This document shows, piece after piece, positions 1 to 64,000 of a stretch of 64,000 nucleotides of DNA (within the stretch, counting starts at the first letter, position 1; the number at the start of each line of letters is the position of its first letter). Under the pieces are notes generated by a model that was given only the letters and a program-made list of their open reading frames with translations, did not search any database and had not been told where the DNA came from. This DNA comes from Promethearchaeota archaeon. GTDB taxonomy: Archaea; Asgardarchaeota; Lokiarchaeia; Sigyniarchaeales; SOKP01. Where the stretch lies: positions 192,001 to 256,000 of the forward strand of contig JAUVNS010000005.1 in NCBI GenBank assembly GCA_030599585.1. The letters run 5' to 3'. The position numbers were made by a program, and so were the translations under genes.

Positions 1-656
1 ACAATTTTATCCGCGTAGGAAGCTAAGGAGCCTCTATGGGTTACGACTATTACAGTAGTTTCCATATCTTTATTGATTTTCTTTAATAGGTCCATAACTT
101 GCTTTTCAGATTCCGGATCGAGGTTTCCCGTAGGTTCGTCCGCTAAAATCACTCTGGGTCGATGGATAATTGCTCTAGCGAGACCACACCTTTGTTTCTC
201 ACCACCAGACATTTGGACTGGGTAATGATCCTTTCTTTCAAGTAAGTTAACATCTCTTAACGCAGCTATAGCCCGGTTTTCAATTTCTTTTTCTCGTAAA
301 ACTGTTGGCCACAAGAGGGCTTCAACGTTTTCAATTGCTGTAAGAGTAGGTATTAAGTTAAAATCTTGAAAAACAAAACCGATTTTTTGTCTTCTTACCC
401 GGCTTAGCCTATCTTCTGTAGCCCTTGCTATATTTTCTCCGTCAAATATTATTTTTCCAGAATCAGGTAAGTCAATTCCGCTTAAAACATTAAGGAGCGT
501 ACTTTTACCGCATCCGGTTGGACCCTGAATTAATACAAATTCACCTACTTTAATAGTAAGGCTCACATCAGCTAAAGCTCTAATTATTGCCCCGGATCTT
601 CTATACTCTTTATTAACATCCATTGCTTCAATCATGGTATCTTTATCTACTGGCAT
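1..656 (-). CDS. ABC transporter ATP-binding protein (LolD/MacB-like), 3' end runs off the window
   Basis: Manual translation from ATG at 656: MPVDKDTMIEAMDV...GPTGCGKST (Walker A)...MSGGEKQR (ABC signature)...ILADEPTGNLD (Walker B)...VVTH; AGGAGG RBS upstream; not in the ORF track because it is truncated by the window edge. Confidence 0.93.
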   Translation of the reverse strand, partial: MPVDKDTMIEAMDVNKEYRRSGAIIRALADVSLTIKVGEFVLIQGPTGCGKSTLLNVLSGIDLPDSGKIIFDGENIARATEDRLSRVRRQKIGFVFQDFNLIPTLTAIENVEALLWPTVLREKEIENRAIAALRDVNLLERKDHYPVQMSGGEKQRCGLARAIIHRPRVILADEPTGNLDPESEKQVMDLLKKINKDMETTVIVVTHRGSLASYADKI

Positions 657-669
657 ATTTTACTCCTCC

Positions 670-1215
670 TCATTCACCTACTTTTTTTAATGCAATAATT
701 GGCCTTACTTTCAAGATTTTCCGATTCGCTAATACAATTGCTACCATTTGAACTAAGATAAATATCAAACTCGTTATAATTACAGGAATTAACCCAATTA
801 GCGTCAATGGGAGAGATACTGGTATAGCAGCGGATTGAAGATAACCTACTACTGCAGTGTAATGAAAGAGGACTTCAAGTACAATTAAAAATCCCATTAA
901 AGTTGTAAATAGGATTTTACCAGTAATTAATGAATTGATATTTTTATTTGTATAGCCAATGCATTTTAATGTAGCCCAGGTTCTCCTATTTCGAGATACG
1001 ATAATCCACGCGTAAAGCAGTGATAAAAATAGACTTGTTCCAAGAAAAATCAAAACAAAGTATCCCGCAATTTCACCAATTTGACCTGTGATAGCCAATT
1101 CCCAAAATAAACTCGTTATGAAAATCAACGAAGTATAAATAAGCGTAAAAACAGAAAACAACTTCTTTTCTCTCAGCGTCATTAGGATTGCCTTCTTAAA
1201 CATACGAAATGCCAT
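670..1215 (-). CDS. FtsX/LolE-type ABC permease domain protein
   Basis: 4 hydrophobic segments with RRTWATLKCIGY and KVRPIIALK motifs typical of FtsX-family permeases; directly upstream of the LolD-like ATPase. Confidence 0.8.
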   Translation of the reverse strand: MAFRMFKKAILMTLREKKLFSVFTLIYTSLIFITSLFWELAITGQIGEIAGYFVLIFLGTSLFLSLLYAWIIVSRNRRTWATLKCIGYTNKNINSLITGKILFTTLMGFLIVLEVLFHYTAVVGYLQSAAIPVSLPLTLIGLIPVIITSLIFILVQMVAIVLANRKILKVRPIIALKKVGE

Positions 1216-1307
1216 AAATTTTTCACCGTTTGCTAAAAATTAATTTTTTATATGAATTGTTTGTATAGTTATATAATAAGATTATTATTTTAATTTTGGG
1301 TATCATA

Positions 1308-1712
1308 ATGTCTGCAGAAATTGAGTCAATTATAGATGATCTTCTCTCTGAAGAACAAAATATTTTTGGAGTAGCAATTATCAACAAAGCTGGCACTCTT
1401 ATCACACAAACTGAAAATTGGAATCTTAGCAACGATTTAGGGGATATTAACAAATTGCTCGGAGCTAAATTAGAATTGGGACAACGAGGTATGACAAACA
1501 TAACGGTTCAAGGAATTAAATATATGATGGTCGAAAATACAGAAGAAAGAAAGATAGGTACAAATATTACAGGAAAAGGGCATTTAATTATAGCGCCAAT
1601 CCCCATAGGTGGTACTGGTGCGTTAATTTGTTACATTAACCCTCAAGCCGGACCCAGAGATGCCTTATTTACCGTTCAATCTTACGCCTTAAAACTACAA
1701 AATATAGTTTAA
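1308..1712 (+). CDS. Profilin (Asgard/Loki-type actin-monomer-binding protein)
   Basis: Strong resemblance to Lokiarchaeal profilins (ITQTENWN, QGIKYMMVENTEERKIGTNITGKGH, PIPIGGTGAL, NPQAGPRD); ATG at 1308 preferred over the upstream TTG. Confidence 0.9.
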   Translation: MSAEIESIIDDLLSEEQNIFGVAIINKAGTLITQTENWNLSNDLGDINKLLGAKLELGQRGMTNITVQGIKYMMVENTEERKIGTNITGKGHLIIAPIPIGGTGALICYINPQAGPRDALFTVQSYALKLQNIV

Positions 1713-1852
1713 TTTTTTTATCCTTTTTTTATCGAATGAATTACCGTATCCTCAAAGTTAACTGTTCAAAAAGCAAAACTTAAATAAATAATTAATAATT
1801 ATTCACAAATACATAATTTACATAAAACATATTTAATAAAAGAGGGATAGAA

Positions 1853-2227
1853 ATGCTGAATCAAATACCTGGTGACTTATTTTCATACCTTATAACATAT
1901 TCATCAAACCTACTAACTATGACTTTCTATATATTCATATTGGTTTTTGCGATCTTGATATTTAAGAGAAATTCGTATAATTATGGAATTACCCTTATAA
2001 TCTCATCAATCCTAATATTGACTTCAAACTTAATTTATATGTCCGTTCAATATCCATATATGGCGTATCGATTGGAAGTAGAATTAGGGTTACCCTGGTC
2101 TATAGTTATATTAACAATTATTACTTGGAATCTCGTTTTTCTTATTTTAAATAGCTTGAGTGCAATATTTTTAGTTGTATCTATATATCTGATATATAAA
2201 ACTCATAGAAAAGATAGGGCTAATTAG
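1853..2227 (+). CDS. Hypothetical membrane protein (3 TM)
   Basis: 124 aa, three hydrophobic helices, purine-rich RBS-like sequence upstream. Confidence 0.7.
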   Translation: MLNQIPGDLFSYLITYSSNLLTMTFYIFILVFAILIFKRNSYNYGITLIISSILILTSNLIYMSVQYPYMAYRLEVELGLPWSIVILTIITWNLVFLILNSLSAIFLVVSIYLIYKTHRKDRAN

Positions 2228-2270
2228 AACTTTAACCACAAATTAAATAAAAAATAAGCGCAAGATTGCA

Positions 2271-2294
2271 GAGATGGCACATCTCATTTTTTTT
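2271..2294 (+). terminator. Hairpin plus T-tract, putative terminator between convergent genes
   Basis: GAGATG-GCA-CATCTC perfect 6-bp stem followed by A and T8. Confidence 0.45.
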
Positions 2295-2315
2295 AATATT
2301 TTATTTTTCATAATT

Positions 2316-3410
2316 CTATAGTTGGTCCCAGTAAGGCTTTAACAAGTTTTTAAGAAAGGTTTTAATTTTATCTAATTCCTCCCTCTTAGAATCGTCCACA
2401 AATGAAATGTTTTTCTCATAGTCAGGAGGTTCGTACTTTTCTTTTAACAAAGCTTTAATTATAGCTTCAACACAATATGGCAATCCAATTATGTCGTAAC
2501 CTCCTTCTAATATGAAAGAAATTCTCCCTTCACACACCCTTTCAGCAATTTTTAAAAATTTATCCGCAAATTGGTTATAAGCTATACTGGTTAACGAGCA
2601 GTTACCAATAGGATCGGTGTAATACATATCAAATCCCGTCGCAACAATAATTAGAGCAGGCTGGAATTCATTGAGTATTGGCTCCAACAAATCTAAACAA
2701 TAGTAAAAATCTTCATTAGTTATTCCTTCTGGTACGGGAAAATTAATATTTTTACCAATTCCTTCATCTTGTCCTAGTTCGTCAAACATTCCAATATCAC
2801 CTTGGGTAAAATCAAATTCGTGTAGAGAAAAATAAAGAACGGAAGGATCGTGGTAGAAATATTGAGCTATTCCATCTCCGAAATGGTCATCTATGTCAAT
2901 TATTGCAATTTTCTCGGTATAACTTAGCTTTTTGCGCAAGTATAGAATTGAATTAGCGATATTATTAAAAATGCAGAGTCCTGATGATTTTTCTCTATAG
3001 GCATGATGTCCTGGAGGTCTAATTAAAGCAAACGATTGAGTATAATGGTTTTTTACTACTCCTTCAATAGCTTCTATAGCACCCCCAACTGCTTTTTTTG
3101 CTAAATCGAATGTATCATCCGTAACAAACACTTCCTCATCGAGTAACCCGCCCCCTATGAGCGATATTTTTTTAATTGTTTCGATATGATATTTCGAATG
3201 AGCTAGTTCTAAAATTGTTTCATCAATTTCTTTTGGTTTTACTTTTACCACTCGATTATCCTTAAAAATTTTATTTCTTTCAAGGTGATTTAAAATAGCG
3301 TTAATTCTAATGGGATGTTCAAACGATATAAAAGAAGGTTTAGGGTATGGAGGGAGGTGTTTAGACCCAAAATCATCGTCAAGAATAATCCCTACTTTTT
3401 TCTCTGACAT
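2316..3410 (-). CDS. Histone deacetylase family (Zn-dependent) protein
   Basis: EHPIRI, RPPGHHA, GLCIFNN, DIDDHFGDG, GFD...DPIG and LEGGY motifs. Confidence 0.93.
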   Translation of the reverse strand: MSEKKVGIILDDDFGSKHLPPYPKPSFISFEHPIRINAILNHLERNKIFKDNRVVKVKPKEIDETILELAHSKYHIETIKKISLIGGGLLDEEVFVTDDTFDLAKKAVGGAIEAIEGVVKNHYTQSFALIRPPGHHAYREKSSGLCIFNNIANSILYLRKKLSYTEKIAIIDIDDHFGDGIAQYFYHDPSVLYFSLHEFDFTQGDIGMFDELGQDEGIGKNINFPVPEGITNEDFYYCLDLLEPILNEFQPALIIVATGFDMYYTDPIGNCSLTSIAYNQFADKFLKIAERVCEGRISFILEGGYDIIGLPYCVEAIIKALLKEKYEPPDYEKNISFVDDSKREELDKIKTFLKNLLKPYWDQL

Positions 3411-3503
3411 TTTATAAAAAATGGAAATGGTAGAATGACTTAAACTCTTATATTAATATTTGCATACTAATATTAAAAATAATTTCTAATTAAAAAAAAA
3501 GGT

Positions 3504-5744
3504 TTGAGAATCGAAATGAACTTTATTGAAATTGTTGCAATGTTTTTACTTAATGCTATTCCTATAATTGTACTCATTATCCCGTATTTTTTCATACGAA
3601 AAAAGCTAGCAGGGAAAATATATTTTAGAATAATACTAGGGATCATGATCTTTTACTTAGTTTACTGGGTCCTTCCAATAATATTTCAGGTAGGAACTAC
3701 TCCATTAGAATTAGAATTGCAGGCTGGGGATGATATTAATCTAGGAATAGGATATATAATCGCTCACGTTGGTTCTTTAATCGCATCGTTTTCTTATTAT
3801 CCTCTCGTAACTCTTCCTTTTATATTTCTTTTAGCGCCCTTTATTTCAATTATCTACGTAAGGAACCGTTTAAGGAAAGAAGTTGGAACGAAAAGTGAAA
3901 AATTGAAAGGCTTAACATATCAAATAATCGATAGTCCCTACAAGAGAATTAGAGCAGATCTGTTTAAAGGTGACTGGTCAAGAGAAAAAGACATCTTAAA
4001 ACTCCTTATCGTTCTTTTGCCCATTTCTTTATATTTATTACAAGTTCTCCTTAAAATTACTGGAGTTCAATCAGCGTCTATAATTGATGATGCCAACGCT
4101 TTAGGTTGGTTTATTGAAATCTTATTTGTGTACCTGGCGACTTTCATTTTCAGTTTAGAAATATTATTGAGTTCCCAAATCGCATTAAGAGGAAAAAACT
4201 TTGGAGAAAACATTAGAGAACAAACTTATAGAAGTTTATACACCGTTGGTGTACCAATATCTATTTTATCCATCATTTTATTCCTCGTAGAAGATTTTGG
4301 TTCAATTGGATTGATCATATATTTCTTTGCGTATTTTTTTATGGCGTCGGTTATTTTTATTCTGTTCCTTAAAATTTTTGAACCAATATCGCTAATAATA
4401 TTCATAAAAATAATCAATTGGTGGAAGAATAAAAAAGAAACCAAGAAAAGTATGCATGTTAGTGATGTTGTTTACGGGATCGCTTTCAGTTGTCTGGCTT
4501 TTTTCATTTTTTTTATAATAAATAATTTTGTATTTGGCTCAGCTTATCGCTTAATGTTTGGCGACCAAGCAAGCATAGATAACATAATTAATTCGGCTAG
4601 TTTTACCGTAAGCGGTTCGGTCTATTTATACGAAAGCTTGGGATTCGATTTGATGAATATTTTTAATTTCGTAGCATTAATTGTCGTTTCGTTAATCATC
4701 GCTGTAATCTTTCTTAATCTTACTCTTAGGTTTACGAAAAGCATGTTTTTAGGGATAGTCACCTTTCTCCCTATTTTAATACTGCTTTCGATATTGTTCG
4801 TGATGTTTGGCGGAAACGGGATGATAAATTTCGCACGAGAGACATATTGGATAACTGGGCAATCAAGCTATACTTCGATTTTTGGTTTTAACTTTTTCAC
4901 ATTGAGAACCGCGGGATTCAGCGCAGATTTAGCTGGACCCTTATATTATCTCGCAATTCCTTACCAAATGACGCAATATATCTTCAATATTATCTTCTGG
5001 AGCTTGTTGATATACTATATAAGGAAAAACTTTAAAGTAAAAAATGTGGTTATTGACGATAGACATTTAGAAAAAGTAATATTCTCGTCTATAACTGAAT
5101 TCCCAAGCTACGAAGATTATTCGAAGGGAAAGATTCAGTATTTGATTGCCAAAGGCGAAGATGTTGATTTGAAAAATCTAGCTCTCGAACGAGACGAAGT
5201 AAAATCTTTATTATCATCTATAGAAACTGAACAAATTTTAGAAGATATTAAACCTACAGACGAAAAAGAAATGCAAAGATTCTACTTTACCCTCAAATAC
5301 TTGTACAATAATAATTATATTGATGTTTTAAAACAAGAATTCAGCTATCTCTTTGAAAAAGCCGAAAAACAAGGACTTTATATAATCTACGACGACGGGA
5401 GAGGAATTTTTGACTATAACTTTGCAGAGGATTACGCTCACGATCCCGGTATCGTTTCGGGTATGTTTTCAGCTATTACCTCTTTCATAAAAGAAACAAC
5501 TAAGTCCCAAGAACTGCTAAAAACCATAGATCACGGTGATATTACCATCTTAATCGAATACGGAAAACGCATCTTTGGAGCGTTATTTATTAAAGGAAAA
5601 CAATCTACTGAAGTTCGCTCATCATTAAAAGAACTCGTAACTAAATTTGAAGCTAAATACGCAGATGTCCTAGCAGATTGGAGCGGAGCGTTAATATATT
5701 TCAAAGAAGACAGTAAATTAGTAGAGAGTATATTTAAAGAATAA
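3504..5744 (+). CDS. Large multi-pass membrane protein with C-terminal longin-like domain
   Basis: About 12-14 TM segments in aa 1-510; C-terminal GLYIIYDDGRGIF...DPGIVSGMFSAITSFIKE...IDHGDITILIEYG...FEAKY...WSG pattern of Asgard longin-like domains. Confidence 0.75.
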   Translation: MRIEMNFIEIVAMFLLNAIPIIVLIIPYFFIRKKLAGKIYFRIILGIMIFYLVYWVLPIIFQVGTTPLELELQAGDDINLGIGYIIAHVGSLIASFSYYPLVTLPFIFLLAPFISIIYVRNRLRKEVGTKSEKLKGLTYQIIDSPYKRIRADLFKGDWSREKDILKLLIVLLPISLYLLQVLLKITGVQSASIIDDANALGWFIEILFVYLATFIFSLEILLSSQIALRGKNFGENIREQTYRSLYTVGVPISILSIILFLVEDFGSIGLIIYFFAYFFMASVIFILFLKIFEPISLIIFIKIINWWKNKKETKKSMHVSDVVYGIAFSCLAFFIFFIINNFVFGSAYRLMFGDQASIDNIINSASFTVSGSVYLYESLGFDLMNIFNFVALIVVSLIIAVIFLNLTLRFTKSMFLGIVTFLPILILLSILFVMFGGNGMINFARETYWITGQSSYTSIFGFNFFTLRTAGFSADLAGPLYYLAIPYQMTQYIFNIIFWSLLIYYIRKNFKVKNVVIDDRHLEKVIFSSITEFPSYEDYSKGKIQYLIAKGEDVDLKNLALERDEVKSLLSSIETEQILEDIKPTDEKEMQRFYFTLKYLYNNNYIDVLKQEFSYLFEKAEKQGLYIIYDDGRGIFDYNFAEDYAHDPGIVSGMFSAITSFIKETTKSQELLKTIDHGDITILIEYGKRIFGALFIKGKQSTEVRSSLKELVTKFEAKYADVLADWSGALIYFKEDSKLVESIFKE

Positions 5745-5771
5745 ACAATTTTTTTTCTTTTTTAAATTAAT

Positions 5772-6389
5772 TCAAGTTCTATCTTTTTCTTTATTGATTG
5801 CGTCTAGTAAACGTGTCACCTCGTGGGAATCTGGATACTTCTCTTGAATTTTTTGGCAACACTCTATCGCCAAATCAAATTTTCCTAATTCTTTATATGT
5901 AATCCCTAAATTGTACCAAGTTTCATATTTATCAGGTTTAATTTCCAGAGCTTTCTTCCAACATTCAATCGCTTGATTAACTTCTCCTTTTCCCTGATAC
6001 GCATTAGCCATATTATTCCAACCCTCGTGATCCTTTGGATTTAATTCTACTACTTTTTTATAGCTCTCAATCGCCTTGTCGTATTCTTTATGTTCTCTGT
6101 AAGCGTTACCCATATTGTACAACACATCAACATCATTGGGTTTAAGTTCCAACGCTTTATTCCAGCACTCAAGTGCGCTCTCAAAATCCCCCCTTCCTAT
6201 GTCGTAAACATTACCCAAGTTGTACCATCCTTCAAAATGCTTAGGATTCAGCTCAACAGTCTTTTGCCAACACTCAATAGCGCCATCGGCATCTGAATCC
6301 TTACCAAAGACTAACCCTTTTTGGTAAAATTCTTCTGCTTCTTTTAATTTCTTTTTCTGCTCGATTTTTTCATCAACCATTCTCATCAA
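5772..6389 (-). CDS. TPR repeat protein
   Basis: About 5 tandem 34-aa repeats (WYNLGN...A.ECW.KALELKP). Confidence 0.92.
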   Translation of the reverse strand: MMRMVDEKIEQKKKLKEAEEFYQKGLVFGKDSDADGAIECWQKTVELNPKHFEGWYNLGNVYDIGRGDFESALECWNKALELKPNDVDVLYNMGNAYREHKEYDKAIESYKKVVELNPKDHEGWNNMANAYQGKGEVNQAIECWKKALEIKPDKYETWYNLGITYKELGKFDLAIECCQKIQEKYPDSHEVTRLLDAINKEKDRT

Positions 6390-6541
6390 CAGATTTATGA
6401 TATTTATTTTTGCTGAATTATTACGATTAGTAAATATATTTAACGCTTAGAGGGTTTATAAATGTTATAAAAACTAAGAATAACTTCATTAAAATTTTAA
6501 ATAAGAAAAAAGATAAAAAAAATTTAATTATTTTTGATCTA

Positions 6542-6865
6542 TCATTCAGGCATTTCAAGTCCTATAAGTGGTAACGCCTCTGCTCCTGACATGTATAATT
6601 CCATTTCAGATCTATAACCCTCAATTTCAGAGAACATGAGTATTTGCTTGTAATAAATGTCCATGAATTCCTTTAATTTCCCTTCTTTTATTTCATGAAT
6701 CGAAAAGGATTTCATTCCATCTTTTGTTGTTCTTACGCCTACGCGTACAATCGCTTTTGATATAGTTTTATCCGGAGGAAATTGTTTCAAGATTTCAAGA
6801 TATATTTTCCCTACTTCAGAAGATTTACCCACTGGAAACCAAGTGGTAGTTACAATCATAACCAT
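6542..6865 (-). CDS. Hypothetical protein (small alpha/beta)
   Basis: Clean ORF; AAAGGTGAGG RBS upstream of ATG at 6865. Confidence 0.7.
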   Translation of the reverse strand: MVMIVTTTWFPVGKSSEVGKIYLEILKQFPPDKTISKAIVRVGVRTTKDGMKSFSIHEIKEGKLKEFMDIYYKQILMFSEIEGYRSEMELYMSGAEALPLIGLEMPE

Positions 6866-6993
6866 AATCCTCACCTTTATGTAATTTTAATTTGATTGAA
6901 AATTAGATTTGTATTGATATTTAAGCTTGAAAATGATTTAAATCTTACTTATTTGTCAAATTATTCAATTCAAAAAAAAAAATTGGATTTATA

Positions 6994-8733
6994 TTATTCA
7001 TTCATTTCATATGCATCCTTTAAGGAGTGAACGGTATTCCACACTTTACCAAAACGCTCAGGATCGACATTAGGTTTCTTAATCATCTCCAAACAAAACT
7101 CCATCTGTACAGTGGTAGTACCCGCTTTCTGATACAGGTTCAATGAGTATTTGGAAAAGTCTCTCACGAGAAAATCAAATATTTGGTCTAAAGTGTCTTC
7201 ATCGATGTCATATATTTTAGCGTTCTCAATTACTAAATGTGCATATACAATAAGAGAAAAGATTTCGCCAATCCCTGAAAGCATGAAGTCCATATCTTTT
7301 AATTGTGCAATACTAGGGGTAGCCTTCGTTCCCATAAGGTTAAACAGCTTTATTTGTTCCGTAAATATTTTGACATTAGGTAAATTATATTGCTCAAACG
7401 CTAGATTCCAGTTGTGAAATCGAATTTTTCCCAACCCACGAGTTGGTCCTTGATTAAAAAGAAATGTATCGTCTTTAGCTTGATCTTGTCTTGGAATTTC
7501 CTCATATTTCTTATGATTCATAAAGAAATTTACCATAAATTTCAAAATTAAGGCGATATTTACATGAACAGTACCTTCGAGTTTCGGTAAAGCACGAATA
7601 TCCCTTGCAGCCATTTCAAAAAACATGTCTTTTTCGAATCCTTTTGCTGCGATCACATCCCATAGAAGATTGATAACTTCTTCTCCTTGAGTAGTTGTTT
7701 TCATTTTCATAACGGGAGCATATAGAAGATATCGACGGTCTTCATCAGACGCTATTCTCATGTAATCAGCCGTTCTTAGCCCAAACAATTTCATAGCGAC
7801 TAACCGAGTGTAAGCATCAACAAAATTTTGTTTAACATGCTGAAAATCAGTCACATACATATTGTAGAGCCTTCGATTAGCTGCATGATGAATCGCTTCA
7901 TAAAATGCGTGTGTACACATTCCAATTGAAGCCCATCCTAAGTTATATTTTCCCACATTGACCGTATTTAGAGACGAGTTCCATGCATCCTCTCCTTTAG
8001 AAAGGATGTCTTCTTCAGTAATAGGATAATCGTGAAGTGCAAAGTTTGAAACGTAATTTTGACTGTCGCATACATTTTTTATTAATTCATAGTTTTTGTG
8101 TTTGTAATTTGCTACAAAGAAAACATATTGTTCCTTATTTTTCATGTCATAGGGGGGGATATTGCCATCCTTATCAGCAAATTTACCGAAATTTGAGACC
8201 ATTTCTGCTTCGTTGCCGTTACCAATATAATACTTTTCTCCATTAGCTCTATATGAACCATCTTCTTGAAGTGTTAATGCCATTTCAGTGCCGTAGATGT
8301 CTGCTCCATGTGCTTGCTCAGATAGTCCGAAAGCAAATATTGCACCTTCTTTAAGCAGTTTCGCTGCGTTCTCCTTTGCTTTTTCATTTTTACTCATCCA
8401 AATAGGTCCGAGACCTAGAATTGAAACTTGCCATGTATACCAATAGCTCAACCCATAAAACCCAAGAATTTCATTAAACTCACATATTCGCCATGTATCC
8501 CATCGATAATTCTCATCTTCTCCGTATTGAGATGGCGTTAATAGACGAGCAAAAATTTTATTTTTCTTTTGAAATTCAAGGAAATCAGAATACCAGACTC
8601 GCGCACGATCATCCTCTTTAATTCTCGCTCTCCCTTTGTTTTCAAAAAACTCTATGGTTTTAAGCATAATGTCTTTTGACTTCGCATCTGGATAATACCT
8701 TTTATGTTGTTTTGGATTTAATAGAATTGTCAT
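6994..8733 (-). CDS. Acyl-CoA dehydrogenase
   Basis: AFGLSEQAHGAD, NGEKYYIGN and PKLEGT motifs. Confidence 0.92.
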   Translation of the reverse strand: MTILLNPKQHKRYYPDAKSKDIMLKTIEFFENKGRARIKEDDRARVWYSDFLEFQKKNKIFARLLTPSQYGEDENYRWDTWRICEFNEILGFYGLSYWYTWQVSILGLGPIWMSKNEKAKENAAKLLKEGAIFAFGLSEQAHGADIYGTEMALTLQEDGSYRANGEKYYIGNGNEAEMVSNFGKFADKDGNIPPYDMKNKEQYVFFVANYKHKNYELIKNVCDSQNYVSNFALHDYPITEEDILSKGEDAWNSSLNTVNVGKYNLGWASIGMCTHAFYEAIHHAANRRLYNMYVTDFQHVKQNFVDAYTRLVAMKLFGLRTADYMRIASDEDRRYLLYAPVMKMKTTTQGEEVINLLWDVIAAKGFEKDMFFEMAARDIRALPKLEGTVHVNIALILKFMVNFFMNHKKYEEIPRQDQAKDDTFLFNQGPTRGLGKIRFHNWNLAFEQYNLPNVKIFTEQIKLFNLMGTKATPSIAQLKDMDFMLSGIGEIFSLIVYAHLVIENAKIYDIDEDTLDQIFDFLVRDFSKYSLNLYQKAGTTTVQMEFCLEMIKKPNVDPERFGKVWNTVHSLKDAYEMNE

Positions 8734-8914
8734 AATTCTTTTTTTCTCTTTTAGTTATAATTAACATTTTAATTATAATATAGAATTATTATTTCAAAAT
8801 TAGCTTTTTTATTATTTTTTTTAACACCTAATCTTACGGTATTACACCTATAAGTTTAAATATAACTTAATACCTTTTCTCTACTTAAATGGCATTGAGT
8901 GTTAGCGGAATAAA

Positions 8915-10039
8915 ATGAGATCAAAACTAAAACTCAAGGGATATCAGTTCACCCTTATAGCTATTATTATACTATTTTCTATCATTATTAACTTTCGAGG
9001 AGAATTTAACTCGGATAAGGGCTCTAATCAATTGGATACTTTCCAGATAAGTGAAATAAATGCAGAAGAATTGAAAACTTCACCAATTTCAGGAAAAATT
9101 AGTGTAAACGGCAATTCAGATTGGATAAATTTAAAAAACGCCGGAAAGTGTACCGGATTAGGTACTTCTTCAAACCCTTATATCGTAAAGGATTTTGTAA
9201 TAGATGGAGGAAATTCAGGCAGTTGTATTGAGATAAGGAATACAGATGTGTATTTTGAAATTAAAAATTGTACCCTCTATAATTCAGGAGGAATTTGGGG
9301 TAATGGCGGAATCAGATTTGGTGAACTTGTTAGTAATGGTTTGGTGATTAACAATACAATATATGATTCTTATAATGGTATATTTATCGAATTTGGTACT
9401 AATCTCAATATATCAAAAAATAACATATTCAACAACTCGGGCGCTGGGATACATTTGTTCAATAGTCTTAATAATGAAATCTCAGAAAACATTATATTAA
9501 CAAATAATCAAGGAATAATCCTATCTAATAGTAGTTCAAATACTATCTCAGGAAACGAAGTAAGCAATAATGTTAATGTAGGAATAACAATAATGGATAA
9601 AAGTAAAGATAACAAGGTTTTAGGAAATGTCTTTAATAAACATGGCGGAGTAGGAATAGACATAATTTTTAGCTCTAGGAATGAAATCCGTTCGAATACA
9701 ATTACAAACAATACGATAGGAATTATATTAGATGAAAATTCTATGTGCAATGAATATTCAAATAATATTTTTGACGGAAATAACGATGATATTCAAGATA
9801 ACCAAGCAGTTTGCATTATTGAGAATCCTTTCATTGTTGAAATCACCATTGCGTTAGGAATCGTTTTTATCAGCATAATAATTGCTACAGGGTTAATACT
9901 AAAAAGAAGAAAGTCAACTATTGAAGTCAAACGGTTTAAAAAGCATAATAAACGAGAAGCTGAGGAGAACCTTTTAGTAGAAAAGAGAAAAAACCCGATC
10001 AAATTAGAGTTCGTTGAAACTGAAGAATCAAAAGAATAA
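8915..10039 (+). CDS. Cell-surface parallel beta-helix (NosD-like) protein, membrane anchored
   Basis: N-terminal signal/TM, G.GT..NPY.. motif, repeated GI.L..S.NN.IS.N units, C-terminal TM followed by a basic tail. Confidence 0.85.
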   Translation: MRSKLKLKGYQFTLIAIIILFSIIINFRGEFNSDKGSNQLDTFQISEINAEELKTSPISGKISVNGNSDWINLKNAGKCTGLGTSSNPYIVKDFVIDGGNSGSCIEIRNTDVYFEIKNCTLYNSGGIWGNGGIRFGELVSNGLVINNTIYDSYNGIFIEFGTNLNISKNNIFNNSGAGIHLFNSLNNEISENIILTNNQGIILSNSSSNTISGNEVSNNVNVGITIMDKSKDNKVLGNVFNKHGGVGIDIIFSSRNEIRSNTITNNTIGIILDENSMCNEYSNNIFDGNNDDIQDNQAVCIIENPFIVEITIALGIVFISIIIATGLILKRRKSTIEVKRFKKHNKREAEENLLVEKRKNPIKLEFVETEESKE

Positions 10040-10101
10040 AATATTAAGAAAAAATTAAAAGAAAAATAGAAAGAAAAAATAAATTTAAGAAATTGATTGG
10101 T

Positions 10102-11787
10102 TTACATCATACCCGGTGGCATACCACCCATGCCTCCCATACCTGGAGGCATTCCACCCATACCACCCATACCTGGAGGCATTCCTCCTGGTGGACCTGC
10201 GCTTTTCGCTCCTGCAATAACATCGTCGATTCGTAAAATCATTGAGGCTGCTTCGGTAGAGCTTTTTATCGCTTGAATTTTCACTATTGTTGGTTCAACT
10301 ACGCCTACAGACGCCATGTCGTTAATTACATTGCCAGTTTCTAAGTCGTGCCCCGCAAACTTGTTTCCTGCTTGATGAGCGGCTCGTAATTTCATTAACA
10401 CGTCAATCTGGTCTAATCCTGCGTTTTCTGCGAGCGTTTTAGGGATGATATCTAAGGTATCGGCAAAAACTTCTACTGCGAGTTGCTCTCGCCCTCCAAG
10501 AGTTTGAGCATATTTTCTTAATTGAATTGCAGTTTCGATTTCTGGAGCTCCTCCACCGCCGACGATTTTTTGGTCTTCGACAACATCTCTTGTTACGCAT
10601 AAAGCGTCGTGTATAGCTCTATCGACTTCGTCTATGATGAGTTCAGTTCCACCTCGAATTAAAATTACAACTGATTTAGGATCTTTACATTCTTCGATAA
10701 AAATCCAGCTATCGTTCATAATTTTGCGTTCTTCGACTAATCCAGCGAATCCGAGCTTTTCTGGAGTGATATCGTTGAGATTGGTGTAGATCATTCCGCC
10801 AGTAGCTTTAGAAAGCTTTTCTATATCAGACTTTTTGACTCGTCTAATAGCCATTATTCCCGCTTTAGATAAGAAATGTTGTGCCATATCGTCGATTCCC
10901 TTTTGACAAACTACTACTTTTGCTCCAGAGTTCACGATTTTGTCAACCATGCTTCGAAGCATGCGTTCTTCTTCATCTAGGAATTGTTGAATTTGTTCTG
11001 GGCTCGTTATTTGGAGCTTAGCGTCAAACTCAGTTTTTTCAATTTCTATAGCGCTCTGTAATAAAAGTACCTTAGCGTCTTTAACGATTTTAGGCATTCC
11101 GGGGCTGACAACTTCTTTATCCAAAATAATACCTTTAATGAGGGACGTTTCGTCAATTGACTCTCCCTCTTTTTTTTGGATTTGAACTTTATCGATATCA
11201 GCAACCCATTTACCGTCTTCGCCTTTTTCGGCTACCGCCTTTATTGCATCGATGCAAATGTCAGCTAGCATATCTCTTGATTCAGAAACGATTTTAGAAG
11301 ACATGCAAGTCATTGCAGAGTTCTTTAACCCTTCATTATCGTCAATTCCGCTTTTGATCGACATTTCTTCTAAGATTTCAATCGCTTTCTCAGCAGCCTT
11401 TCGGAATCCCTCAGTAATAACTGTTGGGTGAATCTTCTGTTTTAAAAGCTTTTCTGCGCGTTTTAATAGTTCTCCAGCAAGGATTACAGACGTAGTTGTG
11501 CCATCTCCTACTTCGGAGTCTTGAGTTTTAGCAACTTCAACCATCATTTTAGCTGCAGGATGTTGGACATCAATCTCTTTTAAGATTGTGGCGCCATCGT
11601 TGGTTATTACAACATCTCCGAACTGGTCGACGAGCATTTTATCCATTCCGCGAGGTCCTAGTGATGTTCGCACCGCTTCAGCGATAACTTTTGCCGCAGC
11701 AATGTTATTTTCCATAGCGTCTCTTCCACGAGTTCTTTCGGTCCCTTCCCTCATAATAAGGATAGGTTGACCGCCTAATTGTGCCAT
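10102..11787 (-). CDS. ths: Thermosome (group II chaperonin) subunit
   Basis: [29 protein letters not shown] and a C-terminal GGM-rich tail. Confidence 0.97.
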
Positions 11788-11963
11788 ATTAAATTCACAC
11801 TATTTTGTTTTTTTTTAAAATAATTATTAATTATATAATGATCTCTAAGTCATAAAATTAAAAAAGTTTACGGAAAATATAATTTTTGAACCGTAAAGGG
11901 GTAAGCCTATAAAATATTAGGGGTAGGAATAGATTCTTGCAAGAAGTAGAAGCATTTTTTTCT

Positions 11964-12125
11964 TTATTTTTGAAGGTCTCTTTTCTTGAGTCTCAAATCT
12001 TTAGATCTGCATCTACGACATTTTTTAGCTTTGATGGGGTTCAGTGCTCCACATTTTCTGCAAACCGTCTTCATAAGAAGGTGGTGTCTAGCTATTTTTC
12101 TTTTGTAGGGGTCATCAATGGGCAT
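11964..12125 (-). CDS. rpl40e: 50S ribosomal protein L40e
   Basis: 53 aa MPIDDP...VCRKCGALNPIKAKKCRRCRSKDLRLKK; ATG at 12125 rather than the upstream TTG. Confidence 0.93.
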   Translation of the reverse strand: MPIDDPYKRKIARHHLLMKTVCRKCGALNPIKAKKCRRCRSKDLRLKKRDLQK

Positions 12126-12368
12126 AATATAATCTCCTTTGCTACCAATCGTTATTGCGAATTTTTTAGTTCTTAAAATGCTTTTCTTTTTGAACTTATT
12201 TTGTAGTAATACAAGTTGCAACTTAAGAATAATTTTAAAAACAATTAAAGGCTAAAAAATTTTTTGATATGGGATAGAAATATAGAAATAAAGTAAAAAT
12301 TAAAATTTTATAAATAATTTTAGGATTTAACTTAGAATAAGTAAAAATTCATAGTTAATTGAAAAATT

Positions 12369-12563
12369 ATGCCGAAAGAGATATTTGACGAAGAGAAGTT
12401 CTTAGAATTAGCAGAGATTGCGATCCACTGTCGCGTTAAGAGAGTTAAAGACGTTGTAAAGTTGAAACTAAGGACAAAGAAGCGTCTTTACACCTATAAA
12501 ACTGATCCTATAACTGCTGATAGGTTAGTAAGAGGGTTAACTTGCGATATAATCGAGTTATAA
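12369..12563 (+). CDS. rpl38e: Ribosomal protein L38e
   Basis: MPKEI....KFLELA...RVKR...VKLKLRTKKRLYTYK matches the eL38 pattern. Confidence 0.88.
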   Translation: MPKEIFDEEKFLELAEIAIHCRVKRVKDVVKLKLRTKKRLYTYKTDPITADRLVRGLTCDIIEL

Positions 12564-12596
12564 ATGACTATTAATTGATTTACTGGTATTGATAAA

Positions 12597-13106
12597 ATGA
12601 AGAATCTTCCTGCGTGCAAAACATGTGTAAATTCCGGATTTTTATGTTCTAGTTGTCAAGAAAAACTAGATACCGAAATTCTTACTCAATTTGAGTTAGA
12701 TTTAGCTAAGGATTTGCTTGTTTTGGAGGAGGAGGAACAGTTTAGTTTTTTAAAAAATATATCTTTCTATAAAGCAATTGATTTCGAAGATGTAGTAATT
12801 TTTGTAATCGGTAAAAAGGATAAGCTCAAAATAAACCAGAAACTTATTAACTGGTTAAAAGAAACGTACGAAGTCGACGAATTAATATTAGTGGAGCAGA
12901 CTAAAAATCCTAGAGCTGCGTTAGAAAGTTTGATAACGCCGAGTAAATTAATTTCTTTAAACGAGATATTTTTAGCGACAGGAGATGTTGAATTTAAAGG
13001 AGTTTTGAGTAAGAATGATAAAGATGCGATCTTATTTACTAAAGAAGAGCTTGAAGAATTAATCGTTGAACTCACCGGTAATACAATTCGCATTGAATAT
13101 CAATAG
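12597..13106 (+). CDS. Archaeal NusA-like KH-domain protein with N-terminal Cys cluster
   Basis: LPACKTCVNSGFLCSSCQEKL N-terminus and C-terminal ELTG..IRIE, as in the archaeal NusA paralog family. Confidence 0.7.
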   Translation: MKNLPACKTCVNSGFLCSSCQEKLDTEILTQFELDLAKDLLVLEEEEQFSFLKNISFYKAIDFEDVVIFVIGKKDKLKINQKLINWLKETYEVDELILVEQTKNPRAALESLITPSKLISLNEIFLATGDVEFKGVLSKNDKDAILFTKEELEELIVELTGNTIRIEYQ

Positions 13107-13156
13107 TTTTTAGTGTATTATATCTTAATTTCTTATTTAAACAGGTTAAATGAATT

Positions 13157-13513
13157 GTGGATGAATATAAACAAGTTATTTTAATAAGGACCGATTTGAA
13201 GATGGGCACAGGCAAAAAATGTGCGCAATCGTGTCACGCTTCAATTTCTTCTGCGGATATCGTTAGAGTAAAAAATAAGGATGCATGGAAGAAATGGAAA
13301 AACAGTGGGCAGAAGAAAGTAGTACTGCGAGTTTCTGGCATAGAGGATTTAAGTGAAATTATACAAAAATTAGACAAAGCCAAAATCCTCTATTTTTTAG
13401 TTAGAGACGCAGGTTTAACGCAGTTATCCCCTGGAACAACAACAGCGTTAGGAATTGGGCCAGCACTGTCAACTGCCTTGGATAAAATCACTGGGGAATT
13501 GAAGCTACTTTAA
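13157..13513 (+). CDS. pth2: Peptidyl-tRNA hydrolase Pth2
   Basis: [55 protein letters not shown]. Confidence 0.95.
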
Positions 13514-13537
13514 TTTATTACTTATAGGCTGGATGAA

Positions 13538-14923
13538 TTGGTTGAAGAAAATATTACTTCCATAGGACCTACAAACCTCAGCAAGAGAAAAATGGAAAAA
13601 ATTGTTGGAATCGAAGTTTTTTCTTCTTCTTCTCATGAGGGTATTCAAGGTAGAATTAAAAAACGTTATAAAGATTTTATTGTCAGAGAGATAACCCATT
13701 CGGGAAGAGTTCTTGAAATAAAAGAGGATTTTGGCCCAGTTAATTTTTCTGAAGATAATAAAGATAATTACACCCTTTTCAATATAATAAAAGTTAATAA
13801 GGATACATTTGAAGCAATAAGATTAATTAGTAAAGCCTTAGATATTCCACCAAAATCGATAGGATATGCAGGATTAAAAGATAAACGATCCATAAGTGTC
13901 CAAATGGCTTCCCTTCGAGGTAATTATGTTAATAAATTGAAGAACTTGAAATTGGACAATATATATATTAGAAACATATTTCCTTCAAAGAATTCTATTA
14001 AATTAGGGCATAACTGGGGGAACCACTTTGTTATAACCTTAAGGGACATCAAACATGTGCCTGATCAAATCAAAAAAATAGAAGAGTTATTTAATTACTT
14101 GCGTAATCACGGTTTTCCAAACTATTACGGGCTTCAGCGATTTGGTACATTTAGACCGAATTCTCATATAATCGGGAGATTAATTTTAGAAGACCAGTTT
14201 AAGAAGGCATATGAAGAGTTTGTGATAAATGATTACCCCACAGAATTACCTCAGTCTCAAAAAGTAAGGGCAGAATTAGCAAAGACGGGCGATCTAGATA
14301 AAGCCCTTAACTCTTTTCCTTCAGGCCTTGAGTATGAAAGAATAATGATTAAATTCTTAATAGATAATCCGGGGGATTATGAGGGAGCTGTTTACCAACT
14401 ACCCAAGTATCTCATCAAATTACTAATCAGTTCGTTTCAATCTTATTTGTTTAATAAAATGGTGTCGTTACGTGTTTATCAAGGAAATTCTTTATATAAT
14501 CCAATAAAAGGTGATGTCATTAGTATACTAGACGAAGAAAATGGGAATATAACAAAAATAAAACACACATACGGCGGATTCTATGATGAATATCTGCAGG
14601 AAGCGAGAAAACTGAATCGGGCAAAAATATTAGCTCCTCTTGTAGGATATAATACTAATCTTGACGATTTTCCCTATATGAAGACCTTATTTTTAGAGAT
14701 AATTAAGAACGACGGTATCTCTTTAAATCTTTTCAAAAATAAATTGTTAGAAATGCATGAATTCAAGGGTTCTTTTAGACCTATAATAGTAAAACCTATA
14801 GGTTTAAAAAAACTCGAATATTCTATCGATGATCTTTTCCCAAATAGATACAAGATGAAAATAGAATTTTCTCTTCAGAAAGGCTCTTATGCTACATTAC
14901 TTCTACGTGAAATAGTAAAATAA
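13538..14923 (+). CDS. truD: tRNA pseudouridine(13) synthase TruD
   Basis: DFIVRE, YAGLKDK, GNHF.I.LR, FPNYYG.QRFG, QSYLFN, F.L.KGSYAT.LLRE. Confidence 0.95.
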   Translation: MVEENITSIGPTNLSKRKMEKIVGIEVFSSSSHEGIQGRIKKRYKDFIVREITHSGRVLEIKEDFGPVNFSEDNKDNYTLFNIIKVNKDTFEAIRLISKALDIPPKSIGYAGLKDKRSISVQMASLRGNYVNKLKNLKLDNIYIRNIFPSKNSIKLGHNWGNHFVITLRDIKHVPDQIKKIEELFNYLRNHGFPNYYGLQRFGTFRPNSHIIGRLILEDQFKKAYEEFVINDYPTELPQSQKVRAELAKTGDLDKALNSFPSGLEYERIMIKFLIDNPGDYEGAVYQLPKYLIKLLISSFQSYLFNKMVSLRVYQGNSLYNPIKGDVISILDEENGNITKIKHTYGGFYDEYLQEARKLNRAKILAPLVGYNTNLDDFPYMKTLFLEIIKNDGISLNLFKNKLLEMHEFKGSFRPIIVKPIGLKKLEYSIDDLFPNRYKMKIEFSLQKGSYATLLLREIVK

Positions 14924-14927
14924 GAAT

Positions 14928-16475
14928 TTAGGTAATAAATACATCGTAATCTTGAATGGTTTCATTACCAAGAATATCGTTTACTTTTATAGAAATTTTG
15001 TGTGCTCCTTTCTCCTCGTAGTTATATGGAACTGAGGTTAAGCTCAGTTTACGATTTTTTAACGTTCGATATGAAATCCAAGCTGTGGTAAAACTATGTT
15101 CTTGATAGTTAAAATCAATAGACCAGCTATCTATCCAATCTGTGAATATTCTTATTTTGTCTTTAACTCTTTCTTTAATTAAATTTAAATTTGAAACGAT
15201 AAAATCTACTAGATCAACTGTTATTTTAGAGCCCTTTTTTGATATTTGAACAACAAATTTGGAATCTTGGATTAAAGAGATCACATCTTTATTTCCTATA
15301 TTCTTAACGAGGAAATCTTTGTGTATATTTATTATTTGCTTAAAATCATTAGTTTTCATGATTTCAAAGGGTTGAGCTCGCCTTAAATATTTTTTTTTCC
15401 AATCCATCAAATCATTACTATTCCACACATCAAAAATTCTCTTGCGGCTAATATTTATGGCCTGCTTTGCGATATCTGAACCAATCCACCGTCTACCAAG
15501 TTTTTCCGCAACCGCTAGGGATGTTCCAGTCCCACAGAAAAAATCAGCTACAATGTCGTCTTTATTTGAAGACGCGAGTATAATTCTTTTCAAAAGTCGT
15601 TCGGGTTTTTGGGTTGAAAATGCTTGATATTCCATTGTATTTGCTCTAATGTAGGGAATATCCGTCCAAACATCACGAGGAAAGATGCCTTTATTAGTGA
15701 TATAAACCTTTTGTGAAAGTCTTATACCATTGTGACTTCCACCCCGATAATAGAACATCCCTTTCTCGTCTTCTTTTAATGCAAACTTAACGCGATCAGA
15801 ATATTCCATGTAGATTTCGGGATCGTCGTTAAAAGTGTAATCATTTGATTTAGTATAAAATAAAATCGTATCAAAAGAACGGATAAAGAATCTCCTCGTT
15901 TTAGCTGAAGCTGCAGGATACGCCCAGATTAGAGAATTTTGGAAATTTTCTTTTCCAAAGATTTCGTCCATTATTACTTTAATGTAATGCGAAACATGCC
16001 AATCTAAATGAACATAAATACTACCCTTTTCAGAAAGGAGATTCCTCATTAGCAATAATCTTTCGTAAAGAAATTCAATATACTCATCAATTCCTCCATC
16101 CCATATATCAGAGTAAGCCTTTTTTTTCTCGAATGTTTTTCCCTCCCCGATAAATGTTTTTGACTCAAATTTGCCCCCTGTTGCATAAGGTGGATCAATA
16201 TATATAAGTTTAATCTTGTTTGAAAATGTAGGAATCAACGATCTCAGGATGCTTATATTTTCACCCCAAATTAGTAAATTATTCCAATCCATCAATTTTT
16301 TTTTATGTTCGTGGCTCTGTGATCGCTTAACTTTTAGTAAATCTTCATTGAAATTATTATTGCCTATTACAGGGTTTTTATTAGACTCTAACACTTGAAA
16401 TTCGGAGACATCTTGAGAAATATTAAATTTTTGAGTGTGTTTTTCATCTTTTTTTTTCCAATTTAGTTTGGGCAT
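14928..16475 (-). CDS. Site-specific DNA methyltransferase (N6A/N4C, beta class; Type III Mod-like)
   Basis: LIYIDPPY (motif IV), TQKPE.LL.RII, VADFFCGTGT (motif I), Mod-like C-terminal DWID.WSIDF...KV.DILGN. Confidence 0.9.
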   Translation of the reverse strand: MPKLNWKKKDEKHTQKFNISQDVSEFQVLESNKNPVIGNNNFNEDLLKVKRSQSHEHKKKLMDWNNLLIWGENISILRSLIPTFSNKIKLIYIDPPYATGGKFESKTFIGEGKTFEKKKAYSDIWDGGIDEYIEFLYERLLLMRNLLSEKGSIYVHLDWHVSHYIKVIMDEIFGKENFQNSLIWAYPAASAKTRRFFIRSFDTILFYTKSNDYTFNDDPEIYMEYSDRVKFALKEDEKGMFYYRGGSHNGIRLSQKVYITNKGIFPRDVWTDIPYIRANTMEYQAFSTQKPERLLKRIILASSNKDDIVADFFCGTGTSLAVAEKLGRRWIGSDIAKQAINISRKRIFDVWNSNDLMDWKKKYLRRAQPFEIMKTNDFKQIINIHKDFLVKNIGNKDVISLIQDSKFVVQISKKGSKITVDLVDFIVSNLNLIKERVKDKIRIFTDWIDSWSIDFNYQEHSFTTAWISYRTLKNRKLSLTSVPYNYEEKGAHKISIKVNDILGNETIQDYDVFIT

Positions 16476-16545
16476 TATTAATCGTCACTAAGATGGCAAA
16501 AAATTTATTCTTACTTTCCTTTTAAAAAATAATTTTAAGTAATTA

Positions 16546-17886
16546 ATGATCAAACACAAAACCATGTCAAATGAAGAGATGGATGGATGGAGAAAAACTC
16601 ATTATACTAAAGATATTACTAAAGATTTAGTAGATAAGGAAGTAATTTTAGGAGGTTGGGTTAGAAATTATCGTGATTTAGGTGGTTTGAGGTTTATTAC
16701 TCTTCAAGATGTCTACGGAGAGCGCCAAGTCACCTTGAAAAAAGGTATAGTATCTGATGAGGTTTTCGAAAAAGCTAAAGTTGGATATCAATATTGCCTT
16801 ATGGTAAAAGGAACAGTTAAAGGCTTTGAAAAAGCTCCTGGTGGCATCGAAATTATTCCTAGCGAAATAAAGATTTTAAACAAAACTCCCGAAAAATTAC
16901 CAATCGATATGACGGGAGAAACCAGTACCGAATTAGATTTAAGGCTAAATAATAGAGCTTTAGATCTTAGATCAGTAAGGAATCAAGCAATTTTTGCGAT
17001 CAGAAGAGAAATTCTAAATTCCTCGAGAAATTTTTTACTTGATCACGATTTTAAAGAGATTTATACACCTAAAATTATTGGTTCAGCTACAGAAGGTGGA
17101 ACTGAACTATTTCCAATTATGTATTTTGATAGAGAAGCTTTTCTTACTCAATCTGCACAATTGTATAAAGAACAATTGAGCGGAGTATATGAGAGAGTAT
17201 TTGAGGTAGGTCCAAGCTTTAGAGCTGAGAAAAGTCATACTAAACGCCACTTATGTGAAATTGTGCAGCTGGATCTGGAAATGGCATTTGCTGATATGAG
17301 GGATGTTCTAGAGATATTAGAAGAATTAGTTCAAAATGTCATAATCGGCGTTCGAGACAAGCAGATGTCTGCTTTAAAGCAGTTAGGAATGGAAAACAAG
17401 ACAGTCGTCCCTGAAATCCCGTTTCCAAGATATACTTATGAAGAATTACTTGATCTATTAAATACTAAACTTAACATAACGATTGAGTGGGGAGAAGATT
17501 TATCAACCGAGGCTAATAGAAAACTCGGACAGGAAATCCCAGGTTATTACTATATAACTCACTGGCCTATGGCAATAAAACCATTCTACATTATGCCCTC
17601 AAAAAATCCAAAATTTAGCGAATCATTTGATTTACAAAAAGGTTGGCTAGAATTAACCTCTGGTGGTACGAGAGTCCATAATAAAGTGCAATTAGTAGAA
17701 GCTCTCGAAAATAAAGGACTTAATCCTCTAGCGTTTGAATCTCATCTTAAAACATTTGATTTTGGAATGCCTCCTCATGCTGGATTTGGCTTAGGAATAG
17801 CAAGATGGCTAACAGTTTTATGTGGATTAGAGGATATCAGAGAAGCGGTTATGTACCCTAGAACTCCTGAAAGATTGACCCCTTAA
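16546..17886 (+). CDS. aspS: Aspartate--tRNA(Asp/Asn) ligase, archaeal type
   Basis: OB-fold GWV...RDLGG, KAPGG loop (Pro typical of non-discriminating enzymes), EGGTELF, FRAEKS.T.RHL, GMPPHAGFGLG. Confidence 0.95.
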   Translation: MIKHKTMSNEEMDGWRKTHYTKDITKDLVDKEVILGGWVRNYRDLGGLRFITLQDVYGERQVTLKKGIVSDEVFEKAKVGYQYCLMVKGTVKGFEKAPGGIEIIPSEIKILNKTPEKLPIDMTGETSTELDLRLNNRALDLRSVRNQAIFAIRREILNSSRNFLLDHDFKEIYTPKIIGSATEGGTELFPIMYFDREAFLTQSAQLYKEQLSGVYERVFEVGPSFRAEKSHTKRHLCEIVQLDLEMAFADMRDVLEILEELVQNVIIGVRDKQMSALKQLGMENKTVVPEIPFPRYTYEELLDLLNTKLNITIEWGEDLSTEANRKLGQEIPGYYYITHWPMAIKPFYIMPSKNPKFSESFDLQKGWLELTSGGTRVHNKVQLVEALENKGLNPLAFESHLKTFDFGMPPHAGFGLGIARWLTVLCGLEDIREAVMYPRTPERLTP

Positions 17887-17921
17887 TTTAATTGAATGTT
17901 AACAAATAATTTTACAAGATC

Positions 17922-18833
17922 ATGGATGATAATTGTATCGAATCTTATATAAAAGCAGGTAAAGCGGTAAAGGCTGCTAAAGAATTAGCCAGAACCTTAA
18001 TTAAACCCGGAGTGACTTTTTTAGAAATAGCGAACAAATGTGAAGAAGAAATTATCAAGCAAGGATGCGAATTATCATTTCCTATAAATATGTCCCTTGA
18101 TAATCATGCTGCCCATTATAGCCCAACAATTGACGATCCAACAATTGTACCTGATAGAGGATTATTAAAAATAGATTTAGGGTCTCATTATGATGGTTAT
18201 ATTGCAGATTCTGCAATCACTATTAATATAAATGATGATCCCGAACTGCAAAACTATATTGATGCAGCTACGGAAGCGCTTGATGCTGCTATTAAACTTT
18301 TTAAGCCTGGAACAAAACTATATGAAATTGGAGAAGCGATTGCTGAAAAAATACTTAACCGAGGGTTGAGACCTATAACTAACCTTGGTGGCCACGAATT
18401 GAAACAGTACAATTTGCATGCGGGTCCATTTGTTCCTAACTTTAAAGATTTAAATCACAAAAAAGTTATTCAACCTGGTGAAGTTTACGCGTGTGAACCT
18501 TTCGCTACTTCTGGTGTAGGATTAGTAATCAACGGTAAGATATCTTATATTTATCGTTTTGCTAAGAGGGTCAAAAAAAACCTTCCATATGACGAATTAA
18601 ACTACATGAATAAAATAGAAAAACTGACTAATTCCTTACCATTCTCGCCACGTTTAATCGAAAAACATAATATCATCCCAAAAAACAAAATCCAAAAAAT
18701 AATTGAAGTTTTTATAAGAAAAAGAATATTAGATCATTACCCTCTTTTAATAGAAAAGACTGGTGCTCCAGTTGCTCAACAGGAGCATACAATACTAATA
18801 GATCTAGATGGAAATTCAATTGTCACCACTTAA
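17922..18833 (+). CDS. map: Methionine aminopeptidase type II
   Basis: AAHYSP, KIDLG.H.DGYIADSA, NLGGH....YNLHAG, EPFAT, AQ.EHT. Confidence 0.95.
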   Translation: MDDNCIESYIKAGKAVKAAKELARTLIKPGVTFLEIANKCEEEIIKQGCELSFPINMSLDNHAAHYSPTIDDPTIVPDRGLLKIDLGSHYDGYIADSAITININDDPELQNYIDAATEALDAAIKLFKPGTKLYEIGEAIAEKILNRGLRPITNLGGHELKQYNLHAGPFVPNFKDLNHKKVIQPGEVYACEPFATSGVGLVINGKISYIYRFAKRVKKNLPYDELNYMNKIEKLTNSLPFSPRLIEKHNIIPKNKIQKIIEVFIRKRILDHYPLLIEKTGAPVAQQEHTILIDLDGNSIVTT

Positions 18834-18843
18834 TACCAAATTT

Positions 18844-19692
18844 ATGGAAAATCTCACAATTGTTATTCTTTGTGCAGGTGAAGGGAAACGCGCTAAAGGA
18901 ATTGCGGATGATATCCCGAAGCCATTAATAAAAGTCGAATCATTAAAGAATCAATCTATTCTTACAATTCTAATATCACATTTATATAGATTTGGTATTA
19001 AACCAATTGTAATAGTAACTGGATACTTAGGTAAACAAATTGAGAAAAATATTATATCATCTCAAGCAAAAAACACTTCCAAAAGCGAAACGATAATAAT
19101 CATCAACGCTGGAAATCGATATAAGTTAGGCCCTTTGCATTCTTTTTTGAGCATAACAGGAAATAAACAGGTTTTTAAAACCAACGAACTTTTTCTAGTT
19201 ATTCCGGGAGATACAATTTTTGACTACAAGCTTATGGAAGAAATTTTAAATTTGCTTAAAGAAAATTACGATGAAGCTAATCAGAATTCCATTATTTTTT
19301 ACCGAAGAACTACCAAAATAGCATTAAATAAAGAGACCGAAAAATATAAACTAATGAGTAATAGAATGGTATCTTGTGTAAGAACCAAGGAAAAAGGCTC
19401 AAAACAATATGTCAAAGAAATATATAATAGAAATATGAATGCATCATCAGATGATGAAGAATTCAATCAGATTATCCCGGCGTTCATTATTACTTATGAT
19501 TACGTGAAAAATTTTGAGGATATTGCTAGTAAGATAAAATTGAATAAGATTGTTGATGCAATAAACTTATCAATCAAAAACGATATGGAATTTTCAGCGT
19601 GCAGGGTTAAATCAGATCATAATTTTTACGATATTGATACTGTTCTCGATTTAACATTTTTGAACAGGCATTATAAAAAAAGTGGACAATAG
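18844..19692 (+). CDS. Sugar-phosphate nucleotidyltransferase family protein
   Basis: ILCAGEGKR......PKPL, PGD and DIDT motifs; ATG at 18844 follows the map stop. Confidence 0.8.
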   Translation: MENLTIVILCAGEGKRAKGIADDIPKPLIKVESLKNQSILTILISHLYRFGIKPIVIVTGYLGKQIEKNIISSQAKNTSKSETIIIINAGNRYKLGPLHSFLSITGNKQVFKTNELFLVIPGDTIFDYKLMEEILNLLKENYDEANQNSIIFYRRTTKIALNKETEKYKLMSNRMVSCVRTKEKGSKQYVKEIYNRNMNASSDDEEFNQIIPAFIITYDYVKNFEDIASKIKLNKIVDAINLSIKNDMEFSACRVKSDHNFYDIDTVLDLTFLNRHYKKSGQ

Positions 19693-20157
19693 TAGCTCCG
19701 ATTATCACAGAAAACTTGTTTCAATGGATCATCTTCTTTGTTCCAATGAATCGCATCTGGGATCAAAGCCCTATTGACTATAAAACTCATTTTAAACGAG
19801 GGCCTTCATGTTTTAATGTCACGTGTAGCAAGTGGAAATATTATTCGTTCAACAAGAGATCAGGCAAAACAGCTTCAAATTACCGTAGACTAACTTTAAT
19901 TAGAACTTGATTGCGCTTCTCTACTAAATAAATGCTTCAGCGTGAAAACTATTGAAAGCGTCCAAAATTAATAACAAATGATTATTGTGTATTCAGCAGT
20001 ATGAAAAAATTAACAAATAAATCCGATTGGAAATCAATGTATACGCACTAACTCTGGGTGAAAAAAATTCCAGATCTTAAGAATCAATTTGCAACAACTA
20101 CTCCGTTGTTTAAATTGCACTCACGTATCAAAAACCAATGATTTAAACTATTGTCCA
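19683..20157 (-). ncRNA. Candidate large (~475 nt) structured non-coding RNA, family unrecognised
   Basis: 11-bp perfect terminal inverted repeat (19683-19693 / 20147-20157), many nested helices whose imperfect pairs are G-U on the minus strand, TTTAAATA box about 23 nt upstream, U7 tract right after the 3' stem, no credible ORF. Confidence 0.7.
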
Positions 20158-20178
20158 AATATTTAGTGGGAAATTGTA

Positions 20179-20193
20179 TATTTAAATCTTACT
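20179..20193 (-). promoter_or_regulatory. Putative archaeal TATA box plus purine-rich BRE for the candidate ncRNA
   Basis: Minus strand AGTAAGA-TTTAAATA, then 22 nt to GGACAATAG, the usual archaeal promoter spacing. Confidence 0.55.
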
Positions 20194-20290
20194 ATTAACT
20201 TATATTCATTCTCTTAATTACAGAAATATTAATTTAATCTAATATTATCTCTCAGAAATAAGATAAAGACTAAAAAAGTTCCAATTAAAT

Positions 20291-20671
20291 ATGTCTATGA
20301 AAATAAAAATTGATCTTTTTGGAATAGGAACCATCAACGGTGAGATAATTCGGTATTTAGCGCCATTATCGGCTGATGCAATAATTAATAAGTTGCCAAT
20401 AATACTAAGAGGAAGGTTTAGTTTTGGATCAAAAGGCTTTTGGACTCTCCCAGGGCTTGAAATTTATAAGGGAACTAATACAAAATCTAATAAAAATGTA
20501 GAGAAAGGCGATATCATATATAATCCTAAATCTGATGAATTAATATTTATTTTAGACGACACAGAATTACAAACTAAAGTAAATAAAATCGGAAAGGTTA
20601 CTGAAAATCTCGAATTCTTTCTGCAAGCGAAGAATGGTTTGAATACCAAAATTTCTAAGATGAAATCATAA
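20291..20671 (+). CDS. Cyclophilin-like fold protein (DUF369-like)
   Basis: AP.SADAIINKLP, VEKGDIIYNP..ELIF, VNKIGKV pattern. Confidence 0.7.
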   Translation: MSMKIKIDLFGIGTINGEIIRYLAPLSADAIINKLPIILRGRFSFGSKGFWTLPGLEIYKGTNTKSNKNVEKGDIIYNPKSDELIFILDDTELQTKVNKIGKVTENLEFFLQAKNGLNTKISKMKS

Positions 20672-20695
20672 GATCAAACTTTTCAGGAGGATAGG

Positions 20696-21520
20696 ATGGC
20701 GATTTCTAACAAATTAGTTGTAGTGTTTACTTTTTTTTATTTGGGAGTTATATTATATTTAATCTTATTTCTCACAGTTCCAGATATTCAAAACGCCATA
20801 ATACAATGGCGACATGAGCTTACAGGACTTACAGAAGGATCTAATTTTCTATTAGCACTTTTCATCTCATTTTTTATCTGTCTTATAGGAAACGCGAGCG
20901 TTGGGTTTCCAATTCCTTACCCATTTATATTGTTTTCGCTTTCAAATTCAATTTACATCAAATATTCAAATCTTGGATTAGCACTAGGTGAAATTCTTTT
21001 GAACGGACCTTTTTGGCTAGAAATACTCCTAATTGCAGTAATAGGAGGCATAGGGAGTGCAATTGGTGAACTTGTTGGATTCTTGATAGGGATGGGTGCT
21101 AAGAAAGTTGTTAAACGAACTCATTCGAAGACCCTTGAAAACGTACAGGGATTTGGTAAATTAGTGTTAGATCATCCAAAATCTATGCATTTATATATTT
21201 TCATTGCAGCAGCTCTACCTATTCCTGACGATCCACTTTGGATAGCTCTAGGGATGTCAGGAAAGAAAATAAATTTCCCCCGCTGTATATTATGGGCTTG
21301 GGCAGGTAAAAATGTAACTACGATTTTTTACGTTACATTTCCAATTTTGCTTTTACTAGGATTTACGGCAACAGGAATAGAAGTAGGGGATATTTCAAGC
21401 GTCATAACAGAATCTATCATGTTATTATTTACGCTTGCTATAATGCAATTCATTTTAAGTTTCAATTGGGAGAAATACTTAGCAAAGAGAAGCGAAAAAA
21501 GATTATCCAACTCGATTTAA
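20696..21520 (+). CDS. DedA/VTT-like membrane protein
   Basis: FPIPY, GIGSAIGELVGFLIG, FIAAALPIPDD..WIALG, WAGK motifs. Confidence 0.8.
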   Translation: MAISNKLVVVFTFFYLGVILYLILFLTVPDIQNAIIQWRHELTGLTEGSNFLLALFISFFICLIGNASVGFPIPYPFILFSLSNSIYIKYSNLGLALGEILLNGPFWLEILLIAVIGGIGSAIGELVGFLIGMGAKKVVKRTHSKTLENVQGFGKLVLDHPKSMHLYIFIAAALPIPDDPLWIALGMSGKKINFPRCILWAWAGKNVTTIFYVTFPILLLLGFTATGIEVGDISSVITESIMLLFTLAIMQFILSFNWEKYLAKRSEKRLSNSI

Positions 21521-21537
21521 AGAAACAAGTATAAAAT

Positions 21538-21705
21538 TTACTTTTCGTTATTCTTTAGGCAGTTTTTACAAACGAACACGACCTTTCGCTTATCTTTTGA
21601 ATTCTCGTCGTAGTAGACTCGTTTATATATATAATTATTACAGACATTGCAGAAAGCGGTTGTTCGAGCCTCTTCTAATAAGGGCCCTAGGTTTTCAAAA
21701 GTCAT
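21538..21705 (-). CDS. Small CxxC...CxxC zinc-finger protein (55 aa)
   Basis: Manual translation MTFENLGPLLEEARTTAFCNVCNNYIYKRVYYDENSKDKRKVVFVCKNCLKNNEK*; ATG 9 nt after the Alba stop; shorter than any ORF in the track. Confidence 0.75.
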   Translation of the reverse strand: MTFENLGPLLEEARTTAFCNVCNNYIYKRVYYDENSKDKRKVVFVCKNCLKNNEK

Positions 21706-21714
21706 AAATCAATT

Positions 21715-22044
21715 CTAGAGTGATTTTGAGAGGGTTATTTCGATTTTAGAAATTAAATCCTTTTTATTTTTATTATTATAATTGTTTCTGTTGTTTTTTC
21801 GATAGTTATTCCTTTGCCTATTTTCATAGAAGGGACGGCTCCCTAACGAGACCTTTGCTATTTCTACTCCGGGATACATTCGTTTTTTTAAGATTTCAGC
21901 AACTTCAACCGCAGTTGAAATTTCTTCTCCTTCCCCTTTTATTAATAGCGATTTTGTCCCTCCTGAAAATGCAAAAATTGCATCCTTTATAGTTTTCTCC
22001 CGATCTGTTCGATTTCTTATTATTAGGGTTGTACTAATAGGCAT
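21715..22044 (-). CDS. Alba-family DNA/RNA-binding protein with Asn/Arg-rich insertion
   Basis: LLIKGEGEEISTAVEVAEILKKR...V.LGS...ISKIEITL matches the Alba core. Confidence 0.8.
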   Translation of the reverse strand: MPISTTLIIRNRTDREKTIKDAIFAFSGGTKSLLIKGEGEEISTAVEVAEILKKRMYPGVEIAKVSLGSRPFYENRQRNNYRKNNRNNYNNKNKKDLISKIEITLSKSL

Positions 22045-22245
22045 GAAAAAACCTCATTACCAATTATTTGCTAAGTTTGATTTAAAAGCAGTCTATATAC
22101 TAGATATACATCAAGTAATATAAAAGTTATTCAAATTATTTACTGAAAACAATACTTAAAAAGCAATTATGTGAATGACCTTTTAAATAAAACGATAAAT
22201 TAAACTTTCACTTTGCGACAATTCATGGATATATAATGTTAAAGT

Positions 22246-23445
22246 TTATAAATTGAATTCAGCACGACTCATTAAATCATCTAATACCTTGCTATATTCA
22301 GAAATCCTTTCCTCGAAATGTTCAATTATTTTTCGTTCATCTGTATCTAGATAATCAAAAAAGGGTGAAATTTTTTCTATTTTTTTGGTAAAATCATTCA
22401 TGATTTTTGTGTACCACTCGTTCGGCTTAGACAATATTTCATTTAGCTTTTTTTTGTATTTCGCCTTCTTTTTATTGAATTCATGATTATTCTTCTCAGC
22501 GTTGAGTTCAGAAAGATTTGTCTCATACTTTTTTAATTCTTTTTCAATTTTTTCTCTAAACTTTGGAATTCTGTAGATTTTTTTGTTGATATCAGGATCC
22601 CATTCATATAAATAGTAATCCTCGGTTTCAGCTTCTATTTCATCGTCGGTTATTTTAATGTCTCTTTTTAAAACCATAATAAGACCGAAATTCCTTTGAA
22701 GTTGAGCAAGATATCTTTTTCGTAAAATTTCGTCTATGTATTTAATTTCAGTTAGAACGCCCTTCATGTTTTTATTGATTTCTTTTACTACTTTATCAAC
22801 ATTTTTAACCATCTTCTCCATAGTGCCTTCAAACTTTAATTCTATTGAGTTTGAATACGTAGCGAACATACCGCGGTCAGGATTTTTCAATCTTATTCCA
22901 GCTATTCCTAAATAATATGATTTAGATTCCTTTTGGCAATGATCAAAAACAAGAGCAATAGCAAATGGGTTAACTCCTTGGTAAAAAAGTTGTGTTTCAA
23001 TATCTCTAGGTGAAAAAATAAATCCGATTCCCGGATGAGTGTGCCACCAGCCTACGAAGAAATCTTCTTTATCATCTTGAATTGCTCTCTCAAAAATCGC
23101 AGTATTAAACTGAGCTGTGTCAACATAATGCTTACTCTTATATTCAACATATGCTCTATCGCCAACCATAACGGGGATTGCATCCTTAATGACTACTTCT
23201 TTATTTTCCTTAATCGACCCAATTAATATACCGTAAACTTCACGCCAGGTTTTTTGAGGAAGGTCGTTGTTCCCGTATCTCATTGCATAACCAACAATGC
23301 GTTTATAAGCGTTGTATGACAAAAATACCGGCGTGATTGCCGGATCAATCCCGTACTTTTGAATGTAGGAATCTCTATTTGACATTTCGATGATTTCATT
23401 AGTATCGGATAATAAATTATCTTCCTTTTCTTTTTGAAGTTTCAA
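22246..23445 (-). CDS. MPN/JAB (JAMM) metalloprotease-domain protein with long helical C-terminus
   Basis: EVYGILIG and VGWWHTHPG.....SPRD..TQ intact JAMM motif, ALVFD; coiled-coil-like C-terminal half. Confidence 0.85.
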   Translation of the reverse strand: MKLQKEKEDNLLSDTNEIIEMSNRDSYIQKYGIDPAITPVFLSYNAYKRIVGYAMRYGNNDLPQKTWREVYGILIGSIKENKEVVIKDAIPVMVGDRAYVEYKSKHYVDTAQFNTAIFERAIQDDKEDFFVGWWHTHPGIGFIFSPRDIETQLFYQGVNPFAIALVFDHCQKESKSYYLGIAGIRLKNPDRGMFATYSNSIELKFEGTMEKMVKNVDKVVKEINKNMKGVLTEIKYIDEILRKRYLAQLQRNFGLIMVLKRDIKITDDEIEAETEDYYLYEWDPDINKKIYRIPKFREKIEKELKKYETNLSELNAEKNNHEFNKKKAKYKKKLNEILSKPNEWYTKIMNDFTKKIEKISPFFDYLDTDERKIIEHFEERISEYSKVLDDLMSRAEFNL

Positions 23446-23642
23446 TGCTCTTAACCTAATTATTAATAGTTTTAAATCGACTAAATCTGCTTAGTGAGCT
23501 TGTAATGAATCCGTATAGTTTTCTAATCTCGTAATAGATTTAACTATTTATTGGATAAATTTAAAACTTTTAAATTTATCAATCTTTTTAACAAATTAGA
23601 AAGTTCACACATTTAATTTATTAGATCGATTAAGTTACCTTC

Positions 23643-24185
23643 ATGAAAGTTATAGGATTTTGTGGATTACCCGGTTCAGGTAAATCAACCGTCTTGAAAG
23701 CTATAGAGGATTTAGGGACCATAATAACGATGGGGGATGTTATAAGAGACGAAGCGAACCACAGAAACATCGCCCCTAGTGATGAGAATTTGGGGAAGAT
23801 AGCCTTAGAATTGCGAAAAAATTACGGGCCAGAGATTATTGCTGAGAAATGCGTGAGTTTAATTAAAAAGTTAGAAAGTAATGTGTTTTTTATAGATGGG
23901 TTGAGATCTATGGCAGAAGTTATAGTTTTTAGAAAATACTGGAAATTTCCATTAATTTCAACTATAGTAGATGAAAAAATTAGGTATGAAAGGCTTTCTA
24001 ACAGAAAAAGACCTGATGATCCAAATTCTTTAAGCGAGGTACGGGATAGAGATCAACGAGAAATTCGATTCGGCTTAAATGAAGTTATAGAAAACGCGAA
24101 TTATACAATAAATAATAATTTATTAGAAGTGGATGTTCAGCAAGAAACGCGCGCTTTGATTTTTAAAATTATAGAAAATTATTAA
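23643..24185 (+). CDS. P-loop nucleotide kinase (UPF0200, archaeal dephospho-CoA kinase-like)
   Basis: GLPGSGKS, MGDVIR, IDGLRS..E, R.R.DD....RD.RE..FG. Confidence 0.85.
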   Translation: MKVIGFCGLPGSGKSTVLKAIEDLGTIITMGDVIRDEANHRNIAPSDENLGKIALELRKNYGPEIIAEKCVSLIKKLESNVFFIDGLRSMAEVIVFRKYWKFPLISTIVDEKIRYERLSNRKRPDDPNSLSEVRDRDQREIRFGLNEVIENANYTINNNLLEVDVQQETRALIFKIIENY

Positions 24186-24189
24186 AAAT

Positions 24190-25092
24190 TCATTTCAAAT
24201 AATCTACAATAGCTTTCGATAATGAAACTTTACTTACTTCATTATCAATAGAATCTGTTCCGATTATATCATCTGCTCCTGCATTAAATATCCGATATCT
24301 TGCATTTTGTAATAAAAGGGCATGGGTTGCTACAGCAAATATTCTATTAGCCCCCCCCTTCTTTAAAATTTTTATGGCTTTAGCCATCGTTCCGCCCGTG
24401 GCAATTATATCGTCTGAAATGATGACATCTCTACCTTTTAAGCTTAATTTTCCCGACATTGTTATCTCTCCCGATTTAACATCTCGAACTTTTTCAAAAT
24501 AATCTACTGGTACGTTATCTCCAAAACGCTTCGCAAATGCTTTAGATCTTTCTACAGCACCTTTGTCAGGAGCGACCACTACAATGTTTTCAATGTTTAA
24601 AGATTTAATATAATCCGCTAAAATTTTCATGGAATCTATATTCACACACTTACATTGGATTTCTTCTAAGGATTTTGGAGAGTGGATATCAACAACATAG
24701 AGTTCATCAATTCGCATTGAATCTATAAGTTTTAGAACCAATTGAGCAAATTTACATTCTCCTGGTCTAAAAACACTATCTTGGCGAGCATATGCTAGAT
24801 AAGGAACAACAACAACTATTTTGGCAGCACCCATTCTCTTAACAGCTTCGATCATCATTAAAAGTTCGATTAACCGTCCATTTTGGTTTTCGCTTGAGCT
24901 CGGGCCTGTTGATTGGACAATTATAACTTCATTTCCTTCTATTAAGGAATCATCGCTTATGTTTATTCTAAGGTAGTTTTCTCCATCAGGAAAGGTTTTT
25001 GTTTCGGTGTTAAAGTAATCAATGTCTAAACCCTTAGCAATTCTTATCCCAAGTATTTGACTTGCTGGACCCACGATTAATATCTTTTTCAT
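24190..25092 (-). CDS. prs: Ribose-phosphate pyrophosphokinase
   Basis: FPDGE.Y.R, PYLAYARQD, APDKGA, DDIIATGGT. Confidence 0.95.
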   Translation of the reverse strand: MKKILIVGPASQILGIRIAKGLDIDYFNTETKTFPDGENYLRINISDDSLIEGNEVIIVQSTGPSSSENQNGRLIELLMMIEAVKRMGAAKIVVVVPYLAYARQDSVFRPGECKFAQLVLKLIDSMRIDELYVVDIHSPKSLEEIQCKCVNIDSMKILADYIKSLNIENIVVVAPDKGAVERSKAFAKRFGDNVPVDYFEKVRDVKSGEITMSGKLSLKGRDVIISDDIIATGGTMAKAIKILKKGGANRIFAVATHALLLQNARYRIFNAGADDIIGTDSIDNEVSKVSLSKAIVDYLK

Positions 25093-25146
25093 ACAGTATC
25101 ACTTTTTTATATTAACTTTTTACATTTTAACATATTATTCCATTTC

Positions 25147-25866
25147 TTATATTTTTTGTATAAACTTAAGAGAAGCATTAAAAATATCGTCTCTATGACT
25201 TTTAAAAGAATGACCTCCCTCTTCAAATTGGATCACATTCTCCGCATTTAAACCGAGTTGTTTTTTTATCTGCGAGAGGTTAGAGAACGGAATTCTACTG
25301 TCATCTTTACAATGGGCTATCAGAATTCTTTTATTGTTTGATGGCTCGTTTTTTAGAAAATATTTAGGGCTAATTTTCTGAATAATTTCTTCTTGAAATT
25401 TTATAGTAGTCGTATGGTAATCGTATCTTGTACACAGAGCAATCAAAGCTTTTACTTTTTTGTTAAGGAAACCATGTGTTAATATAATTGCACCCCCCAT
25501 GCTCCTTCCAAATAGAATTATTTTTTCTTCCAAGAGTCTATAAGACTGATGAGTAAGCACCCAATCAATTACAATTTCGATGTCGGAAAATATTTGAACA
25601 GCCATTCTATCCCATCTAGATCCCGTTTGCTTTTTAGTTTCTCCATGAGCGCGGTAATCGTAAGATAACACGTAAAATCCAGCGGCAACGAACTTTTCTG
25701 TATAATACTTAACAAAATAACTCTCGCGATGATCTAATAATCCCGCTAGATTGATTATAAAAAGTGCTTTCTTGGGTGTGTTAGGACTAGAATAAATGGT
25801 TCCCTTAAGAAAAAAATCTTCATCTTTGATTGGAATATCTATATTTTCAATTTCTAAATTATTCAT
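25147..25866 (-). CDS. Alpha/beta hydrolase
   Basis: YDYRAHGE, GRSMGG nucleophile elbow, H..DD.RIP, GGHSF. Confidence 0.9.
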   Translation of the reverse strand: MNNLEIENIDIPIKDEDFFLKGTIYSSPNTPKKALFIINLAGLLDHRESYFVKYYTEKFVAAGFYVLSYDYRAHGETKKQTGSRWDRMAVQIFSDIEIVIDWVLTHQSYRLLEEKIILFGRSMGGAIILTHGFLNKKVKALIALCTRYDYHTTTIKFQEEIIQKISPKYFLKNEPSNNKRILIAHCKDDSRIPFSNLSQIKKQLGLNAENVIQFEEGGHSFKSHRDDIFNASLKFIQKI

Positions 25867-25877
25867 TTTTTAACTAT

Positions 25878-26318
25878 TTAATCCCTTGTGCTTTTGTATT
25901 TCGTAATAAGATTTCTTAAAGCATTTACTGCCAGTTCTAAACTATGCTTATGATCGTCTGGTAATCCATTTAAAGCAAGGTCTATATCCTCGGGTTTTAG
26001 GTTTTCAGCAAACTCTAAAGATTTCCCCTCAATTAATATAGTTGTTTGACTTCCAGTTGCTACAGTTGCTCCACAGCCATCAGTAAAAAAATGAGCGTTT
26101 TTAATAATATCGTCTTGAATCGTTAAATAAAATTCCATCGTATCATTTTTATCTCCTTTGGATGAATGAGATATTGTGAATTTAACCGGTTTTCCCCAAT
26201 TTTTAGGGTTATGAAACAAATTTACAATGTGTTCGTTAAAATCGTGTATTTCTTTATTAATGATCTCCTCTTGAAGTTCCTCAACAAATTTGTCAAAATT
26301 TTCCTTACTCTGGGGCAT
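25878..26318 (-). CDS. IscU/NifU-like scaffold-fold protein (only one Cys retained)
   Basis: F.NPKNWG, DTM.FYL, FFTDGCG.T.A.GS, L.GLP...KH motifs. Confidence 0.8.
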   Translation of the reverse strand: MPQSKENFDKFVEELQEEIINKEIHDFNEHIVNLFHNPKNWGKPVKFTISHSSKGDKNDTMEFYLTIQDDIIKNAHFFTDGCGATVATGSQTTILIEGKSLEFAENLKPEDIDLALNGLPDDHKHSLELAVNALRNLITKYKSTRD

Positions 26319-26319
26319 C

Positions 26320-26607
26320 TTATTTAGAATCCCCCAAGTGTCGAAGTACGTGTTTTTCTAGTCGAATTTTTCTGTCAATTTCTTCATTAAGTTTGCCATA
26401 TTTATCTAATATGTCGATTATATCTTTATTCAACTTGTTATGCTCTTGTAGACAGCCACTCTTCTTTAAAAAATCTTCTCCGTGCCTTAACGCGGTTAAA
26501 TTTTCCGTAATTTTAACTAATTCAGTTGCGATTACGCTATTTATATAAATTAGATCTGAAAACATATTTTTCATGTATAATACTAATTTTATTTGGTCAG
26601 CAGACAT
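26320..26607 (-). CDS. Hypothetical helical protein
   Basis: 95-aa ORF abutting the IscU-like gene (1-nt gap). Confidence 0.7.
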   Translation of the reverse strand: MSADQIKLVLYMKNMFSDLIYINSVIATELVKITENLTALRHGEDFLKKSGCLQEHNKLNKDIIDILDKYGKLNEEIDRKIRLEKHVLRHLGDSK

Positions 26608-26646
26608 AATAAAATAAAAGCTTTCTAGAAATTAATTCATTATTAT

Positions 26647-28350
26647 TTAAAAAAAGATTAAAAAATAAATCATCATATAAAATAAGCTCCCGAAAATAAG
26701 ACCAAATATACCACTCATTCTTATTAGAAAAGTCTTTTTCATCTCAGGTTCCATAATTTCCTTTGGAAAATGTTTCAAATTCTTTACGAATTGCTTAATA
26801 ATATTGTTTTCCTTTAATTTTAGACTGACTTGAACTCTATAAGTTATAGATGGCGATTTAACTTCAATGAAATCTATCGGAAAGCATAAGTAAAGAATAA
26901 ATAATACGATTATAAGCACCCACAACAAAGTACTAATCACATTATCTATTCTTAATGTTACAGTATCTGCCGCTATCCATCCTTCCAATTGTTGAAGCGT
27001 GAGAAACACTAGAAGTCCACATATTCCAAAAACATCAAAAAAATCTATTTTTCTATACCATTTTTTTACGCTTATTGATTCTACATTTTTCGCAGCGATA
27101 TAGTGAAATTTTTGTAGGAATTCTCGCTTGAACTTAAATTCTTTTGATTCTTCGTTAAAATTAAACGAATCTCCATTCTTTTTGCTAAAGTCGGAAAGCA
27201 CGGCTTTTACAATCAACATTGAACCATACATTAAAGCGAACCACCATACCTGAGGACCAAATAATACCATTTGCGTGAGCATTATAAGAGCAATTGTTAT
27301 TAAAAATAATCCAAAGATGAGCTTAAATAATTGAAAATTAGTTGAATTAACACTCGAGAATACCTTCTCATCATCGTTCTTTTCTATATCTCGTAAACTT
27401 GGATTACAATCTAATAAATTGGCAAAATTTTCTTTAAAATGTGATTTGTTCTTCAATTTAATCGGTGAAAACCACATTTCATATAGTTTTTCTTTCGTAG
27501 CAATTTCGAAGTATTTTTGCTGAAATATCACTAAAATAACTAAAACTAGGATGTCAATAAAAGACAATACGATAAAAGTCCATGACAATACGAAGTCTGG
27601 CCCTGCATTTTCTACAGCAAGTAAGGGAAATGCTGTCATGAGTTGTAAGATGATAAAAGGGATAAATAGAATAATCCACGCTAATTTGGGGCCGAAATGA
27701 TTATTTTGGAATCGTACGAATTCGATATCTTTTTTCGGAATTTCGGTTAACCATGCAAACCCAGGTCTAATTTCGGAAAAGAAAAGAAAGTTCTTCGACT
27801 TGGAAAATATACCTCGAAATGGACTCAGAATAAAATAAATTAATAAGCCAAGACCAGTCATTAGCATGGGAAAACCAGTAACATAAAACCAGGAGGGTCC
27901 ACCAAGAAATATAGCGCTACCTAGCTCAACTTCGTGTCCAACATCATCTCCAAAAATAAAATACGAAATAAGTCCGTTTAATATTAAGAGTACAGAGGCT
28001 ATGAGTCTTGTAAGAGCAAACGAATTAAATTTCACATAATCTTCAACCGGTTCTCTTAAGTCTCGCATTTTTTTAAAAGTTAAAGAGTTTTCCCGAATGT
28101 AGTAGGGCGTTATATAATATTTCGAAGCAATTATACCCCCAAATATAATAATCAAGATGCTTACGATGAGTGAGAGATTAGAACCGTTAAGAGTTATCTC
28201 AAAATTAAATCCTATAAAAGTGAATATACAACCTAAAAGAATTATAAATAAGCCTGTTAAAAGAAAAATATAGCGTAATATTCGTTTTTTGGGATGTATT
28301 GATTTTAAATTCTCAATTTCTTCGTTGGTTAAATATGTCATTGAAAGCAC
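26647..28350 (-). CDS. Hypothetical multi-pass membrane protein
   Basis: About 11 TM helices in pairs separated by soluble beta-rich loops. Confidence 0.8.
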   Translation of the reverse strand: MLSMTYLTNEEIENLKSIHPKKRILRYIFLLTGLFIILLGCIFTFIGFNFEITLNGSNLSLIVSILIIIFGGIIASKYYITPYYIRENSLTFKKMRDLREPVEDYVKFNSFALTRLIASVLLILNGLISYFIFGDDVGHEVELGSAIFLGGPSWFYVTGFPMLMTGLGLLIYFILSPFRGIFSKSKNFLFFSEIRPGFAWLTEIPKKDIEFVRFQNNHFGPKLAWIILFIPFIILQLMTAFPLLAVENAGPDFVLSWTFIVLSFIDILVLVILVIFQQKYFEIATKEKLYEMWFSPIKLKNKSHFKENFANLLDCNPSLRDIEKNDDEKVFSSVNSTNFQLFKLIFGLFLITIALIMLTQMVLFGPQVWWFALMYGSMLIVKAVLSDFSKKNGDSFNFNEESKEFKFKREFLQKFHYIAAKNVESISVKKWYRKIDFFDVFGICGLLVFLTLQQLEGWIAADTVTLRIDNVISTLLWVLIIVLFILYLCFPIDFIEVKSPSITYRVQVSLKLKENNIIKQFVKNLKHFPKEIMEPEMKKTFLIRMSGIFGLIFGSLFYMMIYFLIFF

Positions 28351-28458
28351 GCAATTTTTTTTAATTAATAATACATTTTTTGTTTTTATCTTTAATAAAA
28401 GTTCAATTTTAAAATTAGACTAAAATCTTAATTACGCAACAAAAAAATTAGACGAAAA

Positions 28459-28935
28459 ATGGATTATAAATACTTTCATGATGGTTTACTATCATTATCA
28501 GTTGTTCAAATTGTCTTCTCATCAACATTATTACTTGGGTCTATTATTTTAAAGCCTTATATTGCCTTGGAGCCAGACGAAAGAGATTTTATAATACTCT
28601 TAGCCTCAGTAAATCTTGCTTTTAGCTTTTACTATTTAATAGAAGCTCTAAAGTTGGACAGCGTATTTTGTTTAGAGGAAAAGCATATTTTCAAATTTGG
28701 AAAGAGAATTGGAGTAGTATCGTTAACATATACACCTCATCTATTTGTTTTTATCTCGCTATTGTTAATTGATTTGCACGATCTTCAACTGATGATGGTA
28801 ATCTTAAACTTAATTATAGAAACATTTTTACTCGGAATTGTATTTAAAGAAATTTACGATATTCTCTTTAAGGAGGAGTCTGAAAGAAAATTTGAGCTGG
28901 AACAAAATCGAAAATTATATTTTGAAAAAAAGTAA
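28459..28935 (+). CDS. Hypothetical membrane protein (4 TM)
   Basis: Hydrophobic ORF, 158 aa. Confidence 0.7.
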   Translation: MDYKYFHDGLLSLSVVQIVFSSTLLLGSIILKPYIALEPDERDFIILLASVNLAFSFYYLIEALKLDSVFCLEEKHIFKFGKRIGVVSLTYTPHLFVFISLLLIDLHDLQLMMVILNLIIETFLLGIVFKEIYDILFKEESERKFELEQNRKLYFEKK

Positions 28936-28953
28936 ATTAAGATAATGTAATTA

Positions 28954-30198
28954 TTACTTGGTTACGTGAGTTAATTTCTCTATAGCAGTACCTATCATGT
29001 TCAATTTTACGGTATACTTCTCTAGTAGTTCCGCGAATTTTTCAATATCGATTTCTTTGTTCTCTTTTAATAATTTCAATTCATTAATAGTTCTCACGAT
29101 TCCTGCTTTCTTATCAATTAACCTTTCTCGTTTGCTATATGGGATTTTTTGCTCCAATTTTTTCTTTTGAAATGATTTAAATCTTTTAATATTCAAATCT
29201 TTTGGTACGAACTTAGTTAAGTATATCGTGCTTTTTGGAACAAATGGGGCTAAATTTTCGGGAATAATAATAATTGGCTCCGGGTCTTGAATTCTTTTGA
29301 TCTCCTCATAATCTAATTGATCTAAGTTCTGATCTTTCAATATATCTTTAACAATTGATAGATTTTGCTCAATGCTACTTGTTTCTTCATTAGATAATTC
29401 AGACAGACTACTGATCATTTCACTCCATATTTCTTCTGATTTTAAAAAGTAAAAATTTGCTTTTTGTTGGAGTTTGGTAACTTTATCTTTATTGATATTA
29501 GTAATAGAAGATTCTAACGAAGCTTTAGCTTTTAATTGACATGCTTTACCCATATCGAAATGAAATTGAGCTCTTAATTGTTGTTTTTTTTTCTCTTCAT
29601 GTTTCTTTAAATAGAATAATCGTTTTGATAGGGAGCTCAAACCCGAGTAGAGCTTAGAAGCAAAGTATGTGTTATTAGAATTTTCTTCTTTCAAAGCTGC
29701 GATACCTTGCGCAAGTATTCGCGCTTCTTCAGAATTTAATTCTAAGTTCTCAGATGAAAGAGTTATCCCTAAATCATGTTGATTAATAGATGCTGCACTA
29801 AAATAAGCACTTGTTTTAAATATTTTGCTACATTCAACCATAGCTATTATAGAATCTTCCCATTCTTCATTGGTTTCAAATTTTTCTGAGAGATGAGAAT
29901 AAGCTCGTGCCATAACCCATAAAGTTCGTGCACACTCAAACATTAAATCATTAATCTGGACTTCTCTGTTGTTTTCTTGTGGTTCTAAGAATGTAGGAGT
30001 AAGATCTAAAGCTTTTAAGAGTTTAACTTGATCTGTATTATGATAGTTAATATTCAAGATTTTAGTGTATTCTAAGACAAGATTTAGATCGTCTAAAGTA
30101 AAGCTTTCTTCTTCTTTATCTAATGCTTCTTCAATTTTTTTAATTTTATAATGCAGATATCGAATTCTTTGCATTACTTCTTCTGAAAAAAAAGTCAT
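28954..30198 (-). CDS. All-alpha protein, probable divergent BRO1-like domain
   Basis: MFECARTLWVMARAYSHL, CSKIFKTSAYF, LSSENLELNSEEARILAQ and ASKLYSGLS match, in order, my recollection of the BRO1 consensus blocks. Confidence 0.55.
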   Translation of the reverse strand: MTFFSEEVMQRIRYLHYKIKKIEEALDKEEESFTLDDLNLVLEYTKILNINYHNTDQVKLLKALDLTPTFLEPQENNREVQINDLMFECARTLWVMARAYSHLSEKFETNEEWEDSIIAMVECSKIFKTSAYFSAASINQHDLGITLSSENLELNSEEARILAQGIAALKEENSNNTYFASKLYSGLSSLSKRLFYLKKHEEKKKQQLRAQFHFDMGKACQLKAKASLESSITNINKDKVTKLQQKANFYFLKSEEIWSEMISSLSELSNEETSSIEQNLSIVKDILKDQNLDQLDYEEIKRIQDPEPIIIIPENLAPFVPKSTIYLTKFVPKDLNIKRFKSFQKKKLEQKIPYSKRERLIDKKAGIVRTINELKLLKENKEIDIEKFAELLEKYTVKLNMIGTAIEKLTHVTK

Positions 30199-30296
30199 AA
30201 TTCACAGTTTTTTGTTTAAATTTCAGTTAAATGTAATAATTTATTCTTATTTTAAAACCATTTTAAAATTATGAAAATTAGTACTTCATATTAAAA

Positions 30297-31616
30297 ATGT
30301 TCCATGAAGATATCTTTATCTTTGAATTTGTCTCAGGAGGAGGTTTTAGTCAAGTTGAAATCCCTTCGTCTTTATTCTGCGAAGGGTTTGCCATGTTGAG
30401 GTCAATTATAGAGGATTTTAAGAATCTTGGCTTTCATATTACGACTCTATTAGATTCTAGGATAGAATTTCTATCCCATTATATGAAAGTAGATGTAGTA
30501 AAATCTGTTGAGTTGGAAGAAGATTTTTTGAAAAAATATACAGATTGCGTGAGAAGTTCTAATTACTGTTTTGTAATTGCGCCCGAATTTTCTAATATTC
30601 TTTATAATCTTACAAAAATTGTTAAAACGAATAAGAAGAAACTTTTAAGCATAGATTTAAACGGCGTAAAGCTTGGAGCTTCTAAGCTAGAAACTTATAA
30701 GTTCTTTATTGCAAATGGAATAAATACTCCAGAATCATACAGAATACCAGTTAAAGGAAGTATTTTGGATATAAATTGGATCCTTCAAAAATGTGATCAA
30801 CTTAATAGTTCCATCGTAATTAAGCCTGATGATGGAGCAGGATCAGAGTCTGTTTTTTACTTCGAGAAAAAAGATGATGTTTTACAATTTTTTGAAAGAT
30901 TCAACAAAACATTCGATACAAATAGAAAATATATACTTCAAGAATATATCGAAGGCGATCCTATGAGTGTTTCAATAATCAACGATCAAACCCTTGAAAA
31001 AACTAACGAAAATATTCTTAAAATTCTAAGTATTAACGCTCAGAATTTACAAATAACGGACCCTACGATGGAATCTTTATATCTCGGAGGCTCTACGCCT
31101 GTAGAACAGTTTGAACAGTTGAGAAGTCAGATAGAAGATATATTAAAGTGTGTAGATTTATCAGCTTTCAAAGGTTACTTTGGAATAGATTTTGTGAAAA
31201 AGACTGACAATTCTCTATCTTTTATCGAGATTAATCCAAGATTAACTACGTCCTATGTAGGAATTAGGAATGTTTTAGAATTCAATCCTGTGGATTTACT
31301 TCTTAATCAAAAAAAAAAGGTACTTGAAATTTACAAGTTCAGCCCTCATAAGTTTTCAGAATTTACTCAAATAAAATTGAAATATGTCGGAGATTATACT
31401 TCGGGAGAAATTAATAATTTGTTATTGCCTAAATTGATAAATCTGATTCCCGAAATATTAACTCCCCCCATTATTATCAAAGGAGTAAATAAGAACAAAG
31501 AAGCTTTTTATTCTTGTTTTATCGCGACAAAATCAAACGATGTTCAATCATCGAAGTATCGTATTTCTCAAATTAAGCAGATTTTTGGCAAGTTTAATTT
31601 TCGAATAACTAAATAG
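30297..31616 (+). CDS. ATP-grasp ligase, MfnD (tyramine--L-glutamate ligase)-like
   Basis: IFEFVSGGG...LFCEGFAML, IAPE, KPDDGAGS, QEYIEG, GYFGID, EINPRLTTSYVG. Confidence 0.8.
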   Translation: MFHEDIFIFEFVSGGGFSQVEIPSSLFCEGFAMLRSIIEDFKNLGFHITTLLDSRIEFLSHYMKVDVVKSVELEEDFLKKYTDCVRSSNYCFVIAPEFSNILYNLTKIVKTNKKKLLSIDLNGVKLGASKLETYKFFIANGINTPESYRIPVKGSILDINWILQKCDQLNSSIVIKPDDGAGSESVFYFEKKDDVLQFFERFNKTFDTNRKYILQEYIEGDPMSVSIINDQTLEKTNENILKILSINAQNLQITDPTMESLYLGGSTPVEQFEQLRSQIEDILKCVDLSAFKGYFGIDFVKKTDNSLSFIEINPRLTTSYVGIRNVLEFNPVDLLLNQKKKVLEIYKFSPHKFSEFTQIKLKYVGDYTSGEINNLLLPKLINLIPEILTPPIIIKGVNKNKEAFYSCFIATKSNDVQSSKYRISQIKQIFGKFNFRITK

Positions 31617-32502
31617 AAAATAAGAGCATAATTGAGAATCCACCATAATGTACTAGCAATGAAATTATTAGCGAATTTTCAATTTTCAATTTCTTATTAA
31701 TGCTTAAATTATAGGTTAATAACCACAGAGACCACACTTGAAATAAAATCAGAAGAACGTTGTCTAATACTCTAATATATGAAAAACTTAAAGACCCAGT
31801 TGAGGTTAAAATAAACCGCAACACTAAGTAAATATCTAAAGGAAAAAAAATTATCGCAAATGTCGCTAAAAATTTCAGCGTATTATCTCTTTTCTTATAA
31901 AGGATTCGAGATAATCCCTCATTTATTAGAAAATAAAGAAGGACATTTCCTATAAAAAAAAGAGCTAGTAGAAATTGAATAATTAAATCAACGGTAGTAA
32001 ATATCGTCAAGGATTCACCGAAAAATAAAAAGAAGGGAAATAACCCGTTCAAGCCGCAAAAAATGGAACCCACTAAAGCAATCAGAAATGAAAATATGAC
32101 CACTCTATATATTCTCTTGTTCTCGTAGTTTATATATGTTTTTGGGGTTAGAAACATTAATCCTTTTAAAATGGGAGAATTAAATTCTTTTTTACTGAAC
32201 TCTGGTGTGATGATGTCATCTTTATTATCAATAAGCGAATTATAAGCGTGGAGCCCTAATTCCGACAAATAATACTTTTTGTCGCCTTGTTGTTCAATTA
32301 GACTAGACAAAGTATCTAAATGATGGTAAATAGTGCCTGTGCTCACTTTCAACTCATTTTTAAGGTAAGTAAATGAAGAAAATTTATTTTCCCCGATAAT
32401 TTTAATTATTTTTCTTCTTAATTCGTGACTTAATGCATAGTAATAATTAGCCTCGGCGTCAGCAGAGTCACTTTTTTTTTCTATGTTTTCTTTTTTTGTA
32501 AT
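31609..32502 (-). CDS. ArsR-type winged-HTH fused to a multi-TM domain (start probably non-canonical ATT)
   Basis: Frame is open upstream of the tracked TTG and encodes YYALSHELRRKIIKIIGE...FTYLKNELKVSTGTIYHHL (complete ArsR HTH); 5 TM segments follow. Confidence 0.75.
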   Translation of the reverse strand: MTKKENIEKKSDSADAEANYYYALSHELRRKIIKIIGENKFSSFTYLKNELKVSTGTIYHHLDTLSSLIEQQGDKKYYLSELGLHAYNSLIDNKDDIITPEFSKKEFNSPILKGLMFLTPKTYINYENKRIYRVVIFSFLIALVGSIFCGLNGLFPFFLFFGESLTIFTTVDLIIQFLLALFFIGNVLLYFLINEGLSRILYKKRDNTLKFLATFAIIFFPLDIYLVLRFILTSTGSLSFSYIRVLDNVLLILFQVWSLWLLTYNLSINKKLKIENSLIISLLVHYGGFSIMLLFSI

Positions 32503-32522
32503 TTTTAAATCCCTTCCAAATT

Positions 32523-32930
32523 TTATTCTTGTTTGGTTAAGAGTATGTTTAAAATTTCGAAAAATATCAGAATCGAACCAATAACTGAAAAGTAAAACCC
32601 GATTTCTGCATAGGGGATATAAAGGAGTTCTCGGGGAATGATCTCGATTATAAATATTAAAAAAAACCCAAGTCCGATGAAGTTAATGATTACAGAATTA
32701 ATCTTATAATCCAAATTATATAGAATAACAATAGCCCCAACTAAACATATTATCCCACAAATTAGGGGAAAAAGATATAAAAAGGAATCTTCAATAGCTA
32801 CACTCACTGAAATGATATAAATATATAATAAAGATTGGTTAGAGAACCAAGGTAAAAATTGAGACAATATCAACAATACCGAACCAGTTAATCCTAATAA
32901 CCGAAAATCTAAATATCTTTTGATATTCAT
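32523..32930 (-). CDS. Hypothetical membrane protein (4 TM)
   Basis: FLPW motif, hydrophobic, same orientation and 20 nt from the HTH-TM gene. Confidence 0.7.
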   Translation of the reverse strand: MNIKRYLDFRLLGLTGSVLLILSQFLPWFSNQSLLYIYIISVSVAIEDSFLYLFPLICGIICLVGAIVILYNLDYKINSVIINFIGLGFFLIFIIEIIPRELLYIPYAEIGFYFSVIGSILIFFEILNILLTKQE

Positions 32931-33040
32931 TATATCTCATCTTTTTGAATTATTTATTATTTAAATGTTCAAATACTATAAACTAAAATACTAATATTAA
33001 TTTAAGTCTTAAAATACATCTCATTAAAAATAATCATTTA

Positions 33041-34453
33041 TTGATCAAGATGTCATCAGAAAAAAATAAAGAAATTGATGTCGATTCGATTCACATTGTT
33101 GATTATTTGAAAAAAGATATACCCGTCGAGGACCTTAGAGACTTTTCTTCTTCGAGAAGAATTGGAAGCATAGATTTCGTCAAGGGAATAGCAATTATTC
33201 TTATAATTGGAGCGCATTCCGCTAAAGCGTGGCTTGTGCCTCATTGGCAGTTTTTTTATGGGATTGGTTTTGCCTTTCTGGACATTGTTGGACCGTCTTT
33301 ATTCGTTTTCTTGTCAGCTCTAAGCGTCGTTTTTAGTATACGCCGCAAAAAGGGAGAAGTAAAGGAGAAGATTATAAGAAATAGAATTTTTTCTCGGGGT
33401 ATTATGATTATCGTAATAGCGGTTATATTTAATTTAGTTTCTATCGAGTTTACCGTCCCAGGTTATTCTTTTCCCGCCACACTTTGGGGTTGGAACATTC
33501 TGATGTTCATAGGTTTTGCGCAGATATTTTCTTATTATGCATTGAAACTTAGTAAAATTGCTCGGGCTATCATTGGTTTCATTATTATCTTTGCATCTGA
33601 CTCAATTCGGCTGTATCTTTTTCAAGGAAAAGAAGCAGGAGATTTAATAAGTACTGTTCTGCATTACATTATAACTTCTCCCTCTCCTATGACACCGTTA
33701 TTACCATGGATTTCAATCTGCTTTATCTCATCGATTTTTGGAGAATACTTGTATGAAGCCATGGTTGGAGGAACGATAAAAGACTATAAAAAGTTATTTC
33801 GAACATTCTTATATTGGGGAATATTTTTCATCCTCGTAGGTATTTTTCTAGGTAGAAATTCATATTTACCATCTCTGACTGGAGACGAGTTTATTTTAGC
33901 TACGAATACTACAATAGGAAGGCTACCTGCAAATGAATACCCCCACATCCTTCTTTGGTATGACATGATAACCCAAAAATTTCTACCCGATATTACTTAT
34001 CCTGGTATGTGGGAATTTACGATAAGGGGAAGAGCCCCTAACATGATATATAATTTAGGTGCTGCCCTTATTCTCATTGCAGTATGTTTCTACTTCATAG
34101 ATATTAAAAAAAAGATGAATAATTTTATAACAATGATAAATTATTTTGGAAAAGTATCATTAAGCTTGTTTTTGCTACATTTTGTTTTTATAACTCTGTT
34201 TTTGAATACCCTAGATTTCGTCGCTTATGCCTTTTTATATTTTTCATACGTGGGATCTTGGGGGTTCATAATGTATATATGGAACGAGTTCTATGACGGT
34301 GTAGGGTCGCCGGAATGGCTTATGGTTCAAATTGGAAGAATCGGACAAAAAACGGGGAAAACAGTAAAGAAAGAAATTCTCGTCATCGAAGAAGAAATAA
34401 AAGAAACGGTTCATAAAATAAGAAAAGACCATGACGAAGGATCAAAGAAATAA
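33041..34453 (+). CDS. DUF1624/HGSNAT-like membrane acyltransferase, paralog 1
   Basis: RIGSIDFVKGIAI..I.AH, PSLFVFLS, WNILMFIG, PLLPW, FGKVSLSLF..H. Confidence 0.8.
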   Translation: MIKMSSEKNKEIDVDSIHIVDYLKKDIPVEDLRDFSSSRRIGSIDFVKGIAIILIIGAHSAKAWLVPHWQFFYGIGFAFLDIVGPSLFVFLSALSVVFSIRRKKGEVKEKIIRNRIFSRGIMIIVIAVIFNLVSIEFTVPGYSFPATLWGWNILMFIGFAQIFSYYALKLSKIARAIIGFIIIFASDSIRLYLFQGKEAGDLISTVLHYIITSPSPMTPLLPWISICFISSIFGEYLYEAMVGGTIKDYKKLFRTFLYWGIFFILVGIFLGRNSYLPSLTGDEFILATNTTIGRLPANEYPHILLWYDMITQKFLPDITYPGMWEFTIRGRAPNMIYNLGAALILIAVCFYFIDIKKKMNNFITMINYFGKVSLSLFLLHFVFITLFLNTLDFVAYAFLYFSYVGSWGFIMYIWNEFYDGVGSPEWLMVQIGRIGQKTGKTVKKEILVIEEEIKETVHKIRKDHDEGSKK

Positions 34454-34628
34454 CATTCAATCTAAATTTCGATTTCTAATTAACTTTATTTAGAAATTAC
34501 ATCTTCTACCCATTTTTTTTAACTTATATAATAAAGTTTAAATTTTCATAAATTAAGAATACTTTATAATTTCGTAGTTATTGATTTACGAATAACATTC
34601 AATTTATCAACATAGCGATGAGTAAAAA

Positions 34629-35897
34629 ATGTCAATTGAAAACGAATTTGGAACAGCAACCGAATCCCCTCCGCTCTTTAACTATTTGCAAGAACTAATT
34701 CCTTTAGAAGATATCCGAGATTTTGCTTCTCCAAAGCGTATCGGAAGTATCGATTTTGTAAAAGGTTTTGCAATAGTTTTTATTATATTAGCACATTCAG
34801 CTGCCGTTTGGTTAAACAGTGAAAATTACTATCTTTATGGCGTGCTATTTGCACTGCTTGATTTTCTTGGGCCGTCCTTGTTTGTTTTTCTTTCAGCTTT
34901 AAGCGTGATTTTCAGTATTCGAAACAAACAGAACAAATTGCCCTCTAAAGTGATACGTATGAGGATATTTTCTAGAGGCATTATTATCATCCTTATTGCG
35001 ACAATTTATAATGTTACATCTCTTAGTATAGAAGCTCCTTCTGTTCCTTTTCCTCTAAACCTCTGGGGGTGGAACATCCTAATGTTCATCGGCTTTTCGC
35101 AAATCTTTTCTTATTATGCAGTAAGATTGACAAAGCTTTCTAGAGCTATTATAGGAATTGTAATTGTTTTCTCTTCAAATTTCATAAGAGATCTCCTCTT
35201 CATCCCAGGTATTGAAGATGGTAATTTGATAGTTATTTTCGTTCATTTTCTTGTAGTAGGTCCTCTTCCTATGGTTCCACTCCTACCTGGATTGGCGATC
35301 TGCTTTATTTCTACAATTTTTGGAGAATATCTTTACGAAGCGATGAATAAAGGAACTCACGACGCGTACGTTGGATTGTTTCGTATCTTTATGATATGGA
35401 GTATAATTTTAATTTTAATTGGCATAGGATTTGGATTTCAATTATATACCCGTGACACGATACTAGGGGGCGTTTCTGAATACCCAAATATAGCTCTCCT
35501 AGATGTGGCAAATAGACCAGCTTTTATTAATCTCCCTGGAATGCCCGAGTTTTTAATCAGAGGAAGAGGCCCAAATTTGATATATAATTTAGGTGCTGCT
35601 TTATTAGTTATTTCTATTAGCTTTTACTTCATTGACATTAAGAAAAATTATGGTAATTTTGTTAAAATGCTGGTATACTACGGTAAGGTATCTTTAAGTT
35701 TGTTTTTCGTTCATCAAATATTCCTCGGTTTGTTCAGTAGACAATTTGACCTTATTCTATTTCTTACCACAGATATAACCTATATAGGTATGATGGGCTT
35801 TCTAATGTATATTTGGATGGAGTATGCCAATGGTGTTGGATCCCCGGAATGGTTAATGGCTGCGATGGGTAGATTTGGAAAAAAAAAGCGAAAATAG
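34629..35897 (+). CDS. DUF1624/HGSNAT-like membrane acyltransferase, paralog 2
   Basis: Same motifs as the upstream paralog, including the terminal GVGSPEWLM. Confidence 0.8.
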   Translation: MSIENEFGTATESPPLFNYLQELIPLEDIRDFASPKRIGSIDFVKGFAIVFIILAHSAAVWLNSENYYLYGVLFALLDFLGPSLFVFLSALSVIFSIRNKQNKLPSKVIRMRIFSRGIIIILIATIYNVTSLSIEAPSVPFPLNLWGWNILMFIGFSQIFSYYAVRLTKLSRAIIGIVIVFSSNFIRDLLFIPGIEDGNLIVIFVHFLVVGPLPMVPLLPGLAICFISTIFGEYLYEAMNKGTHDAYVGLFRIFMIWSIILILIGIGFGFQLYTRDTILGGVSEYPNIALLDVANRPAFINLPGMPEFLIRGRGPNLIYNLGAALLVISISFYFIDIKKNYGNFVKMLVYYGKVSLSLFFVHQIFLGLFSRQFDLILFLTTDITYIGMMGFLMYIWMEYANGVGSPEWLMAAMGRFGKKKRK

Positions 35898-36028
35898 AAA
35901 ATCGTTATTGGCGTAAAATTCAACCCAAATAGATTTTATTTTGCTCTTTAAATGTGGTTATAACTATTAAATTTACCTTTAAGATAATTATATATATAAA
36001 TAATTCTATATTGAATTGGTGACCCCTA

Positions 36029-36547
36029 TTGGATAAATCGTCTTATAAATTTAAAGTATGCTTGTTTGGTCCTGGAAATGTGGGTAAAACCTCATTACTT
36101 ATTAGATACATTAAAGATTTCTTTAACACTGATTTGAAAAAAACCATTGGCTCGAGTTTCTTGATAAAAGATGTAGTAATTGATGAAGTAGATGTCAGAC
36201 TCTTGCTATGGGATATAGGCGGTCAAGATATTTTTAAAAAATTGCGAACGATTTATTTTAAGGGAAGTAATGCCGCTTTTGGTGTATTTGATGTGACTGA
36301 TCCCCAATCTCTTTTAAAACTTCCTGGATGGGTAAGCAGTATTAAGAAAACAGTGAAAAAAAGTATCCCAATGATCATCGTTGGTAATAAGATTGATTTG
36401 GAACGCCAAGTTGGGAGACAAGAAGCAGAAGATCTAGCAAAAAGATTAAATTGTGATTATTTAGAAACATCTGCTAAAACAGGAGAAAAAGTTGAGATTG
36501 CCTTTGAAAAAATTGCTCGAGCTTGTCTGAACTCAATTAGAGTATAA
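36029..36547 (+). CDS. Rab-like small GTPase (Ras superfamily)
   Basis: G1 GPGNVGKT, G2 TIG, G3 WDIGGQ, G4 NKID, G5 ETSAK; no C-terminal prenylation motif. Confidence 0.93.
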   Translation: MDKSSYKFKVCLFGPGNVGKTSLLIRYIKDFFNTDLKKTIGSSFLIKDVVIDEVDVRLLLWDIGGQDIFKKLRTIYFKGSNAAFGVFDVTDPQSLLKLPGWVSSIKKTVKKSIPMIIVGNKIDLERQVGRQEAEDLAKRLNCDYLETSAKTGEKVEIAFEKIARACLNSIRV

Positions 36548-36578
36548 TCTAATCTGAAATGTCTTATTGAATTAATAA

Positions 36579-37202
36579 TTAACTCATTTTTATGCCATAG
36601 TTTAGAAGTTCTTCAACCAATTTATCTAATCCCATATATCTAATCGAATTTATACCCATCTCTTTAGCTGATCGGACGTTGTTTAAGCCATCATCGATAA
36701 ATAAAATCTCTTTTGGTTTGCATCCAGCTATTTTTATGGCAAGTTTAAAAACTTTCGGATCTGGTTTTGTGAGATGAATTTCATGAGAAAGTATAAATTC
36801 ATCAAAGAGTTCCCAAATATCCCATTTTTGTTTCTTTAGAAAGTTCCAATGGCTTGAATTGATATTTGACATACAGATAAGTTTAAAACTGTTAAAAGTT
36901 TTAATCTTTTTTATCAAATCTACCATTTCTAAATTAAGCTTGTCAATGATGCTGTTAAAAGAATCGAAAAATTGATCCTGATTGAGAGAACAATCTCCTA
37001 GTATTTCACAAGATTGTTTATAAAATTCTTCATCCGTTATCTTACCTTGATGGTATATGTCTGATTGACGAAAAAATTCTAACATTATTGGAGTTTGAGG
37101 TTTATTCAACGGAGATGGTGTAATAACATCATTGAAAAATCTACTAAAATCCAAATCAATTAAAACATCTCCTAAATCAATAATTACACATTTAATCGTC
37201 AT
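36579..37202 (-). CDS. HAD-family phosphatase (YihX-like)
   Basis: DLGDVL, SNIN, KPDPKVF, FIDD...NV motifs; start moved to an ATG downstream of thrS (37202, alternatively 37211). Confidence 0.88.
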   Translation of the reverse strand: MTIKCVIIDLGDVLIDLDFSRFFNDVITPSPLNKPQTPIMLEFFRQSDIYHQGKITDEEFYKQSCEILGDCSLNQDQFFDSFNSIIDKLNLEMVDLIKKIKTFNSFKLICMSNINSSHWNFLKKQKWDIWELFDEFILSHEIHLTKPDPKVFKLAIKIAGCKPKEILFIDDGLNNVRSAKEMGINSIRYMGLDKLVEELLNYGIKMS

Positions 37203-37236
37203 TCTCATCATCTCCAATCTTTTTTTATATAAAACT

Positions 37237-39297
37237 TTACTTTCTGAAAGAAATCTTAGTCGAAAATTTTCTAAATGGTTTAGGCAATTTATGTTTAGGA
37301 AATCCTTTCGTGTCTTCATTAAGCATTTCAATAAGTTCGCTCAGTTTAACATTGTTGACATTTTTTGACGTTTCCTTTTTTGGACCTATTGGATAACCTA
37401 TTAGCCTTTTTCTTACTGAAATAGTTTGATTTTCTTGCTCTTTTGCACCGAGTATTATGGTATAGGGAATCCAATCAATTTCGGATTGTCTAATTTTTTT
37501 ACCTAATTTTTCATTTCTATCGTCAAAATCTACTCTGTAGGATTCTTTACTAAGAATTTTGAGTATTTTCTCAGCATAGTCGTGCTGATCATTGCTTATA
37601 GTTAAAATCCTTACTTGGATAGGAGATAACCACGTTCTAAATCCCGGAACGATTTTATCTTTATCTCGAATTGCCGTCTCGATTAATCCCCACAAGATCC
37701 TCTCTAATCCTCCTGTTGGAGAATTATGAAGAATGACCGGATATTTCTTTGTACCATCAGTATCTGTAAAATTAATGTCGTATTTTTGTCTCTTTTTTCC
37801 TTCGTTATCTACCATATATTCAAGCGAGCTTTCTACGTCAATTTGGTTAGTTGAGAGCGTAGCGCTTCTATTCTGAGCTGAGAGGACGGGTCTTTCGAAC
37901 TTTAAAACAAAGTAAAAGTATCGTTCTTCCCATAATTCTAATAAAGCTGGTTGTCCTTCTTTCTTTATTAATTCTTTAATCCATTCCTTATTTTCTTTAT
38001 AAAAATCTTGAGTTGCTCTGAAAATTATGTAAGATTTTATTCCCAGGTCGTCTAAAAGGTTTTTTATTAAGAAATATTGACTTTTAAATTCTTCTACTGA
38101 AGACTTCACATCTTTGCATAATGTGTGCATATCAGGCATTACAAAACTTCTTAACCTTCTCAAACCTGTAAGTTCTCCTTTCATTTCTCGTCTAAAGGAA
38201 TATTGTTCCCATTCATATACTCGTAATGGAAAATAATGAGGTTTTAAATTCATAGAACTTAATAAATCAAAAAGTAAGAAATCAGAAGCATATCTTAATA
38301 TATACCTATCACTTCCCGATTCAACCCAATAACTCCTTGCTGGAAAACGTGCAGTTTGTGCAGTCAATTTTTTGTTTTTAGTAGTATACATAAGGGGAGT
38401 GTCGATAAGAATAGCACCGTAATCAATTATCCTATCTTCCACAAAACTCTTAATCAAGTTTTTCATGATCACTCCCTTACTATACCAACGGAGATTCCCC
38501 GCATCTGTGTTTGGATCGAAATCTACAAGCTCAAATTCTTTCATTACTTTGATATGAGCTGGTTCGATGCCTTCATCTGTTCTTTTTGTTCCTAATTCAG
38601 ATTCTAAGAAAAGCTGGAAATCTTCGTCTTTAATCTCTTTTAAGGGTAAAACATTCTTATCATCATCAAATTTTAAATCTAATTCAGTTCCTTGGGGTGT
38701 AATTACTTTAAATACTGCCGTTTCTATGTGTTCTTCAGGTTGAATGTATAACTTTACATCTCGGTACATCTCAGCCACTTCATGACCTATACAGTTAATT
38801 TTAAAAGACTTATACCATCCAAAGGGAGAATAACTTGCTTCGACACCCTTTTCTTCTAAAAATTTAGCGATTTTAGGACAGACATCCATAGCGTTTGCTT
38901 CATTACTAAGAAATTTGCTTAAATGCGCCCAGGGGTATACTAATACTTGATCAACCCTGTAATTATCCCTTTCCTTTATTAGCTCAAGGATTTTTCTTGG
39001 TTTTCCTTTGATTTGGCCACTTTCAATCTTTTTATTATATTCTCTTATCTCTTCGTTTTTCCGTCTAATTATTTCAGGAAAATTCGTTATTTGAATTATT
39101 GCATCTTCTATAACTTGAGCACCTTGTTTTGAAATTAAATCTGTATCGTAAGTATCTTGATCTTCTACAGATACATAAGCTACCAAAATCAGGCCCTCCA
39201 TTTTAATTATATCTTCGGGAAAGTCTTGTGGATTGCTTGTGGCTACTTTATTTTTTATAACTTCTACCCCATCAGAGTGAATTAGTAAAATTTTCAT
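37237..39297 (-). CDS. thrS: Threonine--tRNA ligase, archaeal type with N-terminal editing domain
   Basis: MKILLIHSD, YPWAHLS, PFGWYKSF.I.C.GH, FRREM.GEL.GL.RLR.F.MPDMH, WLSPIQVR. Confidence 0.95.
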   Translation of the reverse strand: MKILLIHSDGVEVIKNKVATSNPQDFPEDIIKMEGLILVAYVSVEDQDTYDTDLISKQGAQVIEDAIIQITNFPEIIRRKNEEIREYNKKIESGQIKGKPRKILELIKERDNYRVDQVLVYPWAHLSKFLSNEANAMDVCPKIAKFLEEKGVEASYSPFGWYKSFKINCIGHEVAEMYRDVKLYIQPEEHIETAVFKVITPQGTELDLKFDDDKNVLPLKEIKDEDFQLFLESELGTKRTDEGIEPAHIKVMKEFELVDFDPNTDAGNLRWYSKGVIMKNLIKSFVEDRIIDYGAILIDTPLMYTTKNKKLTAQTARFPARSYWVESGSDRYILRYASDFLLFDLLSSMNLKPHYFPLRVYEWEQYSFRREMKGELTGLRRLRSFVMPDMHTLCKDVKSSVEEFKSQYFLIKNLLDDLGIKSYIIFRATQDFYKENKEWIKELIKKEGQPALLELWEERYFYFVLKFERPVLSAQNRSATLSTNQIDVESSLEYMVDNEGKKRQKYDINFTDTDGTKKYPVILHNSPTGGLERILWGLIETAIRDKDKIVPGFRTWLSPIQVRILTISNDQHDYAEKILKILSKESYRVDFDDRNEKLGKKIRQSEIDWIPYTIILGAKEQENQTISVRKRLIGYPIGPKKETSKNVNNVKLSELIEMLNEDTKGFPKHKLPKPFRKFSTKISFRK

Positions 39298-39393
39298 GAT
39301 TATATCAAAAATCCTAAATATTTTTCTTCCTTTTGATAATTAATATATTTAAAATTGAAATTAATTATTACTAAAATATTTAATCATAAAATC

Positions 39394-40014
39394 ATGAAGC
39401 TTAATGAGATTTTTACGGAATTAAATGAAACTTTAGAGAAGCTAGACAAAGATAGAGAAAGCATACTAAAATTATCTCGTACTATGATTCGTAATTGTAG
39501 TATTGCAATAAAAAATATTCATAGAAAGGAATATAGTCAATATCACCAGAAAATCTTAAATATTCAAAAAATCCATAAAGATATGCTACTTTTAGTAAGC
39601 AATAATCCTGGTGTATTCTCAAAGTATTTAAAAACTCCGGAACAAGAGTATACGGAAGCTATAGCGTTTTATGCTGTCATAACAAAAGAACCTCTTCCAT
39701 TACCCAGTGATTTGAATATCGATCCAATAAACTATGCTTTAGGTCTTGCTGATGTAATTGGGGAATTAAGAAGATACGCATTGGATAATATAAGGAATTC
39801 AATCGTAGATGATCTGAACTACATATTAGAATGCATGGATGATATATACACTCAATTATTTTCCATCGACTTTCCTGCCGGTTTGACAAAAGATCTAAGA
39901 CACAAAATAGATCAAGGAAGAAATATCATTGAAAAAACTAGAGGAGATGTATCTATTTCGCTTCAAATGAATGATCTAAAAAGTTGTATAGAAAAAAGTG
40001 AAAAAAATCGCTAA
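39394..40014 (+). CDS. Translin/TRAX family protein
   Basis: RE.ILKLSR, QEYTEA, Y.LGLADVIGELRR, LRHK.D..R..IEKTR. Confidence 0.88.
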   Translation: MKLNEIFTELNETLEKLDKDRESILKLSRTMIRNCSIAIKNIHRKEYSQYHQKILNIQKIHKDMLLLVSNNPGVFSKYLKTPEQEYTEAIAFYAVITKEPLPLPSDLNIDPINYALGLADVIGELRRYALDNIRNSIVDDLNYILECMDDIYTQLFSIDFPAGLTKDLRHKIDQGRNIIEKTRGDVSISLQMNDLKSCIEKSEKNR

Positions 40015-40105
40015 AATTCTGCACTTCCATAGTAAAAGTACAATTTTTCAGATATTTGGTAAATATTTTTTGGTATATTATAAAATGTAAATGAGCTGAA
40101 AAAAA

Positions 40106-40543
40106 ATCGCAAAGAAAGTCTTAGTTGCCGGTACATTCGATATAATTCACCCTGGACACTTATATCTAATCAATGAAGCTGCAAAAATGGGTGATGTGTA
40201 CGTAATTGTTGCTACTGATATGAATAGAAAAATTTATTCTGGAGAAACACCTATAATTCCAGAAGACCAAAGGTTAGAAGTTATAAAAAGCATAAAAAAC
40301 GTAAAAGAAGCAAGATTGGGACGATCTGACAACGATACTCTCAAAACTGTTGAAGAAATTAACCCAGATATTATCCTTTTAGGTCCAGACCAAAAATATA
40401 ATCTCGAAACGTTGAAAGGAGAATTAGGAAAAAAAGGTTTAAGTAAAATTATGGTAAAAAGGTTGGATACTTACTATGAGAAATACTCGCTTCACTCTTC
40501 TAGCTTAATTAAAAAAAAAATAATAAAACAGTATAAGAATTAA
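40106..40543 (+). CDS. ribL: FAD synthetase (cytidylyltransferase family); start inferred at ATC 40106
   Basis: In-frame upstream extension IAKKVLVAGTFDIIHPGHLYLINEAAKMG supplies the HxGH motif; PDII.LGPDQ, SSS.IK; adjacent to ribK. Confidence 0.85.
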   Translation: MAKKVLVAGTFDIIHPGHLYLINEAAKMGDVYVIVATDMNRKIYSGETPIIPEDQRLEVIKSIKNVKEARLGRSDNDTLKTVEEINPDIILLGPDQKYNLETLKGELGKKGLSKIMVKRLDTYYEKYSLHSSSLIKKKIIKQYKN

Positions 40544-40559
40544 AATTTTAAGTAAGGCT

Positions 40560-41273
40560 ATGTCAAATAAAGGAGAGATATCACCTGAAAACTATGCTAA
40601 TTGGTTTGCTCTCTATCAACTTTGTAAGAATATAGAATATAGGCAAACAATTACTATTAGCAGTGTAGAGTTTGGGAAACTTATAAACTTGAGTCAACAA
40701 ACTGCTGCGAGAAGAATTAGCGAACTGGAGAACCTCGGGTGGATTAAAAGAAAAACTGAGAAAAAAATCCAAAAAATTGTTGTTACGAGAGAAGGAAACA
40801 ATGTAATGCTCTTGATGTATAAAAATTTAAAGGAAATTCTTGGTAGCATTGTTATCTTAGGTTCTGTTCAGAGCGGAATAAAAGAAGGTGCTTACTATGT
40901 TGCAATTAAAGGATATTTTGAACAATTTCAAGATAAACTAGGGTTTTTCCCATATAAAGGCACATTGAATTTAGGACTAAATGATACAAATATCGATTTA
41001 TTAATAGAAAAACTAAAATATATTAAACCAGTGATTATTTCGGGATTTAAAGACGATAACTCAGAGCGGACTTACGGTAGCGTCCATTGTTATGATTGTT
41101 TTATATCTCGCTTAGATAATCATGAGAATAAAATTAAAGCTGCAATACTTGATATACAAAGAACTCATCACGAAAAAAATACAATTGAAATCTTGGCTAA
41201 ACCTTATTTGAGGGATTATTTTAACCTTAAAGATGGAGATAAATTAATTATTGAACTAAATTTTAGCAACTAA
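40560..41273 (+). CDS. ribK: CTP-dependent riboflavin kinase with N-terminal wHTH
   Basis: LSQQTAARRI.ELE..GWI.R HTH; G.V.SG.KEGAYY, LGFFPYKGTLN, RTHH, LKDGD. Confidence 0.92.
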   Translation: MSNKGEISPENYANWFALYQLCKNIEYRQTITISSVEFGKLINLSQQTAARRISELENLGWIKRKTEKKIQKIVVTREGNNVMLLMYKNLKEILGSIVILGSVQSGIKEGAYYVAIKGYFEQFQDKLGFFPYKGTLNLGLNDTNIDLLIEKLKYIKPVIISGFKDDNSERTYGSVHCYDCFISRLDNHENKIKAAILDIQRTHHEKNTIEILAKPYLRDYFNLKDGDKLIIELNFSN

Positions 41274-41317
41274 AAACAGGTTTAGCTTGGCAAAAGAATG
41301 ATGAGGGCTAAATAACT

Positions 41318-41941
41318 TTACACATTATTCTCGTATTCTTTTATAAGGGATTTAATTTTAAAATATCTAAAAAAAGCTGTGGCTAATACTAAAAGCATGA
41401 AAACGAATAAGAATTCGTTTACATAACCGATAAAATTCGCAACCAACATCGTGATCACTAGATAAAATAATCTTTCGGATCTTGCCATCAAGCCAAAATC
41501 AAAATCACCTTTAAAAAATACCTCCGCTCTCGCTCTTATATAACTTATCATAATCGAGCTAAAAAATGATATAAGGATGATTATTTTCATGTCAAAAATA
41601 CCCCATAAAGCGCTATTCCAGTTATAAATCAAAAGTGCCAAAAATATTACGAATTCACTTACTCTATCCATTAAAGAATCAAAAAATCCTCCAAATTTCG
41701 TTACCCTTTCTTGTTCCCTTGCGATTGCTCCATCAACCCCATCAAAAAAGCCAGTTGCGAAGACAAATAGTGAAAATAAGAGCAAATTCGATAAGAAGAC
41801 GAGAAGAATGAAACTTATAATAGAAAAACTGAGCATAGTAATCGTAGCCAAATTTGGGCTTAAACCCACTCTACTTAGGAGATGTGCAACTTTTTTTACT
41901 GAGGGTTTGAAAATTCTACGGAGTCTAAATTTTGATGCCAT
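41318..41941 (-). CDS. CDP-alcohol phosphatidyltransferase (archaetidylinositol-phosphate synthase-like)
   Basis: SPN.AT, D..DG..AR.....T.FGGFFDS..DR..E, SYIRARAE, G..AR.ER. Confidence 0.9.
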   Translation of the reverse strand: MASKFRLRRIFKPSVKKVAHLLSRVGLSPNLATITMLSFSIISFILLVFLSNLLLFSLFVFATGFFDGVDGAIAREQERVTKFGGFFDSLMDRVSEFVIFLALLIYNWNSALWGIFDMKIIILISFFSSIMISYIRARAEVFFKGDFDFGLMARSERLFYLVITMLVANFIGYVNEFLFVFMLLVLATAFFRYFKIKSLIKEYENNV

Positions 41942-41973
41942 ATCTCATATATTTTAACAATTAATTATTTTAA

Positions 41974-42064
41974 CAATTAAAATTATTAAAAATAATAATT
42001 TTAAATAGCTTAATAAAACCAATTAAAATTATTAAAAATAATAATTTTAAATAGCTTAATAAAA
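41974..42064. repeat. Tandem duplication of a 45-bp unit containing a 12-bp-arm palindrome
   Basis: CAATTAAAATTATTAAAAATAATAATTTTAAATAGCTTAATAAAA at 41974-42018 and 42020-42064. Confidence 0.85.
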
Positions 42065-42094
42065 AGATTAAAGAAAAATTTTATGTGATTCTCA

Positions 42095-42391
42095 TTGAAA
42101 TTACGACTTATACTTAAAACTACAACAAAAAAAAACAAAGATGTATATCTTAAATTCAACATAGCTCCAAGCAAACATTTAGGTTTTATAAATTTCATTA
42201 ATTTAGCTTTAAATCAAGATAAACCGGTTTCGATAACTTTCGAAAAAATAAGTAAAAAAGGAGATAAAGAAGAAAGTAAAATTGTTGGAACCTTTAAATT
42301 TGAAGGAAAGAGCGATGCTGAATTGGAAACTGAAATTAAAGAACGAGAGAAAAAAAGGAAAAAACAGCACCAAAAAAGAGTTCAAGGCTAA
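42095..42391 (+). CDS. Hypothetical basic protein
   Basis: 98-aa ORF with TTG start and Lys-rich C-terminus. Confidence 0.65.
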   Translation: MKLRLILKTTTKKNKDVYLKFNIAPSKHLGFINFINLALNQDKPVSITFEKISKKGDKEESKIVGTFKFEGKSDAELETEIKEREKKRKKQHQKRVQG

Positions 42392-42481
42392 TTTCTATTT
42401 GATAAAATTTTTTAAGATAGTATTCAATATTCTAATTTTATAAATCCATCGATACTTAGTAAACTTAAGTAAGTCTTAGAT

Positions 42482-43432
42482 ATGAATAAAGAAATTTCTC
42501 TAGAGATTCCTGGTCGCATTTGTATTGTGGGGGATAAGGTTGATCTACTAGGAAAACCAGTCATAGCCATGGCAATTAATTTAATGATGAGATTTAATTA
42601 TAAACCTCGTAAAGATGATACAATTGAATTTTATAGTCACAACACGAATGAAAGAATCCATTTCACATTGGATGAATCACCCCCTAAAAATATAGATTTA
42701 GCGTATTGGAGTGTTTTATTTGATAGGCTAAAAAGTAAAATTGACCACGGATTCTATTTAGATGTGTCATCAGATATCCCCATTGGGGGGGGACTCTCTA
42801 CATCAGCAGCACTTTCCGTTGGATTTTTGAAAATTATAAGTGAAGTATTCACTTTAAATTTAAATAACAATGAAATTGCAGAACTTGCTTATTTGGGAGA
42901 AAATCACGATTTAGGAATCCAATGTGGGAGAATGGATCAATATAGCATTGCGCATGGTGGTATCACTTTTATCCATACTGACGATAATCCTCGGGTTGAA
43001 CAATTAAAACTTAAGAATCTTCCCATTGTAGTTGGAGATTCAGTTGAAGATCGGAAAGCTGCTTCTGTATTAAATCGGATTAAGAAACAAATACTTTTAA
43101 AGGATGAAATAACTCTAAAAGCTTTTAAGGAAATTGAAAATTGCGTAACTCAATCCAAAACGGCGCTTTTAAATAACGACTACCAAAAACTTGGAATGTA
43201 TATGGAGATTCAACAACAGCAAGAGATATTATTAGAAGCTACCACTCCTAAGATTTTAAAATTATGTGAAGCTGCAAAAAACGCAGGAGCACTCGGAGCA
43301 AAACAAATGGGGGCCGGAGGTGGTGGTGCCATGCTTGCAATAGCACCAGGAAGACAAAATGAGGTTGTTAAAGCTATAGAGCGGGCTGGAGGGAGAGCTT
43401 GGATTTTTGACATCTATAATTATGCCTCCTAG
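42482..43432 (+). CDS. GHMP kinase (galactokinase/mevalonate kinase superfamily)
   Basis: PGRI..VG, SDIP.GGGLSTSAA, CGRMDQY, GAK..GAGGGG. Confidence 0.88.
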   Translation: MNKEISLEIPGRICIVGDKVDLLGKPVIAMAINLMMRFNYKPRKDDTIEFYSHNTNERIHFTLDESPPKNIDLAYWSVLFDRLKSKIDHGFYLDVSSDIPIGGGLSTSAALSVGFLKIISEVFTLNLNNNEIAELAYLGENHDLGIQCGRMDQYSIAHGGITFIHTDDNPRVEQLKLKNLPIVVGDSVEDRKAASVLNRIKKQILLKDEITLKAFKEIENCVTQSKTALLNNDYQKLGMYMEIQQQQEILLEATTPKILKLCEAAKNAGALGAKQMGAGGGGAMLAIAPGRQNEVVKAIERAGGRAWIFDIYNYAS

Positions 43433-43440
43433 ATTTGGAT

Positions 43441-44190
43441 TTAGCGTAACCCGATGAAACCCAATTTCACAAGATTCTTACATATGTTGTAGACTTGTAC
43501 ATGCTTTAAATCCAATTTTTCCGTTATCTGTCTTATAGATTTTTGCCCATCGATTTGATAATATACTTTTTGTGAAGTTTCACCGGTCAAGTAATATTTT
43601 GGATTAATTTTTTTTAGTGTTGTGAATCGAGGGATTTGATTGCAGTAAGGAGGTAAGTTAGGCGGAGGATCTAACTTACTCCTTAGAGCTTTTAAGTTGG
43701 ATTCTTCATTTAATCTCTCTTCTACGCTTTTAAATAAGTCAACAACCCTTTCTTTGAACTCTGTATCGCTCTCATTCAATTCCTCTTCTACAAAAGCCTC
43801 TAAAATATTCTCAAAGGATTTGAATGCATTAGTATTACCTTTCCAATTCAATATTGCGTCGATGCTGAATTTTAGTATAAATGTTCGAGAAAGCTTCCTT
43901 AAAATCCTTAAAACATTTACAGGTTTAGATTTTTCATCGTATGTGGCAATGTAAATTAAATTTGGAATACTTGAGTCCTTTAAAAACGATAATTTTAAAT
44001 CATTATTAGATAATTTCAATTCGCTAATAGTTCCTAAATCCTCAAAAGAGTCAGCAAAAGAGTTCAGTGCTGAAAAAAACCCAGATACCATAAGTAATGA
44101 GTCTGCTTCTGAGAAAATATTTTTAGCTATAGAAAAATTCTTAAACAATAGCGGTAATCCATCTTTAATAATTAAGAAATCATGTATCAT
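43441..44190 (-). CDS. Longin-like domain plus C-terminal winged helix protein
   Basis: IHDFLIIKDGLPL...LMVSGFFSALNSFA...W.G....F..F (longin-like); IDGQKSIRQI..KL.....VYNICKNLVKLGFI (wHTH). Confidence 0.7.
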   Translation of the reverse strand: MIHDFLIIKDGLPLLFKNFSIAKNIFSEADSLLMVSGFFSALNSFADSFEDLGTISELKLSNNDLKLSFLKDSSIPNLIYIATYDEKSKPVNVLRILRKLSRTFILKFSIDAILNWKGNTNAFKSFENILEAFVEEELNESDTEFKERVVDLFKSVEERLNEESNLKALRSKLDPPPNLPPYCNQIPRFTTLKKINPKYYLTGETSQKVYYQIDGQKSIRQITEKLDLKHVQVYNICKNLVKLGFIGLR

Positions 44191-44454
44191 GAATTAGACT
44201 CGTCTTACTTTGTTCAGATATTTATAAAAACTCAAATAAAATCATCAATCTTAGTATCAATAAAATTTAATATCTAAAAAAGAAAAAAAAAAGTAATATC
44301 CTAGTAATATAAAAAAAATATTGAAATCTTTAAACTATAAGGAAATATAATTATTTAGAATTTGAAAATTATTTACGATTCCTCAACTCTCATTAATAAG
44401 ATAAGCGGGAGGAAAAGCATATAATATAAAAACAAGTTATGGAGTTGAGACATA

Positions 44455-45198
44455 CTGAAAGCAATAATACTCTGTGCGGGTCAAGGAACGAGGTTACAAC
44501 CTTATACTAACAAATATCAGAAAACGATGCTGAAACTTCACGGTAAGCCTTTTTTAGAATACCTTTTAGAAGGATTGATATCTGCAGGCTTTAGAGAATT
44601 CATTTTTGTGGTTGGATATAAAAAAGAACAAATAATTAGCTATTTTCAAAATGGAAAGAATTGGAATGTAAATATCAAATATTTAGAGCAAGAGAAGTTA
44701 AATGGAACTGGAGGAGCTTTATTGCTCTGCGAAAGTTCTATTATTAAAGATCACTTTTTTTTAACATGGGGAGATATATTAGTACCTTATAAGATATATA
44801 AAGATGTGGTTGATATCCATCAAAAAGAAAAGTATGACTATATTTTAGTTGCTAATTACACGGAAGATCCTTACTTAGGTGCTGCAATTTATAGCGATGG
44901 CAGTATTTGTACCGATATAATTGAAAAACCACCTCTCGGAACCTCGAAGACTAATTTTAACAATTGTGGCGTGTTCATTTTTTCTAAAAACATATTCAAT
45001 CTTTTGAGAAAACTCTCACCTTCCGAAAGGGGTGAAATAGAAGTTCCTAAAGCTCTTCTAAAAGGGATAAAAGAACATAATTGGAAAGTAAGAGTTGTAG
45101 AAATGGGGAAATATCAATTCAGAATTGACTTAGGAGTTAAGCAAATATATGAACAATTAAGGGACGATTCATCATGGGTTCATTTTTTAAAGATTTAA
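44455..45198 (+). CDS. Sugar-phosphate nucleotidyltransferase; start inferred at CTG 44455
   Basis: In-frame extension LKAIILCAGQGTRLQPYT...K.ML gives the family signature; LNGTGGA, WGD, IEKP, S.RGEIE. Confidence 0.85.
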   Translation: MKAIILCAGQGTRLQPYTNKYQKTMLKLHGKPFLEYLLEGLISAGFREFIFVVGYKKEQIISYFQNGKNWNVNIKYLEQEKLNGTGGALLLCESSIIKDHFFLTWGDILVPYKIYKDVVDIHQKEKYDYILVANYTEDPYLGAAIYSDGSICTDIIEKPPLGTSKTNFNNCGVFIFSKNIFNLLRKLSPSERGEIEVPKALLKGIKEHNWKVRVVEMGKYQFRIDLGVKQIYEQLRDDSSWVHFLKI

Positions 45199-45274
45199 AT
45201 AATAAAAGAGTGAAGATAATTACATAATATAACACTTGATATTTTATATAAAATGTGAAGGAGTAGTAGTTTAA

Positions 45275-46894
45275 ATGCGAATAAGAACGAGAAAAAATCT
45301 TTTAAAGAAAAATATCGTTGTAACATTTTTGCTTTTGATTCCTGCAATAAGCTTTTTTGGCTTTGTTGGTTTTGGTCTTAGTATTCTCGACGATCTCGCT
45401 TCGCTCACTCTACGCCTTGAACCTCCAAATACTACTTTTTTTACACCCCTAAATCAAATTACCGCAAACCAAACTTATCTAGATCAAATGGCTGATAAAT
45501 ATGATTATCTGTTAGAAAAGTGGCACATTCCTACTAACATCAGTATAGATGTTACATTCACAAATGACTCATATAACGAAGTTCAGAGCTACCATGGCAC
45601 CGATAATGGAAATTTGCATTTAGGTTATACTCTCGTTTCTCAATGTTTGCGATATAAATATGCATTAGATAATAGCGATTTAGCTGAGTTAAATAATGCA
45701 ACGCGTATGGTTAAAAAATGTGTTACAGGATTCAGCAACATGCTTGCGGCTCCTAATGGGGGAATTGGCCCCAATTACCCTGGAATGCCTGCAAGATTTG
45801 TATCTGCTCCAGAAAACCGGAAATATCACGAGTGGCTATTCCAAGATCATCCACGACACTTTAACGGAACAGGAATTTATAAAAATTGGAGAGTAAGGTT
45901 ACACACATCTCGTGACGAGCTAGCAGGATATTATCTGGGATTCGCTAGCGTGCTAAAATTCATCGATCCTGAAGCCAATGAAGAAAGCAGATGGTGCGTT
46001 GAAAGAATCAAGTTATTAACTGCTCAAATGATAGAAGGCTTTCGCAAAACAAATTGGCTTGTATTGGGTGGAGATGGTGAACCTGTTGGATCAGATTTAA
46101 ATCCGATATTAGGGGAAAGCATGTGGCAATTAACTTTACTTCGCATAGGAGCTACAGCCTATCCAGATAGATATGATTCGCTTTATCATTATGCAGCGAC
46201 AAAAATCATGTCTATGCACAATGGTCACATGGGATCAGCTAGCAATACTGCGTACGATACCTATGCTCTATCTTTTAGCATGGATGTAGAGTTTGCGTTA
46301 ATAATTTTAGAAGATAACCCCCTAATTCAACACCATTACATAAAAAGATTCGAGGAAGGATTCTATAGTTTCCTGAGATACCACCGTAATGCTTTTTTTA
46401 ATATTATACACTTGACTTTTATGAAAATGATTCAAGATTCGACTTTATTTGAGGATTCGAGCTATAATGACGAAACTATAAAGTGGGATGTTTTGGATCA
46501 GTTGTGGAAATTTAATACTTCTGGATGGGGAGATGGGATAAGAAACTATAATTTAACAATGAGACCGAATTCGACAAGGGCAACTAGTGTAAATCCCTCA
46601 ATAGCCTCTATGGAGATAGATCCGAGTAGAGCAAAGTGGGTTGAATTCTTTGAAAATAACATATATGGGACCCTCTTTTCGTGGGTTGGAGAATTAATCG
46701 ATCTCGACGATCCAAGAGATACTCAATATACACTTCCATTAACGATCTCAGAAATGGGCGTTCACCATTTTCTTTGGGAACACAGCAAATTCTTTGGAAC
46801 CGGGGGTAATCCAACAGGAAACGGATTGACACAAGTAATACCTAATAGCTATTTAGTTGTTTATTGGATGGGAAAGGCTTTTGATATCTTCTAA
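45275..46894 (+). CDS. Hypothetical extracellular/membrane-anchored helical protein (possible alpha/alpha-toroid enzyme)
   Basis: N-terminal TM followed by 500 aa rich in aromatic residues; SRDELAGY and YLVVYWMG motifs. Confidence 0.7.
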   Translation: MRIRTRKNLLKKNIVVTFLLLIPAISFFGFVGFGLSILDDLASLTLRLEPPNTTFFTPLNQITANQTYLDQMADKYDYLLEKWHIPTNISIDVTFTNDSYNEVQSYHGTDNGNLHLGYTLVSQCLRYKYALDNSDLAELNNATRMVKKCVTGFSNMLAAPNGGIGPNYPGMPARFVSAPENRKYHEWLFQDHPRHFNGTGIYKNWRVRLHTSRDELAGYYLGFASVLKFIDPEANEESRWCVERIKLLTAQMIEGFRKTNWLVLGGDGEPVGSDLNPILGESMWQLTLLRIGATAYPDRYDSLYHYAATKIMSMHNGHMGSASNTAYDTYALSFSMDVEFALIILEDNPLIQHHYIKRFEEGFYSFLRYHRNAFFNIIHLTFMKMIQDSTLFEDSSYNDETIKWDVLDQLWKFNTSGWGDGIRNYNLTMRPNSTRATSVNPSIASMEIDPSRAKWVEFFENNIYGTLFSWVGELIDLDDPRDTQYTLPLTISEMGVHHFLWEHSKFFGTGGNPTGNGLTQVIPNSYLVVYWMGKAFDIF

Positions 46895-46992
46895 AATTTA
46901 ATTTTAAAACTATTTTCATCTACTTAATACAAATTATATCATTGCCTGTTCTCGTAGAAAAAAGAAAAAAAAAGGAATTTATTATAATTTTA

Positions 46993-48282
46993 TTACTCTT
47001 TGATTATTTTATGCTCATAATCTTCCTTCTTTAACAGTAAGAAACTACCAAGGCCAATGTTAGAAACTATGGCCAAAAATAGAAATACTATTAGATAGGA
47101 AGCGGTGCCGCTTAAAATTATTCCTGTTAAAGACATGCCGAGCGTGCTACCTAAATTTGCAAAAGCATTACATAACGAGTAATAAGTGCTACTCATCTCA
47201 GGGTGTTGTTTTGAAATTTCAGTTACTACAGCGGCGTAACTCGAATGTCTCCACCCAATTGCACATCCTATAAGCGTCGAAAATATCACTAATATTGGCC
47301 ATTCTAATGGAATTATCATTAATAATAGAGAAATGGTAGTTATTCCGTACGCTATATAAACGCTTACTTTTCTTGTGATTCGATCAGCGATTTGTCCTCC
47401 GACTATCGCCCCGATCACCACTCCAATAGCGATTACCATAGTTAAGTTCCCGTTTACTAGATAAATATTTAAATCATCGCTAGGTAGCGAGAGGGACGTC
47501 CCACTAGAAGATAATAAACCCATGTTTATTAGGATGAAAATTGAGACAAATAAAATACCAACGGAATCTATAATAGAAGCGAATAAAGAAAATCCGTAAG
47601 TTTTCCAGTCTCTTTTATTGTTGAACATTTCCTTGAGATGTTTACCAACTTTTGCTTCTGGGTATACCGTAGGCTCTTTGATTAAAAGGGTTAAAAACGA
47701 ACATAGTATAGTTAAAATTCCAATAATGATAAACAAAGTTGGTACTTCTAAACCGCCTGAAACTACTAATAACGCAAATAAAGGCCCCCCAGCTACAGCT
47801 CCTACGGATCTTAAACCCCAATTTAACCCTGATACGCGTCCTAATTTTTCTTTTGGAGTAATATCCAACAGTAAACCGTCAATAATTGTATCACCGAAAG
47901 AAACACCAAAAAAAATTAGTATACCCATAATCGTAAATACAGATATGGCATTTCCAGCTGTAATAATGCCTGGCATTCCTAAAATGATCCACAATACTCC
48001 CGCAAACGATACCATGCTTATTATCCAAGGTCGTCGTCTCCCTAATTTTTTTAACCCAAATTTATCTCCAAGAATTCCATAGAAAATTTTAAAAATCCAT
48101 GGTAAGGTAATTATTGATCCCAGAAACGCAAGTTGCGAAGCGTCGATCACTCCAATAAATTGGATCAAATAAATTGGTATAATTACCGCAAATAAAGATT
48201 GATCGATTCCTTGGAAAAGGTAATTCACATTAAAAATAGCAATATAGTATTTCTTAAATTCGACTTGTTCTCGTTCACTCAT
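46993..48282 (-). CDS. MFS transporter (AmpG/BT1-like)
   Basis: LPWIFKIFYG.L.D....GRRRPWI, D..IDG, GG.IADR; 12 TM. Confidence 0.9.
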   Translation of the reverse strand: MSEREQVEFKKYYIAIFNVNYLFQGIDQSLFAVIIPIYLIQFIGVIDASQLAFLGSIITLPWIFKIFYGILGDKFGLKKLGRRRPWIISMVSFAGVLWIILGMPGIITAGNAISVFTIMGILIFFGVSFGDTIIDGLLLDITPKEKLGRVSGLNWGLRSVGAVAGGPLFALLVVSGGLEVPTLFIIIGILTILCSFLTLLIKEPTVYPEAKVGKHLKEMFNNKRDWKTYGFSLFASIIDSVGILFVSIFILINMGLLSSSGTSLSLPSDDLNIYLVNGNLTMVIAIGVVIGAIVGGQIADRITRKVSVYIAYGITTISLLLMIIPLEWPILVIFSTLIGCAIGWRHSSYAAVVTEISKQHPEMSSTYYSLCNAFANLGSTLGMSLTGIILSGTASYLIVFLFLAIVSNIGLGSFLLLKKEDYEHKIIKE

Positions 48283-48513
48283 TTTTTTTTTTTAAATTTT
48301 AATTGGATTCAATTTTGTTTTAGTTTTATGTAAAACAATGAATATGATCTTATTTTTACATACTACTATAAAAGGATTTCTTCAAAAATTACTAATAAAT
48401 TTATAACTTCACCAATAATTATAACATCCATATAAATTGGACTCCAAATCTTTTTAAATTAATGATTCATCTCGTTATTTAGAATTTCTACTATTAAAAA
48501 AAGGTTAGAAACC

Positions 48514-49080
48514 ATGTCAAGTGACAATTATAGAAATCGTTACTATTCTAAAAAAAAATACGAGGCTGCAATTGAAACGCTAGGCTGTGGATTTGTTTTC
48601 CTATTTGTAGCAATATTATCCCTGTTTTTTCTAGCTTTCAACATTAACTTTATTGGTCTTAGTTCTTGGGGTTATTGGCTTTTCATTCCTGCCTTCTTTA
48701 TTATTCTTGGGGGAGTTCAACAGTATTATACTAATGAAAAATTTCAAAAATCTGTGAGAGTTGCAATTTTGGATCGCAGTAATCAAGGAACTCATAAATT
48801 AGAAGATATAGCTCTTGAGGTCGGGATTAAACCTAGGGATGTGCTTAAAGTTCTTATCGACCTGCGTCAAAAAGGAGCTATTTCCTACCGTTTTAACTCA
48901 GAAACGGGCGAAATAATTCTTGGTGAGAAAGTTGCTTATGTGAAATCAGAAGAATATGTTGTTCCTCCAAAACAGTTAGCAGAGCCATTAGAAACGAAAG
49001 GAAAAGGATACTGTATGTATTGCGGTCATCAATTATCTTCAGAAGGTAACTTTTGTGAAAATTGTGGTTCAAAAATTTAA
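48514..49080 (+). CDS. Membrane protein with wHTH-like middle and C-terminal double zinc ribbon
   Basis: 2 TM, LEDIALEVGI....VLKVLIDL..KGAI, CMYCG...CENCG. Confidence 0.8.
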   Translation: MSSDNYRNRYYSKKKYEAAIETLGCGFVFLFVAILSLFFLAFNINFIGLSSWGYWLFIPAFFIILGGVQQYYTNEKFQKSVRVAILDRSNQGTHKLEDIALEVGIKPRDVLKVLIDLRQKGAISYRFNSETGEIILGEKVAYVKSEEYVVPPKQLAEPLETKGKGYCMYCGHQLSSEGNFCENCGSKI

Positions 49081-49216
49081 GTATCTTTAATTAAATCTTT
49101 ATTTTTATTTTTATAATACACTTCTTAATTTCATGATAAATCATCTGAGGCTTTTTTTTTAAATACTCATCTCGATTCCTTTTCTTTAAATCGAAAATTT
49201 TCCGGGATGAATTCTC

Positions 49217-49546
49217 ATTTCTAAGGGTTTCCTTAACAACAAAGATGTTGAAAATACATTCGAAACAATTAACCAAAATGAGACTAATCTAAATTTAAGT
49301 AAGGAAGATATTAATGCCGGAAAAACCTCCTATAGCATAAATAATCCTAATAATTTACTCATTCAAGAATGTGATGTTGCTAAAAAAGAATATTTAACCA
49401 TGGTAGAAGATATCCATGTTATCTTAAGCAATCATGAAAATTTAACTAACTATGAAAAGTTAAATTATTGTAATAGCGAAAGACATTACATGAAACAATA
49501 TCTAAAACATACTATGATAAAAATAAATCAAATTTTACCAGATTAA
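49217..49546 (+). CDS. Hypothetical protein, unannotated (ATT start about 110 aa, or ATG 49400 giving 48 aa)
   Basis: Stop-free frame 49211-49543 ending at TAA 49544-49546, filling the gap before the nitroreductase; GGGATGA SD-like motif at 49204-49210. Confidence 0.4.
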   Translation: MSKGFLNNKDVENTFETINQNETNLNLSKEDINAGKTSYSINNPNNLLIQECDVAKKEYLTMVEDIHVILSNHENLTNYEKLNYCNSERHYMKQYLKHTMIKINQILPD

Positions 49547-49615
49547 ATTCGTAGGTAAATATCATATCTTCTTGGTTTAAAATAATATTTATGATAGCGT
49601 TAATTATGGATTCTA

Positions 49616-50482
49616 ATGACTTTTTCAAAACCAATAATTGATATCATAAAGCAGCGATCATCTTGGAGAACTTACGCTGATCTATTACTTGAAGATGATA
49701 TGAAAAAGAAGGTTATTCAAATTTTAACTTTTAAAGATTTTGAAAGTCCTTTTAGTAACCTCGCGGGGAAAACGCGATTTGAACTTATAGGAGTCCCAGA
49801 ATTTGCTCCCAATGAAAGAAAAAAATTAGGAACTTATGGGTTAATCAAGGGAGCTCAAGAGTTCATAGTGGGAGCGATTGAAAAGTCTGATTATTATAAG
49901 GAAAACTACGGATACATCTTGGAAGCTATAATTTTAGCAGTCACCGATTTGAATTTAGGTACTTGTTGGCTGGGAGGAACTTTTAATAAAAGTCTTTTTT
50001 CTACTAAAATTAATTGTCAAAAAAGCGAGATAGTTCCCGCAATAACTCCTATAGGTCACACCACAGAAACCAGACGCAAAAAAGAGAAAGTAATACGAGC
50101 ATTCGTAAAAGCTGATTCTCGATTTCCTTGGAGTAAAATATTTTTTGAAAATACGTTCTCTACAGCCCTTCCTCGAGAAACAACTGGTAAATATGAAACT
50201 TTAATGGAAATGGTTCGACTTGCTCCATCGGCGGGCAATAAACAACCATGGAGAATTTTAAAAGAAAAGGGGTACGATAGTTTTCATTTCTATGTGAAAT
50301 CTTCAAAGGATTCAAAGCAAAAAGTTTATAACACGTTCATTAACATCGATATAGGGATTGCGATTTGTCACTTTGATCTAACAGCAAAAGAGGTTGGAAT
50401 AGAAGGAAAGTGGGAAATTTTAAACCCAGATATTAATTCTCCCGAAGAATTAAAATATATTATATCGTGGATTGGTCAATAA
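49616..50482 (+). CDS. Nitroreductase family protein (TM1586-like)
   Basis: R.S.RTY, LGTYG.IKGA, LGTCWLGG, RLAPSAGNKQPW, ID.GIA.CHF. Confidence 0.9.
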   Translation: MTFSKPIIDIIKQRSSWRTYADLLLEDDMKKKVIQILTFKDFESPFSNLAGKTRFELIGVPEFAPNERKKLGTYGLIKGAQEFIVGAIEKSDYYKENYGYILEAIILAVTDLNLGTCWLGGTFNKSLFSTKINCQKSEIVPAITPIGHTTETRRKKEKVIRAFVKADSRFPWSKIFFENTFSTALPRETTGKYETLMEMVRLAPSAGNKQPWRILKEKGYDSFHFYVKSSKDSKQKVYNTFINIDIGIAICHFDLTAKEVGIEGKWEILNPDINSPEELKYIISWIGQ

Positions 50483-50627
50483 AATTTCATTTAAATTTGT
50501 TCATGTTTGTCAAACTTCCTAAACTTCTCTTATTTTAATAATATTAATTGTTTTAAAAGTTTTAAAAACGAGAATTAATGATTCTCTTTTATTTGAGACT
50601 TGAATATACAATTACTTATTTTTTATA

Positions 50628-51626
50628 ATGGCGAGTATACTTGTAACTGGAGGAACTGGATTTATTGGTATACCTTTGGTTAAAAAATTGCACGATTTAG
50701 GACATAACGTAAAACTACTGATAAGAGAGAGTAGCAATACAACTCCTTTTAAGGATCTTGGCAATATTGATTATGTTATTGGCGATGTCCAGGATATAAG
50801 CAGTTTGGAAAAAGCTGTGAATAAAGTAGAGGCTATATACCATCTTGCCGCTTATACAGGGATATGGGCGAAAGATAAATCAATTTATTACGATATTAAT
50901 GTTAAGGGAACGGAAAACATCGTTATTGTTGCTCTTAAAAATGATCTGAAATTATTTTATGTTAGTTCCTTTACTGCCATAGGACCGACTCCTCCAGAAC
51001 CTGTTGATGAATCATTTGAAAACGAGATTTTTTTTATGGAGTATGAGAAATCTAAATTTCAAGCGAAAAAACTCGTGAAAAGTTATATCCCAAAAGGTTT
51101 GAAAGCGATGATATTTTATCCTGGAATTGTATATGGTCCAGGAGATTTTAATATATTCGGCAGAATGCTATATGATGTTATGAGGGGAAAAATGTTTCCC
51201 TTGGGCATTTGTCCTGGAAAGGGAGACTCTATGACCTGTCTATCTTATGTATATGATACATCAAATGCTCTAGCAGATGTAATAAATAGAGAAGATCTTT
51301 TTGGGGAAGATTTTATTCTTGGGGGAGAAAATGTTAAATTTAAAGAATATCTTGATTTAATTGCCAAAATTGGAAGAGATAAAAAAGCAATTAAGCTTCC
51401 TTTTGCATTTGCGATGGTATATGCTTGGTTATTAGAAGTTAAAGCAAGGTTTACTAAGAAAGATCCTTTTTTAACTCGACCTACACTAAGAGCAATTAAA
51501 TATCATAGATCGTACTCATCAAAAAAAGCCATTGATAAATTTGGTTATAATATTACTCCATTAAGAGAAGGTTTAGAAGAAACAATTAAATGGTATAAGG
51601 AATATAGTGAAGAAGGAAAAAAATAA
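50628..51626 (+). CDS. Extended SDR NAD-dependent epimerase/dehydratase (HpnA/3beta-HSD-like)
   Basis: VTGGTGFIG, HLAA, NVKGT, YEKSK, PG.VYGPGD. Confidence 0.9.
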   Translation: MASILVTGGTGFIGIPLVKKLHDLGHNVKLLIRESSNTTPFKDLGNIDYVIGDVQDISSLEKAVNKVEAIYHLAAYTGIWAKDKSIYYDINVKGTENIVIVALKNDLKLFYVSSFTAIGPTPPEPVDESFENEIFFMEYEKSKFQAKKLVKSYIPKGLKAMIFYPGIVYGPGDFNIFGRMLYDVMRGKMFPLGICPGKGDSMTCLSYVYDTSNALADVINREDLFGEDFILGGENVKFKEYLDLIAKIGRDKKAIKLPFAFAMVYAWLLEVKARFTKKDPFLTRPTLRAIKYHRSYSSKKAIDKFGYNITPLREGLEETIKWYKEYSEEGKK

Positions 51627-51644
51627 GATGAGTTTTCGAACATC

Positions 51645-52124
51645 ATGTTGGATGAAGAATTAACCAGTCAAATTATTGATAAAGAAGCATATAAAACGGA
51701 AATAGCAAAAAAATACACCACATTTCTTGCACAATATCCGGAAATTTTTTCTGATCTAATTTTTGGATCAAATTTTGATTTCGCCCTCTACAATTCAATT
51801 GAAACATATGATAAAGAATCTCCCGTAGATATCTTTAATGTGTTAAGAAATGGAAATGGGATTGCAATAAAACCTGGAAGAGCAGTTAATTCAGATCTAG
51901 AACTAGCACTCTCGGTAAAAGCGGTTAAAAAATTGATCAAAACAAAAACGAAATTAGAATATGCAAACCTTTTGGGAACATTTTATAATGATCCAGATGA
52001 GGAAAAAGGATGGGTTGATTTTATATTGCGTAAAAGAACACAAAACTTACTCGATATGGGCTATGGAAAATTTGCCCAAACTGCTGGTATCCTCAAAGAT
52101 GATGACGATATTTATAGTATGTAA
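51645..52124 (+). CDS. Hypothetical protein, SCP2-like lipid-binding fold (inferred)
   Basis: IAIKPG...SDLELALS.KAV.KLI pattern resembles SCP2; shares a C-terminal L..xGY..F/W with 53687-54094. Confidence 0.5.
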   Translation: MLDEELTSQIIDKEAYKTEIAKKYTTFLAQYPEIFSDLIFGSNFDFALYNSIETYDKESPVDIFNVLRNGNGIAIKPGRAVNSDLELALSVKAVKKLIKTKTKLEYANLLGTFYNDPDEEKGWVDFILRKRTQNLLDMGYGKFAQTAGILKDDDDIYSM

Positions 52125-52171
52125 AACTCTTTTTAAATAAATTTAGACACATCATTAAAATTAGAAAGGTA

Positions 52172-53674
52172 ATGAAAAATATGACAAAAGTTCAAGAATT
52201 AGAAATAAAAAATAAATACACTGGTGAAATTATAGGAATTGTTCCTGCTGACACACCAGAGACGGTTCATGAAAAAATAAAAAAAGTTCACAAAAATCAA
52301 CATTTATTAAGAGAAATGGATTTCTTTGAACGAGCTCAACTTCTTGCGAAATTATCTACTAAATTACGCTTTAAAAAAGCCCAATTAAAGGATTTGGTCG
52401 TTGCAGAAGGAGGTTTACCGATCAAATATTCTGAATGGGAACTAGGTATAGTAATGACTGGTTTCAAATTTTGCGATTGGTATTATCAGTTTATAGAAGA
52501 CAAACCACTAACTAGTATTGAAGGCGAACAAAATGCAACAATAAAATATATTCCACATGGATTATCTGCTTGTATATCTCCTCGTAACACGCCTATAAGC
52601 CTTCCCCTTTACCAAATGGGTGCAAATTATTTAGTCGGAAATGGTGCGATTGTTAAACCATCTACCGCATGTCCCTTAACCATGTTAGAAGCCTATTCCA
52701 CCATGAAGGATATGGATTTTCCGGGGTTAGATGCATTAGATTTAGTTATAGCTCCTGGAGAATGGGCTGTAGACGAATTTCTTAAATCTCATTTAATCAA
52801 GATTATTATGACGGTTACCTCTTCACACACTGCAAAAGATATTCTTGTGAGATATGGGAGGTTGCTGAAAAAAACTGCAGATAGATCAATGGGTGTCGCA
52901 ATGTATACTCAACCTTTCAAACAATTTTTCTTTGAGTGCGCAGGAAATGATGCTGGAATAGTAATGGATGATGTAAATTTAGAACATGTAGCTAAATGGA
53001 ACGCTATGGCAAGTTACACCAATTCAGGTCAACAATGTTTCTCAATGAAGCGAATTATAGTCCACCAAGATATATATGACGAATACACCGAATGTCTAAT
53101 AAAAGAAATAGAAAAATTAAAATATGGAGATCCCACAGATCCCACCGTTGATATTGGACCGTTAGGAAGTCGACGTATACTAATGATGATGGAAGTGATG
53201 GTGGCTGATGCGAAAGAATATGGCGTAAAAATATATACTGGTGGTGAAAAAATTGATACAGGAGAAGACTACGGATTATTTTATACTCCGACTCTGGTTG
53301 AAATTAAACCAGAACTGTGCGAAGATTTATCTAAGGCTCCTTTTTTGTGGAGAGAAGAGGCTTTTGGACCGGTTCGTTCTATAACTAAAGCCAAAGATAT
53401 GAAAGATGCTATTAGGTTAGCAAATGCAAGTAATTATGGTATGCGAGCAGTGGTTTACACTTCTGATTTGAACAATATCGAGGTTTTTAAGAATCAATTA
53501 GAAGCTGCAAATATCTATATTAATGCAAGACCTATGCTTGTTGATATTACAGTTTCCCTAGGTGGAATTAAAGATTCTGCTTATCCTGCAGGTTGTAAAT
53601 ATTATCCTCAAGAGTTAGTTTATGGAAAATATATTTACGATGGTACTCAGCTGAATTTAGAAAAAATTAAATAG
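52172..53674 (+). CDS. Aldehyde dehydrogenase family protein (divergent)
   Basis: ISPRNTP, VKPS, FECAGND, NSGQQCFS (catalytic Cys), EEAFGPV, N.S.YG. Confidence 0.88.
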   Translation: MKNMTKVQELEIKNKYTGEIIGIVPADTPETVHEKIKKVHKNQHLLREMDFFERAQLLAKLSTKLRFKKAQLKDLVVAEGGLPIKYSEWELGIVMTGFKFCDWYYQFIEDKPLTSIEGEQNATIKYIPHGLSACISPRNTPISLPLYQMGANYLVGNGAIVKPSTACPLTMLEAYSTMKDMDFPGLDALDLVIAPGEWAVDEFLKSHLIKIIMTVTSSHTAKDILVRYGRLLKKTADRSMGVAMYTQPFKQFFFECAGNDAGIVMDDVNLEHVAKWNAMASYTNSGQQCFSMKRIIVHQDIYDEYTECLIKEIEKLKYGDPTDPTVDIGPLGSRRILMMMEVMVADAKEYGVKIYTGGEKIDTGEDYGLFYTPTLVEIKPELCEDLSKAPFLWREEAFGPVRSITKAKDMKDAIRLANASNYGMRAVVYTSDLNNIEVFKNQLEAANIYINARPMLVDITVSLGGIKDSAYPAGCKYYPQELVYGKYIYDGTQLNLEKIK

Positions 53675-53686
53675 ATAACATGCACA

Positions 53687-54094
53687 ATGGAACCCGATAA
53701 ATTATATACAAAATTAAAAGAATTCTTTCCAATTCAATTAGATTTAATGAGACATTTACATGTAAACGCATGTTGGGAATATAGTATCACTGAACAATCC
53801 ACTAATGATGCGAATATCAAACTAAACTTCTTTTTATTTAAAAAAAGCGAAAAATCGCTGGAGATGACAAAAACCCAGCCTAATATTAAACCAGATTTAA
53901 TCTTGTATTTTACAGAAAAAGCTATTTTAAATATGATTGAAGGAACATCTAATGCTGAAGAATATTATGAGCGTTATCATAACATTATGGACCATCCTCA
54001 ACCTGGAATTGAATTGGATAGTAAAGTAAATAAACCTAGATTAAAGCTTTGGCAAATTGGGTATAAGCACTGGCAAAAAGATTTTAAATTTTAA
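53687..54094 (+). CDS. Hypothetical protein, SCP2-like (paralog of 51645-52124)
   Basis: KPDLILYFTEKAILNMIEG...A.EY; LW.IGY..W. Confidence 0.5.
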   Translation: MEPDKLYTKLKEFFPIQLDLMRHLHVNACWEYSITEQSTNDANIKLNFFLFKKSEKSLEMTKTQPNIKPDLILYFTEKAILNMIEGTSNAEEYYERYHNIMDHPQPGIELDSKVNKPRLKLWQIGYKHWQKDFKF

Positions 54095-54764
54095 TTCTGA
54101 GATTTTTCTTTTTTATAGAAATAACTATTGTGGCAATAATCGCCAATATTGTAAAACCGATAAAAGTTATGCCAAAAGGAATAATCCGAAATTTCCCTTC
54201 ACTTCTTACAATTATCTGATCATCCTCATCGTAATAAGTCTCTTCGATAATAATTCCTCTTGGATCAAATTCCTTTTGCCAAGTATAATCAAATCCCTGG
54301 TCGCTCTTACCCTGTTTGAATATTGACAAGCCAATTCTAGAATACTCAGAAGTCAGAGTTGCTATAACTTGTTCTAAATAATCTTCTACTGGTGTAAGAC
54401 TGAAAATGTAATCTTGCCAATTTTCGGGATAATTTCCGATTAAGGTTAGTTGTGTTTCGCCACTCAATCCCCAATCAGTCTTATAATCCCAAAATTCTAC
54501 TGTTATAATCCAAGTTGATGAAGATGGTTTGATTTCTCTTATAATCCTTCTAATTTGATCTCCTACTTCAAAATTAGGATCAATTCCGAAAATCCTTCTA
54601 AAACTTTCTAAGTCTAGTTCTGTAATCTCCCAAATTAATTCGGTTCCTTCGGTAAAACCAATATCATGCTCTGGAACTGCTTTACCAATTGAACTGAAAC
54701 TGGAACTGAATATAACGATATTTAAAATTCCTATTAAACAAATTATTTTTAATTTTTGATTCAC
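54084..54764 (-). CDS. Secreted protein with C-terminal membrane anchor
   Basis: Signal-like N-terminus, G.ELIW.I, YD..G-type beta motif, IPFG plus TM plus KKK tail. Confidence 0.75.
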   Translation of the reverse strand: MNQKLKIICLIGILNIVIFSSSFSSIGKAVPEHDIGFTEGTELIWEITELDLESFRRIFGIDPNFEVGDQIRRIIREIKPSSSTWIITVEFWDYKTDWGLSGETQLTLIGNYPENWQDYIFSLTPVEDYLEQVIATLTSEYSRIGLSIFKQGKSDQGFDYTWQKEFDPRGIIIEETYYDEDDQIIVRSEGKFRIIPFGITFIGFTILAIIATIVISIKKKNLRIKI

Positions 54765-54974
54765 TTTCTCATCAATATTCGGTTTTAGGTTCTACCAAAG
54801 TTTCTTTAATAGAATATCTTCGTTAGTAAATTACAGAATAATAATTTTTTTAAACTTAAAAATTTGATTTTGGAAATCTACAATTATTTTAACTTAATTA
54901 AAGAAATTAATTTATATTAGATACTTCAAATAATCATTAATATATCAAAATTAATTCTACTGAGGTAAAATACT

Positions 54975-56405
54975 ATGAATAAAGAAGATATCTGCTTTAT
55001 GTCGGCTTATGAGATGCGAGAAAAAATCAAAACACAAGAACTATCTTCAATTGAAATTACTGAAACATTAATTGAACGAATAGAAAAAATCAACCCAATT
55101 ATAAATGCTTATTGTACTCCTACTTTTGATTCGGCAAGAGAATCTGCTGAAAAAGCAGATAACGCAGTTAAAAGAAACGAAGGAATTGGATTATTACATG
55201 GAATTCCAACTTCAATTAAAGATCTAATGCTAACTAAAGGAATCAAAACTACATTTGGCTCTAAGTTGTATGAAGATTTTATCCCTGAACAAGACGAAGT
55301 CGCTGTTCAAAGATTAATTTCGTCTGGTTGCGTCATGCTTGGTAAGACAAACACACCTGAATTTGGTTCTATCGCTCTTACAAATAACAAGCTTTTTGGA
55401 GAAACAAAAAATCCATGGGATATAGAACGAAATTCTGGAGGTTCTAGTGGAGGTGCTGCCTCGGCCGTTGCAAGTGGTATAGGCCCATTAGCTTTAGGAT
55501 CTGATGGTGGTGGATCAATAAGAGTCCCCAGTAGTTGTTGTGGTGTTTACGGTTTAAAACCAACTTTTGGACGTATTCCTAGTTATCCTCGCATTGGTAT
55601 CCATTTTATATCAATGGATCATTACGGTCCAATTGTACGCTATGTAAAGGACGCCGCTCTTATGCTAAATACTCTAAAAGGTCACCATCCAGGGGATTTT
55701 AATTCTTTTCCCGACGATGACATCGATTATGTTAAGGTGATTGATGATAAACCAAAAAAATTAAAAATCGGTTATTCAATGACTTTGGGTTTTTGGAAAG
55801 CACTAGACGAAGAAGTTAAAGAGAATGTACTTAATGGAGTTAAAAAGTTTGAACAATTTGATTGGGAGGTAGAAGAAGCAGAGTTAAAAATAAAAAATCC
55901 CGATTCTTCATTTAAAACATTGGTCAGTATTGGTTATGCCTACGATTTACAGAAAGATTATAACAATAGATTTGAAGACCTTAGCCCTGATTTAATTGGT
56001 TCAATAAGATTAGGTTTAGATAATACTGCAATGAATATCGGAAAGGCTAGAGAACGAAGAAAACTTGTTTACGAAATTATGTATCAATATTTTAAGAAAT
56101 ACGATGTGTTAATTACTCCGACATTGCCATGTCCTGCTATAAAACCTGGATGGTCAGAAACTGGAACAGTATTTCCCACAATTGGGAAAAAAGCGTTAAA
56201 TATTACAAGTTGGATGACATATACATACCCATTTAATATGACAGGCTTACCTGCTGCATCTATTCCATCTGGTTGGACTAAATCTGGTTTACCAATTGGA
56301 ATGCAAATTATTGGGAAGCGGTATGACGAAAAAACAGTGCTCCAAGTCTCTAAAGCCTTCGAAGAAGTCTCACCGTGGCAAGATAAACGCCCAATATTTA
56401 ACTAA
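54975..56405 (+). CDS. Amidase signature family enzyme
   Basis: IKD, GKTNTPEFG, GGSSGG..AVA, GSDGGGSIRVP, GLKPTFGR. Confidence 0.93.
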   Translation: MNKEDICFMSAYEMREKIKTQELSSIEITETLIERIEKINPIINAYCTPTFDSARESAEKADNAVKRNEGIGLLHGIPTSIKDLMLTKGIKTTFGSKLYEDFIPEQDEVAVQRLISSGCVMLGKTNTPEFGSIALTNNKLFGETKNPWDIERNSGGSSGGAASAVASGIGPLALGSDGGGSIRVPSSCCGVYGLKPTFGRIPSYPRIGIHFISMDHYGPIVRYVKDAALMLNTLKGHHPGDFNSFPDDDIDYVKVIDDKPKKLKIGYSMTLGFWKALDEEVKENVLNGVKKFEQFDWEVEEAELKIKNPDSSFKTLVSIGYAYDLQKDYNNRFEDLSPDLIGSIRLGLDNTAMNIGKARERRKLVYEIMYQYFKKYDVLITPTLPCPAIKPGWSETGTVFPTIGKKALNITSWMTYTYPFNMTGLPAASIPSGWTKSGLPIGMQIIGKRYDEKTVLQVSKAFEEVSPWQDKRPIFN

Positions 56406-56445
56406 TATCTTTTTTTTTTGTAAAATGAGATTTTTTATTTAAAAT

Positions 56446-57534
56446 TTAAAAAGATTTTATTTTCGAAGTTGTAATATAAGAAGAATCTCCAATTGTTATA
56501 TTTTTCTTTATGAGGTCCTCCAATATCGAGAAATCTCCAATGATGCTGTTAGACGAAATGATTCTTCTTAGGAATACTCCATCTCCGATTACAGATTCGG
56601 AGAGGATACATTTTTCGAGATGTAAATTATCTCCTATAGAAACATTAGGACCTATTACTGAATTTTTAATGCTCACATTTTTCCCTATGAAAACCGGAGG
56701 AACAATTTTAGAGTCTAATATATTTCCCATTTGGAATTTTGATTCAAATAAAGGATCATTTAATTTCGTTTCAGATAACAAGTATCGATTTCCTTCAAGT
56801 AATGTTTCTGGTCTTCCGAAATCCAATATTTCGCTCTGCATTATATTCCCCTTAAAAACAATCCCTTCCCTAATAAGTTGTTCTATTATTGGAGTAAAAA
56901 GATGCTCTTTCCCATTCTCGAGCTCAACCTTGCTTTGTTCATCTAAAAGCTCAAACAATCTATTCACTATTTTTTTTCCAAAAAGATAAGCTCCTGAAAC
57001 AGCATAATCAGAGATAAACTCTTGTGGTTTTTCCACTATCTTTTTTATTCTTTCATCGTCATCTACTACCGTAACTCCATAAAACTTAGGATTATCAACT
57101 TTTTTAATATTTATTACCCCGTCGCATTCTCCTTGGTGGTAGGTTAATAGAATTGAAGAATAGTCTTCCATTGGAAGCCTATCGCTAAGAAAAATGAAAA
57201 AATCGTCATTATTAACAAATTTTTTTGCTAATAAAATGGCATCTCCAAGACCGCTAAAAAATGGCGTATCTGCTAAATAGCCAAGTGGTTTCTGTTCGAT
57301 AAATTCAATGTTAAAGTAATCAGAAAAATGTTCGGTAATATATTCTGTTATTTGTCGTTTTTTATAGCCCACAATGAAGGCAATTTCCGTATTTTTTGGG
57401 AATGTTCTTTTTAGCTTAATTAATATATGGTCAATGAGCCTTTTTCCTGCAATTTTAAGGAATGCTTTAGGTTTTGAATATGTAAATGGTTGAAGTCTTT
57501 TTCCTACACCCGCGATTGGACAAACTAATTTCAA
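56446..57534 (-). CDS. Glucose-1-phosphate thymidylyltransferase-like nucleotidyltransferase with LbH tail
   Basis: AG.GKRL.P.T...PK, VEKP....SD.AV.G.Y, DFG....LLE.N, S.IGPNVSIG. Confidence 0.88.
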   Translation of the reverse strand: MKLVCPIAGVGKRLQPFTYSKPKAFLKIAGKRLIDHILIKLKRTFPKNTEIAFIVGYKKRQITEYITEHFSDYFNIEFIEQKPLGYLADTPFFSGLGDAILLAKKFVNNDDFFIFLSDRLPMEDYSSILLTYHQGECDGVINIKKVDNPKFYGVTVVDDDERIKKIVEKPQEFISDYAVSGAYLFGKKIVNRLFELLDEQSKVELENGKEHLFTPIIEQLIREGIVFKGNIMQSEILDFGRPETLLEGNRYLLSETKLNDPLFESKFQMGNILDSKIVPPVFIGKNVSIKNSVIGPNVSIGDNLHLEKCILSESVIGDGVFLRRIISSNSIIGDFSILEDLIKKNITIGDSSYITTSKIKSF

Positions 57535-57540
57535 ATATAA

Positions 57541-58071
57541 TCAACTCTCTAATATGTCTCTTAAGATATTGTAATATTCTGCGTCTTTTAATTTTTCTTT
57601 AATGATATTTTTTAGCTTTCGTAAATAATAATTATCTGAGTTAGTTCGCTTTAAACCTTTCAACTTTTTATTCAATGCAATCCGCGTCTTTTCATCTAAA
57701 AATTTGACTGGTATGGATTTATAGCTATTAATCAAGTTCTCTTCTCCATTAGTAAACCTTGCTCTATTCTGGAAATTTATGCTTATATCAACCATGGAGT
57801 ATAGGTTCTCTATCCAAGCTTGAACTCTTTCAACGTCTCCTTTTATATATGATCGATTATCTAACCAATCTTTAAACTCTAAAACTTTAGTTAAAAAATC
57901 CTTTCTACTTTCGTCATAACTACTAGTAATTTTGTCTTTTTTTACTAATTCGCGGATTTTTTGCTTGCTTAGATCATTTTTTTCTTCATTTGATAAACTG
58001 CTATAAATTTCATTTCTTCTTTTTTTGTTTTCTTTGGTTTCCTCATCATCCAACCACTTATCCATTGACAT
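57541..58071 (-). CDS. Hypothetical protein
   Basis: Charged helical ORF; ATG at 58071 (MSMDKWL). Confidence 0.7.
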   Translation of the reverse strand: MSMDKWLDDEETKENKKRRNEIYSSLSNEEKNDLSKQKIRELVKKDKITSSYDESRKDFLTKVLEFKDWLDNRSYIKGDVERVQAWIENLYSMVDISINFQNRARFTNGEENLINSYKSIPVKFLDEKTRIALNKKLKGLKRTNSDNYYLRKLKNIIKEKLKDAEYYNILRDILES

Positions 58072-58200
58072 AATCTTAATAAAAATAATAATTTCGTTCA
58101 ATCTTTTATATATCTATTAAATTATTAATATAAGGTAAATTTATCATTAAAATCTTAGAGAGATAGCTTAATATTCCTTCAAGTAATTTATTTATCTAGA

Positions 58201-58980
58201 ATGAATGTAAGAGGTATTATATTTGACTTTGGTTTTACACTATTTTCTTTTGAGAACCCCTCAGTTGAGAAATATTTTGATTGTTTCAATAGAGGAATGT
58301 CAAAATCTATTAAAGTCCTCAAACAAGAGAAAATAATAGAAGATAACGACCAAATTCTGGAAGATTTCATGACAATTTTCAACAAAAAGAGAGCTACATA
58401 TTTTAAATTAGCAATGAAAACAAAAGAAGAATTCCCAACTACTCTATTGTTTAAGACGGCATTAGCTATGTTAAAAGAAAAAGGATATGAAATTCAAGAA
58501 GAGAAAATAAAAGAAAAATTCTTAGAAAAACTTGCTGAGCTGTATCATTCCTGTGAAGAAGAAGAATGGAAACCCGATGATATGACGAGATTTACTTTAG
58601 AAACTTTATCAAAAATATCAAACTTAAAAATTGGGCTAATATCCAATCATCCTAATCATAAAACTATAAAAAATATGCTTAAAAATAACAAAATGAAGGA
58701 ATTTTTTGATGCTATTGTGACTTCTGCTAAATTTGGCAAAAGAAAGCCTATTTCAGACATATTTTTTCATACATTAAAAAGAATGGGATTAACGAAAAAC
58801 GACGCAGAATATTGTATAATGGTGGGTGATGAAGCTGCTGATATCATCGGCGCTAATAGGATAGGCATGCAAATTATCTTAAAAGAACGAGAGTATGAAT
58901 TTCCCTACGAAAAAGAAATTAATATACCTAATTTAATAAGAATCAAGTCAATAGACGAAGTTTTACAGTATTTAAATTAG
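58201..58980 (+). CDS. HAD-family hydrolase
   Basis: IFDFGFTL, ISN, RKP..IF, MVGD..ADIIGA. Confidence 0.9.
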   Translation: MNVRGIIFDFGFTLFSFENPSVEKYFDCFNRGMSKSIKVLKQEKIIEDNDQILEDFMTIFNKKRATYFKLAMKTKEEFPTTLLFKTALAMLKEKGYEIQEEKIKEKFLEKLAELYHSCEEEEWKPDDMTRFTLETLSKISNLKIGLISNHPNHKTIKNMLKNNKMKEFFDAIVTSAKFGKRKPISDIFFHTLKRMGLTKNDAEYCIMVGDEAADIIGANRIGMQIILKEREYEFPYEKEINIPNLIRIKSIDEVLQYLN

Positions 58981-58988
58981 AGTTGAAG

Positions 58989-59091
58989 TAGCCCAGAGGG
59001 GAAATGTTCCTTCTAAAAGAAGTTTTAAGAAGATTGAACCCCTGATCACTTGCTTCGCAGGCAAGCGTCTTATCCACTCGACTACTGGGCT
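58989..59091 (-). tRNA. tRNA-Arg(GCG) with a 30-nt intron (59004-59033) at position 58/59 in the T-loop
   Basis: AGCCCAG/CTGGGCT acceptor stem, CTTGC-CTGCGAA-GCAAG anticodon arm, AGGGG/CCCCT T-stem; removing the intron restores a 7-nt TTCAATT loop and a 73-nt tRNA; CCA not encoded. Confidence 0.92.
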
Positions 59092-59210
59092 AAATTTTCG
59101 TTAATAATTGTTACAATACTTTAAAGTTAAAATACTTTATTTCTCTATTAAATACTAGAGAGACGTATAATCGATTATTTCAAACGAAGAATGAATCTAA
59201 CTAATATTAG

Positions 59211-59507
59211 TTACCTAGGATAGTCAGGTCTACTAGAAACTAATGTTGTAGTTTCCTCGATCCAGCTAGATAAATCATCATCAACTCGAATATAAGCGAC
59301 GATTTTATCCAGTTCTTGAAGTTTAGTAAAATTACATTCTGCTACTAAATCCCATCCGCCATAAACAGGAGTTGTGTAAGTCACCGCCCAATCTTCATCT
59401 GGATTATTCGATCTTAAATTTGTTAACCTTTTTACAACTTCCCATTCAGTTCCAATTACTTTTAGTCTAATGAGTATGTATCCGCGATAGTAGATCTTAA
59501 ACACCAC
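59211..59507 (-). CDS. Stand-alone Lrp/AsnC ligand-binding (RAM) domain protein
   Basis: GYILI....G.E.EVV..L, VYGGWDLVA, LDKIV..IR....IEETTTL. Confidence 0.8.
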   Translation of the reverse strand: MVFKIYYRGYILIRLKVIGTEWEVVKRLTNLRSNNPDEDWAVTYTTPVYGGWDLVAECNFTKLQELDKIVAYIRVDDDLSSWIEETTTLVSSRPDYPR

Positions 59508-59657
59508 AATTTTATTTTTAATTACAAACGCTACAATGATTTTATGCTAATATTCACCTTAATAATGATATATTTTTTTTGATAAGGTTTATTATTAATA
59601 CTCAAATAGCTTATAATTTTATACATTCATATAATGATCTTCAAAGGGGTTTAAACA

Positions 59658-61436
59658 GTGGAAAATTCAGAAATAAAGCGATTGTTATGGATTTTTAGCC
59701 TTGAAAATTCAGTGAAATTTGGAGGCATACCAAATATAAAAGCCATACTTGGAAAACTTATAAGTCAAAACCATGAGCTCAGATCTAAAATACAAGAAAT
59801 AAAACATATTCTAGATGAGATCGTTTTAGAAATCTCTAAATTTACTCTTCAAGAACAAAAAGCGAAATTACTAGAGTTAAAACCCGATGCTTTAGAGAAA
59901 AAAGAATCGAAGAAAGAAAAGAAAACACTACCAGAACTACCTAACGCTCAAAATTATGATAAAATAGTGATGCGTTTAGCACCATACCCAAGTGGGGCTT
60001 TACATATTGGAAATGCACGAATGGTAGTCTTAAACAGCGAATATATCAAAAAATACAAAGGAGATCTAATACTTTTCTTTGATGACACGATTGGAAGCCC
60101 AAAATCATTAAGAAATACCCCTAAGGCTAAATATGTGCTCCCAGAAGCCTATGGGTTAATAGAGGATGGGTTAAAGTGGTTAGATATTCCTTATTCAAAA
60201 GTTTATTATAAAAGTAATCGGCTTGAAATTTATTACGAATACTGCGAAAAACTTATTCAGGATGATATGGCATATGTATGTTTTTGCACCGCCGCTGATT
60301 TTAAAAATAAGTATAAAGATCGTAAACTAGATTGTCCACATAGAAATCAAATCTTATCCTTTAACTTAAAAGAATGGGAGAATATGTTAAATGGGAAATA
60401 TCACGAAATGGAAGTTGTTGTAAGGTTGAAAACTGGGATGAAGTATAAGGATCCCGCAATAAGAGATCAAATTATAATGAGAATCTCCGAAGCTGAACAC
60501 CCACGAGTAGGTACTAAATATCTGGTTTGGCCGATGTTGGAGTTTTCTTGGGCAATTGATGATTATCTTATTGGTGTTTCTCACATACTTAGAGGATCTG
60601 ATTTAATTAAAGAGGATATAATAGAAGCTTTTATATGGAATCATTTCGGATGGAAAAAAGCAGAGTTTATTCATTATGGACGTTTGAATTTTTCGGGTTT
60701 GAGTAAAAACGAAGAAAATCTATTAAGCAAAACTAAAGCTCGAAACAATATAACAAATGGCACTTATAGAGGGTGGGATGATCCTCGTACCTGGAGCCTC
60801 CAATCGTTAAAACTGAGAGGGATTGAACCAAAAGCTTTAAAAGACTCTCTGTTAGATCTAGGATTATCTATTAATGCTATTAATTTTTCGGTAAACTGGT
60901 TATATTCAAAGAATAAAGATATCATTGACGAACATTCAAATAGATATTTCTTTGTAGAACAACCAGCGATTATTGAAATCAGCGATGTTCCATTTTCAAA
61001 CTTTGTAGCTGAGCCTATGGTTCAACCAACCGATCCACAAAAAGGAAGGAGAAAAATTAATGTTGATGTGGTAGATAATAAATTGTTGATTCTAATATCT
61101 CAAGCAGATCTGGTTAAACTCAATACCGATCAAATAATTCGCTTAAAAGATCTTATAAACATAAAAATAACTTCTATAAGGGTAAATGATAGTAAAATTC
61201 AAGCTCGTTTCCATAGCTCTGATTTAAATAGGGATTACAGTATAATACATTGGGTACCCAAAAAAGAAAATATAAAAGTTTCGGTCATAAAACCCGATGG
61301 AACAGTGTCTATGGGAAACGGAGAGAAAAGTCTTCAAAATGTACCTTTAAATAAGCCTATACAGTTCGAAAGATATGGATTTGTAAATCCTATTAAGTGG
61401 GAAAATCATACATTAGTTTGCTACTTTACACATTAA
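59658..61436 (+). CDS. gltX: Glutamate--tRNA ligase, archaeal type
   Basis: RLAPYPSGALHIGN, YVCFC, YLVWP..EF..AIDD, GWDDPR, IQFERYGF. Confidence 0.95.
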   Translation: MENSEIKRLLWIFSLENSVKFGGIPNIKAILGKLISQNHELRSKIQEIKHILDEIVLEISKFTLQEQKAKLLELKPDALEKKESKKEKKTLPELPNAQNYDKIVMRLAPYPSGALHIGNARMVVLNSEYIKKYKGDLILFFDDTIGSPKSLRNTPKAKYVLPEAYGLIEDGLKWLDIPYSKVYYKSNRLEIYYEYCEKLIQDDMAYVCFCTAADFKNKYKDRKLDCPHRNQILSFNLKEWENMLNGKYHEMEVVVRLKTGMKYKDPAIRDQIIMRISEAEHPRVGTKYLVWPMLEFSWAIDDYLIGVSHILRGSDLIKEDIIEAFIWNHFGWKKAEFIHYGRLNFSGLSKNEENLLSKTKARNNITNGTYRGWDDPRTWSLQSLKLRGIEPKALKDSLLDLGLSINAINFSVNWLYSKNKDIIDEHSNRYFFVEQPAIIEISDVPFSNFVAEPMVQPTDPQKGRRKINVDVVDNKLLILISQADLVKLNTDQIIRLKDLINIKITSIRVNDSKIQARFHSSDLNRDYSIIHWVPKKENIKVSVIKPDGTVSMGNGEKSLQNVPLNKPIQFERYGFVNPIKWENHTLVCYFTH

Positions 61437-61532
61437 AAAGACAATAACATTTTATAACGCGTTATCCTTTTAAGCCAGAAATAATAATAAAACTAAAACA
61501 AGTATTTGATGAAATCTTAATTTGTTGTAAGA

Positions 61533-62636
61533 ATGAATGAGAATAATAAAATAGACAATTCGAACGAAATCAAGCTAAGATGGTCGTTTTGTCCAATATG
61601 TGGGACTAAAATCCCTGAAGTGAATAATATTAAATTTTGCACCAAATGCGGTGTGGATTTAATCTACATCAACACCCATATGAGGATGCCCTCTCGTAAA
61701 AACATAATACCAATAACTTCTCAGAGTTCGACTACTTATAAACCTTACAATTTCAGACCTTCTAGGCCTCTAAGAAAGAAACTTTCACAAGAAGATCTCT
61801 TGAATCTAAAAGAAGAGAAGTTATGGAGTAGTTTCGCTTCTATTGGTATGACAGCAGCGGCTTTTCTCTTAATGAACTTCCTAATAATATTAGCAGTTAT
61901 CGTATTTGTATTTTTTTCATTTAACTTAGCTGCTATATATGATATCTTAACCAATCCATATTTCATTATCTTTAGTTCCCTTATCGAATTAATCTTGTTT
62001 ATTGTTCCAATGTTATATATTGGTAAGTTCCTAAAAAAACCAAATTTAAATAATAGATTATTCCTCTTAGGATTTACTCGTAGGGATTTTAGCAATAAAA
62101 GAATTATGAAAGAAATTTTTATAGGTATAGGTTTTGCGATTCTTGGAGTAATTTTAGTTTTAGGAGTGTCATTTTTAATGGAGGTTATATTAACTGTCAT
62201 TTTTGGATACGAACTAGTATATGATATTCTTGGGACTTCTGGTGAAGTAGATGTTCTCATTACATCTTCTGATATCTTCAGTATCATTTGGTTAGTCATT
62301 ATAATGATATTAATAATAGGAACATCAGAGGAAGTGCTTTTCAGAGGATTTTTACAAAAAGGACTCGTACGCAGTCTAGGTAAAAATTGGGGAATTTTAA
62401 TTACAGCATTAATATTTTCTTCAATTCACTTAATAGGAATATTCTTATTTCCAGAATCATTGACTATCTTCTTAGTATCATTGCTCCTTAACTTTTTTCC
62501 ATTTTTCGCGATTTCAATTTTGCTTGGATTACTATATCACTGGAGGAAAGAAAATTTAATTGCTGTTATGATAACCCACGGCGTTTATAATGCGTTAACG
62601 GTCATTATTGCATTTTTAGTATTCAGTTCACTTTAA
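61533..62636 (+). CDS. CPBP (Rce1/Abi-type) intramembrane glutamic protease with N-terminal double zinc ribbon
   Basis: CPICG...CTKCG; EEVLFRG, F...H and H..YN CPBP motifs. Confidence 0.88.
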   Translation: MNENNKIDNSNEIKLRWSFCPICGTKIPEVNNIKFCTKCGVDLIYINTHMRMPSRKNIIPITSQSSTTYKPYNFRPSRPLRKKLSQEDLLNLKEEKLWSSFASIGMTAAAFLLMNFLIILAVIVFVFFSFNLAAIYDILTNPYFIIFSSLIELILFIVPMLYIGKFLKKPNLNNRLFLLGFTRRDFSNKRIMKEIFIGIGFAILGVILVLGVSFLMEVILTVIFGYELVYDILGTSGEVDVLITSSDIFSIIWLVIIMILIIGTSEEVLFRGFLQKGLVRSLGKNWGILITALIFSSIHLIGIFLFPESLTIFLVSLLLNFFPFFAISILLGLLYHWRKENLIAVMITHGVYNALTVIIAFLVFSSL

Positions 62637-62651
62637 CAAAAACCAAAAATT

Positions 62652-63518
62652 TTGATGAGTATATTAGAAAAATTTGATCAAAGAACCAAAGGTATTGAAG
62701 CTAAAATAGGTATTGGATTAGGAGAATCAGAGCTTCATAATATTAAAATCTTAAAAGCTGCAATATCAACTTTAATACCAAAGCATAATTCATTTTTTTT
62801 CTTCGGAAACAGAAAATCAATAGACCAAATCGCTGATAATAAATTCTTTAGTAAAAATAAAGAAATTATTACTTTAGTTGATTCAGATGAACCTATTTCT
62901 GAAATTCTCAATTATCTTAAAAATAATCAAATTTCAAGCGTCGTGAGAGGAAACTTAGACTCAACCAAATTCTTACTAGGACTTCAGTCCATTCTAAATA
63001 TAATAGAAATTAATAGGTTAGCGCTGCTAGAAACTTTCAAGGGGTATCAGTTTTTTTTCGGACCCGTAGGTATAGACGAATGCATTGATTTCGATAGCAA
63101 AATTTTATTCGTTAATAAAGCAATCAATGAAATAAAAGCATTAAATTTAGAACCTAAAGTAAATATATTAAGTGGTGGAAGAATCGGAGATATAGGGAGA
63201 AATCCTAAAGTAGATAGTAGTATCGAAGAAGCTCAAAAAGTTGTAGACCATTTTAGAGAACAAAATTCGTCTTTAAAAATTGAACATTCAGAGATTTTAA
63301 TTGAAAATGCGATCGCTAAAAAAACTAATTTAATCATCGCTCCTGATGGGATTACAGGAAACTTAATGTATAGAACTTTGGTTCATTTAGGAGGAGGTAA
63401 AGCCTATGGTGCGATTTATATGGATATTGATCGCGCAATTGTCGATACTTCCCGAGTAGGCGATATCTCTGAAATCAGAGGGGCCATTATTTTAGCTCAA
63501 AGTCTAAGTTCTCGTTAA
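62652..63518 (+). CDS. MtxX / methanogenesis marker 4 family protein
   Basis: VRGNL, FFFGPVGIDE, LSGGR.GD.GR, EILIE.A, APDGITGNL.YRTL..LG.G..YGA, VDTSR. Confidence 0.85.
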   Translation: MMSILEKFDQRTKGIEAKIGIGLGESELHNIKILKAAISTLIPKHNSFFFFGNRKSIDQIADNKFFSKNKEIITLVDSDEPISEILNYLKNNQISSVVRGNLDSTKFLLGLQSILNIIEINRLALLETFKGYQFFFGPVGIDECIDFDSKILFVNKAINEIKALNLEPKVNILSGGRIGDIGRNPKVDSSIEEAQKVVDHFREQNSSLKIEHSEILIENAIAKKTNLIIAPDGITGNLMYRTLVHLGGGKAYGAIYMDIDRAIVDTSRVGDISEIRGAIILAQSLSSR

Positions 63519-63625
63519 AAATCTAATTCCACAAAGAAATTAGTGATTTAAATGTTGATTAAAATACAATTAGTTTGAGACGTGGTGAACCAGAACAGCT
63601 TCTTTTATAAAAAATAAAAAAAAAT

Positions 63626-63925
63626 TTAAGTTATTGCTCCAAGTAAGGTAGCTACAAGAATTATGATACCGCCAATTAATACTCCAAAGATGATGACACC
63701 TACTCCGAGAATTCCCAAAAAAACAGGAGCGTAATGGATTGGTCTGATACCTAGCAATATCACAAGAATGGCAAAGAGAAGAGCAACTGCACCTCCAATT
63801 GCGCCCCATCCCCATTCTACTAATGAAACCCCTGCTATTTTTAAAACTGCTTCTATTAAAACTATAATACCGCTCGCGATTGCCGTTATACGCATAACTA
63901 CATCGCTTTCTTGAATTTCACTCAT
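63626..63925 (-). CDS. Small hydrophobic membrane protein
   Basis: 99 aa, Gly-rich TM helices. Confidence 0.7.
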   Translation of the reverse strand: MSEIQESDVVMRITAIASGIIVLIEAVLKIAGVSLVEWGWGAIGGAVALLFAILVILLGIRPIHYAPVFLGILGVGVIIFGVLIGGIIILVATLLGAIT

Positions 63926-64000
63926 ATTAAGACACCATAATTTAAATGCTAATTAAATAAAGAATAGACAACTTCTCCTTAAATATTTATAGCCTATTCC

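Follow-up and report, generated by a model that had tools for sequence, protein, structure and literature searches.

Few large housekeeping RNAs are known in archaea, namely rRNA, RNase P RNA and SRP RNA; 6S, 7SK and CsrB are protein-titrating RNAs. Among large orphan ncRNAs of bacteria, OLE RNA is 577 nt long and binds at least six proteins, and ROOL/GOLLD-type RNAs form homo-oligomers through kissing loops (PMC12286853). Our analysis concerns a 64,000-nucleotide window, i.e. the whole stretch of DNA that was analysed, from a Promethearchaeota archaeon of the Lokiarchaeia. In this window, the gap between a nucleotidyltransferase (NTase) gene and a DUF369 gene contains a single ORF of 64 codons, which is attributable to chance. 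An earlier note on this DNA had proposed that the gap holds a new large Asgard ncRNA with its own promoter and terminator, and the coordinates that it gave for the inverted pair, the TATA box and the A7 tract are all correct. As judged from comparative sequence data, positions 20156 to 19683 (minus strand) are very probably a real stand-alone ncRNA gene. The locus is organised as follows (coordinates are those of the window):

18808..19692, plus strand: nucleotidyltransferase gene, convergent neighbour (Pfam NTP_transf_3)
19675..19681, minus strand: U7 tract, likely terminator (A7 on the plus strand)
19683..20156, minus strand: ncRNA gene of ~474 nt, with homologues across one family (f1) that share no conserved ORF, and no match in Rfam
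19683..19693, minus strand: 3' arm of the closing stem P1
20147..20157, minus strand: 5' arm of P1, forming an 11-bp inverted pair with 19683-19693
20179..20193, minus strand: putative archaeal promoter, with a BRE-like purine tract (20193-20187) and the TATA box TTTAAATA (20186-20179)
20291..20671, plus strand: DUF369 cyclophilin-like gene, divergent neighbour (Pfam PF04126)

The RNA is AU-rich (~30% G+C), and its longest AUG-initiated ORF in the source genome spans merely 11 aa. Its start is predicted at G20156 (±1), where the stem begins, from the usual geometry of archaeal promoters. The closing stem proposed in the earlier note is borne out: an equal stem was obtained in 0.6% of 1000 base shuffles of the gap, and in 68 homologues pairs 1-10 are paired in 97-100% of cases, with compensatory changes at pairs 1, 2, 4, 6 and 10 and U-G wobbles at pairs 4 and 10, although such cross-genome counts come from related sequences and overstate independence. 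Covariation within P1, as read from these alignments, is the strongest structural evidence for an RNA. Five of the pairs are invariant across the same 68 homologues while others covary, a degree of fixation which goes beyond the needs of pairing and suggests sequence-specific recognition. The overlap of the 3' end with the convergent gene, also pointed out in the note, is real in the source genome, where the NTase stop codon sits within the 3' arm, but is not conserved, being missing in several genera.

Upstream of the stem, AGTAAGA lies immediately 5' of TTTAAATA (minus strand), and 21 nt separate the TATA box from the 5' arm. The TATA columns are invariant or nearly so across 58 aligned homologues, in most homologues the distance between the box and the initial G of the stem is 29-31 nt, and the promoter accompanies the RNA even where DUF369 has ceased to be its neighbour. 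A U-tract was required in calling the ends of homologues; when each of the 35 metagenome matches to the 3' end was retrieved without this filter, the tract was present in the 30 whose 5' end lay on the contig. An own promoter and terminator are supported by conservation. Folding is less informative: set against shuffled controls, the gap of the source genome has z-scores of only -1.8 (minus strand) and -1.1 (plus strand), unremarkable by themselves, and both strands fold with similar scores across 16 homologues. Since folding energy does not discriminate, the minus strand is assigned from the order of the predicted promoter and U-tract, together with U-G wobbles in conserved helices. The G-U pairs previously taken to point independently to the strand make a weak argument, since three of the helices listed in the note are unconserved (see below). 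Short inverted ends, a partly fixed sequence and strand-neutral folding scores could also suit an element acting as DNA (inverted repeats of a MITE, an invertible segment or an origin). Such an element is most improbable, however, given that the unit is single-copy at a fixed locus, keeps a constant orientation relative to the promoter, has its TATA box at fixed spacing and its U-tract outside the repeats, and tolerates U-G wobbles in the stem while conserving them in the 3' hairpin P5.

In a search at the DNA level, most genomes of the genus turned out to carry the region at the corresponding place. In order to go further without using the RNA sequence, we collected the DNA upstream of DUF369 from 40 genomes of other genera, and a unit of the same plan was found at 36 of these 40 loci. 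Three of the four exceptions represent one genus, in which the RNA has moved together with map and the NTase gene (observed in two genomes); the fourth (L105, genome G082 C87) retains only the 5' half at this place and carries a full copy at a second, duplicated locus. The complete homologue set, including further public records, amounts to 117 distinct sequences, part of which were gathered with a motif or U-tract filter, the synteny set alone being unbiased. Homologues range from 344 to 633 nt in length (median 482 for 71 measured), and large internal deletions occur; constraint is concentrated at both ends, with a highly variable interior. The RNA ends are ~70% identical in relatives, versus 30-49% protein identity for the NTase in most of them, with values down to about 30% in distant members. 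The NTase gene is linked to the RNA 3' end in nearly all loci. In one genome (L220:2275-2816, genome G053), an 18-bp unit forms a tandem array immediately 3' of the NTase gene.

Every one of the 13 genera sampled from one Lokiarchaeia family carries the RNA. The pattern of promoter, stem and motif occurs in 76 of 134 family genomes versus none of 265 other Asgard genomes, control matches within the family being zero. Likewise, a profile of the 5' end recovers, with E values no worse than 3e-6, all 18 family genomes searched, of which four had not been used for training, while nothing better than 5e-4 was obtained in 61 other Asgard genomes, and the 5' and 3' profiles together yielded no credible match in 61 genomes outside the family; these outside searches rest on a 90-nt AU-rich profile, which a diverged homologue could escape. 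Thirteen weak places outside the family were inspected and rejected, as they lie within ORFs or lack a convincing closing stem and U-tract, and a looser search pattern returned pure noise. The element is absent from the map-NTase and DUF369 neighbourhoods of three single-contig sister-family genomes, and no such element was found around DUF369, map and NTase genes in other Asgard families. Six bacterial and three viral pattern matches have no neighbouring genes and no 3' arm (in one, the sequence ends only 128 nt beyond the match), and we take them as chance. A record labelled as a Nanopelagicaceae bacterium (L173) holds the entire archaeal locus, as do several labelled Odin-, Hod- or Hermodarchaeota; the labels or bins of all these records are probably wrong. 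All genomes examined are metagenome assemblies, and all matches of the metagenome scan lie on contigs longer than 1 kb and longer than the RNA. The RNA thus appears to be a single-copy chromosomal gene restricted, within the sensitivity of the models, to one Lokiarchaeia family.

The interior of the RNA is organised into several hairpins:

19694..19770, minus strand: 3' hairpin P5, abutting the 3' arm of P1 and containing U-G pairs in tandem and a U-rich 2x2 internal loop
19809..19859, minus strand: hairpin ending in conserved GAGAC/GUGAC, followed 6 nt on by ACA (helix 87% paired)
20053..20074, minus strand: hairpin P3b with a U-rich loop (88% paired and 6 double changes in 19 close relatives)
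20093..20110, minus strand: hairpin P3a (92% paired in 19 close relatives)
20127..20142, minus strand: weak hairpin P2 with the motif CAUUGG (20140-20135) and a loop that opens with GG

The six nested helices of the earlier note can all be drawn, and we checked them against pairing across 19 close relatives and against the predicted ensemble. Helices 20110/20093 and 20074/20053 (P3a and P3b) hold. The helix 19806/19765 holds in part: it is 83% paired, and its outer half competes with a helix missed in the note (19769-62/19702-695), paired at 97% in close relatives and with a probability of 0.99 for most pairs. The remaining three, 20145/20018 (71-75% paired), 20128/20041 (60%) and 19999/19921 (59%), are unsupported, with pair probabilities of 0-0.29. 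In P5, helices are 89% paired over 43 sequences, versus 33-47% in slid registers, with a middle segment at just 57%; in close relatives the values reach 96-97%. Distant genera possess a hairpin of different sequence at the position of P5, and a hairpin adjoins the 3' arm in the genera inspected. Over the 3' domain, 81% of cells are paired, again versus 33-47% in slid registers, and the score exceeds those of 498 out of 500 shuffles, with double changes in only 6 of 27 pairs. Internal covariation thus appears weak in these alignments. RNAalifold with default settings returned no structure from the 3' alignment, and a de novo scan for pairs by mutual information was swamped by phylogeny. The sequence AUAGGAG, considered as a Shine-Dalgarno-like element, was rejected, as it varies and pairs locally. 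The size and orphan status of the RNA are reminiscent of ROOL and GOLLD, and one may envisage a similarly ornate assembly made of RNA only. We consider this very unlikely, in view of the poorly conserved interior, of the lack of conserved palindromic or complementary loops in our searches, and of the chromosomal location of an RNA that was not found in viral contigs.

No Rfam model matched at E up to 10 at the source locus or up to 3 at 20 homologous loci, in agreement with the note's failure to recognise a family; the OLE, ROOL and GOLLD models gave no match, and no description of this RNA was found in the literature searched. The SRP helix 8 motif is found in none of the 117 homologues, and the SRP RNA of the genome is encoded on contig C22 (E 1e-13). 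The latter (C22:27027-27283) scores only 63.8 bits across 257 nt, short of the gathering score that Rfam sets (96.5), and may be divergent or partial. Box C (RUGAUGA) was found in 1 of 117 homologues versus 9.6 in shuffles, the Sm pattern in 56 versus 44 by chance (an Sm-like site at 19969-19962 is retained only in the closest relatives), and U2 and U6 motifs at chance level in the 117 homologues. Ro60 (TROVE, PF05731), expected alongside a Y RNA, was not found in the source genome or in two family members, nor was the major vault protein (PF01505), expected alongside a vault RNA, in three family genomes. A Vault (MVP) repeat above the Pfam cut-off was noticed in a Lokiarchaeia genome assembled as one contig, within a frame of 551 aa (G055 C1:3073492-3073611). 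A reverse transcriptase, which would accompany a telomerase- or retron-type template RNA, is not encoded at the locus, and reverse transcriptase matches elsewhere are unlinked, vary in size and are absent from one family genome that is 92% complete.

The closing stem, the similar size and a nearby Alba-fold gene might suggest a degenerate paralogue of RNase P or MRP RNA, and the earlier note had indeed offered a highly divergent RNase P/MRP-like RNA as one reading. This origin is highly improbable. A canonical RNase P RNA, sought as the note had recommended, is encoded on contig C7 of the same genome (130 bits). CR-I, the absence of which had been correctly noted, is at chance level in the 117 homologues, and so is CR-V (one strict match in 117 for each; 41 loose CR-I matches versus 47 in shuffled sequences). 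The supposed echo of CR-V at the 3' end dissolves as well, because UCGGAGC pairs with a local strand and the P4 pseudoknot of RNase P is absent.

Mimicry of tRNA offers another way to account for the paired ends: in a tmRNA-like RNA, the closing stem would stand for the acceptor arm, the GG loop for the D-loop and the 3' hairpin for a substitute of the T-arm. Consistent with this, the stem begins with GG and ends with CC plus an unpaired base, UC(G/A) is found ~17 nt from the end base, a tRNA-like spacing, in 19 of 38 homologues, and in some homologues the GG comes close to positions 18-19 of tRNA. However, ARAGORN found no tRNA or tmRNA at the source locus and four homologous loci, the stem is 10-14 bp long, the T-loop consensus and a conserved ORF are lacking, and the end base varies (A 44, U 20, C 6, G 1), so that mimicry seems quite unlikely, and the note was right that tRNA/tmRNA hallmarks are missing. 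Two genomes of another family carry a tRNA-Arg(CCU) gene starting with GGAC at the same place, but this neighbour is seen in one genus only and a genome of the RNA-bearing family has its tRNA-Arg(CCU) elsewhere; we therefore rejected an origin of the RNA from this tRNA, the position being a probable coincidence. Several observations on tRNA genes were made in passing. In one genus of another family, tRNA-Arg(CCU) is convergent to the NTase gene (L100:5668-5744 and L216:1017-1091). A further tRNA-Arg(CCU), missed by ARAGORN, has an insertion after the anticodon arm that is likely a non-canonical intron (L232, G107 C1:2701442 onward). In the source assembly (rated 100% complete), ARAGORN lists just 21 tRNA genes, several of them doubtful, and intron-bearing tRNAs were probably missed.

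Near the 5' end, 35 of the 36 homologues that were collected solely by synteny have CAUUGG 2-14 nt past the 5' arm; one homologue (L084, genome G095) has neither CAUUGG nor part of the stem. The P2 hairpin scores 4.8 versus 4.3 ± 0.1 in controls, among kin that are not independent. For CAUUGG, no conserved long-range partner was found within the RNA itself (mean z -0.1), nor was a conserved partner found in rRNA, RNase P RNA, SRP RNA or tRNA-Trp. A near-invariant hexamer lacking an internal partner could nevertheless serve in trans, as in a guide or chaperone RNA pairing with the CCA end of uncharged tRNA (a T-box-like UGG) or with pre-rRNA (as do snR30/U17 and U3). UGG followed by U or A could pair with NCCA, and an 8-nt complement exists in the 16S rRNA of two genera. 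Yet the bases after GG vary (UUU, AAU, AUU) with no matching rRNA change seen, matches of 7-10 nt are expected by chance, and the 23S sites are unconserved. The hairpin at 19809..19859 bears on the same question: a K-turn-like tandem GA is recognisable in many homologues, and five genera have the GAGAC hairpin with a variable ACA after it, while the same pattern was undetected in five others. In contrast to H/ACA and snR30/U17 RNAs, the triplet varies (ACU, UCA, UCU), is internal rather than terminal and lies 8 nt instead of 14-16 nt from the stem, and the tandem GA is unconserved, being broken in the source genome. Altogether, a guide function seems rather unlikely.

The stem is fixed, the hexamer is fixed and CAUUGG has no conserved partner in the RNAs searched, which makes recognition by a protein the simplest account. 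Moreover, with constraint confined to the ends, a nearly two-fold range of lengths and internal deletions, a scaffold fits better than the core of a ribozyme. As a whole, a stable RNP-scaffold RNA of one Lokiarchaeia family is the explanation that we tentatively favour, and the RNA may plausibly act as a protein-binding scaffold or as a titrating RNA; the guide, tRNA-mimic, RNA-only, RNase P-derived and DNA-level alternatives are each less likely. In the scaffold model, the TATA box would drive transcription of a stable RNA, in which the sequence-fixed P1 and the CAUUGG/GG-loop hairpin would adjoin at the base of a multi-arm fold. A protein would read the P1/CAUUGG junction, leaving the arms in between free to vary, and the likeliest role of the RNA would be to bind this protein and to titrate or organise it, in the manner of 6S, 7SK, CsrB or OLE RNAs.

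The only candidate partner that we found is encoded nearby. The Alba fold is an RNA/DNA-binding fold, and eukaryotes recruited the Alba-fold proteins Rpp20/Rpp25 to RNase P, MRP and telomerase RNAs. Rpp20/Rpp25 are reported to bind the P3 arm of RNase MRP RNA (PMC2896528). The neighbouring gene is the following:

21715..22044, minus strand: divergent Alba paralogue with an Arg/Asn-rich insert, candidate partner

All 22 other family genomes contain close matches to this paralogue, with none outside the family; in the tree it stands apart as a long-branch clade (support 100/100), and in 55 loci its distance to the RNA is 1.5-2.1 kb. Three sister-family genomes have a single canonical Alba, to which the paralogue is an addition, and the source genome has two canonical Alba genes besides it. 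KGEG replaces the basic KARG, a hairpin insert is rich in Arg and Asn, and both sequence and fold place the protein nearest to archaeal chromatin Alba2, not Rpp20/Rpp25. Its co-distribution with the RNA is not special, since a neighbouring VTT gene has nearly the same family boundary. In addition, a distant Asgard genome that does not carry the RNA also has an Alba gene close to DUF369, and one genus shows the RNA relocated away from Alba. That the paralogue is the partner of the RNA is accordingly doubtful, and so is the reading of the pair as a novel archaeal RNP, in which an Asgard lineage independently recruited an Alba-fold protein to a long ncRNA. Other features of the neighbourhood include an unannotated 55-aa ORF with two CxxC motifs directly 3' of the Alba paralogue (~21538-21705, minus strand) and, at window positions 22246-23445 (minus strand), a gene for a protein that has a JAB/MPN domain and a long, helical C-terminal part and is similar to subunits of the proteasome lid or the signalosome. 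At another locus (L278 ~2560-2640, G277), the Alba gene close to DUF369 has a short insertion after IGKKPT that breaks the frame and may be a small intron.

Family-wide conservation, stem covariation and the absence of Rfam matches support the proposal of a new large Asgard ncRNA. The gene appears to define an undescribed RNA class with no detectable kin among described RNA families: an RNA of 350-630 nt with its own promoter, spread across a family of >130 Asgard species, would constitute an unrecorded class. It occurs in the archaea closest to eukaryotes, where long ncRNAs with fixed ends and free arms can evidently arise; it was not found outside the family, and nothing here makes it ancestral to a eukaryotic RNA.

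Compared with described systems, archaeal RNase P RNA (RF00373) and eukaryotic RNase MRP RNA share with this RNA paired ends, a stand-alone single-copy gene and a comparable length, but not CR-I, CR-V or the P4 pseudoknot, and the true RNase P RNA of the genome is a separate gene. With tmRNA and tRNA-like RNAs it has in common paired ends starting with GG, a 5' GG loop and a hairpin beside the 3' arm, without T-loop, tag ORF or fixed identity elements. The likeness to snR30/U17 and archaeal H/ACA RNAs is limited to the K-turn-like hairpin and following ACA of some genera; here the ACA varies, is not terminal and does not have the expected spacing, and neither a pocket nor a conserved rRNA complement accompanies it. 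OLE, ROOL and GOLLD resemble it in being several hundred nt long, in their multi-arm folds, in their discovery by comparative genomics and in their unclear function (PMC12286853); unlike them, it is archaeal, AU-rich and constrained mainly at its ends, with no sequence or model match and no kissing-loop signal. Finally, 6S, 7SK and CsrB show no homology to it, and GGA is not enriched over its complement; the likeness lies only in the proposed mode of action, that of a stable RNA combining fixed protein-binding elements with variable arms.
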